64,000 nucleotides of DNA from Curvularia clavata (taxonomy: Eukaryota): positions 1,550,001 to 1,614,000 of the forward strand of contig CP089274.1 of assembly GCA_023920165.1 (NCBI GenBank), given 5' to 3'. The translations under genes were made by a program, and so were the position numbers. Shown here piece by piece: positions 1 to 64,000 of this stretch; position 1 is the first letter of the stretch; each line of letters starts with the position of its first letter. The notes beneath the pieces are model-generated. The model saw only the letters and a program-made list of their open reading frames with translations. It had not been told where the DNA came from and did no database searches.

Positions 1-1795
1 TGCGGGAGGGTAGGTGCCTGGGAACCTTTCCTGCATATGTCGCTGACAATTGCAGGCACCGATCAATCACAGGGCCGCGGACAGGTCATCTCAAACATCA
101 ATGCTTGTCTGGCTGTGCAGACAACGATCAAGGGGACTCTGGGTCCCTATGGTGGTGATCTGCTCATGGTCGATGAGAATGGCAAGCAAACAATCACCAA
201 CGATGGTGCCACAGTCATGAAGGTAGAGAAGTACTCGGAGCCCGATATAGGAGCATGACCTAACCGTGTACAGCTCCTCGACATTGTTCACCCTGCTGCC
301 CGCGTTCTCACCGACATCGCACGATCACAAGACGCCGAAGTTGGCGACGGTACCACCTCCGTTGTTGTGCTGGCAGGAGAAATTCTGAAGGAGATCAAAG
401 ACTTTGTGGAGCAGGGAGTCAGCAGCCAGGTCATCATGAAGGGTCTGCGGAGAGCATCACATCTCGCGGTCAACAAGATCATGGAAATCGCAGTGGACAC
501 AGCAGAGGGCAACCAACGCGATACTCTCCAGAAACTTGCTGCTACCGCCATGAGCAGCAAGCTGATCCACAGGAACGCTGACTTCTTCACAAAGATGGTG
601 GTAGACGCAGTCCTCTCGCTTGACCAGGAGGAGCTCAACGAGAAGCTCATCGGAATCAAAAAGATTACTGGCGGTGCTCTCCAGGACTCGCTCTTCGTCA
701 ACGGTGTCGCTTTCAAGAAGACCTTCTCGTACGCCGGTTTCGAGCAGCAACCGAAGAAGTTTACACAGCCCAAGATTGTGTGCCTGAACGTCGAACTTGA
801 ACTGAAGAGCGAAAAGGACAACGCCGAGGTACGGGTGGAGCAGGTCTCAGAATACCAGGCAATTGTCGATGCGGAATGGCAAATCATCTACAACAAGATG
901 GAGGCACTATACAAGACGGGGGCAAAGGTGGTTCTCAGCAAACTCCCTATTGGCGACTTGGCTACACAGTACTTTGCGGATCGCGACATCTTCTGTGCTG
1001 GACGAGTATCGGCCGACGACCTGGATCGTGTTTGCCGGGCAACAGGCGCTAGCATCCAATCCACGTGCTCTGATATCCAAAGCAAGCACCTAGGAAGCTG
1101 CGAATTGTTCGAAGAGCGACAGATTGGTGGCGAGCGCTTCAATTTCTTCGAAGGCTGCCCCGAGGCAAAGACTTGCACACTGGTGCTCCGTGGTGGCGCT
1201 GAGCAGTTTATCGCCGAGGTGGAGAGAAGTTTACATGACGCCATCATGATTGTCAAGCGTGCGATCAAGAACAGGAACATTGTTGCTGGAGGTGGTGCGG
1301 TCGAGATGGAGATTTCATCATACCTGCACAACTATGCCGACAGCAATATTCCTCACAAGCAGCAGCCCATCATCAAGGCATTTGCAAAGGCTTTGGAGGT
1401 CATTCCTCGACAACTGTGCGACAATGCAGGTGTGGACGCGACGGATATCCTGAACCGACTACGTGTTGAGCACAAGAAGGGCAACATCTGGGCTGGTGTC
1501 GACTTCAGCACGGAGAGCATAGCGAACAACATGGAGAGGTTCGTGTGGGAGCCTAGTCTGGTCAAGATCAATGCTCTGCAGGCGGCGACTGAGGCTGCGT
1601 GCCTGATTCTGAGCGTTGATGAGACAATCAGTAAGACATCTGACTTGACAAGGACCAAAAGCAAACACTGACAATGATGCAGAGAACCAGGAGTCACAGC
1701 AGCCACAAGCACCCAACAAGCCACTGCCCCCAGGTGCGGCACAAAGAGCGCTAGGTGGTGGCCGAGGACGCGGCCGTGGTATGCCGAGGAGATAA
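1..1795 (+). CDS. CCT7: T-complex protein 1 subunit eta (chaperonin CCT7), 5' end outside window; exons <1-9, 56-222, 274-1630, 1683-1795
   Basis: TCP-1 motifs [16 protein letters not shown] and [11 protein letters not shown]; eta-specific [16 protein letters not shown]-terminal [17 protein letters not shown] introns with ctgac/ctaac branch points restore the frame. Confidence 0.96.
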
Positions 1796-2114
1796 GCGAT
1801 TGATAGGCAGGGAGGCAATGTATATCATGATAGAGGAATGCTGAAGCTCCGCCATGTGCAGAACCCAGCTATCTATGAATAATGCCCAAAGAAGACAATA
1901 AAAGAAGAAAAAAAGACGGCTTCTTGATGGAATCTAACCCAGAATTCATGCTGACGAAGTTACCCGCTTGTACTACGCTCTTGTCTATTCTGTTCAATCA
2001 AGATGTCCTAGTAGTTTCGACAACAGCAAACAAGCAACCGAATAACTAAGCGAAAACAACAGGTCTATGCCAAATATACAGTATCTACTATGAGAGGGGG
2101 CACGAACGTGTCGA

Positions 2115-3874
2115 TTAGGCCTGAATACCCTTCTCGTCCCAACTCAAGCCATAACTCTTCACCCTGCTAAAGTAAAAAGCGCGATCGTTCTTGAGGCCAA
2201 ACTCGGCCCAATCGTCGGTGAGGAGATTGTAGCTCCAGTAGCCCTGCCATGTGAGCTTGTTGTTCCTTGCGCCTTTGCCGGCGTTGCCGAAGCTGAGAGC
2301 CATTCTATAAATGTACTTTGGAGTCGCGCCAGGTGTCTCAATGTGCAGGGTACCTTCCTTCTCACCGAGCTCTTGGGCGTCCTCGTTGGCACCAGGTGGC
2401 GAGGGGATTTCTGGCCCGCTGAGACGCCAGCGGCCGAGGACGGCGTCTTTCATTGGGGCTGTGGGAAGGTTGTGGTGGTTTTTGTGCAGATGCTCGACGT
2501 ACAGGTACGGTACCACGTCTGGGGGCTCCGACGTGGTGAGGAGGGAGATACAGGTTCCGTCGCGGAGGAAGCGGAGGTAGCGGAAGTAGGTGACAATGTG
2601 GATGGGCGAGCTCCAAGTTGATGTTGTAGGCTGAGCTTGGCCGGGTCGTGCGTAGTTTACTGTGCTGATGTAGCACCCGTTGAAGCGGATGCGGGGGCGC
2701 TGGCGGAACAAAGTACGGTAGCTTGGGTACGGCGTGGGAACCAAAAGTTGTGTCAGTACTGCAGGAGAGGGGGCCGGATCCGAAGTGAGTTCGTCCGTGT
2801 CTTCCGAGTCTGAGAGATTGAGGTTGGCAGTGCCCAAAACCATGCCTTCGTCTGGGAGCGGCTTTCCGCCAATACCACAAGCATACGTAAAGTGCATACC
2901 GCCGAAGCCGTACTCGTCGCCCATGGCCAGACGTTTCCAGACTCGCTCCTCGGTGACTACTAAGTATGCGAGACGTCTGCATACTTGGGATAAGCGGGCG
3001 AAAGAGGCTAGATCTTGAACGGCGAGGTGCTCGAGGATCTCGGCCATGATTTCCTCGGGAATGCTGGCAATGGGGCAGGGTGGGGCAGGGCTGAGGTCTG
3101 TTGGTGCAGGCTCTCCTAGAATCGTGGTTTTGGAGTATTCGCTGATGAGGGTTTGCAGGGAGGTCGACAGACCACGTAGGGAGTGGTGGGCAGTATTGGG
3201 CACTGTGGCTGAGGCATTGGAGGGACTAGGGTCCTGGGGTTTAGAAGCGGGCGCTGTTACTGGAGCCGGTGGTGCAGATGCAGATGCTGAAGCCGCAGCT
3301 TGCTGTGCTTTGAGTTTCTTAAAGTAAGAGGGTGGGAAATGCTTTGCTTTGTATGCTTCTTGCACGGCAGAGTCCAGCTACCATGGGTCAGACAAGAACA
3401 GACTGGTATAGTGACAGGTTTGCAACGCACCTTAAAGGCCTTTCGATACAGGGCTAGGCTGTCACCCAGACTACCTTGACTCTCCTTTTCTACGGCCTTC
3501 TCATAATGCTCCAGGGCAGACATAGGTTCTTTGCTTTGGGCGAGAGCGGCGGCGGTCTGGGCGCTGGTTTCGTCCAGCCTTCGGCCGTGTTGCCTCTCGT
3601 CAAGATCATGGTAGATGTAGGAATTGACCTCGTCTCCGCCCTCGAGACTCAGTCTGCGGGCCTGACTATGAGAGAGAGCATGTGATGGACGGGCGTGTGG
3701 CGGATGGGCCTTTGTTGGATGGGACCTGCTTGAGGACGCAGCCGGGGCCTTGGCCTTTGAGCGGGCCGTGACCTCCTCCCTCCATTTCTGGCGGAACGAC
3801 TCGAGCTCGGCCTCGGTGTTTGTGTTTGTGCCTGGGGTTGTGTTTGTGTTTGAGGGTTCGTTTCCGGGGTCCAT
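2115..3874 (-). CDS. HRT3: F-box protein, Hrt3/Pof7/FBXO9 family; exons 3874-3431, 3377-2115
   Basis: N-terminal ELESFRQKWREEV and A..HYEKAVEKESQGSLGDSLALYRKAFKLD; F-box IASIPEEIMAEIL; conserved RPRIRFNGCYIS..NY and VTYFRYLRF. 53-nt intron at 3378-3430. Confidence 0.9.
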
Positions 3875-4180
3875 GGTGTACTGGGCCAAGAGTGGTGGTT
3901 GTTAGCTAACGGCTAGATGCGGTCTATCCGAAGTCGCACGTGGTCACGGGACTGCAAACGGTGGGTACGGGGATGCGAGGCACGGGCAATTACGGAGCGT
4001 GCGAAGGGTACAGATGTATAATACAAAGGTCTAGTATAGGAGCTGGCAAGCGAGGCGACCGAGAGCGCGTACTTTTAAGCAGGCCAGAAAGTCGCGGAAA
4101 TAGGGCGGACGTGGTGTCTGCAAGGGCGCTGTATGTATGAGAGAAGGGCGCGTGGAAGCGTCGACAGAACGATGACGGCC

Positions 4181-4196
4181 GCCATCTGATAAGCCC
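4181..4196. promoter_or_regulatory. GATA element (ATCTGATAA core, SreA/Sre1-type) in the HRT3/MTM1 divergent promoter
   Basis: GCCATCTGATAAGCCC; second GATA ATCCGATAA near 4290; CCAAT box at 4228. Confidence 0.45.
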
Positions 4197-4514
4197 CACG
4201 CGCCGGCGCGCCCTTTGCCCCCCCGGACCAATCGGCGCACGGGGGCCTCGCCCGCACGTGGCCGGCCGATGACGCCCCCAGGCCTGTAGATCCGATAATT
4301 CAACTTTCTTGCGTCAAAGCGTCTCGTTGCCCTCGTCACCACTTGGCCGCCGCCATCACCACACCAGACAGACTATGCCCGCCGAACCTCTCGCCAGCAT
4401 TCGCCGCCGCCAACCGTCTGTCTGTGTGGCCTTTGGCTAACCGATTGGGACCAGCAGGTACATACCCTCCCTCGCATATACACACACGCCCGCTGCCCAC
4501 TGCCCACCCCGACC

Positions 4515-5864
4515 ATGGCCACGGCCACCGCGCGAGCCCAAGAGGCCGACGCCAGCGATGCGACCGACGTCTCACTGAGCCAGAAGATGCTGTCTGCGGT
4601 ATCCGGCAGTGTCATCACGTCGCTGTTAGGTGCGTCCTCTGTGCCCGCCTGCATAATCAAGTGCTCGCATGCCACAACTCTCTTCTGACTCCCAGCAGTA
4701 ACACCCCTCGATGTCGTTCGCGTGCGATTACAGTCTCAAGAGGCCACCCCGAGCTCCTCGTCGCCACGTCCCACCGGAGCCAATGGCCCCTCCCTCACAC
4801 AGTTTCGCGACCTGCCACCCAACCTGGGCATATCCTCGTGCTGTCGAGAAGTCTTTTGGATGAACAACAAGGCGCCTTTCTGCGTAGTCGGACCCACCAT
4901 GGCACCCATCAATCCTGCAGATATCAATTGCGCCATAGCAGAGGTCGAGCAGAGAACCTTCAATAGCACGTGGGACGGATTGCGCAAGATTGCACGCCAC
5001 GAAGGCTCACGGTCACTTTGGCGGGGGCTATCTCCCACTCTTGTCATGGCCGTCCCAGCCAACGTCATCTACTTTGCCGGATACGATTGGCTACGCACAG
5101 CTCCTGCATCGCCCTTTCGCCAAAATGTCCCCGACCCCTACATCCCACTCGTAGCCGGAGCGACTGCCCGCGTCCTCGCTGCCATCGCCGTCAGCCCAAT
5201 CGAGATGTTCCGCACAAGAATGCAGGCCGCAAACCACCCGGCATCCGCTGCAGGACACTTCCGCGAAACTCTAGACGGACTTAGGACCATGGTCGCAGAC
5301 AAAGGTGTCTTCAGTCTTTGGAGAGGACTCACATTGACCCTCTGGCGTGATGTGCCCTTTTCCGCCATCTACTGGTGGGGCTACGAAGCCATAAGGAACG
5401 CCCTGACTGATCAGAGAGGAAGGCGAGTGGCAAGAGAGGAAGGCCTCGAATTTCGCATGGGCCAAGGCAAAGAAAGAGTACAAAGAAGAAGCCGATCAAG
5501 AAGCCAGGAAAACCACCGCGACACACTGCTCGATAGTTTCGTTGCAGGTGCTACGTCGGGTGCAATTGCGGCTTTTGTCACCACACCTTTCGACGTCGGC
5601 AAGACACGCCAGCAAGTTTTTCGTCATATGGGAGATACTGCCCGTGGCGCCGCCACATCAACACGCCCAGAAAACAAGACCATACCACGTTTCTTGATGC
5701 ACATCTACAGCGAACAGGGCATGCCTGGTCTTTTCAAGGGCTGGGCTGCGCGCTGCCTGAAGATCGCCCCGGCTTGTGCTATCATGATCAGCTGCTACGA
5801 GTTCAGCAAGAAGATTGCTCAAGACATGAATGAGCGACGAGAATTGGAACGACAGCAAGATTGA
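4515..5864 (+). CDS. MTM1: Mitochondrial carrier, Mtm1/SLC25A39-40 family; exons 4515-4629, 4699-5864
   Basis: Three carrier signatures (TPLDVVRVRLQ, SPIEMFRTRMQ, TPFDVGKTRQQ), Cys-containing loop-1 insert SSCCREVFW, LWRGLSPTLVMAVPANVIYF and LWRDVPFSAIYW. Confidence 0.92.
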
Positions 5865-6108
5865 GCGTCACAGCGTCTTTTTATTATACGCAACGGACAG
5901 CTCATGTAATTACTTTCACGGATTGTACATGATACTTTTTTACGAGGCATATTCGGAGCATAGCGGAGAAACCCACTCTCATGTTTGCATAATCGGCGTT
6001 TTCTGCAAGGGTAGGCGACTTTGATTCTGTAAGGACTAGTAAAAGTTCAAGGCCTGTTTTTCTCTAGATGTATTATAAGTGGCCTATGTCAGCAACTACA
6101 GATTGCGT

Positions 6109-6996
6109 TTAACTTGACTCTACAGCGTCTGCTTTGTGCCTCAACCTTTCCAAGAAATCCAGAAATGCTTTCTGACACTTCTCGGCGTCGGTGACATAAA
6201 TTTCGTGTCCAGGTCCATCAATCAGCACCAATTCACTTGTCTGAATAGTTTTCATAAGTGCCTTCATATCCTCAGCCTTGACAGCCACACTCTGCGTCGG
6301 GCTCAGTATCAGCATCGGCACCTTAATCTTCGCAAGCCACGGCCTCGCATCCAGTGTTGACAAAAACTCTGCATACTGCCCCAGCCCCTCGCCATCACTA
6401 ACAGACATCTGCTCTAGATACCAAGTCAAAAATCCAGCATCCGAGATGGGAACCGTACCCGGCACGCGCGCCAGTGCTTCTGTCCATCCGCGCGAACCCA
6501 GCTGCCGACAAGCTGCAGGCCAGTCCTCGTGTTCGAAAGCAAACATACGTAGTGCCGTCGGTGGCAAATACGTCGGCGACGAACATATCGTCAAGCTCAG
6601 CAGCCGCTCGGGATACTGCGCTGCCAGTATCTCACCTAGCATACCAGACGTAGATTCTCCCAGGAAATGAACTTTTTCAAGTCCCAGTTGATCCAACGTA
6701 TCTATGATCTCTCCCACAATAGTATCCACGTCATACCTGTAGTCATCCTTTTCTTGAGGCGAAGGATAGCTCGAGTACCCGTGGCCCCGGAGATCGCGCC
6801 GTATGACACGGTATTTTCGCGATAGCGCGGGTATCCAGTGGTACCAGATTGCGGCGTGACGGCCAAACCCATGCTGAATCAGAATTGTTTCACTGGGCTT
6901 CCAGGGGTCCGTGTAGTCGTCGAGAATGTAATGAGTGCGTTGGCCGTTGGGGTGCACAATGTAGGTCCGGCCTGAGGAGTCGCGTTCAAGTGGCAT
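6109..6996 (-). CDS. Alpha/beta-fold hydrolase (enol-lactonase/epoxide-hydrolase-like), intronless, 295 aa
   Basis: Oxyanion motif QHGFG, RDLRGHG, nucleophile elbow HFLGESTSG, and a C-terminal His in GPGHEI. Confidence 0.9.
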   Translation of the reverse strand: MPLERDSSGRTYIVHPNGQRTHYILDDYTDPWKPSETILIQHGFGRHAAIWYHWIPALSRKYRVIRRDLRGHGYSSYPSPQEKDDYRYDVDTIVGEIIDTLDQLGLEKVHFLGESTSGMLGEILAAQYPERLLSLTICSSPTYLPPTALRMFAFEHEDWPAACRQLGSRGWTEALARVPGTVPISDAGFLTWYLEQMSVSDGEGLGQYAEFLSTLDARPWLAKIKVPMLILSPTQSVAVKAEDMKALMKTIQTSELVLIDGPGHEIYVTDAEKCQKAFLDFLERLRHKADAVESS

Positions 6997-7369
6997 TTTG
7001 GTTGTTGTTATGTTATTGGTTGGTATTCTTTGAACACAACTTGGAAAACATATAATGTTGGATTACCGCTAGCGCGACTGACATGGTTGCCGTACAAGTG
7101 TGGGCGGATTACAGGTATCCCTGCGTATGAGCAGTAAGGTTTGTGGGGCAATGCGGGGAAGATGCAGGGGCATTCAGAAGTGGTGTGTAGTAAGTTACCC
7201 CACGGTCGGGTCGTTGCAGCATGGCGACTCAGATATAGAGGGGAAAGCAGAATACAGACTCCGGTGGTGCCGCATTATGAGGAAGCAATATGAATAGAAC
7301 GTGTCTGTACTAGGTTTGATTCTCAAGCATCGAGCACTTTTTGAACAATATTCATCACTCCTTTCCATA

Positions 7370-9149
7370 ATGGCAATTATAGATATTCTTGGCAAGGCTC
7401 GGGAAACACCATTGCATTGGAGAATTGCTTTCGTAACGGCGATACCGGTTTTCATCTTGCTGATAATCTATTTCATCATCGTTCCAAATGCCATCAAGGT
7501 ATGTCGAAACACACTCGTACATGATCCACTACGAGACTCATACACTCGAACAATAGGACCCACGACGCCGTCACCTTCCCCCAGGGCCCAAAGGCCTTCC
7601 TTTCATTGGATCGTTCCTTGAGTTCACCGACAGCGAATCCATACGTAGCAAAGTCATTGCATGGCGCCAGCAATATGGCGATGTCTTTTACACGAAAATC
7701 GGAGGTACAGATTACGTCTGGCTTTCCTCGCCCAAAGCAGTCAAAGACCTGATGGACAAAAAGTCGGGCATCTATTCCTCTCGAGCCCTTTCCCCTCTAG
7801 CCCAAGACGTCGCATCCGCAGGCCGCCGCCAACTCTTCATGCAGTACGGTCCACGCTGGCGCAGTATCCGCAAGCACAGCCACGCGCTGTTGAACCTGAC
7901 CACCAGCACAAACTATCAGGTAGTCCAAGACTTTGAAAGCAAGATCCTGCTCAAAGAGCTCCTACAGGATCCCGACAACTTCATGGACATCAACCGCCGC
8001 TACTCAGCCAGCGTCATCATGCTCGTGACCTACGGCTACCGGATTCCCAGCTGGGATGATCCGCTCATCAAACGCATCTACGGCGTTCTGGGCCGCTTCA
8101 CAGAAATGACTGCCCTCGGCGCCTGGGCTATCGAGTCATTTCCTTCACTGACCTGGGTCCCGCAGGTGCTGCTGGGAAATTGGAGGTCGTACGGTCAGCG
8201 CGTCTTCGAAGAAGACAGCGCTGTTTATCTTGATCTCTGGAACCGGCTGAAAAGAGAGACAGATGCCGGCGTGGCAAAGAACTGCTTCACAAAGACGTTC
8301 TACCTCAATGATCCGGCCAAAGCGGGTATCGATGATCTGTCTGCTGCGTATACCTGTGGCGGACTGATCGAAGCTGGCTCCGAAACTACAGGTACCACAC
8401 TAAATAACTTCACTCTGGCCATGGTTCTGTTTCCTGAAGCTCAGAAGAGGGCACAGGAAGAGCTGGATCGGGTAGTAGGACCGGACCGCCTGCCGAGGTG
8501 GGAAGATGAGAAGAATCTGCCGTATGTGAGGAGTGTTATTAAGGAGGTACTGAGGTGGAGGCCGGTCAACAAGTTCGGGATGGCGCATGCGACGAGTGAG
8601 GATGATTGGTATGAAGGGAAATTTATTCCAAAAGGAAGTGTTGTCATTCTGAGTTGGTGGTGAGTACCCCTTTCGTAACTTGACTTTCCTTTCCACCTCT
8701 CTCTTCATTCGTTTTTATAGCTCCTTGGTACTGATTCAGTCGCTCCCACCAGGGCAATTCATAATGACCCGGATCACTGGGCCAATCCGAGCGCTTTTGA
8801 CCCCTCACGCTACCTCAACCACACCGAATCAGCAGCACACTATATGAACACCTCCAATGCCTGGGAACGCGACCACTTTTCTTATGGCGCAGGTAGGCGC
8901 GCTTGTCCTGGTGTCCACGTTGCTGAGCGCTCTCTCTTCATCAACGTGTCCCGCGTTCTCTGGGGCTTCAGCCTTGGCAAGAAGAAAGGCAAAGACGGCA
9001 GAGAAATTCCCGTGACTGATCAAATGGAGCCGGGCTTCTTCAGCGTGCCAAAACCATTCGAATGCGATATACGTCCGAGAAGTGAAAAGCATGCTCGCGT
9101 CATGCGGGAAGTAAGCAGGAAGGCAGAGGAAGAAGGACTGGATTTTTGA
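7370..9149 (+). CDS. Cytochrome P450 monooxygenase; exons 7370-7498, 7557-8659, 8753-9149
   Basis: N-terminal TM anchor, PPGPKGLPFIG hinge, I-helix AGSETT, K-helix EVLR, FDPSRY, and heme motif FSYGAGRRACPG. Two GT-AG introns join the frames. Confidence 0.95.
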
Positions 9150-9238
9150 TTGATTTTGAAAAGTAAACAAGGGATCTCTTTCAGATATTCGCTTTATGGA
9201 TTTCTCGCATTTGAAATGATGGTATGACCAAATCGACA

Positions 9239-10158
9239 TCATAACTTACCCCGTGGGTCGTTATACGCCAGATCCCATATTTGATCGCTGTAAGTCCCAA
9301 TCCATCGCTGACTCTCGTTCACATACTCCACCGGCTGTCTAAAGTAGATGTTGTCCAAAGATAACTCCACCACCTGACCCGTTAACTTAGGATCCGCCAA
9401 AAAGGCATCAATTGCCTTGATTACAGTTGACATTGGGGTCAGGTGTTCCTTAGGCCAGCTCTCTAATAGCACTGCAGGTGCAAGGTTCGTCGGGATGAAA
9501 GCCGGGCAGATGGCATTGACAGTGATGTTTTCCTTGACGAAGTTGGGTCCAGCAGCGCGGACTAGCCCTACGATACCATATTTACTAGCCGTGTATTGTG
9601 GAGTTTGTTTCATGCAACTGTTTTTGTGCCTATGATCAGCTCAAGCTCACACACTTCTCTCATAACAAAAGGCAACAATACTCACTACAATCCTGCCGCA
9701 CTACTCGTGGCAACAAAATATCCTCTTCCACCACCAGCCGCTTTACTCCTCCGCACGTAATACTTGAACAGCCACAACCCTTGAATCACAGCATCCAGGT
9801 TGATATCCATAGCCTTTGTGTTCAACCTCTTCACCAGCCCTTCTTCGTCCACCTCTTCTTTCTCCATGTCCTCGAAGATTGATTGAATGTCAGCTATGCC
9901 TGCATTGGCATGGCAGAAGTCCAGGCGGTTCCCACCCCATTCATACGCGCGCTTGAAAAGGTGGGCTTGCGAGATATAGGATGAGACGTCCGTCTGATGG
10001 AACAGGGCGTCTGGGCCAAGGGCTGCGGCGACTCGCTGGCCAGATGCAGCATTCAAATCAGCAATGACGACTTTGTAACCCAGTTTGTGCATATGCGTTG
10101 CGGTAGCTTCGCCGATGCCTGAGCCGGCGCCTGTTACTATGGCTACGGGTTTAGACAT
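9239..10158 (-). CDS. Short-chain dehydrogenase/reductase (15-hydroxyprostaglandin dehydrogenase-like); exons 10158-9686, 9617-9239
   Basis: Rossmann motif TGAGSGIG, ANAG, catalytic SS, YTASK (YxxxK) and VNAICP. 68-nt intron. Confidence 0.93.
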
Positions 10159-11132
10159 TGCTAATTTTGAAGTTGTATTCGATCCGTCTGGTATGTAGTC
10201 GCTCGCCGATCAGTAGTGGTGATTCAGTCAATCCTAGAATGTAGGTAGCGTGTTTGACCGGCGTGAAATTTCTTTTGTCCAGAATGTCTGGGATCGCACT
10301 TGTAGCTCAAGAAGCGTTGTGCAAAGATCCACAATGAAGCCCGGCACCGATTCGTCTTATGTAAAATACCCTTATTTCAGCTCTTGAACTTCCTGTTTCA
10401 TACGCTGTATCTTTCTAGCTCAATTCATCTCAACAATGCAGAAGTGGAATAAAGAAATGACAAGCATGTTGATAGGAGGGGTCAAGAAGAGAAAGCAATG
10501 CTGTCGTCATCATAAGAACCACTTGTGACCCCACATCGTGGCAGAACTACTGAGTTGCCCGGTAATTCGAAGTGACAGAACCAGTTGTGTTTGCTGAGGT
10601 GCGGAAATGGTCAAGGGATGACCCCACATGCGAACAATTGAGACTATGCGGGGAAACTCAACTACCCCTCATTAGACAACGTGATAGGCGCGGGGTGAAG
10701 AGAGTCAAGTGCAACTGTGTGGGACCTTCAGCACCTAACGTAGAGTCTTTAAATGAGAGCAAATCCGTGGGTATTCGTAATAGCGGGTGTTACGGGACAG
10801 GTTACTGCCGAAGCAGTGATGCTACTTTGAGAATATGCAATAGGGCGCATCCAATCATTTTAATCCTTTGGATAGGCGACAAGAATTGAATGTTTTTTCG
10901 TGATGCGAGCAGTGTTGTAATGAAAGTTCTGTACTGTTGTAGAAGTTTCAAAGCTTACGTACCTATGCTTACTACCATGTTGCTCACCGGATTTAGGTAA
11001 AGCGTCTTTCCACAGCTCCATGTATTTGAAACATTCAGTGCCTGTCGCGAGAGAACCAAACTATGCAGGTGCTACTTTTATTCTTGCTGTTGCTTCAACT
11101 CCAAGCATGCCGCCAGCCATGGACACTAAAAC

Positions 11133-11924
11133 TCACTTTCCACCCGGAAACAGATCCCATGATGCACTCAACCCATCCAAATTCACCTTTTGTTCTTTTA
11201 CCAACCTCTCCGGCTTATTATCCTCTCCGCTGTCCTTCCCGTGAACTCTTTCCAGGCCCTCTTCCCATTCTGCGCCCGCCTTTTCATGCGCAAGATGCAG
11301 AAACATTGTCTGCTGATCTCCTAGTTGTCTCTTTTTCTTCATCACTCGTATACTCATTGAGATTCTGAAACAAGAACGCTGTATCAATCATGTGTGTCCC
11401 CTTTCTATTTAATGCCCCTTCCCAAAGATTTCACGGAGTAAGTCTGTATCTCTAGCTCTTTCCTTTAAAAGCATTAGCATAGCGCGGACATGTAAGTGGT
11501 ATGCGACATCCGTAGCTAGGTTTACAACAGAATCTCTTGCTTGGTCGTCGGGCGTAGAGGCTGCAATACCATACGCAGATAGGACGGCCTGAGATCCTGA
11601 TGAAGGCAATGAACGAGAAAAAAGGAGGCAAGAGCGGCTGCGGTGTTTGGAAACAGAGCAGACAGGCTTATGAAGAAGAACACGTTGCCATCGTCAGCGC
11701 AAGGGCCTGCAAGTAGTTCTTCACACCAGGTGGCATTTACCGTATTGGGGCCATACGAAGTAACCAGCTCCGGATGAGCCACGTCCATACTGAATACCGC
11801 GGTACTGTGCCACGCCATCCCCATCCTTACCCCAAAAGATCCGATCAGGTTTAGCTTTGGTTTAGAAAGAAATAGGGTGCGAGATCCTCCTCGTAGCGAA
11901 CTTCTACAGACACCCCGAGGTCAT
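11133..11924 (-). pseudogene. Degenerate type-B carboxylesterase relic, internally deleted and frameshifted
   Basis: Fragments in different frames resemble fungal carboxylesterases: GDGVAQYRGIQY (~11823-11788), PELVTSYGPNTVNAT, WCEELLAGPCADDGNVF, AVLSAYGIAASTPDDQA...LATDVAY, NLWEG...THMIDTAFLFQNLNE and LSASWDLF. Stops and frameshifts separate them, and no GxSxG core is present. Confidence 0.75.
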
Positions 11925-12100
11925 TTTGCTAGGTCACAGTCATATGCGTAATTTGTATTACGATAGGGTAGCGTGCACTGTTTCAATGATTCTTCAATTC
12001 AGCATTTCAATTCCTTATGGTGTGAAACTTTAGTTTGGATAGCGCTTTTGTTTGCATTCAGCTTCCAACATCCTCTCACAAAACAGTACTAAAAAAACGC

Positions 12101-15100
12101 TTAGCCCTTCACCTCAATGCTCTTGATCAGCTCTCCACCCAACCGCCTGACTTCATGTACAATAGCCTCTCTGTTGGCCTTGATCTCAACTGCATCCTTC
12201 TTACCCACTGGCAAACTGTTCCATCCCGCCTTGATCTTCCAGCTCCTCTGCCCTGTGACGACCGGATTCCACAGTCCCACGATCTTGTCCAGTGTCTCTG
12301 GATCCCAAAACCATAGTATAGCCTCCCCATAGATTTCGGATAGCTCTTCAGCAAAGAGCTGTGGGAGCGGGGTCGCCATAGGCAACGGGCTGGCTGATAA
12401 CTTCTGCAGGTCCAGATTTTTGAACTGAAGTGTGGCCTTGCGCGATTTGGCTGACTTGAGACTGTATTTGGATGAAATGGAAATGACAATGTCGAACTCC
12501 GATATGCTGGGAACAAACAAAGACTCTGGGCTCAGAGGTTCGTTGGATTTGGAAGTGTCCTTGTTTCTGCTGATATGCCTCAACAAGCGATCTTCGTCTG
12601 CACGAACAGCCTGCGTAGCTGCCTTGCTTAAAGCCGTCAAACGCGCAGCGACCACCTTTTCTGGCTTCCCCTTGTCAGTCCATGTCGTGCCTTCTTCATC
12701 TAGGTTTGTTGCTGCGAACAGTACAACGCGGTTCATGGCGGGATCAATACGTCGCCATGCCTCAAAGCGAGTCCGTAAGCGGTCGAGATCTTCCGACTTC
12801 ATGCCCTTCAAGGAGGTGTCTTCCAGATTTGCAGGATTGGCTGAGAAGGATGTTGAAAAGTCCACTATTAGAGGGACATGACGCCAGTCCCATCGGCTGA
12901 TCCACGATAATGTGCGTAAGAACCCAGTAGTTGCAGTTGAAGGTACAGGCCACGGTTGAGGCTGTAAGAATGTGCGTATGACAAGTAGTTCGATCAGTTC
13001 GGGTAAGAAATGCGGAGCCAACAGATGAGATGCGAACCATTTCTTCGTTACTCTTATTGCCGGCGAAAGCGCTGGGTAACGGGTGCAGAGCGTCTGCAGT
13101 GCTTGCGAATGTTGGGGTGACTGGATGAACTCGCGCTTGTACAGTGCCAAAGACGCTGCAGCAGACTCTCGTGATTGAGCATCCAACGACTTGTCCTTGA
13201 TCTGGCGGTCGAACAACGTAGGTTCACGATCATGGTAGATGCGAATGCGGAATGTGAATCCAGTAGCAACCGTTACGTCCAAGAACGCTTGGTTCTGTGC
13301 CGGCTGTGACGGGTTCTCCATGCCAACACGGGCAACGTAGCCCGACTCCAACTTATGCAGAAGCTCAGCCATGCGGAGGAGGAAGGCAATCTTGGTTCTT
13401 TGAATGGCACACAAGTCATCTGGCCAGCGCCCAGAGCCCTCAAATTGCAACACAACCGACGCAGGAGCGTGACCTGCAGCAGGAACATCAACAGATGCAT
13501 AGCGCAATTGCGGGTCGGCAGCTCTCAGATGGCGAAGCTGAAGGGGTAACTCCTCCAGGTCGCGGATATCCTTTTCCATAGCACTAAACGCGTTCATGAT
13601 GGGGAGGAATGGTGCAGTTCCAGATTGTCCCTGCATACGGCCTGCTGTTACGAGATGGCCAAACACATCGCTTGTGAAATGAGCTTGCTCAGACACTTGC
13701 ATACTAATGTGTCTGCCGAGTATGTAAAGAACAATTTGCTCCATGACAGATGCAGGTGAGTCTTTGACCATCCAAACAACGCTCTCAAGAATACTTCCAT
13801 CCTTGAAACGCCTGAGTTCGGCTTTCTCACCCCAGAACTTGCGGAAAATAGCAGCCTCCTGTTTGTTTTCCGCCGAAGGCCCATGATCCACTGTACGAGT
13901 GGCGTTTGCAGGATCCGTGACGAAATTGACAAGAATGCTCCTATTTTGCTTTTCCTGGGGGCGTCTTGACGATATTGACCAACTTTCCTCCTCAGGCATT
14001 GTGAATGATATTGCCGTGATGCGGTCGGTCAACGCTCGGGTCAATGTGCTGTATATCTTTCGGCACGTCTCGCCTAGCTTTGAATCATATTCGTTGCTTC
14101 CAGCCTCTAGGCCAAGCGAGGCAAGGGGAATTTCGAGGGTGGCATCATAGCGGTACTTGAGCCATTCATTCTTCAAAATGAAGGCTGCGTCAAATTGATC
14201 AAATACCGTATCACTCAGCATGTCAACAGTAGCCTTTGCCTCTGATTGTAGACGCTTGTACGACCAGGTAGTCATCTTGAATAGCACGTTTTGGCCTCGG
14301 GGCCCATCAAAGACGATAGGCGCGGTCTCTGTTTTCGGAATGGTAATGTTGGTAGCTTGAAAGATGAATGGCTTCTTCGTCAGATCGCCACGCGAAAGGA
14401 ATTGTAGTGTCGACTTGAACAATTGGTAGCTGCTGAAAGCAGGAGAAACAGATTGAGCACCTGTTCCAGCATTTGGTTGAAGCAGAATAGCCATGATGGC
14501 AGCCCACTCAAAGTTGCCAAATCCTCCCTTGCGAATCTGGCTGCCAAATCCCCGTTGCTTTAGCCAAACGCGTCCGAGTATACATGCATCTTTGAAGGCT
14601 TCAGCCTTTGAGGCTGTGCTGTGTAGCAGCTTCAGGTACGATGTGATATTTGCGTCAGCCTGCAGGCTGTTGTTGTAGAAAGGAGTGGCATTAAGGGTTT
14701 TGCTGGAAGCTTCATCTTCGCTGCCTTTGGGCCGAACGCAGTTGGATGTTGGGAGAAGCTTGCTCTGTGGAAAAATATGCTCTGGTAGCGCTACCAACAC
14801 ATTGATGTGGCATTTGGAAATAGAGAAGTCGTCCGCACCACCGTTGCTCGGCCGTACAACGAGAACGGGCTGAAGTTGGTTCCCGTTCAAGCGGTCAAAG
14901 ACCAGGTCAAACTTGTGTTCTTTTGATGCCTTGATTCCAGCAGCCAAGCAGGCCAGATAATACGCGCGCTTGTAGAAATATCGGTAGTTCAGATAGTCCT
15001 TCTCCTGGAACAGATTCTTGGGCATAGTAACGACAAGATCGATCGCGAATCTCTCTTCGGCTCGAGTCGCAGTCTTGAGAGGGTAGCTACCAGTAGCATT

Positions 15101-15793
15101 TATGCTCACAGGCCGTTCGTACTGCAACTTATATAGGGCGTCCTTCGGCGGACGAGGGCTAGGGAAGGGAACTGCGATGCCAGCTGATTTGAGCGCCTTT
15201 TCGGCCTCGACGATCTGCAGTCTGTTAGCATCTACCAGTACTATCCATAAAAGATCCTGTCTTACCGGTAATGGGTCGCGACTAGGAATTTGCTCAATTA
15301 TGTTCTTGAGAGTTCTCATTGCGTTCTCGGCTGGGGCCTCCTTCTTGCCATACTTGAGTTTGACCTGATCTAGCAATTCATCCACTTGAAGCTTGAACAT
15401 GTTTGACTTGAAGGACTCTGCAGTATAGACACCATCCTGGAGACTAAGCGCTGGTCGCTTCGGCGGCTTCGCTGCGCTCGTAGCTTTGCCAACTACGGTC
15501 TGCTTCTTGCTCTCTTGAGCTCTTCTGTCGACTTTTGAATCTTTCTCGCCGTCTTCGCTCATATCATCATCCTTATCTTCATCGCCATCTTCGTCGTCGT
15601 CGTCGTTATCGTCGTCCATCTCTTGTGCGCCGTCCATAGAGACGTCGTCGCTCTCATTCGGCGCATCTTCAGCATCACTTCCGTCTGATTCCACACCGCC
15701 ATTGGTTTCTTCGAAATCCACAAAGCTTCCGTCGCTCTCTGCTTCTGGGTCGCTGTGCTCGAGCTTTCTTCGTTTAATTGCGGGTGGCGCCAT
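12101..15793 (-). CDS. UTP22: U3 snoRNP-associated protein Utp22 / NOL6 (Nrap family); exons 15793-15266, 15214-12101
   Basis: Acidic N-terminus, SNMFKLQVDELL, FQEKDYLNYRYFYKRAYYLACLA, FRKFWGEKAELRRFKDGSILES and QFEGSGRWPDDL. In-frame 51-nt intron (gtaaga...ctaac...cag). Confidence 0.96.
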   Translation of the reverse strand: MAPPAIKRRKLEHSDPEAESDGSFVDFEETNGGVESDGSDAEDAPNESDDVSMDGAQEMDDDNDDDDEDGDEDKDDDMSEDGEKDSKVDRRAQESKKQTVVGKATSAAKPPKRPALSLQDGVYTAESFKSNMFKLQVDELLDQVKLKYGKKEAPAENAMRTLKNIIEQIPSRDPLPVRQDLLWIVLVDANRLQIVEAEKALKSAGIAVPFPSPRPPKDALYKLQYERPVSINATGSYPLKTATRAEERFAIDLVVTMPKNLFQEKDYLNYRYFYKRAYYLACLAAGIKASKEHKFDLVFDRLNGNQLQPVLVVRPSNGGADDFSISKCHINVLVALPEHIFPQSKLLPTSNCVRPKGSEDEASSKTLNATPFYNNSLQADANITSYLKLLHSTASKAEAFKDACILGRVWLKQRGFGSQIRKGGFGNFEWAAIMAILLQPNAGTGAQSVSPAFSSYQLFKSTLQFLSRGDLTKKPFIFQATNITIPKTETAPIVFDGPRGQNVLFKMTTWSYKRLQSEAKATVDMLSDTVFDQFDAAFILKNEWLKYRYDATLEIPLASLGLEAGSNEYDSKLGETCRKIYSTLTRALTDRITAISFTMPEEESWSISSRRPQEKQNRSILVNFVTDPANATRTVDHGPSAENKQEAAIFRKFWGEKAELRRFKDGSILESVVWMVKDSPASVMEQIVLYILGRHISMQVSEQAHFTSDVFGHLVTAGRMQGQSGTAPFLPIMNAFSAMEKDIRDLEELPLQLRHLRAADPQLRYASVDVPAAGHAPASVVLQFEGSGRWPDDLCAIQRTKIAFLLRMAELLHKLESGYVARVGMENPSQPAQNQAFLDVTVATGFTFRIRIYHDREPTLFDRQIKDKSLDAQSRESAAASLALYKREFIQSPQHSQALQTLCTRYPALSPAIRVTKKWFASHLLAPHFLPELIELLVIRTFLQPQPWPVPSTATTGFLRTLSWISRWDWRHVPLIVDFSTSFSANPANLEDTSLKGMKSEDLDRLRTRFEAWRRIDPAMNRVVLFAATNLDEEGTTWTDKGKPEKVVAARLTALSKAATQAVRADEDRLLRHISRNKDTSKSNEPLSPESLFVPSISEFDIVISISSKYSLKSAKSRKATLQFKNLDLQKLSASPLPMATPLPQLFAEELSEIYGEAILWFWDPETLDKIVGLWNPVVTGQRSWKIKAGWNSLPVGKKDAVEIKANREAIVHEVRRLGGELIKSIEVKG

Positions 15794-15859
15794 TTTTCGC
15801 GTCGTGATGGTTGTCGCATGGGACGCGAAATTTCTCAGGAACTTTTCCCGCGGGAGTGC

Positions 15860-15871
15860 CTTATCGATAAG
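15860..15871. promoter_or_regulatory. Palindromic promoter element CTTATCGATAAG upstream of UTP22
   Basis: The same TTATCGATAA core recurs at 55581 and 60527, each in a promoter. Confidence 0.55.
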
Positions 15872-16158
15872 CAGGGATGCCCAGATGTTAGGGTCATGAG
15901 AGCTCATGCGCGTCCCCTCACCTAGACATCGTGAGGGGAACAACTTGCCACAGCATAGCCTTTAATTACTCTTCGCAAATAGCCGCCACGAAGTCCTAGG
16001 TTTTTTATGTAAATCATTGTAAAAACCGAAAACACTGGCCTTAAGATAACCATTCATTGCCCATCACGCTGCCTTTCCTAGTAAAGCTTACCCGCATTCG
16101 CGGTTCATTCTTCTTCACGAGGCCTGCGTACAACATCGCCCCCAAAAGAGCTATCAAC

Positions 16159-16882
16159 ATGGCTTGGAGAAGCTCTGGCGCTACCAATGAAGACCTCGTC
16201 AATAACCTCGCGAGCAACAAGCTCATCAAGTCTGACAGAGTGAAAGATGCTATGCTCAAGGTAGGAAGCCTCAACACTACAGGTAGGTTAGCAATCGATG
16301 AAGACATATTCCTAGGTCGATCGAGCACATTATGCCCCATCCTGTCCGTACGAAGACTCGCCCCAACCGATTGGCCACCGCGCGACTATATCTGCTCCAC
16401 ACATGCACGCTTCGGCTTGCGAATCGCTCCTCGATTTCCTCAAGCCTGGCTCCAAAATTCTAGATGTTGGTTCAGGCTCAGGATATCTCACCGCTGTCCT
16501 TGCCAATCTGGTCGCACCCAACGGAACTGTGATTGGCATCGACCACATCCAACCCTTGAACGATCTCGCAAAAGGGAACATGTCCAAGTCGGAAGAAGGC
16601 CGAAGGATGCTGGAGTCGGGACAAGTAAAGTTTGTCACTGGAGATGGAAGAAAGGGCTGGGCTGAGGGTGCGCCATATGATGCTATTCATGTTGGCGCTG
16701 CGGCTGCTGAGCATCACAAGGTCTTGACTGACCAGCTCAAAGCACCGGGGAGATTGTTCGTACCGGTCGCAGAAGGATGGGCACAACACATTTGGGTGAT
16801 CGACAAGCGAGTGGATGGGAGCCTCGAGCGACAGAAGTTATACGGCGTGCAGTACGTGCCGTTGACGGATGCGCCTGCTTGA
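16159..16882 (+). CDS. PCM1: Protein-L-isoaspartate O-methyltransferase (PIMT); exons 16159-16260, 16316-16882; possible non-AUG N-terminal extension from ~16057-16069
   Basis: MAWRSSGATN start, VDRAHY, YEDSPQPIG..ATISAPHMH, LDVGSGSGY, PYDAIHVGAAA and YVPLT. Confidence 0.95.
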
Positions 16883-16985
16883 GTAAGACGAGAAGGATGT
16901 TTCAACAACGATTTCGAGTGAGTGGGAGGTTGAGTTTGCATCGGCAAGTCGTGTGAATATCCCTACGAGTGATTAATCTGTACCA

Positions 16986-17942
16986 TTATTGTGCCACAAG
17001 TCGCTCAAACAGCTCGTCTCTTCTCTTCCGCACCTCATCAAGCCTAACTTCTAATTTGCCCACCTCTTTTCGTGCAGCCTCCTTGTCAGCAGGAAGTCCA
17101 GCAAACTCTGCAACCTCCCTTTCTATCCCCTCTACCTTCTCTCGAAGCTCGTCTAATGCTTTTTGTTGCTCCAACATGTCATTGATGGCTTCGGCGGACC
17201 CAATATTCTTTGAGCTCGGTGTCATACTGCGCGACTGTGAGGATTGGAGGGATGACAGTTTGTCTTCGTATTCTCGAATCTTGGTACGGAGGTGCTTGAC
17301 TTGACGCGTTTGCTCGGTGGTCTGGCGCTGAAGATTCGCGGGGGTTGTGAAAGCAGGGTTCGTCTGAAGCTCGTGTAGCTGGGTTCGAAGGAGAGATTGC
17401 TGCTTATCCACGTAGCCTTGGAGCGTCGCAATGTGAGCGAGCTGGTTTGAGAGGTTCTGCGAGGTGGTTGTATCGTAGATGAGAGCATGGGCGATAGACT
17501 CTAGGTTGGCAGTGGGCGTATTGAGGGTTACGGCGGTCGAGGCCAACGCGTCAAGCGCCTGCTCGCCCTCGGGTGTGAGGCTGGCTTTCAGCCTGGACAG
17601 TATGCGCCGGTCCTCGTCGTCTCTTTGAACCTACCGTTGTGAGCAGCAGCTCGGTTTGTGGTAGCTGAAGCGGACCTGCAGCTCTCATACCTCATCCAAC
17701 TCCCTGAGCGCTTCCCTCTCTACTCGTTCGAAAACGGCTCTCTCCTCGTCGGCCCTTTCGTTTGCCATTGATAGTTCGCGCAACACCTTGAGTGTTTCCT
17801 CATTGCGCTCAAACGTCGGCACGGTGCGGCCAGCATACTTGTACGATAGCCATGAGTCGATCTGTGCCCAGTCTTGTGCTTGAGCGCGTTGCTGACGCGC
17901 CTTTGAAGGCGAGAACAAATCGGACGGTGTCAGAGAATCCAT
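16986..17942 (-). CDS. HAUS1: Augmin/HAUS complex subunit 1-like coiled-coil protein; exons 17942-17691, 17630-16986
   Basis: FSPSKARQ...W..IDSWL...VPTFERNEETL..L..L..ANERADEE and C-terminal F.GLP.D...AR, both typical of HAUS1. 60-nt intron. Confidence 0.8.
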
Positions 17943-18302
17943 TGTTGTGTGCAGAAAGCGTGTAGCCTGTGTTTGCAGTAGGTGCTGGGTAAGTTGGGCA
18001 GCGCTAGACTCGCACCCCTGGTGCACAATCGCAACTCCACGGTGGGGCCAGGAAGAGCATGAAGCGCTTCAAGTGCGCAAAGTGGATGCACTGGCGCTCC
18101 GAATGACGGAAACACACGCGGAGAAGTGACGGTTTGCACTATCGATAACCTTAAATTCCCAAGTGCCGAAGTCGGAGCTAATCAACTTTTGGCATAATCT
18201 CTTGTGTGATGGGAGTCATTGCGCAATGTCTTGTTCGCCTTCCATCTTCTGGTTTTGCACTATCACTCTGCTCTTCCCTTTTGTTGTCTTGGAACGTTCA
18301 GA

Positions 18303-20394
18303 ATGTCACCAATGGTGCTCGAAAACGATGTTGAAGTGGGCGAGAGTCTGCCGCCAGCAACCGAGCACGTACGTACATACTATCCCACCATTCAGACCCT
18401 GCTTCTCTGCTAACACGTGATAGGCAGTCAGTGTCTCGCTACCAACATGGCGGGCAAATGTTGGGTATGAAGAAGGTGAGGAATGGGTCCTCAGTAAGAT
18501 GAAGACGGGTTATCCTAGGTAAATGGTGGCAAGATACACGGCAATTCAGTAACTGACGGGGAAAGATTCTTCATTCACAAGAGTATACAAGCCTTTGCTG
18601 CAGCAATTGCCGAGAAACATGGAAATGGAAATGAGAGTGCCATGCTGTTTCCAACGTACTCCACTGCATCGAGATGTCGAGACTTCTTTCTCCGGCAAGC
18701 ACCTGATCTAGATCCATCGCAAGTCCGGATCCTTGACTTCCTGCCGACCGGTGAAAAGGCAAGATCGAAAGAATTCGACATCATCTCTCCCAGAGTCTCT
18801 GCTGTACTATTCCCCAAAGAGCGCTTTAGCACAGCGAAGGCGTTCTGGCAACATTCGGGTGATGGCGTCTCAAGTCGAAGAGCAGAATTCTGCGGTCAGT
18901 TATTCACCGAAGGTGCCCTAGTAGAAGCGTCAACACTCGGTCAGCCATTGAGAGTACCCAAAGGCCCCCGAAGATACCAGAAGAATGCTTCAGCCGATCT
19001 CGGCGTGTCGGCCGACTCTGCAAATGGCAATGGAGAGGTGCAGGATCCCACTCGGTTTGTCGAAGAGCGATTTGGACGTAACCTGGATCTGTCTAAGACC
19101 AAGAAAGCCAAACTAGCAGTTCGAAGACGTATTGCAGGATCACTGACTGCAGACGTCGGATTGGCCGAAGCGATGACTACAGATCACGATGCTGAAAGGA
19201 CAAGACCAGTTGCTGGCTTCTCAGAAGATGATGTCTATCTATATCCAACGGGCATGAGTGCAATCTTCAATACACATCGAAATCTACTGAGGGCGAAAGG
19301 TGCAAAGAAAGCCATCGTCTATGGGTTTCCCTACATCGATACGCTGAAGATCACTGAAAAGTTTGGCCCAGGCTCCCAGTTCTACGGCTTCGGCTCCTCG
19401 GAAGAGCTTGATGACCTCGAGAGACGTTTGGAAGGCGGCGAGAGGTTTCTAGCACTCTTCACAGAGTTCCCTGGGAATCCCCTTTTGACTTCACCTGATC
19501 TTGAGCGGATTCGCAAACTGGCTGACAAGTATGATTTTTGCGTCGTTGTGGACGAGACGATTGGAAACTTCATCAACGTCAATGTGTTGCAGTTTGCAGA
19601 TGTTGTTGTCAGCAGTTTGACCAAGGTGTTCAGTGGCGACTGCAATGTCATGGGTGGAGGGTCAGTACATGCTTATTCTCATTGACAAGGAATCCCAGCT
19701 AACGGAGCATGCAGACTTGTGTTGAATCCAAAAGCAAAGAACTACGACCTCCTCAAACGCACCTGGGAAGAAGACTACGAAGATAACCATTGGGCCGAGG
19801 ATAGTATTTTCCTCGAGCGCAACAGCCGTGACTTTATCTCGAGAATCGACCGTATCAATGCCAATGCAGAAGCAATCTGTGATGTGCTGAGCTCACATTC
19901 TCGCGGTATGTTGACTCTTACTTTGCCATGTTTCATTTGAACGTGTCTAATATTGGACAACACAGTCAAACAAGTAAATTACCCAAAAACATCGCCTTCC
20001 CGTGTCTTCTACGACAGGTGCCGCAATCCCAATGGCGGTTACGGTGGTCTGCTTTCAGCAACATTCTATAGCAGAGCCGATGCCATTGCCTTCTTTGACA
20101 ACCTCGACACTGTCAAGGGACCTAGTCTGGGCACAAACTTTACGCTTAGCTCGCCATACGTGATTCTTGCGCACTATGGAGAGCTGGATTGGGTACGGAA
20201 TATCTCCTCTTCTCCATCTCACTGGTTTTGTTATAGATCTGCTGCTAACAAGAATCCAATAGTGTGCAAAATGGGGCGTGGAAGCCGATCTAATCCGTTT
20301 CAGTGTGGGATTGGAAGAGACGAGTAAGTTGGTGGATGCGTTCAAGAAGGCACTGGAAGCGTTGCCGGAGCAGACAGCTGTAGAGGCAAAGTAG
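18303..20394 (+). CDS. STR2: Cystathionine gamma-synthase (Str2/Met-7 type); exons 18303-18368, 18424-18518, 18566-19660, 19715-19905, 19966-20192, 20263-20394
   Basis: [45 protein letters not shown]-lysine [19 protein letters not shown] and IRFSVGLE. Confidence 0.94.
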
Positions 20395-23300
20395 CTGTGG
20401 TGATGACTATGGTAGCGCATGATTGTATGATGAAATAACAATGCAGTTTTCAGGGTCGCCTTGATCTTCGAAGTGAATGTTGTTCGACATAGCGCGTACC
20501 TCGGTTCTGGAGTAGATGCTATTTCTGGTGCGTGATTATTGGCCTTCTTTGTCTCTTCACATGCCGAAGAAGCTGCCAATTGCGAGGATCAAGTCCTAAC
20601 GTGCTGGTGCATATGAGACCCACTGTAAGCATGGAGATGAATGAACACCTGCGGTAGGACAAAAATACATTTGCCGGCAGAAAACGACATGAACTAGCTC
20701 ATTGTCAAGAGAGCTACGGGAGAGAGGCCAGGGTTTAGTACATATTGTCAATCCACTAGCGTTGCTTTGGCGAATGCGCAGCAGTTGCTTGGCACGAGCA
20801 AAGTAAGTAAAGAAATTATCTGCAAACGCACTGGCGCCTGTAATCAAACCGGAAGCAGCTGCAAGCCCCAAAATGGATGTATGCCCCGACGTATTTGACA
20901 AAACAAATAGTTTAGCAAACTCGGAAATGTCGTACTGGACAAGTCTCCGGGTTTGGGGTGTATCTCCTGACAGCGTAGAAGGCAGTGCAATGTACATGCG
21001 GAGATGAACAGAAATTTGTCGGGACAATAGCGGGGGGGATTTCGGCGCCCATTGGTAATGGCAGTTGGATGCCTTATCGTCTTTCTCAATCGTTAGTTAA
21101 GCGATGGTCTTGGTTACCATACAGAGACCAAGGCCTGTCAGCCATGTATGTAACATGGCAATGACACTGTTGGCTCTGCAGTGCCTTGGAAACCGTGGAG
21201 CTTGGGGTGGTGGCCGTTCGTCATGGTGATGCCATGTGCTGTGCAAAAAGCCTTGGTTGTGGTGAGCTAGTGATTTGAGGATGGTGGTACAATGATATGA
21301 ATGGGTCATGGAGGCAGGCCCCAGGCTGCGCGCCTATCGTGCGGCCATGTGTGTGTAGCTACGGCACTCGAGCAGACGGCGGGAGGGGGCTTCGGAGATC
21401 GGTATAAACTGAGTCCGCAGCAGTGGTCCGAATGGCCCGATTCAGGTCTGACTGACTCGGCTCGAGTCCCCCGTCCGCGCAGGCCCCGCCGTGCTGCGGC
21501 GTCGACTTGGTTGCGGGATAGACGTCGTGGTGATTGGATTGAGGGCGTTGCGGTCACAACGGGCGCGCCTGCAGACTCGAGGGAAAGCGGCTTGGCATTT
21601 GTGCCGCCCGGCAGTCTCCGCGCGGCTGCCGTTGCTGCGCTGCTCTGGTCCCCATGGCAGAAGCACGACGGCCTCGCATCTCCTCCATGTACACAAACAT
21701 GACTGGACAAACCCAATCTCCAGGCTCCACGACGACTACGACGTCAAGCCCGCGCCTCGACCAGGTTCAGTGGGGCCCACGAATCCCTCGATCCCAAGCA
21801 CCTGATCCAGGGCGCCCGCAGTGCAGCCCAATAGCCACCTACGCACGCCCACACGCACACGCATCGACGCAGCTGAATTGACCGCCGGCTACCCTCCGTC
21901 AAATCCCATGTCGCGTTCCAGAAATCAGACGAATAGCCGGACGCGTGCCGACCGCTTGCCGCTACTAGCAACGGCACCGCTTCCGAAAGTCAACGGGCCG
22001 CTTGGCCAACGCACGTGCTCGGGTCATATTAGTAGCGAGCCAAACATAGAACCGTAATAAGCTGCGCGCACCAACACACCCTCCATGACACGAGGTCTGG
22101 GGAGTCATGGAGAGGCCAGGCAACAGGCGGCTTTGTGGCGGTGCCAGCAGTTATGTCCGCACTTGCGTCCAAATCGTCTTACCCGAAATCAGCCATTTCC
22201 TTTCCGCCCGCCATGTACAATTGCGGCCCACTAATGCAACAAGATTGGATAGCCCAATGTCCAAAAGGCCAGACTGGACACGGTATTGGTATGGCTCTCT
22301 TGGTCTCGAGCCGGACTGTACAAGCGCCACCAACGCTCTACAGGGCAACTCAGCGTGCCTGTCAGTGCTCGCCTCAGTTCCCCCTCTTAACACCGTAGCC
22401 ACCCATGGCGGTACCTAGTCGCCGGGGGGCTGTCGACCTCCGTCAACGAATGGGGACAATCAGGTTGAGTCTTTGGACGTGACCGTGATCTAGTCCTCAC
22501 TGAGCAGGCAGGCCAGCCATGTCCACCATCACCCCACTTTAGACAATCGCGCAATACTTACTGATGTGTGGATACCCCCAGCCTAGGCATTGCGGATGCA
22601 CGTTTTGTCGCTAGCCAACGGCCGTAGAGCTAGCACTGTCAAAGACCAGGGTAGTTGATCCTTCGAGGCTCCAATCAGTCCCCAGCCGCAAAGCCGGGAA
22701 AAGGTATTGGATTGTGAAGCTCAGATACTGTGTTCGAGGGCTTCCAGGCATCCCCCATGTAAGGATGCAGAACACTCGGGCTCTCTTTAAACATCAGGAT
22801 TAGGATGGTAAATCTGCCTCGTGGTAAATCTCCCACACGGCTCCTATTGTCCCATCCAAAGCGCCGTATCAAATTAATCAAACGTACGTTAAAACATCGT
22901 TGAGCCCCGAATGTCGCCCGACTGCCATTGAACATGACCCATTGGTCTTGCAACTTGTACCATTCAAAGACGACAACCATCTCACGTAGACTCAGGGACC
23001 GTGCCGACCGAAACTTGCCTGTTCAGCCACCAAAAATTCCACAAATAAGGGGGCCTCGTTCGTGCCGTGCCGCAACCTTGCCAACGCCCCGCCACAATCC
23101 CATTGATTATCAGACGCCTGGGTCGCACCCACCTTCGCTAGCTTGGAATACTTTACGCATCCTCGACGACACCTCACAAACTCGCCCTTCTCAATCAACT
23201 TTCTCTGATCAGGGTCTTTTCCAAGACTTTGCCCCTGCGCAAACCACAGACTCTTCCCATCACCAGTCTCCTCAAGGCTCACAACTGGGATCACCATCTG

Positions 23301-23464
23301 CTGCTGGTTGTCATCGGTCGGCCCGCACTAACTACATCCAAGCGGCGCAAAGTCGACAAGTCGTTCCATTGCCATTGTCGTCTATATTTAGCAGTCACTC
23401 TATCGAGCCTCTATCGTTGGCAGACTTTGAGCAGCTACATAAGCCAGTCATTGAGTTACAAGAT

Positions 23465-24368
23465 ATGAGGTACGAGACCCCGTCGATTGTCGTAAGCGAC
23501 CAACAACTCATACAGACAGCACCTTGGACTTCATGATGTCTCCTTCGCAATATGGCATGAACCATTACGGTTCTTCCCAAGCATCCTACACGCCTGGCTA
23601 CCCGCCCCTGCAACCCTATGCAGAGCCAAGATCTTCAGCCCCGGGCCCATATGGTCCATCTTACGCTTCGAGCCCGGCCCCGAATGAGAATCAACAGAGA
23701 CGACCCGACCAGCATGCCGTATTACCGCCCTATCAACCTCAGCACCCTGCACTTCCACGAAGCCCGTACCAGCAACAACAGTCACCAGACCCCATGCGAG
23801 CAAACACAGCGCCAATGGGTTCTACCACGCATTCTTATACCTATTCAACGCCTCACAACGCCGTCCCAAATCAGCCACTCGGGGGCAATGCCTACCCACC
23901 GTAAGTCTGTCGAGTGCGCGACGTTTTTTTTTTCTAAAACTAATAAGAGATAGTCCACAACTTTATCCTCCAAGCTCCTATGCCGTCAGCGAATATCATC
24001 CACTACCAACTATGTATCCACCAACTAACACAGCACCTACTGCATACCCTGCCTACGATTCACCGCCGAGCGCACCGGCTTCTAACGCGTCAGTGCCTGC
24101 TCTTTCTTCGTCGCCAAGCACCCAGGGCAACACAGTAATGCCGCGAGTGATCAACTCACGCCCCAAACCCCAATGCTGGGAGCATGGATGTAATGGAAGA
24201 CAGTTTTCCACGTTCAGTAATCTGTTGCGGCACCAGCGAGAAAAGTCCGGAACTGCCTCCAAGAGCACTTGCCCTCGGTGCGGGGCTGAATTTACTCGCA
24301 CTACTGCAAGAAACGGACACATGGCGCATGACAAATGCAAGCCACGCCGACCATCAGAAGCGAGTTGA
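23465..24368 (+). CDS. Zinc-finger transcription factor with a P/Q/S/Y-rich N-terminus and two atypical C-terminal C2H2-like fingers; exons 23465-23469, 23520-23900, 23954-24368 (5' end uncertain)
   Basis: RPKPQCWEHGCNGRQFSTFSNLLRHQREKSG..CPRCGAEFTRTTARNGHMAHDKC; a low-complexity activation-like region; introns gtacga...cag and gtaagt...ctaat...tag. Confidence 0.85.
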
Positions 24369-27300
24369 TAGACGGCAGTTCCGTCTCGATTCCTGATGTG
24401 TTTGGGCACATCTAGCTTGCAACAAGCGGCAACGAGGCGCAAATATGCTCAAGCAACATCATCATTGCCAGATACCCGAACACGCACTATCCAAATTTCT
24501 GATTGAAGACGTGTCAGTGCCGCGGCCCGCAATGGAGCTCTGGGTTCAATCCCAAGAAGCCAGTAAAAGTCACCCTAGAGGACATAACTTCGCAATTCGG
24601 AAAATACAACACCCCAGCCTCACACAGATGGTTCCTTATTTGTGCGCCCCTTGGTGTTAGGAGAGGTTTCTTATTTCGGCAGGAGCATCACCAGGCGTTA
24701 TATATCAAGCGTTCAGCGACCATCAAAGCATATGGGTCATCTTATTGTAGCCCACTATTTATCATCACATCCAACATTTTCCTGACATGATTGAACTATA
24801 CGGATTTGCGAACATAGTTGGGCAGAAACGAAATATACCTACCTGGATATATTAATGTATTCACATCATATCACTCACAAAGATACCGGATTGGTTCGGA
24901 CTACTGATGACGCACCGCAGTGAGAATGGCCAGTGGAGAAGCAGAGTGTTGGCCGCACGTCCGGTGTGAGATCGTAGCGGGAGGATTTTTGCAGGAACCA
25001 GCCAAGCAGGAACACGGAACACCTGCTGCTTGGGGTTTCTCCCTTTGCCCCCCCTCTAGGATAAACCCGGTTGTTTGGTTCGCAAAGGAACACATCAATA
25101 CATGGTCTATCACTTGAGCGCAGGGTCTGCAAAGGGTCCTGGTGCTAGAGACCACGGCCGGCGCTAGACAGACACAGCAAAAATTTCGGCAATGCCGAGG
25201 CCGATCTTCGTTGGAGAGGAAACGGCCGTTTAACAACTTGAAGAGCGCGGTTCGCTTGAACGTAATTTCCAGACCAGGCGTACCAATGATTCCAGGCTCG
25301 TTTTCACACTGCATTAGCCAAGGCGAGGCTGGCCACCAAAAGTCGCACGGCCCTCGTCAGATTCGAGTAACGATCAGACCAGCGGGCCGTTGTCGCCACG
25401 ACGTGAGGCGGGAAAGGCCTTGTGAAGGAGTAGCGCATCCACCCTGGTGAGAGGCCAACTATGGAGCGACGATGACGAGAGACTCCAATCAGACATGGTA
25501 GCGCCTTGTTTCTGACCGTATCTGGGCACTACTGCTACTCGAGTTAGTGACCATAATCTGGACTACCATGTACCGTGCGTAAGTGAACCATGCTATCGGG
25601 ACACGAGCAGCTTGCAGGGCCCCCAACCAGCTACTCTTGTTCTCTCGTTGTTTGTCGCCCTATTCATCACCGGGCAGCGGGACAGTCGACCTGCCTTGAA
25701 ACGTTGACCTTGTCTCGGATGCCGTTAACCGTATGTGTAAATGGGTGGCCACTGGGGGCCTTTGGCAATGGCAACAACACCAAATCTACCGCAGCGTGGC
25801 GGGCGTGCATATATGCATGCATGTGTGGAGTGCTCCGGTGACGTGGATATTTCCGGCCTTGCGCATAGCTTCAGTGGCTACCTGACCATGGTTGAGCGTC
25901 ACTCGATGCAACTTGTGTCGAGGCGGACAGTGATGGGAGCTTCAGCCTGCATGTCGCCAAGACTGACAGTGCAGCTGCAAAATGTGTCCCGCGTACGAGT
26001 CCCAAATAGGAATCTGCCAACGGATTTCGTTCATGTTAATCCCGCTTAGCAATGGTTCAGACGAGCTTTCAGCAGTAGACTACAGCTAGACTCATGATAG
26101 CAAACTTGACAATTACCCTGCAGATTCAGGGCTGTCTTCGGAACCAAGCCCCCGGAATTCACCCCTTGACTATACGCGCTTGAGGACTGTGAGCAGTGGC
26201 TTCCGATTGTGAAGGCTCGGGATCTCGGTCCAGATGGTTCGGGCTGGACATGGGATCAAACACACCGAGGGAAAGTAAAGTACCCTGGCGGTTTTCATTC
26301 GCCTGCCGCCCCACTTGACTTGCTGACCCGAGTCTTCTGCTGACGTGTGGATTATAAGGCGTGAAGCATTGCAAGGGTTACTCTGGCGGGGCGCGGCTGC
26401 GCGGGAAGGATGACAGTCACTTGATCCCTCAGTCTAGGTTCGCGCAGGGATATGAGGGAGGAAGACGACCAAAGACATGACATGCAGAGAATTCCCACGC
26501 GGAAAGGCATTCATCGTGAGGCGAAGAAAAGTTCCCACACTCGGATATGAGCCCCTCCGGTGGGTTGAACAAGCGCGGTAGAATCACCGGACTTTATCCG
26601 GTCGCCGGCTATGGCGTTCCAACATGTGATTAACAAGTTTGGTACATGGACGAGCCCTGCGAGATTGTACAAATTGCGGCCAGGCTCCACCATTGTGCGG
26701 AGACCGAGACTGCCGCGATGCAGATATCGGACCGCCCACTTTTGTTTGGGTTTTTTCTGCCACACCTTCAGCGAGTAGCGCAAAACAGCATGCTCGTGGG
26801 ACTCTTTTGGGTAGACGGACTTGTCACCATCTCAGGATACAACCGCCGACGGCACAGTAACGGCCCCTGTCTTTTCGACCCATCTCAGAACGTCTGAGTC
26901 GTATGTTTGTCGTCGGCCGCCTAAACAGCGCCCCACATCACGACGACCTTGGTTGTTCGACTTGATACGAAAGAGAAAATGGGTATGGTACGGCCAAGAA
27001 GTGACGGATGTGCGCTTCGCCTGCATCATACGATCTTGCCCGAGCGGCATCACAGTGCATGCGTTACCTCCTAGGGGAGTCGGGATCTCACGTGGGGGCC
27101 AGCCTCATCTGTTGCTAAGCGCTTTGACAAGGCGATCCAGACGCGCAAAAAGCACCCGGAACGTCTCCAGAACCGAACTGGATGTGCACCTTTAGAGTCT
27201 CGCGCCGCAGGTGATATACACTAGGGTTTAAAATGATGCCTGAGATGCTCATCATAAGCGACCCGTTCCCAGTACCGTAGTCGAGTCATCAAAGTCGTGA

Positions 27301-29175
27301 GCTACTACAGCAAAGTCTTGCCAACAGGGCCCCGAACACCACAGCAATGAAATCCGTCGCATCTCATTTGCATACGCGGCCGCTCGCATGGTAAAGCTAT
27401 TTACAGGAGCGATGGTCCGAGTTATGGAGCCATGTGGTATCCTCGTGGGCGCCGCACGAGGCTGATATGCATGCTCCCTGGTTACACAAGACCCCGGAAC
27501 CATGGTTTGGCTCGTATTGCTCGGCTGTTGGCTGTGCACCCCGCGCTACTGCGGAAGACGGACAGCCTGCAGTGTTACGTTCGAGAAAAGCCGGCTGACA
27601 CGAGTGCCGTTCTGGCATTGAACGGTATGACGCTTGCAAGGAAGGGCCGTTCGCGTGGACGTGAATTGGTGGCACAACAGCACCAAGTCGTCGTCAGACG
27701 AAGCAGTGCCAGCTGTACTGCAGCTTTAGGACCCGCAAATGCAGACGTAATGCTTTCTCATACGGCCGAAAGCAGTATGTATGCTTGTCATTGCTCTTTT
27801 GACGGCAACTGCCGGCTCATCTGTTATTTGGTGGTGGCGTCGGCGTCGGCATCGGCATCTATGTTGTATGTGTTGTGTCGTGTATGCACGTAGTCAGCCT
27901 GCCTCTGCCAGGTAGACAGACGAAGGGCGGTTTTGGATAATGCTCAGAGGAGCGCATACGAGTACCCAAGGACATGAGCAAAGTGACGTCTACTTCATTG
28001 TACCGCAATGCTTGCTTGATGGGGAAAAGAAAGGTCGCACGACAAATCACCTAATTACGAAGCCCCCGCTGGTCTCTCTTTTCGTATGTAGGTATACGAG
28101 CACTACCCAAGGACTACTACTAGACATATCAGCCATTTCCCGGCCCCTGTATAAAGAACGCCAACGCCTGGCAGTGCCACCGAAGCCCAAGATTCAGATA
28201 CGAATGGCATTGATGCGTCCACGTTATGCCATCTGCTTACCAGCGAAGTGTAAGCAGGATGGGCCGACGTACCAGCAGCAATGTACCTAAACACTGAAAG
28301 ATTATTCGTTTCGCCGACGGAGAACTTCTTGTGACTGTCAAAGGGTTAAGCCGACTATCAGGCTTCCGAAGTGCATACGGCATCAAAATGCTACACTTCA
28401 GCGATGTATTGGAGCTGCATTCATCCCCTTGAGCTGTTCAAACAATACTTTAATCGATCCTGGTAGTCTTGCGACAGGTTCAGATGAAACTTACAGCATG
28501 TACACTGGAATGAGTTCTAGATCGAACAGTACCCAACACGTAGCTGCGCTAGCTGCGCTTCTCCATAAGAATGACCACAACGATCAGCTTTGATTGTGCA
28601 AACAGGCTCATAAAGAGTGAATACGAGCTCTTTTCAGGCCCATGCTCTTAGAAACGCTGCCAAAGGGCGGCAGAAGGGCGTTCATCTAATCATAATGTGT
28701 TCAATGGCTCAGAAGATGGCTCGCCCCGCTGAACGGTGACTCCCCGCAAGCCCCGAGCTCGGACCAATGACTAACATCACGACAAGTTGATACTTGAGCC
28801 TTTCATGACTGTCTCATTGCCACCAAGCCGCCTCTCATCACCTCCTGCATTACTACACCAATTCACCTATACAAATGTCTTCCCTTAGTCTGTGATCGCC
28901 TCATTGGCATCTACGAGCTGTTTCCAGCTATCGTTTGACCAAGTCTCCCCCATCGCTTGCGCTGTACACCTGTCAAAATGCTTCCTCTCTTATCGCAATT
29001 ATTCCGGGCGCACTTCCTACATACTAACTCTCGATCATTACCACGCTTGTACACCGTCTCTGCCAAATCAGCCTCCTGACGTGCCATCTGATAAGCCCAG
29101 GAATTTTTAGATTACCTCAACCAATACTTTCAAAGCCGCGCGCCGTTATCTGTATTCGGTTGGCATTGCAGCAAC

Positions 29176-31949
29176 ATGGCTTCTATATTCACTTTCGATC
29201 CCGATCCGCCTCGTGTTTCGTCGCCATGGGCGGCAACTTCGGTTGGGGACCTGATGGAGCCGTCAAATTCCCTTCCGAAGACCAACTCTCCTCTTTCAAA
29301 ACTCAGCAGCAACATCGAGCCGCAAGAGCCGCAAAGGAACTCCCTGGCAGACGCGGTAGATTATACAAATATAACTAGGTTGGAAGCAGAGCCTCAGGAT
29401 GGTCCGACAGAGTACAAATTGCATCTGCTTCTCAGGCGGCGGCGTTCGTTCACCCGAGCTAGCACTGGGCGATATATGTCTGGAGCCATGCGTCGCAGCG
29501 ATTTTTCCATACCAGTCCCTGCGGGCCGTAGTGTATCGGAGTCGGGTCTTCTCCAGAACACTCCACCGCCATTAGCCTCTATCCAGTCAAAGCAACATCG
29601 TCTTGAACAGCTGACTACGCAGCTGTTGTGGCGCTTGCAACAATCGTGCCCTTATCATATATCGTCAACGACAGCCCCTGTGATTCCCCATCTCCCGGAC
29701 GATGCGAAGCTCTCAGCATCGGAAATGCCCCAGCGGCTTCTTCCTGGACTCGAGGAGAGCAAAGGCGCACTCTACGAAGTTGGCATTGCCGATGATGGGA
29801 CTATTGTTGGATTGGCAGAAGATGAGATGGAGGAAAGTCTTAACAATCTGCGTGCAATGGCTGCGAGCTTAGGCTGTGGGGTCGAGGTTTTGCGCATGGT
29901 CCCAGTCGGCGAGTGCGAATGGGTTGAAGATGCGGGCACTACACATCAACGGACCCAGAAATCGCAACTGTTGGTTGCTGAAGCTCTAGTTCGTCCGGAA
30001 CAGCATCTGATTGATCACACAAAAAATGGTCGAGAAAATATTCTAGACAACTCGTCAGACGCTTTAGGAAATGGTGCCGAAGAAGCCAAAGAGCCACAAG
30101 CTACCAGTGAGCAGATGCGGGTATCAGTCACCGGAGCCACCATGTCCGGGAAATCTACTTTGCTGGGCACCCTTTCTACCGCGACACTAGATAATGGACG
30201 TGGTAAGAGTCGTTTGAGTTTGCTTAAGCATAGGCATGAGATTGCGTCAGGCATGACGAGCTCTGTCACCCAGGAGTTGATAGGGTATCGCGATGTTAAT
30301 GACCATACCCAAGTAATCAGCTATGGTTCTGGAGATGTCTCATCTTGGATAGATATCCACGCGGCAGTCGAGTCTGTGAATAGTGGAAGGCTGGTGTTTC
30401 TTTCGGACTCTGCCGGCCATCCCCGGTTCAGACGTACCACAGTTCGTGGAATCGTTGGCTGGTGAGTTTTCGTTTGTCTGGAGCTGCATGAAATAACAGG
30501 ATAATTTTGTGCGAGCAAAGACGACCTTTTGACAATGTTATCAAATCGCTGACCTGATACAGGCAACCGCATTGGACACTTTTGTGTGTCCCAGCAGACA
30601 ATACCGAAGATTCTTCGGGAAAGCTTGGAGCATCACCTTCCTCTGAAGAACTCCTTGGACCAGCTGCTGCAGATCTCGATCTTTCACACGCACATTTGGA
30701 GCTATGCCTTGCTCTAGAATTACCACTTGTGATTGTCATCACCAAGTATGACCTTGCTACAAAGAATGGTCTGAAAAGCAATTTGGTGAAACTCTTCTCG
30801 GCCCTGAGAGTGCACAACAGGAAGCCTTGTCTGATCACTGATTCATCAACATCTGTGCTCGAAGCCGAGTTGCATACAGTTGAGGCTACCGATCTTGAAG
30901 AAACCGAGAAGACTATTTGCTTGCTCAGGGACTCTCCTCTTGCAGCAGTACCTGTCGTGCTCACCAGTGCTGTTAAGGGAACAGGCATACAGAAGCTGCA
31001 CGCGTTCCTGCGAAGACTCCCTATGCCCAAGCAGCCAGAGTTGCCATCGCCTGAATCACCATCGCCGCTTTTCTACATCGAGGACGTCTACAGCATAGGA
31101 GTCAATGACTCGGAAGAGCGAAGTGCAATCATCGGCGGCTACATCCGCTACGGCTCGCTCTCAATCGGAGATGAAGTACTATTGGGACCGTATCCTGCTG
31201 ACGTCAGCTCCGATGATAGTGACAGCGGCAGCGCGAGATCAAGCCGGAAACTCTTGATAACGCAGTCCCGATCGTTCCCCGGGGCCCTCGGTACCAAGTC
31301 CAAAAATGCTTCGCTGCGTGAAAGCCACAGCGAGTGGCGGCGACTTCGCATTACGTCGCTCCGCAATCTAAGATTGCCAGTACGAGCGCTGCTCGCCGGC
31401 CAAGTAGGCACTATGGGTATCACACCAGTGGGCCCGCATATGGCCAGCACATCGATCAATCGCATCAGGAAAGGCATGGTGCTGGCAGCTCGCGAACCAA
31501 AAGCGCACAAAGTCATCAAGGTACGGTTCGAAGACAGACAGGCACAGGGTGTCAAAGACCTCGGTGTCGGCAGCGCTGTCATCGTGTACATTGCTAGCGT
31601 CAGAGCATCTTCCAAAGTCGTATCTGTCGCTGCTCAGCCTACTGCTAATACCCTTGCCCCCGCGAGCAATACGGGCCGCAACGAGAGTGGCGAGGATGAC
31701 GAAGATGGGTTTGGGTTTGGGTTTGGCTTCGACAATGAGGCTGAGGATCAACATCATGCTGCAGAGCCTGAGCCTCCATCTGTCATTGTTACGTTCCAGT
31801 TTATCGCTTCACGCGAGTTTGTCGAGGTCGGTGCAAAGGTGCTCGTTATGCCTGGCGGAGGACCGGGGCTCTCGGGTGGCAATGAGAGGGGTGCAAAGGG
31901 GATGGCTGGGCTGGAGGGCTTTGTGGGGAGGGTAATTGAAGATGTGTAG
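29176..31949 (+). CDS. GTPBP1/GTPBP2-family translational GTPase; exons 29176-30461, 30563-31949
   Basis: LEAEPQDGPTEYKL N-domain, G1 GATMSGKST, HRHEIASGMTSS, G3 DSAGH, G4 TKYD, G5 SAV, followed by EF-Tu-like beta-barrels. Confidence 0.9.
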
Positions 31950-32643
31950 GGTATATTTCGGTTACGTTAACGGGGTGGCGTACATATGTTACCAGGTGGA
32001 CGTTGTTGCTGTTGCGTTACTAGAATAGGGCGTCTAGGTTGTTTTTATAGGTAAATTGCAATTTGTGTAATTCTGTTCTTTTCTTCTTACTTCGCAGACT
32101 CAGTTCTTATGAACTGTTCGCTCGCTGGATTGGGCGTTGCAGAATGCACAAAGTTGAACTGTAAGCATCACACCAAAGTTAAGTCATTTCTGATCCATAT
32201 CACATCACAACACAGAAGGCAAAGATGCACAAAAATGTCGCACTTTACTTCTCCTCGTTCACTTTTCTCCACCCTTCGCCTTCCCCGTATCCACATCACC
32301 ACTAACGTACCCGTCCTCACCCGACGCCGTGCTTCCCTTTGCAGAGTTGCACAGCCGGCTTGAGTACAAAAGCAGGACTCGGAGTAGGAAAGAAAGAAGG
32401 GATAGTAACAGGAAAAAGGTGATGGTGGCTGAGGAGGTATTCATGATCAAAGTGCACGCCTTCCAACAGCTATCCAGACGTAGCCTACCACACACCCTAC
32501 AAGAGGGTGATGAACGGGCGAGATCGTCGGCGACTGTTCTATGAGACTAATTTAATTTCTCGCAAGGCTATACTGAGCAGCAGGAATGGGTCTGGTCGCT
32601 GAGCTCCACCTTAGGCCGCGAAGTTCTGTGTATTCCCAAGTTT

Positions 32644-32715
32644 GGGTGGGGCCAAGTTTGGGTAGGGGAGAAGATCAGAGGTATTTGGGGGGGTTAGGGG
32701 GGGGGGGGGGGGGGG
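32644..32715 (+). repeat. G-rich tract (GGGTGGGG...GGGTAGGGG...G7-TTA-G19) with G-quadruplex potential
   Basis: Directly visible: G7 at 32687-32693, G19 at 32697-32715, and several GGG runs upstream. Confidence 0.85.
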
Positions 32716-33132
32716 ACAGGAGACTGGGCAAGGGCTGTGGAATGGTGGAATGCTGTAGGTTAGCTCTCCCACGACTAGTGAAACCGGAAAATCAAAACGA
32801 GGTCACCTACGCTGTCATTAGAGTAAGAGACAACTGTGACAACTACCGCTACTGTTAAGAGTAGAGAGTAGAGTCGTAACGACTAAAAAAATAGTAAATA
32901 GTAAGTAGCCATGACAACTACAGCTACCTTTGAAAGTTATGGTTTTATAGGTGGGCGTTTTCCGGTTTTGCCAGTTGTGGGAGAGATTAGGACATTTGAG
33001 TTGTTGATGGACATAACGAAGATATACTCATTTTTGGGATATCATGAAGAGCGGTTCAATCATCCAACATCTTTAACAAATCGCGAGCTTCATGCCGCGT
33101 GCTCTCTTTGGATGTTCCATACATGCTCTCGA

Positions 33133-35174
33133 TCAAGTGGATGCAAATAGAACCTTCCTAGGTCCACCCATGGTTAGGTTTTTCGAGGCAGCGCCATTGG
33201 TTGCACTGCTTTCCATGCTGTCAAGCATCCTGTCCATGCCGCCAAGGTCAAGCTCACCGTGAGAAAGCAATGCTTGGTCGGCTCTGTTGCTTGTCTCATC
33301 TTCAAGTTGTTCGCGTGCAAATATTGCATTCATGTCTCGTCCGAGAGGTTGGCTGGTGCTGGCAGTAATCACTAGTCGGTGTTCCAGTGAGATGAGTGTG
33401 TCTCTTGCAACGGCCATGCGTGAGGCCTGTGTCGTAGTGTCAAACTGGGAGATCGAAGTGATGGCCTCTCCACAAAGCGTAACATCTTGAATCTGTAGGC
33501 CTGGACCGGGCAATGAGTTGCCATTGCTAGCAGAGGCGGTACGAGCCCAGAACTTAGTGAGATCAGCTATCCGGTAGATCTCTGCGCCATACCAAATAAG
33601 GATCGAATCTTCTGAAGTGCCGTTGGCTGATGGCAAGCTGGCGACCGAAATGCCACCACGCGTCACGACCGCCGAACTTGTTGAAGTTCCTTGGAATAGC
33701 GCTTCTTCTTTTCTACGGCGTGTGTTAGGCGTCATTGGGGCTAACGAATTACGACTGCCGCGCTTCGGACTAGAAGGACCACTGTTGTTTCCTTCCTTGT
33801 CTGATGTTCCTACATAGCCCCGCAGCGAGAAAGCTGAGGGGTCTGCCGGCGGGTTCGGGCCAGAGCGGTCAACATCCCAGACGCCCCATTCACCATCCGC
33901 TAACAGGGCAATGATATGACGGCCGTCCGAGGCCCAAGCAGCATCGACAATGGCTTTTCGAGAAGCAAGAATTGGAGGCATGAGTGTGATGCTCTTGACC
34001 GCCTCGAATGGTGTTCTGAATGTGGCAACAAAGGCACCAGGCTCATTAGAGCCGCCGCTCATTCGTCGCTTGCGAGTAGGGGTAGCAAGCAGGTCATAGA
34101 TTCGTGCAGTGCCCATGGAATCGGTGATGAGTAGTTGAGAGTGTCGACGCTTTGGGTATTGTGCGGTATTGAAAGTAACACGAGAGGCAGGATGTCGTAG
34201 CGTGAGCGTTTTGCATGGTACGACAGGGTGCGAGACTTTGATTGTCGTCTCAGACAGCTGAAAGCGAAAGATTCTTAGCAGGCCTCCTAGTTCGGCCGAG
34301 TGTGAAGCTACGAGTAGATCGAAGCCTTCAGTACCATTTGGCTGGGAGCGTGCGCGTGGCTGTTGCTTGCGATGCTGGTCGCTCGATGTCACGGCAGAAT
34401 CTCCGTCGCCATCAATTTCCATGTCGTCTTGATGCTCGTCTACCAAGCCTGATTCATCTCTGGTAGTCCAGGTCATGGTGACGTCCCTTGGTATGCTTTG
34501 GTAGCCTTGGATCTTGATAATCTCCTCGCCAAACTGCGATGTTGAACTGAGTGACCTGGCTTTGGCAGCATGCGGGGGAGGACTGAGCGGCAGTGTGATG
34601 ATGCGTATGGTAGAGTCTGCGCATGCGACGGTGAAGACTATGCTCTTGCTGAATATTAGGGGTGTGGCATCACCAGGGCGCAGAGCGGACGCATGGGGTA
34701 TTTGCGGCACAGCGATGTGACGAACTTGGGTACCGAGCGACAGAGATACGTGCTGAACGATTGAGGGATATGGTTGATCCGGGTCGAGCTCTTCTTCCTC
34801 GATGTCGAACTCTGCCTTGGGCGGGAGCTGCGTGGGAGCTTTTGCGGGCGCGTCGTCGTCGGAATCGATGATCATGATGGCATCGTTACTGGTTCCGTTG
34901 ACCTTGGGCGGCTTCGCGGGCTGTTGGGGCTGCAGCGCTGACTGCTTCAGTCGCCTTCCGCCTCTCCACAGGATTCCGACACCCGTTTCGTGACCGTACA
35001 GCACGATGGTAGAGCCATTGGGGGCTTTGGCAGGGTAGACGGCTGAGGCTAGGACGCGATGTGGAAGCTCGTACCTGCACAGCGACTTTGTTAGCGGCAA
35101 GACGCAGAAAAATGCGCCAGATGTAGCTACCTCAGCTGGGTCAGCTTGCCCTTCGTGCTAACGATGGGCTCCAT
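33133..35174 (-). CDS. NUP37: Nucleoporin Nup37-like beta-propeller protein (fungal type); exons 35174-35131, 35074-33133
   Basis: YELPHRV...YP.KAPNGSTIVLYGHE.GV.I.WRGGR and RK.IVDAAW...LLADGEWGVWD recall filamentous-fungal Nup37. Intron gtagct...ctaac...cag. The name is from recognition, not a search. Confidence 0.75.
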
Positions 35175-35381
35175 GGCGCGGTTTGGCTTGTGTTTGTGTT
35201 TGTGTGAAAGAAGCTCGGAGGTGATGCGGAGGTTGAACATTTCTGGGGAAGTCGCGTTCGGACTGCAGTAGCGCGTCACCAACAAAGAGACCTCACCACC
35301 AAGTGAGAACACACAACCTCACCCCGGACTCCGACTCGCACCAGGCCCAGCCGTCCCTCATGTGGCACGACGAGTGTCGGC

Positions 35382-38300
35382 ATGGCCTCCCTTCGCTCCA
35401 TCGGGGTCCACAAGCCCGCCGCCTGGCAGTACCTGGTGCAAGAAGCCATCCTGACCGACGATAGCACCCGCCGCGACTATTCATGGCAGACATACACCGA
35501 CGACGGCCTGTCCGACGAACTCGTCACCACCAAGCACCACGTTGTCTGGTCCCGCGGCGGTGTTGTGCGCAAGGCCTTCAATTTTGAGGTCGAGAAAGAG
35601 CAGGTCCAGCATGCGCTTCTGACATGGTTCGTCGTTGACGAGCCTGCCCATGGCCCCGCCGACACGACGCAGAGCACAGCGGCTCAGAGTTCGCCTCATC
35701 ACTCGCAAAGCTTCCTCACCCAGGGGACACAGCCCGCCACCGATCCGACTGTCCCAGTCAACACCACACCAGCTACAATCGAGGTGCGCTCGCGTGCCCT
35801 TGTTGTCTTCCTCAAGTCACAGGCCCACGTCTTCTTTCTCTCTGGAACCACTCACGTTGTCAATCTCCCATTCGAGGTAGAAAAGGCCTTCCCTGCTGCA
35901 CGAGGCGTCTTGGTACAGCGAAAGCTTGCGCCTCTGCGCCCTGTCCCACCTAGTCCGCCACTCCCTTCAGCTCCAGTAAATTCTTTCCTCACAACCAACC
36001 AGTCCTTTCTCTCCCAACACCTCTCCTTCTCTCAGGCACTCTCGCAGCCACCTCGCCGCGATGTCTCTTCTATGGGGACATTGCGTCGTGGCGGGTCTCG
36101 TCTCTCAGGTGCCACCATGTACCTTGATGATCTGATCAACCCTTCTGCGCCTGTGAACCCGGAGGCGATACCTAGATTGTATTCGTTTACAGACCCGCTA
36201 TCGGAACTTGGATTGGTCGTCAATGTGGTCTCGGGAGGTCTTCGCAGCAGCCTGTTGACCACCAATGGTTCGGGTCATCGAAGACTGGAAGCCATCGACA
36301 ATGCTGAGGACATCATATACGTATCTCCACAGAATGAGCTTCTCTTTGATCGCAGTGGGAATGATAAGCCCCTTTTGCTAGTAGTCACTGCGAACCACGA
36401 GACGAATGTATTTACCATCTGGTCTGCGGCTTACCTTGAGCCAAAATCTATATCTACTTCTCGCAAACAACACGTCCCCCTGTCAATAAGCAAGTCGCGG
36501 AGGCGTAGTTCCCACGGGACTACTGTACCAGGAACAGGAGCAACGACTCCTGCTGTTCGTGGCGCTGACAGGTTGAGAGAAAGCTTTGGTGGAGCGCCAC
36601 GAAGCAAGCCTCAGCCACCTTCGTTCAAGATCACGGCCAAAGAACGCCTATCTGACCAGGCTGTAGACGATGCACTTGCGTCACAACTCAATCCTGAATC
36701 TGAAATTACGCGCCAACCAAAGGAGTCGAGACGAGTGAGCTCATTACTCTCGCGGGCTGAGCTTTCCACCAGCTTTGACAGAAGCGCCTTCCAGGACATG
36801 GCGACCTCCCGAAACAGCCTGGGCGGCAGTTTCTCCGCAAGCTTCAATGCAAGCCAGCGGAGTCGGCATTCACTAGGCCATGACCGTACAAGCTTTGGTG
36901 GCTTTTCACAGTCGCGTAACCGAGCCTCGACTCCTGGAAGTGTTACATCACGTATGAGCTTGGGTGCTATCTCGATTGATGACACTCTGGATGATGCTAT
37001 GGATGAAGATACTTTTGACACCATTGAAGACTACGACGAGCTTGATGACCTGTTTGCGCCGCCCGATGCCAAAGGTGCTTCTCGACCTGGCGATGGACTT
37101 CACAAAGAGTTGGTCGTCAGTGTAGTCGCCGAAATTTCAGCGACTCATTATCTTAAGAGTGGGTTGTTTGCCTTGCAAAACCCTTCGGCCTCAAAGGTAT
37201 ATTGTGCAAAAGTTGATTCTGAAAAACTGTATAGCTGACTTCCACGCAGAGTGACATCCAACCTGAGGTACTGACATTGAATGCACCCTTCAATTCTGCG
37301 ACGCTTCATGAGCGAAAACTGTACATGTACATATCTCACCCATCATTACAACATCCCCTTGAGTGTGAGCTTGCAGTGACGCGGAAACGGCTGTCTCCTT
37401 CGGCATCTGCAACGCAATCAAGCTCCAATAGTGCCGCTCCTCGATACGCCTGTGTTCCTAGGTTTGTAGGCAGTCGGGAACTTGAGGATGCATTGGATAT
37501 AGCCAAGCTACGCGACAGCAATATCGAGCGCATCGTCCAGCTAACTTCAACTGAGCCTCAAGAGGCTTGCATATCACTGACCGCTGGATGGGGTAGTCAT
37601 CTACCAATGAAGCATAGTTTGGGCCCGTTGAAGCTGCATGACCCGTATGCAATATTGCACTATGAACGGAACGGGGCAGCTGCGGGGGCCAAGCGAACAA
37701 TAATGGCTAGCCGGCCTTTACGGCAGCTGTTGTCTGCTGACGCAAGTGGGAAGCTCGACATTGTTGATGGTGAATACTGCAGACATCGCATGTCCTTGCG
37801 TTTGTCACCCTCGGACGGATATGTAGCTGAGCTCTTCTGCGTGTTGCTCACAGTCCTCCCAAACTACGCTGGCGACTTCATTCTTGAGATATGGTGGCAC
37901 ATACGCAAATCACTCTCGGATGAGGGATCCGACCAAACAACAGCCGATTGGACAGCCTTTGTGGCAGCTCTGCTTACTCTTGCTGTTCCCTTTATTGAAG
38001 ACAAGAAAACTAAAATCAAAACTCGTTCGAAGTCTGTTCAGCGAAGAAGCTCAGGTCGTCCTGCAAGCCAAACCAAGCCGGATGAGCTGATTGATGATGC
38101 AGACTCAGCATGGCGTCTTATGTCCAACCGTCAAATCTCAAGACCCCACGCGAGGAGTTGGGAGTCATCACCATGGACTTGGGCTTTGCATTTGAGGCCC
38201 ATGTCAGCCACTTTGAGCCCATCGTCAAGATCTCGATCTATGCAGGATGAGTTACCCTCAATCGCCCAGCAAGTCAAGACCAAAAATGAAACGATTCTTA

Positions 38301-41300
38301 CTTGCCTTGAGATTGCGCGCAGATACCTACAGTCACCTATCGGCAAAGCGACCAACGATCATTGGAGGCGCTTATCCCCTTCTGAGAAACAGGATCTCCG
38401 TATCTCCTCTCTTTCTGAGATTGTTGTTTCGCTGCATCTCTTTCGTGAAGAGCGCAAACTAGATACATTATGTCAAGACTTTACCGGTGTTCAACCTGGC
38501 AATCTCGCACCCATCCTGGCACAGATTAGCTACTGGCTGCGCTGGGATGCTTGGGACTCGAGACAAGGAAGCTTCTTTGACTTCGATGGCGGGTCAAGCC
38601 ACGACTGGGCCTATGAAGAATCCACGTTGTCCAGCAAAGTTCGTTTACACGGGCAGCCCTGGGATGCACCACCGTCGATTCTGGATTGGCTCACCACAGT
38701 CACAGGGTCTCAACACTATGCTCCGTTTCCTACGTTGGCAACGCTAATTCGCAAATCCAAAGCTTCTCCCCACTCCTCCATCAATATTGATGAGATAATA
38801 GCGGGGGTTACGCCTCGGACAGTAGCATTGCATCGATTCTTTCGCGATATTGACCCTGCTTCAAGTCCCAGACGAGTGGTAGAGCTGATACAAAGGTGTG
38901 GAATTAATTCGGATATGCTGGCTACATTGCCGGAAGCTGCCAAAGCACCACTCATGGAAGCAATCACGAGATGCCAAGCAAACCCGCCTACAACCTGGTC
39001 AAGTTCACTTCTGAAGCTCGTGCAACGCGAAGACCTTGATATTTGTCATAATCCAACCGGGGATTCTGTCTATGATGGGCATCCTAACTCGTCGGGTGGT
39101 ACCCTTCACGCAGCCAATACCACGCGTGATGTCCATACCATATGTCAGGGCGCTGACCGGGTTGACAACATGCAATCGACGTCCGAAGTTGATCGTCACT
39201 ACATTACCCGTCTTATTTTCCGGGAAGACAGACGGTTTATGGAAGCTTACACGTTACTCGAGCCGTTACGACAGACTGTGGCGGAATACAAAGCAGATAG
39301 CAGACAGGATGATGCAGCAGTGCTGGAGGGACAAAAAGCACTCATGCAATGGATCATGGTTCGCACCTTCTCTCTGCCAGTGGGCAGTTCCATGATCAAA
39401 TTCAGCAGCAAAAAGCCTTTACTGACGGAAAAATACCCACTGTACGGTTTCTCTACATCATGTCTCATGAAGCCAATGGGCAACGTTGTGACGGCCGAGC
39501 GTCAAAATTACTCTGAAGAGAAGTACTTCTGGGCCTTCTTCAACGCAGGTGCTGCAGCGGGGCTCGGCATCTCGCGCGACGCGCAGGGCATCGACACGTC
39601 CTGGATCATGTACAACAAACCCGCTGAATTAACAAACAAACACGCGGGTCTCTTGCTTGGACTCGGCTTGAATGGGCACCTGAGAACAATTGCCAAATGG
39701 TTGTCGTTCAAATATCTTACCCCGAAGCACACCATGACATCAGTAGGCCTACTGCTAGGACTGGCTGCTTCTTTCATGGGCACGATGGATACACTCGTCA
39801 CACGACTTCTTTCGGTGCACGTGACCAGAATGTTGCCCGCGGGAGCTGCAGAACTGAATCTGTCTCCATATACGCAGACCACAGGCCTGATGGGTATTGG
39901 ACTGCTATATTATAACACCCAGCATCGCCGCATGAGTGAGGTTATGCTTTCAGAGATCGAGCATGTAGAAGTGCCAGACCCATCTGAACCACCGGACACC
40001 TTGCGTGATGAAGCTTATCGGTTGTCTGCTGGCTTCGCGCTCGGTTTTATTAATTTGGGCAAGGGAAAAGATCTCCGAGGCCTCCATGACATGCGCATTG
40101 TTGAGCGCCTCATGACTGTTGCTGTCTCACCCAAGCCGGTGAATGTCGTTCATATTCTCGATCAAGCAACCGCTGGAGCGGTCATTGCCGTCGCTCTGAT
40201 CTTCATGAAAACCCATGACCAAAGCGTTGCGCGCAAGATCGACATTCCGGACACCCTCCCGCAATTCGATTACGTCCGTCCTGACATTTTCCTGCTTCGC
40301 ACCCTGGCCAAACATCTTATTATGTGGGATAACATCGAAGCATCAGATTCCTGGATCATCAAAAACCTACCGTTTGAATATCGCGAGGCCTATGACCTGA
40401 GGTGTATCACACGGCTGCGCAGTGAACAGATGCCATTCTATAACATACTTGCTGGCCTGTTATGGAGTGTGAGTCTCAAGCATGCTGGTACTGGAGACAC
40501 ACAAGTACGAGATTTCTTGATCAAGTATTTGGACCAACTGATGCGGATCAATAAACTTCCAGCTGTACGATATGATGCAAAACTAGCAAAGAATACAGTG
40601 CGAAACTGCCAAGATCTCATCGCACTTGCAGCTGCAACTGTCATGGCAGGTACAGGTGATCTGGATGTATTCCGCCGTCTTCGCAGTCTGCACGGACGGA
40701 TCGGCCCAGATGTCCCGTACGGATCGCATCTTGCAGCCCATATGGCTTTCGGAACTCTGTTCATCGCAGGCGGAACGCAAACATTCAGTCGCAGCAACAA
40801 AGCCATAGCGAGTCTGATATGCGCCTTCTACCCCCTGTTTCCATCAGACGTGCAAGACTCAAAAGCACATTTGCAAGCATTCCGACACTTCTGGGTCCTG
40901 GCTACCGAGCCACGATGCCTTGTGGTACGCGATGTAGATACAGGTCGTGCAATCTCCATGCCCATCACCGTGCACCTCAAGTCAAGCCTCTCCGACGGCA
41001 CCAGAGTCAAACACCTCACAGCGCCCTGTCTCCTCCCCGAGCTTCCCTTGATCAGCAAACTGGAAACTGCAGATCAGAGCTACTGGCCCACAACACGGGA
41101 CTTCCTCAACAACACGCTGCATCTTAAGAGTTTTGAGAGAAACCAGACGCTGATTGTTCGCCGCCGCTCTGCACACGACACGTATGCTACGGCTTTCAGC
41201 TCGACACTCGTAGCTCTCAATGACGCTCAGTCATCACGCACGTCACAGCTCCTCTTCCATTGGCTCTTTACGCTACCTGCGCTGTCCAACTACGTCAGCG

Positions 41301-41566
41301 CTTCAGATGCAGGCCTCATCCTGCCATTGGACCAGCATTCCAAGTCGTGGCTGGACCCCGGTGCTACGGTTGTAGAATCGCGGCTTGTTCTCGCGCGGCT
41401 GGCGAACAGCGACAAGGTTGAGGAACTCCGAGTGCTCAAGGGCGTGTTTGAGTGGGCGCTCGCGGCGTGCAGGCGGGATGGTAGGCTGAGATGGCTTGGG
41501 AGAGAGGCTGTGGAGAGGATCAAAGCGGGTATAATGGATAGGGGCAGACAAATGGGTGGTGCGTAA
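35382..41566 (+). CDS. APC1: Anaphase-promoting complex subunit 1 (BimE/Cut4); exons 35382-37196, 37250-41566
   Basis: PC-repeat motifs HAGLLLGLGLNGHL, TSVGLLLGLAAS..GTMD, EAYRLSAGFALG.INLG, VMAGTGDL..FRRLR.LH and HLQAFRHFWVLA. Confidence 0.96.
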
Positions 41567-41839
41567 GGTAGAATAGTTAGAAGTAAGTTATCTATGGACG
41601 GGCGATAGCGAAATGAATAGAATCCGTGTGTGTGTGTATTGTGATACTTTGCACTTCGACTTATCAATGGGGTCTTCTTGGAACCAAACAAACATAAAGT
41701 GTATGTCTGGATATATTTTTGCCATCTTGTTGCGTGGTGTTCACAACGCGCCTTGAATGAATATACTAAAATCACCATATTCTATCTGTATGACTATGGA
41801 AATGACAGGAAGCGCATTTTGATCGAACAAGGATGCCAT

Positions 41840-43913
41840 CTACAAAACCAGTGGCGCAATCCATTCACACTTGGGCGGTGTGATTGGAATATCTTCGTCG
41901 TCATTGAAACGACCCAATTGTGCAACACGTTTGTAAATCTCTTCGAGGGCCTTTCCTTGCTCGCCCTCGTACTCTTCGGGTTTACCTTCCTTGTAGCGAT
42001 CCTTTGCATCAATAGGTTTGCCGTCGGGCGTAACACCAGCTACATGCGGACGTGCGGCTGAAGCAGGCTGTGGTTGTGATGCTGGCTGGGCGGTTGCAGG
42101 CGTTGTGGTGGCCGCGGCCTGGGCGCCAAAAGGAGATGGCGAGGTCGCTGAGGCAGTGGATGTTTGTGGCTGGGAGAAGGGATTGGCGGGTTGTGACTGT
42201 GTTGCAGTAGGTTGTGTGGCTTGAGTGCCAAAAGGTGAAGGTTTGCTCGGTTGTCCAAAAGCTGAAGTTTGTGATGCAGTTGCACCGCCAAAAGGATTGG
42301 ACTGTGCAGGTGTTTGTTGGGTTTGTCCAAAGGGGCTTGGTTTCTGGGATTGTTGGGCTTGTTGACCGAATGGCGAAGACTGAGATGACTGCTGAGCCTG
42401 CTGGCCGAATGGCGACGGCTGAGTCGATTGTTGCGCTTGTTGTCCGAAAGGCGATGTGCCTGACTGTGCTGCTTGCCCGAAAGGAGATGTGCCAGATTGT
42501 GCGGCCTGTCCGAATGGTGATGCACTAGATTGTGCAGCTTGGGCAAATGGAGACGCGTTCGCACCTGGCTGAGCGGCTTGGCCAAATCCACTTTGGCCAA
42601 AGCCAGGCTTACTAAAAGGATTCGGCTTCTGTCCCAGAGCATTTGTCTGCCCAAAACCGGATGCCATTCCTGGTGTTGATGGTTTCCCGAAAGCGGAGCC
42701 TGCACCCATGGTACTGGTCTGTCCAAATGCACTTCCTGACCCTGGCATAGACGGCTGACCAAATCCAGAAGTACCGAAAGCAGGCTTCCCGAACGCACTA
42801 CCCCCACTGCCCAATGAGGAAGTCTGTCCAAACGGCGATGGTTTTTGACCCAAGGCAGAGGCCGCACCAAAGGCGGACGTGGTTTGACCCGAGTTAGACG
42901 CTTGGGCAAAGGGTGAAGCAGTTTGGCCGGGAGTTGACGCCTGGCCAAAGGCTGAAGTTGTTTGGCCTGGATTTGAGGGTTGGCCAAACGCAGACGTGGT
43001 TTGTGCTGGATTGGATGGCTGACCAAAGGCTGGTTTACCGAAAGCCGGAGTCGATGTCTGCCCGAACGCTGGTGTTGAGGAAGAGGCTGCCGTTTGGAAT
43101 GGATTTGCCGGCGCTTTCATGAATGGATTCGCTGCTGTATTTGAAGACGCAGATGCTGTACTGGTTGATCCACTTGCATTTACGTTGCCTTTGGCGATAT
43201 CGATTCGATTAGGATGAATGTTGGCGCCTTCTTCAATATAACGAACAGCACCAGCAATATCATCAAGGATTGCTTTCACTTGTTGCTGCATTTTGTCGTT
43301 AAGGGCAGATTCTTCTTGTTGCTATAATTCGTTAAGCTCTGGAAAAAAAAGCGAGTTATTTAGACTTACCGCTTGTGGCTCACTGCCTGCGGCTCGGAGG
43401 GTGTAATACCGCAAGCGGAGCTCCTCTGGGCTAATTTCAACTGAACCCTCGATGAGCTGGCGGGGAGCTTCTCGCCCTGGCCCATAGCAAGACAGCGGAT
43501 AGATTGGACGCTGTGTAGTGAGATCGTTCTTCATGTCGTCTCGGTCTAGACCGTAGCTTGGCTTGCCATCACGGTTACCTGTATCTCCCGTCAGCACCGT
43601 TTCAACAATTGCCTGATACGACTGAGAACTATAGATGGTGATGATTCAGGCAATTGATAGGACAAGACATACCCCCGAACGTGCTGGAACTGTTATTTTG
43701 CCCCGGACGGTAGCGGTCGCCATTGAAGGCACCAAAGCGGTTGTTGTTTGAGCCGCCAAAGCCGCCTCCCCCCCGGTTTGCATCTCGTGAACTTCCAGGA
43801 TGCTCATTCTTGCAGGAATCTGGTTCATGTGAGTTTGACATCTGGATGCGACAACATGGCGGCTCACCTCCAAACTTGCATGTGCCTCGCTGGTAGTAGG
43901 TGCAGACAACCAT
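41840..43913 (-). CDS. AMO1: FG-nucleoporin Nup42/Amo1/NUPL2 with N-terminal CCCH finger; exons 43913-43868, 43819-43673, 43578-43370, 43321-41840
   Basis: After splicing, C-x7-C-x5-C-x3-H (CTYYQRGTCKFGDSCKNEH); YPLSCYGP..EISPEELRL; numerous SPFG/SAFG repeats; C-terminal IP..PP Gle1-binding-like tail. Confidence 0.9.
42300..43060 (-). repeat. Coding tandem FG-repeat array inside AMO1 (~33-nt PFGQAAQSGTS and ~39-nt PFGQQAQQS/AFGQPSNPGQTTS units)
   Basis: Imperfect tandem units are visible in both DNA and translation; boundaries are approximate. Confidence 0.8.
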
Positions 43914-44740
43914 TGTTGACGGACAATCAACGTGACTTTTGCCGAGACTGATGGATATGGGTCCAAATGAGCTGTGGGGAATTAGTAGGGTCTAGGGAGA
44001 GGACGCCGCTGGGAGATATGGACAAAAGAAGAAAGCGGTGTCTGAGCGGCTGAAGCCGAGGCTGGGGAGAACGGAAACTTCAGGCGAACGGACGCGTCGC
44101 GCTAGCCAATCAACGCGAACGAACAAAGCGCCTTCTTTTTGTCTTGAGGATATGTAGCAGTCAGAGGCACAGCGCAGAGGTTACCGTTGTTCTCCTGCCT
44201 GTCGATTCTTGCTATCAAGGCTCCCTTCCAAGGCTGGTTGCTGGCTGCCGCCGCCGCCGATTTGAAGTTGTGCATATCGAATGCCCGTAACCAGCGGCCA
44301 TCAGTCGGTGTACATAGTAGAAAAGGCTGGTGCAGACGACTGGGAAGTACACCAGGCGACAGGAAGATATGAAAAGTAAGGCATACCGCGTTTGAGAGGC
44401 TATTTGCTCAAGTGCACGTCAATCCAATGAGATGTGTCGGCAGCATCTTGAGCTGGGTGTGATGTCGATGGTGTTGAGAGCAGAGCGCGACGCGCTAGTC
44501 TTGATGGAGCACTAGCGCATATGTCCCGAACCTGCGGGCCTTCCACGTACGCCCGCCGCCATGGAGGTGCCATAGACTGTGGCCAGGATGCGTCTTGCGC
44601 AATGTACTTGCAACCGCAACACCCCGTACTGCTGTCACACCCCCCAATTCGACAACCATAGGCTCTCCAAACGCACCCGCTAATTCACAATTCCCAGCGT
44701 CCACCCTTGTTGCGACCCATCGCTTGGCATGACGAGGTAA

Positions 44741-45071
44741 ATGCACGCTTTCTCCATTGTTACCATTGGCATCTTCGTCGCGGGATACTCGACTGCCCGC
44801 TGGGACCTTGTGACCCGCATCTACGAGCTAGCCATATTTGCCTGGGACCACGGTGTCGTTACAAGGACTACCAAGGGCTTCGCCTTGCTGTCTCTGCTGT
44901 TCTTCCTCTTCATATTGCCCGTCGTGCGCATCGCAGCTCACGAGACAGATCTGGTCAGTAGGCGTGCACATGTGTTCGCTGCTCTGGTTGACTGAACATG
45001 CATAGCATCCCAGACTTGCAGGCGCAGGCATTTCCGCACGCGAGCAGCTCAAACGTCGTGGTTCCTTCTAG
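44741..45071 (+). CDS. Small 92-aa putative two-TM membrane protein immediately upstream of GPI1; exons 44741-44953, 45006-45071
   Basis: MHAFSIVTIGIFVAGYSTARWDLVTRIYELAIFAWDHGVVTRTTKGFALLSLLFFLFILPVVRIAAHETDL|HPRLAGAGISAREQLKRRGSF*; canonical 52-nt phase-0 intron (gtcagt...ttgactgaa...tag); C-ending codon bias. Confidence 0.72.
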
Positions 45072-45091
45072 CGGGATAGCAGGATGAGGAC

Positions 45092-47321
45092 ATGGTCACG
45101 CACAATGGCTTGATGCGCATATTTTGGCCATCAGACGTCCCCAACGATTCGGCCCCTGGTGTTCTGGTGGGCTTTCAGAATTCCAAGACAGATGTCTTCG
45201 TCGTGGCCGTTCTACAAGATGTCGAACTTCGCCAGGTTGAAAATGCGCTGCTGGTAGGGACGTTGCTGCGACATAGTCCCCATGATATCCAAGAATTGCT
45301 GCAACGCTGTGGGCATTGCGCGCTTCGAGCTGTTGGCTGCGTGAATTCGAAAAGCTCGCCAGACCAACATGGCACCGAACCCCTAACAGTATATACCGAG
45401 CCTTCGGCCCGCTTTCCGCGCATACACTGCCCTACCACCGCCATCACAGCCATTCAAGTCATCGTATACGATCGGCCGCATCCCACGCGTATGCAATATC
45501 TCTCGCTGAACCCCATCACACTGGCACTGGGTGACAAAACAAGGGTAACTGAGTGGGATGGAGTATTTGCTGAGCACGAGGAAGCAGAAACAAAGGAGCG
45601 GAAGAGGAAGGCAGAGCTCATTGACCGTCTGAAGCTTCACACAGTCATAGCTCGTCCGCCTACGCAAAAGGAACTAGCGTTGCCAATGCTCATCGAGCAG
45701 GTCAACTGTTCTTACGAGCTCAACGCTCTCTTGCAAAAAAACATTGGCATGATTGGTCGGCGCATGAAGCGGGCGCTGAGTGTCAGTGAGCGCATGGCAG
45801 AGTCTGCCAACAATCTTTGGGACTATGCTTGGATGGTGCTTGCTTATGTGTTCAGGGTCTGGATATGGCCCATAGCTGCGCAGCTCTTCATAATCGCACT
45901 CATCACTCATCGCATACTGGGTGAAGCTGTGATTCTCGTCTTGCATTGGCAGCCTCGAGCTTCGGACTCTCCTGCCTTGAAGGATATTTCCGCGACGGCA
46001 CAGCAGATTGATATTCGGCTGCAGCAATCGTGTTACTGGCCTATTCAGTACCTTACCTTGCGTCGACGCAAGGCCAATTGGGAGAGTATCACCAACAGCC
46101 ATCCAGAGTACATTCGATTCTACAATAGTCTGTGGTTAGTCGCAAATGATGTAATCATGGGTATTGCTGTCGGCACATTCATTATTGAGAACAAGTCATT
46201 TGTGGCAGCACAGGTCGACACCATATTCAGTGCCTGGTCAGTGGAGGGGCTACGCCGCATGATATCATGGCTCATGGGGTGGCCGGGAGGCCTCAAGCTC
46301 AACACCGAGTTGGCAGCGTTCCTGGGTGACTTGTTTCTTTGGGTCATTGACTACTGGGCTAGTAAGTTTATCGCGTTGACACAGAGACCGCTGCTAACGA
46401 AAGACGATCAGACTGCATATCGCTTCTGCGACCACATCTTCCCGCACTCATCCAGGTTATCGGCTACTCATCCTTTGCGGGCGCAACCATGCCAATATCA
46501 ATCTTCTCAGACCTCGTCTCACTACTCACCATACACATTTATTCTTTTTATGTTGCGTCTGCTCGCATCTTCCATTGGCAGCTCACGATCATCATTTCTC
46601 TCTTTCACCTCTTCCGGGGTAAGAAACGCAACATCCTGCGGAACCGAATCGATTCGTGCGACTACGATCTCGACCAACTGCTGCTCGGCACCATCCTATT
46701 CACGCTACAGTTTTTCCTCTTGCCGACAGTTTTTGTCTTCTACCTTACATTCGCAAGCGCAAGAATTGCCGTCATTGGTCTCAAAGCAAGCCTAGAGATG
46801 GGACTAGCGTGTCTCAACCACTTTCCGCTGTTTGCCGTCATGTTACGACTTAAGGACCCTGGGCGATTACCTGGAGGTATCTGTTTCGAGCTACAAGACA
46901 CAGGCAACATTCCAGACAAAGCCACCACGCCTGACCCGGTACCGACAGCTTACGTGTTGCTCAAAGTAAGTTCTTCTATCTGCGTCATCGGCTTCGTCCT
47001 GCTTACAAAGTGTAGTCCGTGCCACTGTCGCTTCGTGCCATGTTCCAGCCATATTTTGACCTGGGCGATCGCATACGAAAACACTACTTCTCGCCTAGCG
47101 TGTTGCTGTATCTGGCATCGGGCCAATTCGTCCCACCAATACATCGACGCAATCTATACAGACTACAATATAGCATGTTACCAGCGAAGAGGGCAAGCAT
47201 AGGTGATTTGTGGAAAGAGCTAACTGAGCGCAACCAGCGGTCGTCGCAGGCATCCAATGGCCATGCCATGACGCCGTTTAGAAGAGGCATATCAAGTAGC
47301 AAAAGTAGAAAAATTATTTAA
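45092..47321 (+). CDS. GPI1: GPI-GlcNAc transferase subunit Gpi1/PIG-Q; exons 45092-46361, 46412-46965, 47016-47321
   Basis: MRIFWPSD..GVLVG, QIDIRLQQ.CYWP.QY, YIRFYNSLWLVANDVI.G, WLMGWPGGLKLNTEL and SLFHLFRGKKRNILRNRIDSCDYDLDQLLLGT. Confidence 0.96.
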
Positions 47322-47872
47322 GTTTCCGTACCAGTGTTGCATACTCTCTTTGCCACTTTTACTTTTAAATCATTATACCTAGCCCTTTCCTCTGCTAACT
47401 TATCATGCTCTACTATTCTCTCGTAAAAAAGCTTAGATATAGCCGGGGATTTTGTTACTACTCCTTGCTGGTATTTACTCCTCTCTTACTAGTAGTAAGA
47501 TAAGAAATAAAGAGCGAAGAAGCAAAGAAAAAGTATCAGATAAACCATCTTTGCTCCGTGCCTTTGCTAGTTTCAGTACACGCTGACCGTAGTCGCATGT
47601 ACACCCTCCTAGCTGCGTAGCCCAATCTTACGATTCCTGGTTCTGTCGGGGCCCTTATTATTGCTGGGTTTAACTTCCTTATTGTTCTTCTCCAGCCATT
47701 CTACCTTTTTCTTCTTTTCTTCTTCTTTTTTTTTGTCTAATTGGCTTCGCCTGTAGCTTGAATCGAATCCACGTGTCTTTTCACATTTTTTGAAGCCCGA
47801 TTTGTCGCTTCCCTGTGATCTAATGTATCGTGCGAGGAGCCCACGCGATATTGCTAAGAGGAGGTGGTTTTT

Positions 47873-47980
47873 TTCTTCTTCTTCTTCTTCTTCTTCTTCT
47901 TCTTCTTCTTCTTCTTCTTCTTCTTCTTCTTCTTCTTCTTCTTCTTCTTCTTCTTCTTCTTCTTCTTCTTCTTCTTCTTC
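47873..47980. repeat. (TTC)36 / (GAA)36 microsatellite
   Basis: Uninterrupted 108-bp trinucleotide repeat. Confidence 0.97.
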
Positions 47981-48867
47981 TGATGGTATAATGGAGACTT
48001 TTTGAGTTTGACAGTAGAGTTCACCCATGAGCAGGACAGGAGAACCATAAGGATGCGGGTGCTCCAGGACAGATTCTTCTCTTACATGGTTGTTATAATC
48101 ATTTGTTCATCATGTCGTTAGGTGTAGAGGGAGATATCATTGCATCGCCATAGCATGATAATCAGTTACGATTACCTAGTTGTTGTCTGCACCTGCCACT
48201 TCGTATATTACACCATAATATGCCACAGGCTTCTGAGAACCACCACCTGCATGAATCTTTTGTTTCGCCATGCACTACACTATGGTATGGAAGACATGAC
48301 CGAGGAGAGGTACACAATGTAAGGGCGTCACTGACATCGCTCAATAAGACACACAGATCAATCAGTGGGTAGTCATAGGTACAAGTAAATTTGGCAAACC
48401 AAAATCCTATGGACTCTACAAAAATTGAGTTTTCATATTCTGAGCTATGTCTTGCTGACATCCAAGGTCCTGGCAAGCTAGTTTGCCGCTCTAAGCCAGC
48501 GATGAGAACCGTGACTGAATCACAAAGGTAGACAACATCAGCAAAGAGTAAGATCCATGTGAGACATTTGAGCAATCTGCTCAAGCATTTTCTGTATTTG
48601 TAAGATATCAGAAATGATGCATGGTCTCGAAGACCCTAATAGATCATGGCCATACATCTTTTGGACAATTTTGGCAAGCCCCTCAAGCTGCGAAGAGCTT
48701 GTTTTTTAATCGACAAAAAAGTCCCCTTAAGATTATGTAAGAAAAAAAGCAGAAAACCTCCATATTCCAGAAGAAAGAACTAACACCACAAGCCTTGGCC
48801 TGTAGATCGAGATAGCCGGCGAACCGGAAGCGGCAAGCGATTCTTCAAAGCACCTAAACGCCTGACA

Positions 48868-50478
48868 TCAAATGCTAGCTAGAAATGTACGAGGCACCAT
48901 CATCGCCAGGTGGTTGCGGCCAGTCTGGCGGTTTAGGCGTCTTACTCGGTGGCTCGTCGGGACGAGGCTTACGACCCCAAACGACATAACTAGCAATGAT
49001 CAGCTTAAAGCTCATGGCAAGTTGATATGCGTTTCGAAAACTTACACCTTGTAGTAGGCATGTACGGATTTATCTGCCAGGGCAGTCCGCACGTGGGCAA
49101 GATAAACCTCCACTTCTGCAGGCGACCAACCCAAGGCAGTAACAAAGTACTCAATTGACCATGCGTGTACACCGGCGCACATATTCCAATAGAACCATTT
49201 TCCGAATACCTTCATCCGCTCATCCTTGGGCCAGGAGTTGACGGGAATAGCGAATATCTCCTCATGTACATCAACGAAGCCTGCCTGTTCGTACCACCGC
49301 TTCAGCTTGTTGGCAATGCGCAAGGGCCGGCCTAGGCGCATGGCTGCATCATCCTCGTTTGCTGTCCATTCAAGCAGCGCATAGTCTGAAGGCATTGTTC
49401 CATCGTTGCAGTAGACCTTGGGATAGAGCTCCTGCGACTCCATCCATCCTCCAGGGTTAAGATTGTTGAAGCTTTTCTGGATGATTTCGCGGAAATCATT
49501 GAAGATACCGAGGGACATGCGCGTGTGAATGTAGTCGTATGGCTGCGTGCAATGCCACCATTCTGGACGAGTGATGTCATCCATGAAGAAGTCGACATTT
49601 TCGCAAGAGCTATTGGATGTCAGCAAGAGCTTTTGGGAGTCTACGCCCGGCTCTGGCGAAGGATGCGCGGCTTACATCTTGGGCTGGATCGGGGACAGAT
49701 CGATGCCTTCAACCTATACCTTTGTCAGATGAGTCGCAGAGGAAGATGCGAAAGACGTACCCGACACTTTGGGAACTCGTTGGCTATGGATTGTTAGTGC
49801 TCTTGCTGCTACTAGGCGGTCGATCAACGTACCCATTTCGAAGCACCACTTGCCGGTGCCGCAGCCAATGTCGAGCATCCTCTTGGGCCGCTTCACCTTC
49901 AAGGGCGCGAGGTAATTTCTCTGGTGGAACAGGGCGGTAAGGATAACATGCTGCATATCCAAGCGCTCTATCTCAGGCTGGTTATCAGGCAATCAGCGAC
50001 GGTCGGATTGATATGGTAGGGACTAGTGCAGCAACCAGACGTACCGCGTCGTTGGGGAAAGGATAGGCTGGCATGAATTAGCTGGGGCCGCAGCAGAAGA
50101 CTTGGAGCCTATCTAGACTTACCACCAGCGCGGTATCCATGGTAGGTCCTGCCGTATTTCTTGACATAGTCGAAGATGCTTGGCGTGAGGCTTTGTATCT
50201 CGCTGGGGGGCGTGTGAGTCGGGCACAGCTGTAAGGGGCAGACGGGCACAAGGGACGCACGAGTTGTCGTAGTCGTCTGACTGAGGATCCGACTAGAGGT
50301 TCCCAATTAGCTGGCGGTGCTTGTCGCAGGGAGGGCGGCACGGCGGGGCGTGCGGTGCGGGTGTTTGACATACATCAGGCTCCAGGGTCGAGTGTGTGAA
50401 GTCGGTGAGATCGGTCGCGCTGGACAGAGGGCGTAGCGGCTTATCCTTGCGTAGGCGGTCGGGCGCAGAGGCAGCCAT
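48868..50478 (-). CDS. SAM-dependent methyltransferase, LaeA-like family; 9 exons: 50478-50374, 50292-50261, 50202-50123, 50067-50045, 49977-49833, 49783-49761, 49713-49676, 49609-49046, 48989-48868
   Basis: SLTPSIFDY...GRTYH.YR.G.YPFPND..E.ERLD.QH, MLDIGCGTGKW, GIDLSPIQP, YDYIHTR, NLNPGGWMESQE and YVVWGRKP. All eight introns are GT-AG and restore the frame. Confidence 0.92.
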
Positions 50479-51803
50479 AATGGGCTGTTGCGATGCGCTA
50501 CGGGTGCGCTATTTGACTCTGGACGAGTCTTGTCGAGGAGGAGGCGAAACCCAGCGGAGCGGCATGTCGTTCCCAAGGCCCTGGCCTTGGGGGCGCTGAC
50601 GGCCACGCCAGGGCGGGACTGTCCTGCGCTAAGGCCTCGCCCAGCGAACCCCGCAATAATCCGAACCTCCACCGCCCGTCTGCCACCTGTTGGACCCACG
50701 ACACCGCGTCGAATGACGAGCTCACTGTTGCGCCTCGTCCTGTCAGCTACCGCCCGCATGGCTTTGGGTACGCGTCCTCCCATCCGACGCAGTGCATGGC
50801 AGCTTGCCGCTCCCTCGGGTGCGCCCACGACGATACGTCAGGAAGACTCTGCCCGACACCTCCCAGCCAGTCCATGGCAGCGTCTGTACAGCGCCTCCTA
50901 CGTATTGTCCTTGCTGTCATCATGGCCGCCCATTCACGCATGCAGCACCTCGGCGACTTGGGCCATGCGGTGAGGTGGTTGGATTCAAAAGACACCGGCG
51001 GCGCGCCGGCGCACCGGGTTCATGGAAACAGAGCGCCAAAATGTCATCCGGGCTGACTGCCAAGTACAAGGTGTCGCGATAACCGCCCTGTCCGGTCCCT
51101 GAATCTAGTCATGATACCCACAGTTTCGACGACATACTAAATTTTCCCAAACTCACGTCTGCTGTTTGAGCATACGTAAATTCGCCGTACTTACGATTAG
51201 CATGCCTAAATGAAGCTAGTGTCAACGTGCAGGGCATACAAATCCAAGTACATATTCGCATCCCTCCGACTGAACTATCCTACCAGCAGAGTACCTGCGA
51301 ACCCCAATGTCAGGTAAACACCATTCTGTATATACTCTTTGGTGCCTAGAAATCCACATAGCAAAGTCTTGCACATATCTAAAACCATATTTCGCGAGCA
51401 ATTTTGTTATCTCGATATTCAGGCAAGCTCACTTCACATGGCTCACGGCTACCAATTTAACATGCAGCATTGTCGATATTGTGCGAGCTTTGATATCACG
51501 TCGAACCGAACAGGGCATAGCCCAAAGGAAGGTGTTGGGCAAAATACTTGCCTGAAGAAGAGTCAGACATCGACGTCTAAGGTGCAGCTGATCTTAGGCA
51601 CACTGAAATGCAGTTCAAGGGTTTGGAACGTGGCTCATGGAAGAAAGGTTACCAAAGTGGGTTAGGCATGAAGGCATGGAAGGCGGCAACAGACGATGAA
51701 CAAGGAAGAAAGCAATCCACATTGCCTGAAAACGGGTGTTCCATCTAGACCGATGCGCTAATGTACAAGTGCTCATGCCAAAAAGCTTTTGCCAACATGT
51801 GAT

Positions 51804-52695
51804 TTACCGGCCCTTCTTGACCCAGCCCTCCAAGCTTTCCCTGGTGTCAGCGAGTTTTCCCTCGACGGCACCAACTGTACCCTGAGCGTGCGCCTTTCCT
51901 GTCTCGATGAACTGCAAGATCCTGTTCTTCATGCGTAGGTGTGTATCAGCAATAACAGGGTATCGTTCCTCGTAGGTCCAGATGAGATCGCCAACGTTCT
52001 TGGAGGTAATGGGCAATACCACGTTCGCAGCGGTAATGCCAACAGCAACGGGGACGGAAGCCCGGAGGAGGAAGTTACGGTTACGCGTAACAATAGATCC
52101 AGCCATGGAGGCGACGAGCACGTAAAGGGCGCCGGGCAAGACCTTCTCGCCCGACTCTTTTGGTGGGGCTAACGAGCGGATGGTGCTTGTGAAGGAATGC
52201 TCCAGACGGAGCGTCTCAGTGAGAGCGTTATCAACGGCCTTCTCGCCGCGAACGGCTTGTTCGTACAGAGCCATGCGCGCACGGCCAATCTGGACAGCCA
52301 GGCGATCGGTAGGTGTCGGGCGGTATACTGGCTCATCAGATGGAGCCGGGCGTGATGGCTCAGTTAGGGAGGGGGCAGTAGGCGCAGTGGTATCGATGGG
52401 CATATCATCGTAGATTGGTTTGCGGTTCTCAAGGCCGTGTCAGTACAGAGTCGCGTGTGCAGTCGAAGCGCCCCCTTTCCCTTTTCCCACGAACATTTGG
52501 CAGAGACACTGGACAGTGGGACATACCGAGTAGTCTTCCTGGCGCTCTTCTGCGTATACGGTGCGAGGAGCGAAGATTGCAGTAGCCGATAGGGCGGCCA
52601 TGGTGGGGACGACGGCGCGCTGCAAGACATCAGAAGGCGGGCCTGGCTGGCATGTCGAGTCTACTCACCTGCCGTAGCAGCGGTCTAAAAGCCAT
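51804..52695 (-). CDS. MIC26: MICOS subunit Mic26/Mic27 (apolipoprotein O family); exons 52695-52669, 52619-52527, 52427-51804
   Basis: Presequence-like MAFRPLLRQRA, RKPIYDD, PTPTDRLA.QI..AR, LPGALYVLVASMAGSIVTRNR and P.T..NVGDL.W.YE. Confidence 0.88.
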
Positions 52696-52881
52696 GTCGG
52701 GCGTGGGGCGGACGCAATGGATGGGAGACTGGCCGTGTGCCAACTTCTGATGTTGAGCTTCTGAGGATGCGGAAACGGCCGTGCGAGCGCCGCAGGAATC
52801 CCGCCTGTCCTCGGCTGACCGATGACATCGTCTGCCTCTGCCCTCCAGTTCAGCCAGCCTTTACTTGTGCCACCACCCAAT

Positions 52882-55272
52882 ATGCTTAAGCGACTCGCGC
52901 GCACAAGGCCACCAACCTCGCCCTGGATCTGCCAGCGCTGCCTCCAGCAGTCCCAGCGCCAACGACGCTTCAACTCCACATTCGCCGCCGCCGCCACCAA
53001 AGCACACGACCCTGCGCTGCCCCCCGCGTCCCTTCACGGCCTATCTGCCAGCGGAAAGCCCGATGACGACGCCCTCCGCAAGGTCTTCGACAGCGCTTCC
53101 TTTTGGGATGGATTCAAACGCGCCTCGCAAAAAGGGCAGCCGGCTGGAATCATAGGCAACAAATACCTCACCCACCCTGAAGGTTTCGCTGATTTCGTTA
53201 CTATAACGATTCAGCGCTGCAATGCTGTCGTGCAGAAAGTGGCGGCAGCACAGTTGACCCAAGACTATAAAGTCATCGTCAAAGACCTTGACAAGCTCAG
53301 CGACTTGCTATGTCGGGTCATCGACTTGGCCGACTTTGTGCGAGGCACGCATCCGGATCGCAAGTTCCAGGCAATGGCAGTCAGCGCATACTCGACTGTG
53401 TTTCAGTACATGAACCAGCTAAACACTACGCCAGTGTTGTACGACCAGCTAAAGAAAGCCTCTGAGATACCCGAAGTATACGATACCTGGAGCGAGGAAG
53501 AGCGCATCGTTGCAAGAATATTAATGGAGGACTTTGCAAGATTTGGGATTGGCTCGGATGACAAGACTCGTGAGAAGCTGGTAGATTTGAGTGGAGAGAT
53601 TGCAGAAGTTGGAAATCAGTTTGTCGAAGGGATGGCACCCGAGACGCTGACATTGAGATTCAAATCTACCCGACTCAGAGGGCTGGATCCGAACTTGGCA
53701 AAGAGTTTGACCAGATGGGGCGAAACAAAGATTTCGACCATGCACCACGAGGCGCAATCTGTGTTACGGTTTGTGGAAGATCCAGATGTGCGCAGAGAGA
53801 CATACCAAGCTGTCCGGACAGCAAGTAAACCCAGCATTGCACGACTAGAGAAGATGTTGAAGCTGCGCGCTGAATTGGCCGAGACATCAGGCTACGAGAC
53901 GTTTGCTCATATGACGCTCGAGAATAAAATGGCTCGAACGCCAGAGGCCGTCAATACATTCTTAAAGGCACTATACGAGGATAGCCGACCAGCTGTACTC
54001 GCTGACTTGGAGGAGCTCACAGAACTGAAACGAGGAGATGCCCACCGGTCCAACTTTCCAGACCGTATCAATGCGTGGGACAAATTCTACTATACGCAGA
54101 AGATGCTGGCGACAATGGAGGGTCATTACCGACAGCGTACTCCAGATTCACTGTCTGCCTACTTTTCCGTAGGCACTGTCCTACAGGGCATTTCCCGACT
54201 TTTTGACCGCCTCTATGGCGTACGATTTGTGCCTAAAGAGACACAACCAGGAGAGGTATGGGATGAGGGTGTGCGCCGGCTCGATGTGATATCTGATACC
54301 GAAGGCCACATTGCGGTGCTATACTGTGACTTGTATTCTCGACCTGGCAAAACACCCAACCCAGCACACTTCACCCTGCGGTGTAGCCGTGAGATTCTCC
54401 CTTCAGAAATGGAGGAAATGGCACACATGCAACACCGCTTCTCCTCACCCATTGAGGCAGCAACCGACGGCATGCCGGTGTCGTATAATGCCGAACGCCA
54501 AAGTTATTTCCAATTGCCTACTATCGCGTTGATATGCGATTTCAGCAAATCCTCTCATCAGCGACCTACACTTCTCAACATCCACGACGTGCGCACTCTT
54601 TTTCATGAAATGGGCCATGCCCTCCACTCGATTCTCGGTCGCACAGCTCTCCAGAACGTCTCTGGTACTCGCTGTGCTACCGACATTGCTGAGCTGCCTT
54701 CGGTTTTGATGGAACACTTTGCGTTTTGTCCACATGTCCTCTCCTTGTATGCCCGCCACTGGGAAACAGATGCACCAGTCCCCATGGCTGCCCTTGAGTC
54801 CCGTCTTGCCATCGACAATCGGAATCAGTATGCCGAATTGGAATCACAGATCTTGCTCTGCATGCTGGACCAAGCTTACCACTCGCGTATTGCTGCGGAC
54901 CCAAACTTCAATTCGACCAAAGTCTACCACGATGTTTACAACAAATATGCATCTGTCCCTGAGCCCGCTGGAACAGCCTGGCAAGGCTTCTTTGGCCACT
55001 TATATGGATACGGTGCTACTTATTATTCTTACCTGTTTGATCGCGCCCTAGCAGCCAAGATTTGGAAAGATGTATTCCAGCATAATGGCCCGGAGGGCAG
55101 CTTGGATAGAGAGAACGGCGAGCTGTACAAAAACGAGGTTCTGAGATGGGGCGGAGGTAGAGATGGTTGGCAGTGTCTTGCTGGTGTTCTCAAGGACGAG
55201 AGGTTAGCTGAAGGCGGTGAGCAGGCGATGCAGGAAGTAGGAAAATGGGGCATTAGAGAGGCAAGGAAGTAA
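52882..55272 (+). CDS. OCT1: Mitochondrial intermediate peptidase (M3A)
   Basis: Arg-rich presequence MLKRLARTR..W.C.RC, LDKLSDLLCRVIDL, zinc motif LFHEMGHALHS, GTRCATD.AELPS.LME and FGHL.GYGATYYSYLFDR. An upstream in-frame ATG at 52822 is less likely. Confidence 0.95.
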   Translation: MLKRLARTRPPTSPWICQRCLQQSQRQRRFNSTFAAAATKAHDPALPPASLHGLSASGKPDDDALRKVFDSASFWDGFKRASQKGQPAGIIGNKYLTHPEGFADFVTITIQRCNAVVQKVAAAQLTQDYKVIVKDLDKLSDLLCRVIDLADFVRGTHPDRKFQAMAVSAYSTVFQYMNQLNTTPVLYDQLKKASEIPEVYDTWSEEERIVARILMEDFARFGIGSDDKTREKLVDLSGEIAEVGNQFVEGMAPETLTLRFKSTRLRGLDPNLAKSLTRWGETKISTMHHEAQSVLRFVEDPDVRRETYQAVRTASKPSIARLEKMLKLRAELAETSGYETFAHMTLENKMARTPEAVNTFLKALYEDSRPAVLADLEELTELKRGDAHRSNFPDRINAWDKFYYTQKMLATMEGHYRQRTPDSLSAYFSVGTVLQGISRLFDRLYGVRFVPKETQPGEVWDEGVRRLDVISDTEGHIAVLYCDLYSRPGKTPNPAHFTLRCSREILPSEMEEMAHMQHRFSSPIEAATDGMPVSYNAERQSYFQLPTIALICDFSKSSHQRPTLLNIHDVRTLFHEMGHALHSILGRTALQNVSGTRCATDIAELPSVLMEHFAFCPHVLSLYARHWETDAPVPMAALESRLAIDNRNQYAELESQILLCMLDQAYHSRIAADPNFNSTKVYHDVYNKYASVPEPAGTAWQGFFGHLYGYGATYYSYLFDRALAAKIWKDVFQHNGPEGSLDRENGELYKNEVLRWGGGRDGWQCLAGVLKDERLAEGGEQAMQEVGKWGIREARK

Positions 55273-55580
55273 AAAAAAACCTTTGCTTGTTTAGATCTAG
55301 ATCTTCATGTGTTGTATGATATACTAGTAAGAGAAGCTGCAAATGTTCCTGAAAATAGCATTATCCTATAAACTGAGATCGTCCTTGATCATGATGAGTG
55401 TGCTGGGCTAAATGAGACTTGTCATTAAGTTACTTTGTATTCTGACCGTATCCGCATCATCGTCTTGGGTATGAAATCAAATAGCTACATGCAGCCAAGC
55501 ATGTGGAGTAGCATGGAGGCGGGCATGTGGCGGGCCACTATAGGCTGAATACACGCTAACCTCTTCAAGATGACGCGTTC

Positions 55581-55590
55581 TTATCGATAA
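55581..55590. promoter_or_regulatory. TTATCGATAA palindrome upstream of DHR2, next to ACGCGT
   Basis: Exact 10-bp palindrome ~60 bp before the ATG. Confidence 0.5.
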
Positions 55591-55652
55591 AGAATGGGAA
55601 GTCTAGAAAAGTTTTGGACCACCAAAACACCAGCACCTTCCCAGCAACAAGT

Positions 55653-58082
55653 ATGTCGAAAGAAAAGAGCATGGAGCCAACAGTTCAAAACAGTGAAAGT
55701 GGATCCGTAGGAATGAATAAGGGAAAGAAGAGAAAGAGAGCTCAACCAGCCAAAGATGGCTACAGTATTAAAAAGGGTGCCGGCCAATTGACGAAGTTTG
55801 ATGACTCGGAGGATGATACGCCAAATCCTGTCAAGAAAGAGGGAAGCAATGTTGATGCCGTGAAGAAGCCAGAATCTTTCACGAAATCGCCAGCAGTGCA
55901 GGTGGAGAAACTACCCGAGCATAACAAATCGGAGGCATCGACGCAGCTAGCAGAATCCAATCTAAAACGCGAGCATCAGTCACGGGCTAGGAATAAGCAG
56001 CCGCAGCGATTGCGAAACTCTCAAAAAACACAAGATATACCAGCTCATCTACTTCAAAAACGCGACGAACTGCGAACAATCCGAAAATCCCTTCCCATAT
56101 GGCCCCAAGCGGACTCCATCCGAGCGGCGCTACAGAGGAACAACGTGCTCGTCTTGACCGGAGAAACTGGTTCCGGAAAATCAACACAGGTCCCTCAATT
56201 TCTAACCAACGAGTCCTGGTGTACAGGATGCATAGCGATAACGCAGCCTCGAAGAGTGGCAGCCATCTCTTTGGCACGTCGTGTTGCGGAAGAGATGGGT
56301 AGCTTGCTTGGCGACAAGGGCCCATCGGCCAAGGTTGGCTACAGTGTTCGTTTCGACAATGCCGTGGGGAAGCATACCAAAGTCAAGTTTCTCACAGAAG
56401 GTATGCTACTCCAGGAGATGCTCAGGGACCCCAACATGTCGCAGTACAGTGCAATAGTGGTGGATGAAGTTCACGAAAGGAGCGTGAATGTGGATCTCAT
56501 TCTTGGATTTTTGAGGAATCTGGTGGCAGATAGGGAGAATAACAAGAAGAGGAAGCATCCGCTAAAGGTTGTAGTGATGAGTGCTACAGCAGATGTGGAG
56601 AGCCTTGTGAAGTTCTTCGGAGGCGATCAATCCACACTAAACTCCGACGAGGCGATCGATAAACCAAAGACACCGGTGACCAACACGGTTTCCACATGCT
56701 ATGTAGAAGGACGGCAATACCCAGTCAAGACGATATATCTGCCACAGCCCACGCAAGACTGGATCGAGTCTGCCTTGAAATTGGTTTTCCAGATACATTA
56801 CAAGGAGCCCTTACCGGGTGATATACTGGTCTTTCTCACTGGCCAAGACACCATTGAAGCTCTCGAGAAACTAATCAACGACTATGCCGAAGGCATGGAT
56901 GAAGGGGTTCCTAAACTTCTGGCTCTCCCACTTTTCGCAGCTCTCCCCCAACACGCTCAACAACGCATTTTCCAGCCAGCACCCTACCGAACACGGCGAG
57001 TCATTCTTGCGACCAACATTGCAGAAACATCCGTCACTGTTCCCGGTATTCGCTTCGTTGTAGACTGCGGCAAGTCCAAGATCAAGCAATTCCGGAATCG
57101 TTTGGGTCTTGAGTCTTTACTCGTAAAGCCAATTTCCAAATCAGCTGCTATCCAACGCAAGGGTCGTGCTGGTCGTGAGGCACCGGGCCAGTGCTATCGT
57201 CTGTACACTGAAGATGCGTACAAGACAATGGAGGAGCGTACTATACCTGAAATTCTTCGGTGCGACCTCAGCCAGGCCATTCTAACAATGAAAGCACGTG
57301 GTGTCGACGACGTGCTGAGTTTCCCATTCCTCGATCGGCCACCGCGAGAGGCACTGGAGAAAGCCCTGCTGCAGCTCCTGCATCTGCAGGCACTCACAGA
57401 AACAGGTGAAATCAGTGATATGGGCCTGAAGATTGCCAAATTTCCGCTGACGCCTACATTGGGTCGCGTGCTTGTTGAAGCCGCGAAACCAGAGCGTGAT
57501 TGTCTCCTTGACGTAATTGACATCATCTCTGCACTGAGCGTCGAGAATGTTTTTCTCAATCTCGTTACCGAAGAGCGCAAAGAGGAGGCAGAAGAAGTGC
57601 GACGTGAGCTATACCGCCGCGAAGGTGACCACTTGACCCTTCTAGTTACCGTGCAGAGATTTGCTGCCGAGGACAAGGCACAGCGCAAAGCATGGTGCGA
57701 AAAACACTATGTATCGCACCGCGCTATGGACAACGTCATGAAGATCAGGACTCAGCTACGAGAGCAGTGCAAGCAGCAAAAGCTGTTATCAAACGAGGAT
57801 GCGCAGTCTGATAATGCACCCTCAGAGGCGAAGAGCCAGGCTATATTGGCGTGCATGTTGAGGGGATTTATCGCCAACACGGCGAGGTTAATGCCCGATG
57901 GAAGCTACAAGACGTTGATGGGAAATCAGACCATCGCGATTCACCCTAGCTCAGTACTGTTCGGAAAGAAGGTAGAGGCGATTGTGTTTAATGAGTTTGT
58001 ATTCACAGGCAAGGCATGGGCAAGAGGTGTTAGTGCGGTGCAGTTGGACTGGGTTTCAGAAGTTATCGATGCCATCATGTAG
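55653..58082 (+). CDS. DHR2: DEAH-box RNA helicase, Dhr2/DHX33 type
   Basis: GETGSGKST, TQPRRVAA, DEVHER, MSAT, ATNIAETS and QRKGRAGR, plus HA2/OB-fold C-terminus. Start codon is uncertain. Confidence 0.88.
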   Translation: MSKEKSMEPTVQNSESGSVGMNKGKKRKRAQPAKDGYSIKKGAGQLTKFDDSEDDTPNPVKKEGSNVDAVKKPESFTKSPAVQVEKLPEHNKSEASTQLAESNLKREHQSRARNKQPQRLRNSQKTQDIPAHLLQKRDELRTIRKSLPIWPQADSIRAALQRNNVLVLTGETGSGKSTQVPQFLTNESWCTGCIAITQPRRVAAISLARRVAEEMGSLLGDKGPSAKVGYSVRFDNAVGKHTKVKFLTEGMLLQEMLRDPNMSQYSAIVVDEVHERSVNVDLILGFLRNLVADRENNKKRKHPLKVVVMSATADVESLVKFFGGDQSTLNSDEAIDKPKTPVTNTVSTCYVEGRQYPVKTIYLPQPTQDWIESALKLVFQIHYKEPLPGDILVFLTGQDTIEALEKLINDYAEGMDEGVPKLLALPLFAALPQHAQQRIFQPAPYRTRRVILATNIAETSVTVPGIRFVVDCGKSKIKQFRNRLGLESLLVKPISKSAAIQRKGRAGREAPGQCYRLYTEDAYKTMEERTIPEILRCDLSQAILTMKARGVDDVLSFPFLDRPPREALEKALLQLLHLQALTETGEISDMGLKIAKFPLTPTLGRVLVEAAKPERDCLLDVIDIISALSVENVFLNLVTEERKEEAEEVRRELYRREGDHLTLLVTVQRFAAEDKAQRKAWCEKHYVSHRAMDNVMKIRTQLREQCKQQKLLSNEDAQSDNAPSEAKSQAILACMLRGFIANTARLMPDGSYKTLMGNQTIAIHPSSVLFGKKVEAIVFNEFVFTGKAWARGVSAVQLDWVSEVIDAIM

Positions 58083-58162
58083 AGAGATAAGACTCCAGCA
58101 CGTTTGCATAGTATTGCAAGAGATACCACGAATCAATTTTTAATCTGCATATCACTCTCTCC

Positions 58163-60220
58163 TCATCTGCGTCTGCCTGCCCCAGCAGCAGCCCCTTCTT
58201 TATCCGCCAAACTAACCACCTCTCCAATACCAGCTGCCTCCTGCTCATCCTCCAGCGCACGAATTTCCTCCCTGCAATCCCACCACTTCTCTTCCGCCTG
58301 GTCAAATGCCATCTTCTTGACTTCCTTGGGACTCCTTTCCGCACTCGTGCCCTTCTTCTCCAGTGCTTCCAGTACAAGGTTCTGCCACTGCTCCGACGTG
58401 CGAGCGTAAAAGTCGCGAAGAGACTCGAACGGCCGCGGGTGCGGAAGCGTGTCTGTAAGCGCGGATATCTCTTCCTGAGAACCCATATCCTCTGTGACTG
58501 GAGTAGCAGGAGCTTCTGCGACGCTAGTTGGGGCAGTAGAAACGGACTTGATGTCTTCGTCGTCGCCTTCGTCCTCTTCGTCGGAATCTTCTTCGTCCTC
58601 GTCTTCCTCGTCTGAGTCGGCTTCATCCTCGCTGCCTTGCCAGTCTTCTAGCTCGCGCTTGAAGATCTCTGTCACGCCATCAAGATGATTCAGGTTGACA
58701 GACCAAAGCTCATCAAAGGTGAATTCGCGGTCGCCCTTTTCAAAAGTGCCGCCGTAGATGTATAAGGTGTCCGCTTGTACAGTGAGCGCAGCGTTGAAGC
58801 GAGGGTGTGGGAACTCGAATATCTTTGGCTTCTCTGGACGCGAATCGTCTTCTTCCTCTTCTTCTTTAGCCTTGGCAGCTTCGTCGTCTGAGTCTGGGTC
58901 CGAGGCGACTCCAGCCTTCATTTCGAGCGCCTTCAAGTTAGCGAGTAATTCTTCTTCGGCTGCTTTGCCACGGTCTCGACGGCTGATGTTTGCTTGTTGA
59001 GCGGCCCTCTTATTCGCATTTTGCTTGGGCCGGCGCAAGGTAAGTGGCATAAAGCGGTTTCGTTCTACGTTCCAGATGAACAGCTGGTTGAAGAACTCAG
59101 AATCTATTCCCTCTTCACTCTCCTCGACATCGTGCACTCCACCGAACATGACACCACGCCCCTTATGGTAAGCCATAGTGGCACCTGCACGCGGTGGGTT
59201 CGGCGCGTTCGCTGGCTTCTTTCGCTTCTCCCATGAGACCGTTGGCAGTGTTGTAGAAGGCTGATCTGCAGGCGGTGGCGTGATGCGTAAGAACCAGGTG
59301 TCATCGTGAACCTTCGGCTTCAGAACCATGCGCGAAGCCGGGCCTCCACCACCGCTCTTCTTGCCTTTGCCCTGTTGTTGCTGCTGCTTTCCACCGGCTT
59401 GTGCCTTGACACGGGAGTATCCACCGTAAATGACGGCACCCTGATCGTGGGGGAGGAATGTAAAACTGGATCGAGCATCCGGTATCGCACGAGCCGCCTG
59501 GAGCTTTGGTGTGTGCCATGAGAAATTGACGCAATCGTAGATCCAGAGATCATTCAAATACTTTGTAGTGGCGGAGGTGTCTTGAAACCCTCCCCAAAGG
59601 ATGATGTACTGTTTGAAGCTGACCATGCGATGACCGCTTCGTGCTGGTGGTGCTGCTGTCTTGCTCTTACCCTCCATACGCGTCCACTCCCTATTTGTCG
59701 GATCCAATTTCCAGAAATCATTGTAGTGGTAAAAGGTTCCTTGTTTAGGGGAGCTGAATTCGCCGCCAAATAGATAAATTTCCTTTGTGTTCGCTGCGCG
59801 ACACCAGGCATGTCCAGATCGAGGGAGTGGCGAGTTGGGACTTGTCACTTGCTTCCAGGCATCTTGCTTAATGTTGTAGATCATGAGGTCGTTGAAGAAC
59901 TTTGCAGTAGCTCCGTTGAAATACTCGCCTCCGAATAAGAAGATTTCATTCTCGTTACCCGGGTTAGCAATGAGGGTACATGAGGTTCGTGCCGATGGCG
60001 GCTCAGCAGCTATCTCGGTGATTGCATGATGTTGCTCTTGCTCTTTGGCATATTGCGCCAGGATCGCGTCGAGATCAACGTCTTCTGCGTCAGAATCGAG
60101 TTCCTGTGTCTTGGATGCGAGCTTTTTATCCTTCTTGCCTGCCTTCTTCTCTTGCTTGGCGGCTTTGGCGGCTTTGGCAGCAGCCTTGCCACCGGATGCT
60201 TTCTTCTTGTCTTTGGCCAT
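58163..60220 (-). CDS. KEL3: Kelch-repeat protein Kel3/KLHDC4 with C-terminal DUF4110-like domain
   Basis: Kelch repeats LFGGEY, LFGGEFSSPKQ.TFYHYND, WGGFQD, MFGGVHD and IYGG; C-terminal PHPRPFESLRDFY.RT..W. Confidence 0.92.
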   Translation of the reverse strand: MAKDKKKASGGKAAAKAAKAAKQEKKAGKKDKKLASKTQELDSDAEDVDLDAILAQYAKEQEQHHAITEIAAEPPSARTSCTLIANPGNENEIFLFGGEYFNGATAKFFNDLMIYNIKQDAWKQVTSPNSPLPRSGHAWCRAANTKEIYLFGGEFSSPKQGTFYHYNDFWKLDPTNREWTRMEGKSKTAAPPARSGHRMVSFKQYIILWGGFQDTSATTKYLNDLWIYDCVNFSWHTPKLQAARAIPDARSSFTFLPHDQGAVIYGGYSRVKAQAGGKQQQQQGKGKKSGGGGPASRMVLKPKVHDDTWFLRITPPPADQPSTTLPTVSWEKRKKPANAPNPPRAGATMAYHKGRGVMFGGVHDVEESEEGIDSEFFNQLFIWNVERNRFMPLTLRRPKQNANKRAAQQANISRRDRGKAAEEELLANLKALEMKAGVASDPDSDDEAAKAKEEEEEDDSRPEKPKIFEFPHPRFNAALTVQADTLYIYGGTFEKGDREFTFDELWSVNLNHLDGVTEIFKRELEDWQGSEDEADSDEEDEDEEDSDEEDEGDDEDIKSVSTAPTSVAEAPATPVTEDMGSQEEISALTDTLPHPRPFESLRDFYARTSEQWQNLVLEALEKKGTSAERSPKEVKKMAFDQAEEKWWDCREEIRALEDEQEAAGIGEVVSLADKEGAAAGAGRRR

Positions 60221-60526
60221 TTCCGGATTTTGGAAATTGGGCCTGGTCAGGCGAAGTGTCCCTTATATTGTTGTTACGTTTGTGGTTTTGTGGGTTGGGA
60301 GCCCTCCTCAATTTGCCCCTCAGTAGTTTCGAATTTTTCGAACTGCAGTATTGATTCCGTAGGGGCCCTTCAGCCACCGCGCTAATAGTGAACACGGCTT
60401 TCACTAGATAATGAATAGATCTATGAAGCCGACTTCGCCAGGTATACGTTTCGCAGGGTTTCGCTGCCTCGTGGATCTTTTCCCCACTGCTGATCCTTCG
60501 GAGCAGACGTTAAGGAGCGGCCGTGC

Positions 60527-60536
60527 TTATCGATAA
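60527..60536. promoter_or_regulatory. TTATCGATAA palindrome in the KEL3/proline iminopeptidase divergent promoter
   Basis: Exact 10-bp palindrome ~55 bp before the iminopeptidase ATG, followed by a further GATAA. Confidence 0.5.
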
Positions 60537-60591
60537 CACTGATAAACATTCACTCCCCACCTCTTGTCTCTCGTCACAAACACTCCACAAA

Positions 60592-62093
60592 ATGATTCAA
60601 GCAGCAAAGATCCTCGAGCAGAGGAGCCATACCGTGCCTGGTACTGAAACATCCGACCTACTTCACCTATAGGAAATAACACCATACAGGCAAGCTTCGG
60701 ATTACGGAGCACTTGTTTCAAGTACCCCGTGACTACTGTATGTAGGATTCTGCTTAATTACACAGAAAACGAAATATTCAGGTCTTTTAACACTCCCAAA
60801 GCGAACCCATCTCTTGGAACAATCCAGCTTTTCGCCCGTTCCGCGCTCAAAGCCGAAAAGCCTGCCGACTACACGTCCACTTCGCACCTAGAGCGCTCGA
60901 AAACGCAGCTTCCATGGCTCGTCTATTTGCAAGGTGGTCCTGGTTTTGAATGCAGACCACCCCAGAATGTATCCTGGACGCAAACTATCCTTGACAAAGG
61001 ATATCAAGTGCTCATGCTTGACCAGCGTGGTACCGGCCTCTCAACCGCCATCAGCCAATCGAGCTTGCAGCTGAGAGGGGATGAGAAAGTACAGGCAGAC
61101 TACATGAAAAGCTTCAGAGCAGACAGCATAGTTAAGGATTGCGAAGCTGTGAGGAAAGCCTTGACAGCTGATTATCCTGAAGACAAAAAGAAATGGAGTA
61201 TCATGGGGCAGAGCTTTGGTGGTTTCTGTGCCACAACTTACATCTCGTTTTATCCCGAAGGCGTCAAAGAAGCGTTCCTTTTTGGAGGTCTTCCACCTCT
61301 GAGGGATAATGCAGATGAGGTGTATGAGCGATTGTATGCACGTGTGAAGACCAGGAACGAGGGTTATTACAAGAAGTATCCGGAAGACGTGGAGAGAGTC
61401 AAACGTATCATCAAGCTGCTCTCCCGTTTCGGTGATAGCACAGTACGCGTTCAAGGCGGCGAAGGTTCGCTCACTGCACGTCGCTTCCTCCAACTGGGTA
61501 TCTACTTCGGCAAGCATGGCGGCTTTGATGAGGTACACAACTTGGTTCTACGTGCCGACACGGATCTTAGCCAGTTTGGCCATTTGACCCGTCCGACCGT
61601 GCTCGCGCTGGAAGCTGCGCAAAGCTGGGATACGAATGTCATCTACGCCCTACTCCATGAGCCCATCTACTGTCAAGGACAAGCTGCTAACTGGTCCGCT
61701 GAACGCCTCCTTCCCAAACACCCCGAGTTCTCACTTTCCCGCATTGACTCTGAGGATCCGGTTTACTTTACGGGCGAGATGATCTATCCCTTCATGTTCG
61801 ACTGCTACCCTGAACTCACTAAACTGAAGACAGTGGGGCAGCTGCTGGCTTTGGAAAACGACTGGCCCAAGCTATACGATGTAGAGCAGCTGAAGAAGAA
61901 TGAAGTGCCGACATACGCAGCCGTATACATGGACGACATGTATGTTGATTTTGACCTGAGCATGGAGACGGCCAACACGATCAAGGGCTGCAAGCCGTTT
62001 GTGACGAATATGATGTACCACAACGGAATCGGTGCAAAGACAGACGAGGTACTGAAACAGATCTTTTCTTTGAGGGATGACGTTATGGATTAG
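60592..62093 (+). CDS. Proline iminopeptidase (S33 alpha/beta hydrolase); exons 60592-60640, 60690-60737, 60802-62093
   Basis: F.VP.DY, YLQGGPG, LDQRGTGLS, FRADSIV.D.E, nucleophile GQSFGG, YALLHE.IY, FTGEMI, Y.DDMYV and HNG. Confidence 0.92.
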
Positions 62094-62166
62094 CTTGCAT
62101 AGCATCGGAGTCTATGACTCTCGGAGCTAGCTCATTACTGTACTTCATCGATGCCATGCATCAAGT

Positions 62167-63516
62167 TCATGGCTTCATGAGCTTCTGTGCCTGTGTTAAC
62201 TGTGCCTCCAAATCAATATCCCATATCCAGTTCATCCTCTGCCGAAAATTTTCCTCAATCTTATCGAGGTCGTCCCCAAATAGCTCAAAGTCGTACAGCT
62301 GGCCTGCCTCATAGCTTGTAGTCACATTCTTCTGTGTCCTCTCCCGTCTCACTTGGTCAAAAGCGCTGAATGCTCGTTGTAGCTCTTCCGTGTTGTTCGC
62401 GTCTTTGATGAGATTGGCCAGAATGTACGAATCTTCTATGCACATACCAGCGCCGGCGCCCTGGTGTGGGGTCGTCGCATGTGCAGCATCGCCTAGTAGA
62501 CACACGCGGCCTTTGGTATAAGTGTCACATGGCGGGTGCATAAACAGGGCCCATATGTCCGGCTTTTGCATAGCACCAACGATCTTTTGCACATGGGGCC
62601 CCCATTCGGCGAAGTCGGCCTGCATGTCTTCTTTAGACGTGGAAACGACCCACTTCTCGTCTTCCCATGTATCGCGTGACCTAAACGCAACGACTGTAAT
62701 GACACTATCAGTAAGACATTGGGATATTGGAGCGGTGAGAATACCATTCATGACTTTTCCGTGAGAGATAGGGAATGTGAGGAGGTGACCATGATACCCT
62801 AGGTACATCTGACTGTTCCTAGCCGCCTCATTGCCGAGCAACTCGACTGCTTCATCCATGGGTATCAGTCCTCGGTACGCATACTTCCCTGAAAAGACAG
62901 CCTTTGATGCATGGTTGTCTCTCCCAACTAGCCATTTCCTCGTCATGGATTTAATTCCGTCACAGCCAACGACTGCAGTATGTTGTGCTGTAGAATCATC
63001 CGCAAATTTCAGCACAATGTCACCAGACCCGTCATCTGCTTCATCGATGTCTACGAGTCTCTTGTCAAACTTGGCGACATTATCCGGTATATCCTTTACC
63101 AGTTCGTCCAGAAAGTGGGCTCTGTACACACCGCCACGTCCTCCGCCTGAGGGTAGGGGTATATCGAACAGGGCATCACCCACCTTCTTGCCCTCCCTAA
63201 CGTAGCCATCTTTATTTGCCTTCCTAGCATCTCCTACCCGAATCGTGAACCAAGAATTCCTCTTTGAATCATCGGCATTCCCGGTCTTGCATTTTAGAAA
63301 CGCCTGGTAAATCTTGGGTGACATGAGCTCCATTGCGCGCCCTGCATTTGGCCCAAAGGCGACGCCAGCACCAATCTCGCCAAAATGCGGTGCTGCTTCA
63401 TAGACGGTGATGGGGATGTCGTACTGGAGGAGGGTTATGGCCAGGGCTAGACCTGATATGCCACCGCCAACTATGGCAAGGGAATAAGGTTTTGAAGAAG
63501 AGTTTGCAGACGTCAT
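62167..63516 (-). CDS. FAD-dependent monooxygenase, salicylate hydroxylase-like; exons 63516-62745, 62693-62167
   Basis: IVGGGISG, FGEIGAG, GCDGIKS, AYRGLIP and LLGDAAHATTPHQGAGAG..IED. In-frame 51-nt intron. Confidence 0.93.
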   Translation of the reverse strand: MTSANSSSKPYSLAIVGGGISGLALAITLLQYDIPITVYEAAPHFGEIGAGVAFGPNAGRAMELMSPKIYQAFLKCKTGNADDSKRNSWFTIRVGDARKANKDGYVREGKKVGDALFDIPLPSGGGRGGVYRAHFLDELVKDIPDNVAKFDKRLVDIDEADDGSGDIVLKFADDSTAQHTAVVGCDGIKSMTRKWLVGRDNHASKAVFSGKYAYRGLIPMDEAVELLGNEAARNSQMYLGYHGHLLTFPISHGKVMNGILTAPISQCLTDSVITVVAFRSRDTWEDEKWVVSTSKEDMQADFAEWGPHVQKIVGAMQKPDIWALFMHPPCDTYTKGRVCLLGDAAHATTPHQGAGAGMCIEDSYILANLIKDANNTEELQRAFSAFDQVRRERTQKNVTTSYEAGQLYDFELFGDDLDKIEENFRQRMNWIWDIDLEAQLTQAQKLMKP

Positions 63517-64000
63517 GGTGATGTGGAAAGTGGTCGGTCAAGATCAAGGTCAAGAGACTGTCGAGGCCAGTTTGAATGTCAAGTCAACCTACAAGCTGAA
63601 AATGAGCAATGATCGTTAATATGTAGCCCGACTGCGCTCACTTGGATTCTTAGCTTGCTTTTTCGGGCCTTTATTCTCGATGAGGCATGAGGCAAAGAAC
63701 GTCATTCGGCACAGGTGTGATGCAGTAGTCCTTGCAGTTATATGGAAATGCGCATGTCTTAAGGTGGGCCACGTCGGAAGAAGTTCGGTACGTGCGTATA
63801 CATTATCCGATGCCAAATGCCTTGAGAAGGCGGACTTCTCGCCACGGCATAGCTGCCCAGCGCGATGTGGGGTGCATCGATGAACGTGTGGGGTATATTG
63901 AGTTGAGATGTGACCATCACACCAATTCGGCTAGCGGATTAGCCAACCACATCCATAGCTATCTTACATCCAGACCGAGGCAGAAATAACGACAGGGCTG

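Follow-up and report, generated by a model that had tools for sequence, protein, structure and literature searches.

A 92-codon gene upstream of GPI1

The window (a stretch of 64,000 nucleotides from contig CP089274.1 of Curvularia clavata) contains two tightly packed genes on its forward strand: ORF1, a small spliced gene for a 92-residue microprotein, and GPI1, whose spliced product comprises 709 residues (Table 1). All the features that the original prediction had described were found where it had placed them, and its identification of the downstream gene as GPI1 is borne out by a match to Pfam PF05024 (E 7.7e-39; score 134 bits, gathering cut-off 22.2) and by the names Gpi1 or pig-Q given to 1303 homologues with E <= 1e-20. 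The canonical ORF1 intron, likewise predicted from the letters alone, is removed in RNA contigs: the joint from 44952/3 to 45005/6 skips exactly 52 nt with GT..AG borders in contigs of four out of four runs. The GPI1 ATG at 45092 is out of frame with ORF1 and lies 20 nt beyond its stop. The outer bounds of the interval first singled out, 44729 and 45113, correspond to two features left unnamed at the time; at the former begins the ATG of a mini-uORF, and at the latter the TGA of a 9-codon uORF ends on the base with which the ATG for Met8 of GPI1 (45113-45115) begins.

Table 1. Features of the ORF1-GPI1 locus, in positions of the window.
Feature	Position	Strand	Basis
5' leader of the putative shared transcript	44571..44740	+	RNA contig 5' ends at 44571, 44582, 44642
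Mini-uORF: ATG, two codons, TAA	44729..44740	+	Sequence
ORF1 exon 1, codons 1-71 of the 92-aa microprotein	44741..44953	+	ORF and homologues
ORF1 intron, 52 nt, GT..AG (GTCAGT...CATAG), phase 0 after codon 71	44954..45005	+	RNA contigs
ORF1 exon 2, codons 72-92 (21 codons) and TAG; ends RRGS(F)	45006..45071	+	Sequence, orthologues
Inter-ORF spacer, 20 nt	45072..45091	+	Sequence
Out-of-frame uORF, 9 codons, TGA stop	45084..45113	+	Sequence; ATG 8 nt before GPI1 ATG
GPI1 exon 1, 423 codons	45092..46361	+	Pfam PF05024, contig structure
GPI1 intron 1, 50 nt, GT..AG	46362..46411	+	RNA contigs
GPI1 exon 2	46412..46965	+	RNA contigs
GPI1 intron 2, 50 nt, GT..AG	46966..47015	+	RNA contigs
GPI1 exon 3 to TAA stop	47016..47321	+	Sequence
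3' UTR, very short	47322..47333	+	Contig ends 47328-47333, poly(A) loose end after 47333

The arrangement is conserved. Of 80 related loci, 74 have GPI1 directly downstream of ORF1 in the same orientation; in the remaining six, the sequence stops <= 80 nt after ORF1, and the adjacency holds in all 74 loci with enough downstream sequence. Across 54 distinct loci the spacer between the two genes measures 6-63 nt (median 20) and stays within 6-32 nt in 53 of them; its lengths include all three residues modulo 3, and there is thus no fixed frame relation between the two ORFs. These loci are phylogenetically related, and counts among them are therefore not counts of independent events. The conserved adjacency with short spacing that had been anticipated is in this way recovered, and the argument that the gap leaves no room for a terminator or promoter of its own agrees with both the 20-nt spacer of the window and the persistence of the adjacency.

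Constraint on ORF1 and the build of its product

ORF1 goes far beyond what chance would produce because 736 database proteins match its exon 1 at E <= 0.01. A product of 90-93 residues could be rebuilt in 79 of 81 sources (the 80 loci and the window), the two exceptions being a locus cut by a contig end (L015) and another without the N-terminus (L041). The rebuilt orthologues have no, one or two introns at two fixed positions, and the position of the window intron is common to orthologues. Fifty distinct coding sequences gave 1225 pairs, 563 of them usable; over these, the median dN/dS is 0.089 (IQR 0.067-0.12, maximum 0.268); the tail encoded by codons 72-92 is also constrained, with a median pN of 0.164 versus a pS of 0.824. 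Records of the microprotein are named from Dothideomycetes, Leotiomycetes, Sordariomycetes and Eurotiomycetes, and sequences from Penicillium, Talaromyces, Venturia and Xylona were reached through fused gene models. ORF1 is a real and strongly constrained gene of several Pezizomycotina classes, under the purifying selection that the original prediction had called for.

Two hydrophobic segments had been proposed for the microprotein. The second of these stands, residues 46-66 being strongly hydrophobic (Kyte-Doolittle mean of 2.7 over 17 residues), but the first, at residues 3-19, is only marginal (1.64) and forms a helix of only 16 residues in the AF2 model. The helices predicted by AF2 span residues 3-18, 21-36 and 39-71, the middle one being amphipathic. 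The C-terminal RRxS site noticed at the outset is kept as an invariant RRGS in 25 of 25 aligned orthologues. As part of the explanation favoured below, and with the same degree of confidence, the microprotein is probably an ER-type membrane protein of 92 residues that belongs to an unnamed family; its predicted build would comprise, in this order, a weaker hydrophobic helix at the N-terminus, an amphipathic helix and one strong transmembrane helix, followed by what is likely to be a basic C-terminal tail ending in RRGSF.

Family searches gave the microprotein no name. A Pfam scan of the window protein returned no family at E <= 1, and at E <= 10 the scan of 25 orthologues returned noise only (DUF454 in two of the 25, Subterisin in one and YoqO in one). 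Pfam presumably carries models for the PIG-Y, PIG-P and DPM2 families; none of the 25 orthologues matched any of the three at E <= 10. A sequence-profile search of the PDB yielded no match at E <= 10; Foldseek against the PDB (best E 5.7) and the VIA wide fold search (best Z 5.2) retrieved generic helices and generic helical proteins, respectively, from a PDB copy that seemingly contains no GPI-GnT chain, as a Gpi1 query produced no relevant match either. In the ESM Atlas, the microprotein found its own clusters, labelled 'pig-Q', and no match among named clusters. The small partner or regulator of GPI-GnT that had been envisaged, together with the suggested kinship with PIG-Y, PIG-P or DPM2, thus found no backing in Pfam or in these searches of solved structures.

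Spliced RNA contigs and start codons

Single spliced contigs of ~2.6 kb run from 44571, 44582 or 44642 to 47328-47333 and cover both ORFs; they come from three runs of three studies under two organism labels. Because these contigs are spliced, the sequencing runs are RNA-derived. The full-span contigs start ~100-170 nt upstream of ORF1, and one of them has a poly(A) loose end past GPI1. Between 45005 and 46361 the contigs match the genome colinearly, and no intron is removed across the ORF1-GPI1 junction; a contig of a relative bridges 44586-45153. In a second species, the metatranscript L004 (2669 nt) contains both ORFs with three introns removed; at 99.4-100% identity to the genomic locus L023, it is the spliced form of this sequence. 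L031 and L041 are likewise spliced and span both ORFs. All such contigs are assembled from short reads, and assembly merges overlapping transcripts and drops rare forms; they do not prove a single molecule, and a GPI1-only mRNA, whether minor or major, might have its start within ORF1. The first 114 nt of L041 were considered as an alternative 5' exon and rejected, as they mismatch the genomic counterpart and look chimeric; they resemble what we take to be a plant psbA-like sequence. Two upstream ATGs, at 44588 and 44602, count as part of the leader only on the condition that the longer 5' ends are genuine.

The start codons of the two ORFs differ in context. Position -3 of the ORF1 AUG is T in 49, C in four and G in one of the 54 distinct loci and never A, and position +4 is C in all 54; at the GPI1 AUG, position -3 is a purine in 48 of the 54. 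YNNAUGY contexts are reported to disfavour initiation and to give leaky scanning (PMC10853783). Internal Met codons are absent from ORF1 in all 45 orthologues tested, and its out-of-frame ATGs number 38, whereas synonymous recoding predicts 77 and not one of 2000 simulations gave so low a count; in the window ORF1 there are none, versus 2.82 expected (P = 0.008). The depletion is only about two-fold, and in many lineages one or two out-of-frame AUGs persist within ORF1 (mRNA position 60, 83 or 102). The combination of a weak ORF1 AUG and an AUG-poor ORF1 is also the leaky-scanning signature described for green-algal bicistrons (PMC11892635).

Two further devices surround these start codons. 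The TAA of the mini-uORF ends on the base before the ORF1 ATG, and the mini-uORF ATG itself has G at -3 and A at +4. The same 3-codon uORF ends directly against ORF1 in 11 of the 54 distinct loci; in other lineages, a short uORF ends 6-18 nt upstream of ORF1. An ATG stands at exactly -8 of the GPI1 ATG in 34 of 54 distinct loci, which have 12 different spacer lengths; the context of this AUG is strong, and simple leaky scanning does not predict its presence.

A probable shared mRNA for two proteins

The explanation that we favour, and hold to be probable as a whole, is that the mRNA of GPI1 is bicistronic, with ORF1 in first place, and that Gpi1 is read from the same mRNA. One transcript would start ~100-170 nt upstream of ORF1, lose three introns and acquire its poly(A) just after GPI1, and ribosomes not initiating at ORF1 would make Gpi1 from this shared mRNA. 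Their main route would be leaky scanning past the poor AUG of ORF1 and then along ~340 nt nearly free of AUGs. A likely helper would be the tiny uORF ending on or just before the ORF1 AUG, as a result of which re-scanning 40S subunits may skip ORF1 and regain competence only close to GPI1. Of the operon-like unit first proposed, the adjacency, the contigs with both ORFs and the weak ORF1 AUG hold good, as do, for leaky scanning or reinitiation, the start contexts and the AUG depletion; bicistrony of single molecules and the route of Gpi1 initiation are what we infer from them. The locus is real, conserved and apparently an undescribed bicistronic one; a search of the literature outside subscription journals and bioRxiv supplements returned no description of ORF1 or of a bicistronic GPI1. 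From position alone, which is what links the microprotein to GPI-GnT, we infer that it works with Gpi1/GPI-GnT in the ER membrane, for instance as an assembly or regulatory subunit, with an activity perhaps switched at the RRGS site. More tentatively, and as a possible but doubtful refinement, the microprotein could be a hitherto unrecognised part of the GPI-GlcNAc transferase, a subunit or an assembly factor specific to Pezizomycotina, dosed against Gpi1 by a multi-AUG cassette in which the mini-uORF, the weak ORF1 AUG, the -8 AUG and the GPI1 AUG would follow one another on one mRNA.

The same contigs could arise from two overlapping and functionally separate units, in which an ORF1 mRNA reads through GPI1 and Gpi1 is mainly made from a shorter mRNA that starts inside or just after ORF1, the packing reflecting compaction and a shared 3' end. 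Merging of overlapping transcripts is what short-read assembly does, and there are precedents: assembled 'polycistronic' RNA-seq transcripts of Zymoseptoria are reported to be mostly overlaps or rare read-through (10.1101/2023.04.26.537486), and in Fusarium graminearum 914 mostly bicistronic Iso-Seq transcripts are described alongside independent ones, by a pipeline that required ORFs of 100 aa and would have missed a 92-aa ORF (10.1101/2021.11.08.467853). We nevertheless consider separate units unlikely: read-through is not expected to hold a spacer within so narrow a range over several classes, nor would it keep a pyrimidine at -3, a C at +4, the complete lack of internal Met and the lowered number of out-of-frame AUGs; moreover, X1, X4 and X22 have no contig end or loose end between 44642 and 47328, with the proviso that contigs drop rare forms. 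Less likely still is that ORF1 acts as a long cis-regulatory uORF that throttles GPI1, or whose nascent peptide brings the mRNA to the ER, the finished peptide having no job. ORF1 does lie where a uORF would, the start codons form several layers (the mini-uORF next to ORF1, then the -8 AUG ahead of GPI1) and the inter-ORF spacing of green-algal bicistrons is reported to be statistically like that of uORFs (PMC11892635). Against this, all 92 residues are constrained, including the 21-residue tail after the intron, and the invariance of RRGS at the very C-terminus would be relevant only to a finished protein. The regulatory uORF peptides known so far, among them the arginine attenuator peptide, fall well short of 92 residues.

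The identity of the microprotein allows for two other readings. PIG-Y and Eri1 have roughly 70 residues and two helices, and the microprotein, which is also small and hydrophobic and adjoins a GPI-GnT gene, might be a highly diverged Pezizomycotina orthologue of this smallest subunit; PIGY is itself expressed from a bicistronic mRNA. Reviews describe PIG-Y and Eri1 as subunits of the same enzyme, GPI-GnT. This orthology appears improbable in view of the Pfam result (nothing beyond noise at E <= 10 in 25 of 25 orthologues), of a length of 92 residues and a predicted three-helix layout as opposed to the shorter two-helix proteins, and of the separate ERI1 homologue listed for Colletotrichum graminicola, GLRG_01976, which lies 54 locus-tag numbers away from GPI1 (GLRG_02030) and was assigned by BLAST with statistics not shown (PMC8949851). 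That ORF1 represents N-terminal coding exons of Gpi1 is what many database models imply, the microprotein being fused to the N-terminus in 25 of the best 120 Gpi1 database matches and some records of 84-92 aa being called 'phosphatidylinositol glycan class Q' by UniRef and JGI. We give this reading almost no credence: a stop codon closes ORF1 in every modelled locus, the spacer lengths take all three residues modulo 3, neither the RNA contigs nor the L004 transcript is spliced across the junction, the fused models jump at differing places and delete conserved residues, and the Gpi1 N-terminus, M-x5-L-M-R-[IV]-F-W-P, is conserved from its own ATG.

The proposed bicistronic mRNA has its closest parallel in the conserved nuclear bicistronic loci described for the green algae Chlamydomonas and Auxenochlorella, where mutagenesis supported leaky scanning (PMC11892635). 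As reported there, these loci share with ORF1-GPI1 a short ORF1 (279 nt here; medians of 291-357 nt in the algae), a weak ORF1 start context, an under-representation of AUGs before ORF2 and a short spacer, and their ORF1 often encodes a small protein of unassigned function, as here. By contrast, the GPI1 locus belongs to filamentous ascomycetes and has a median spacer of 20 nt, compared with 40-183 nt in the algal loci as described (PMC11892635); it adds a mini-uORF abutting the ORF1 AUG and a conserved AUG 8 nt before the ORF2 AUG, and it is known from sequence and RNA contigs, whereas leaky scanning in the algae is backed by mutagenesis.

Three other systems offer more partial comparisons. 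The GPI1 locus resembles the uORF-controlled delayed reinitiation of GCN4/ATF4 in that a very short uORF ends just before a bypassed start and is followed by a long AUG-poor stretch; in GCN4/ATF4 the bypassed element is a decoy uORF, whereas ORF1 is a conserved protein-coding gene. Murakami et al. are said to have described, in 2005, a bicistronic mRNA for human PIGY and PREY (PYURF), which would similarly have two ORFs on one mRNA, one for a GPI-GlcNAc transferase subunit and one for a tiny membrane protein; there the subunit is the small downstream ORF, whereas here it is the large downstream ORF (Gpi1), and PIG-Y has no detectable similarity to the microprotein. Polycistronic or read-through transcripts of fungi, which Gordon et al. 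reportedly found by long reads in 2015 and to which those of F. graminearum and Z. tritici cited above belong, also have two same-strand ORFs on one RNA. These are mostly facultative read-through products with ordinary spacing and independent transcripts as well, whereas in the GPI1 pair a 6-32-nt gap fixed over several classes goes with features of the start codons that suggest an mRNA intended for the reading of both ORFs.

GPI-anchor synthesis, the first enzyme of which is an antifungal target, is indispensable to the fungal cell wall; a fungus-specific membrane protein genetically tied to GPI1 would be a candidate component or regulator of GPI-GnT. If true, its role as a subunit would be the filamentous-fungal counterpart of the yeast cross-talk between Ras/PKA and GPI-GnT via Eri1. 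Polycistronic RNAs in ascomycetes have so far mostly been regarded as read-through noise, and an obligate-looking bicistronic nuclear mRNA kept over several ascomycete classes would be rare in fungi. With three nested start-site devices, the locus also offers a compact natural system for leaky scanning and reinitiation. Annotation pipelines mishandle it: the 25 fused records among the best 120 for Gpi1 join both proteins via invented introns, a spurious extension at the N-terminus being the result in many public Gpi1 sequences, while records of the microprotein itself are mislabelled 'PIG-Q'.

The ORF1 gene and its pairing with GPI1

GPI1, the gene for the Gpi1 subunit of the GPI-GlcNAc transferase (GPI-GnT), is preceded in the window by ORF1, a spliced gene for a 92-aa membrane microprotein. 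The exons, intron, stop codon, intergenic gap and frame difference described in the original prediction are all present in the window sequence, and the downstream ORF is Gpi1 (Pfam PF05024, E 7.7e-39).

Features of the ORF1-GPI1 region and its neighbours (window coordinates)
Feature	Position	Strand	Remarks
FG-repeat nucleoporin gene, divergent neighbour	41840-44416	-	Pfam Nucleoporin_FG, E 1.8e-7
Mini-uORF, ATG + two codons + TAA	44729-44740	+	Stop abuts ORF1 AUG; own AUG with G at -3
ORF1 ATG	44741	+	Window sequence
ORF1 exon 1, 71 codons	44741-44953	+	Window sequence
ORF1 intron, 52 nt, GTCAGT...CATAG	44954-45005	+	Window sequence
ORF1 exon 2, 21 codons + TAG	45006-45071	+	Window sequence
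9-codon out-of-frame ORF, ATG at -8 from GPI1 ATG, strong context	45084-45113	+	TGA overlaps Met8 ATG (TGATG, to 45115)
GPI1 ATG	45092	+	20 nt past ORF1 stop, different frame
GAA/TTC-type simple repeat, long	47609-48048	both	Just downstream of GPI1

ORF1 is almost certainly a real gene. Exon 1 alone matches 736 database proteins (E <= 0.01), many of them 92 aa long, annotated as "hypothetical proteins" in Dothideomycetes and Leotiomycetes and 75-96% identical; an exhaustive profile search returned 261 cluster representatives (E <= 0.001), the named ones including Paraconiothyrium, Beauveria, Purpureocillium and Histoplasma, and fused gene models extend the range to Penicillium, Talaromyces, Venturia, Phyllosticta, Diplodia and Xylona. 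Judged from these named matches and fused models, the predicted microprotein family covers at least five classes, the Dothideo-, Leotio-, Sordario-, Eurotio- and Xylonomycetes; no homologue outside Pezizomycotina was found among the matches listed (the best 120-150 per search, most without a name). Mean column identity is 87% over an alignment of 13 full-length orthologues, in which the conserved region takes in the post-intron tail.

A set of 81 sources was formed by the window and the best 80 of 237 confirmed metagenome or metatranscriptome loci, and 79 of them allowed a product of 90-93 aa to be modelled, the exceptions being contigs L015 (cut by the contig end) and L041 (chimeric 5' end). 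Introns sit at two fixed sites, one following codon 40 and the other codon 71, and number none, one or two per model (22, 12 and 22 distinct CDS, respectively). The dN/dS ratio lies far below 1, as anticipated for ORF1, with a median of 0.089, an interquartile range of 0.067-0.12 and a maximum of 0.268 (Nei-Gojobori, 50 distinct 92-codon CDS; 563 of 1225 pairs usable, synonymous sites being saturated in 660).

The expectation that ORF1 stays directly upstream of GPI1 at short distance is borne out as well: 74 of the 80 loci have GPI1 directly 3' of ORF1 in the same orientation (tblastn, window Gpi1 exon 1 as query), and the six loci without a match (L015, L016, L043, L046, L055, L066) stop 2-80 nt past ORF1. 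Over 54 distinct ORF1-to-GPI1 sequences (53 loci and the window) the spacer from stop to ATG measures 6-63 nt (median 20) and is at most 32 nt in 53; its lengths fall in all residues modulo 3, and the frame relation of the two genes is therefore not constant.

Transcription and translation of the pair

The sequencing-run labels gave RNA as a guess only. The contigs of these runs lack every intron of the ORF1-GPI1 region and of the neighbouring gene, with joints of the GT..AG or CT..AC type, they leave intergenic DNA mostly uncovered and one of them ends in poly(A); they are therefore RNA-derived. Runs X1 and X4 share an organism label and come from two studies; X22 bears a different label and comes from a third study. 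Each of the three yields one contig of ~2.6 kb that starts at 44571, 44582 or 44642, ends at 47328-47333 and has three introns spliced out, the one of ORF1 and the two of GPI1; an A-run follows 47333 in X22. In X9, from a relative (~90-95% identical), a spliced contig bridges 44586-45153. At 99.4-100% identity, the 2669-nt metatranscript contig L004 corresponds to genomic contig L023 minus three introns; it encodes ORF1 (92 aa) and, 20 nt further on, a Gpi1 of 711 aa that shares 99% identity with an Alternaria record. The same spliced-versus-genomic pattern is seen for L041 against L007 and for L031 against L047, nt 1-114 of L041 being a probable chimeric join excluded from the RNA evidence. 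Co-transcription of ORF1 with GPI1 is very likely, an assembled contig over two genes being no proof of a single molecule.

The excluded 5' end of L041, probably a chimeric assembly, has no match in its genomic counterpart L007 and resembles the beginning of the psbA message of plant chloroplasts. At the other end of the unit, the GPI1 stop codon ends at 47321; with contig ends at 47328-47333 and a loose poly(A) end there, the RNA implies a GPI1 3' UTR of only ~12 nt. The related transcript L004 runs at least 57 nt beyond the Gpi1 stop.

A rival structure, a single microprotein-Gpi1 polypeptide, appears in the databases, where 25 of the 120 best Gpi1 matches are fused models of 756-829 aa with the microprotein at the N-terminus. 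These models enter Gpi1 at differing points and delete conserved residues of one or both proteins, and the RNA contigs contain no splice joining ORF1 to Gpi1 in this manner; they are annotation artefacts produced through invented introns. From them the name "PIG-Q", the database label of Gpi1, has spread to stand-alone 84-92-aa records. The fused records fall among database proteins P0278-P0395.

Translation of Gpi1 from a shared mRNA mainly via leaky scanning or bypass is the somewhat favoured reading. Across the 54 loci, the ORF1 AUG has T (49), C (4) or G (1) and never A at -3, and C at +4 without exception, and a purine (G or A) stands at -3 of the GPI1 AUG in 48; a pyrimidine at -3 combined with one at +4 is described as disfavouring initiation and causing leaky scanning across eukaryotes (PMC10853783). 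Internal Met is absent from ORF1 in 45/45 orthologues tested. Out-of-frame ATGs within ORF1 total 38, whereas recoding every protein with the codon usage of its own GPI1 predicts 77 (nine loci omitted as offering insufficient codons), and a total as low was reached in 0 of 2000 simulations; the window ORF1 has 0 against 2.82 (P = 0.008). This depletion is partial, and because the loci are related the 45 orthologues do not count as independent tests; the result is to be read as a trend. Green-algal bicistrons, for which leaky scanning is backed by mutagenesis, share both the weak ORF1 start context and the AUG depletion (PMC11892635). The locus probably belongs with these conserved nuclear bicistrons; the family of its ORF1 product is new, and its extra start-site devices are unusual.

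One such device is the short upstream ORF (uORF). A three-codon uORF abutting the ORF1 ATG is found in 11 of 54 distinct loci and is conserved among the Pleosporales-like ones; other lineages have in its place a short uORF ending 6-18 nt before ORF1, of 3-9 codons in ~20 further loci; the remainder include some with an overlapping out-of-frame uORF and six without an upstream ATG within 120 nt. By analogy, the window arrangement is a candidate GCN4-like bypass: 40S subunits rescanning after the mini-uORF would pass over the ORF1 AUG and could regain competence across the AUG-poor 340 nt before GPI1. The other device is an ATG at exactly -8 of the GPI1 ATG, present in 34/54 loci across 12 different spacer lengths and always with a purine at -3 (34/34), the other offsets from -30 to -1 being nearly ATG-free (4 occurrences in all). 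The ORF that begins there is mostly 3-9 codons long, and in 16 loci its TGA overlaps the ATG of Met8, the eighth codon of Gpi1, itself conserved in 46/54. On a quick tree the -8 ATG is scattered over deep branches (at least 4-5 changes needed). It could compete as a start codon, relay reinitiation to Met8 or serve for tuning.

Neither ORF1 nor a bicistronic GPI1 was described in the full-text literature searched, a scope that left most subscription journals and preprint supplements outside. In two long-read studies of ascomycetes, polycistronic RNAs are regarded as read-through and GPI1 goes unmentioned (10.1101/2021.11.08.467853, 10.1101/2023.04.26.537486); the former sets a 100-aa ORF minimum, which would leave out the 92-aa ORF1.

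Identity of the microprotein

Of the two hydrophobic segments originally proposed, residues 46-66 form one strong membrane helix (Kyte-Doolittle 2.7), whereas residues 3-19 are only marginal (1.64); an amphipathic helix lies between them by hydropathy analysis. This pattern is consistent with the AF2 model (helices 3-18, 21-36, 39-71 and 82-88; mean pLDDT 79). The predicted C-terminal RRGSF is present in the 13-orthologue alignment, RRGS being invariant in 25/25 orthologues.

No known family was recognized by a Pfam scan of the microprotein and its orthologues, and neither a PDB sequence search nor the Atlas named clusters gave a match. Foldseek and VIA fold searches likewise found nothing known, in a PDB set apparently devoid of GPI-GnT structures, since a Gpi1 query against it found nothing relevant either. 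An identity with Eri1 is argued against by a study of Colletotrichum graminicola that reports a separate ERI1 homologue, GLRG_01976, apart from GPI1, GLRG_02030 (PMC8949851), an assignment derived from BLAST with statistics not given. A functional partnership between the microprotein and Gpi1/GPI-GnT is a tentative proposal, its sole basis being the fixed co-expression with Gpi1. The putative PKA-type site RRGS is no more than a lead, of interest because in yeasts Ras/cAMP-PKA signalling is documented to communicate with GPI-GnT via Eri1.

Neighbouring features

The divergent nucleoporin has a weak CCCH zinc-finger match at its N-terminus, and three introns of its gene are confirmed by RNA contigs. 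Its X4 contig reaches 44416, so that only ~155 nt separate the divergent transcripts at their 5' ends. In X9, a contig of the nucleoporin gene skips 415 nt (43971-44387) with CT..AC ends, which suggests a minus-strand 5'-UTR intron in this relative; the skip was not seen in contigs of the window organism. Beyond GPI1, the simple repeat yields poly-Glu, poly-Lys and poly-Ser ORFs over the two strands, and GC content falls there to ~0.40.
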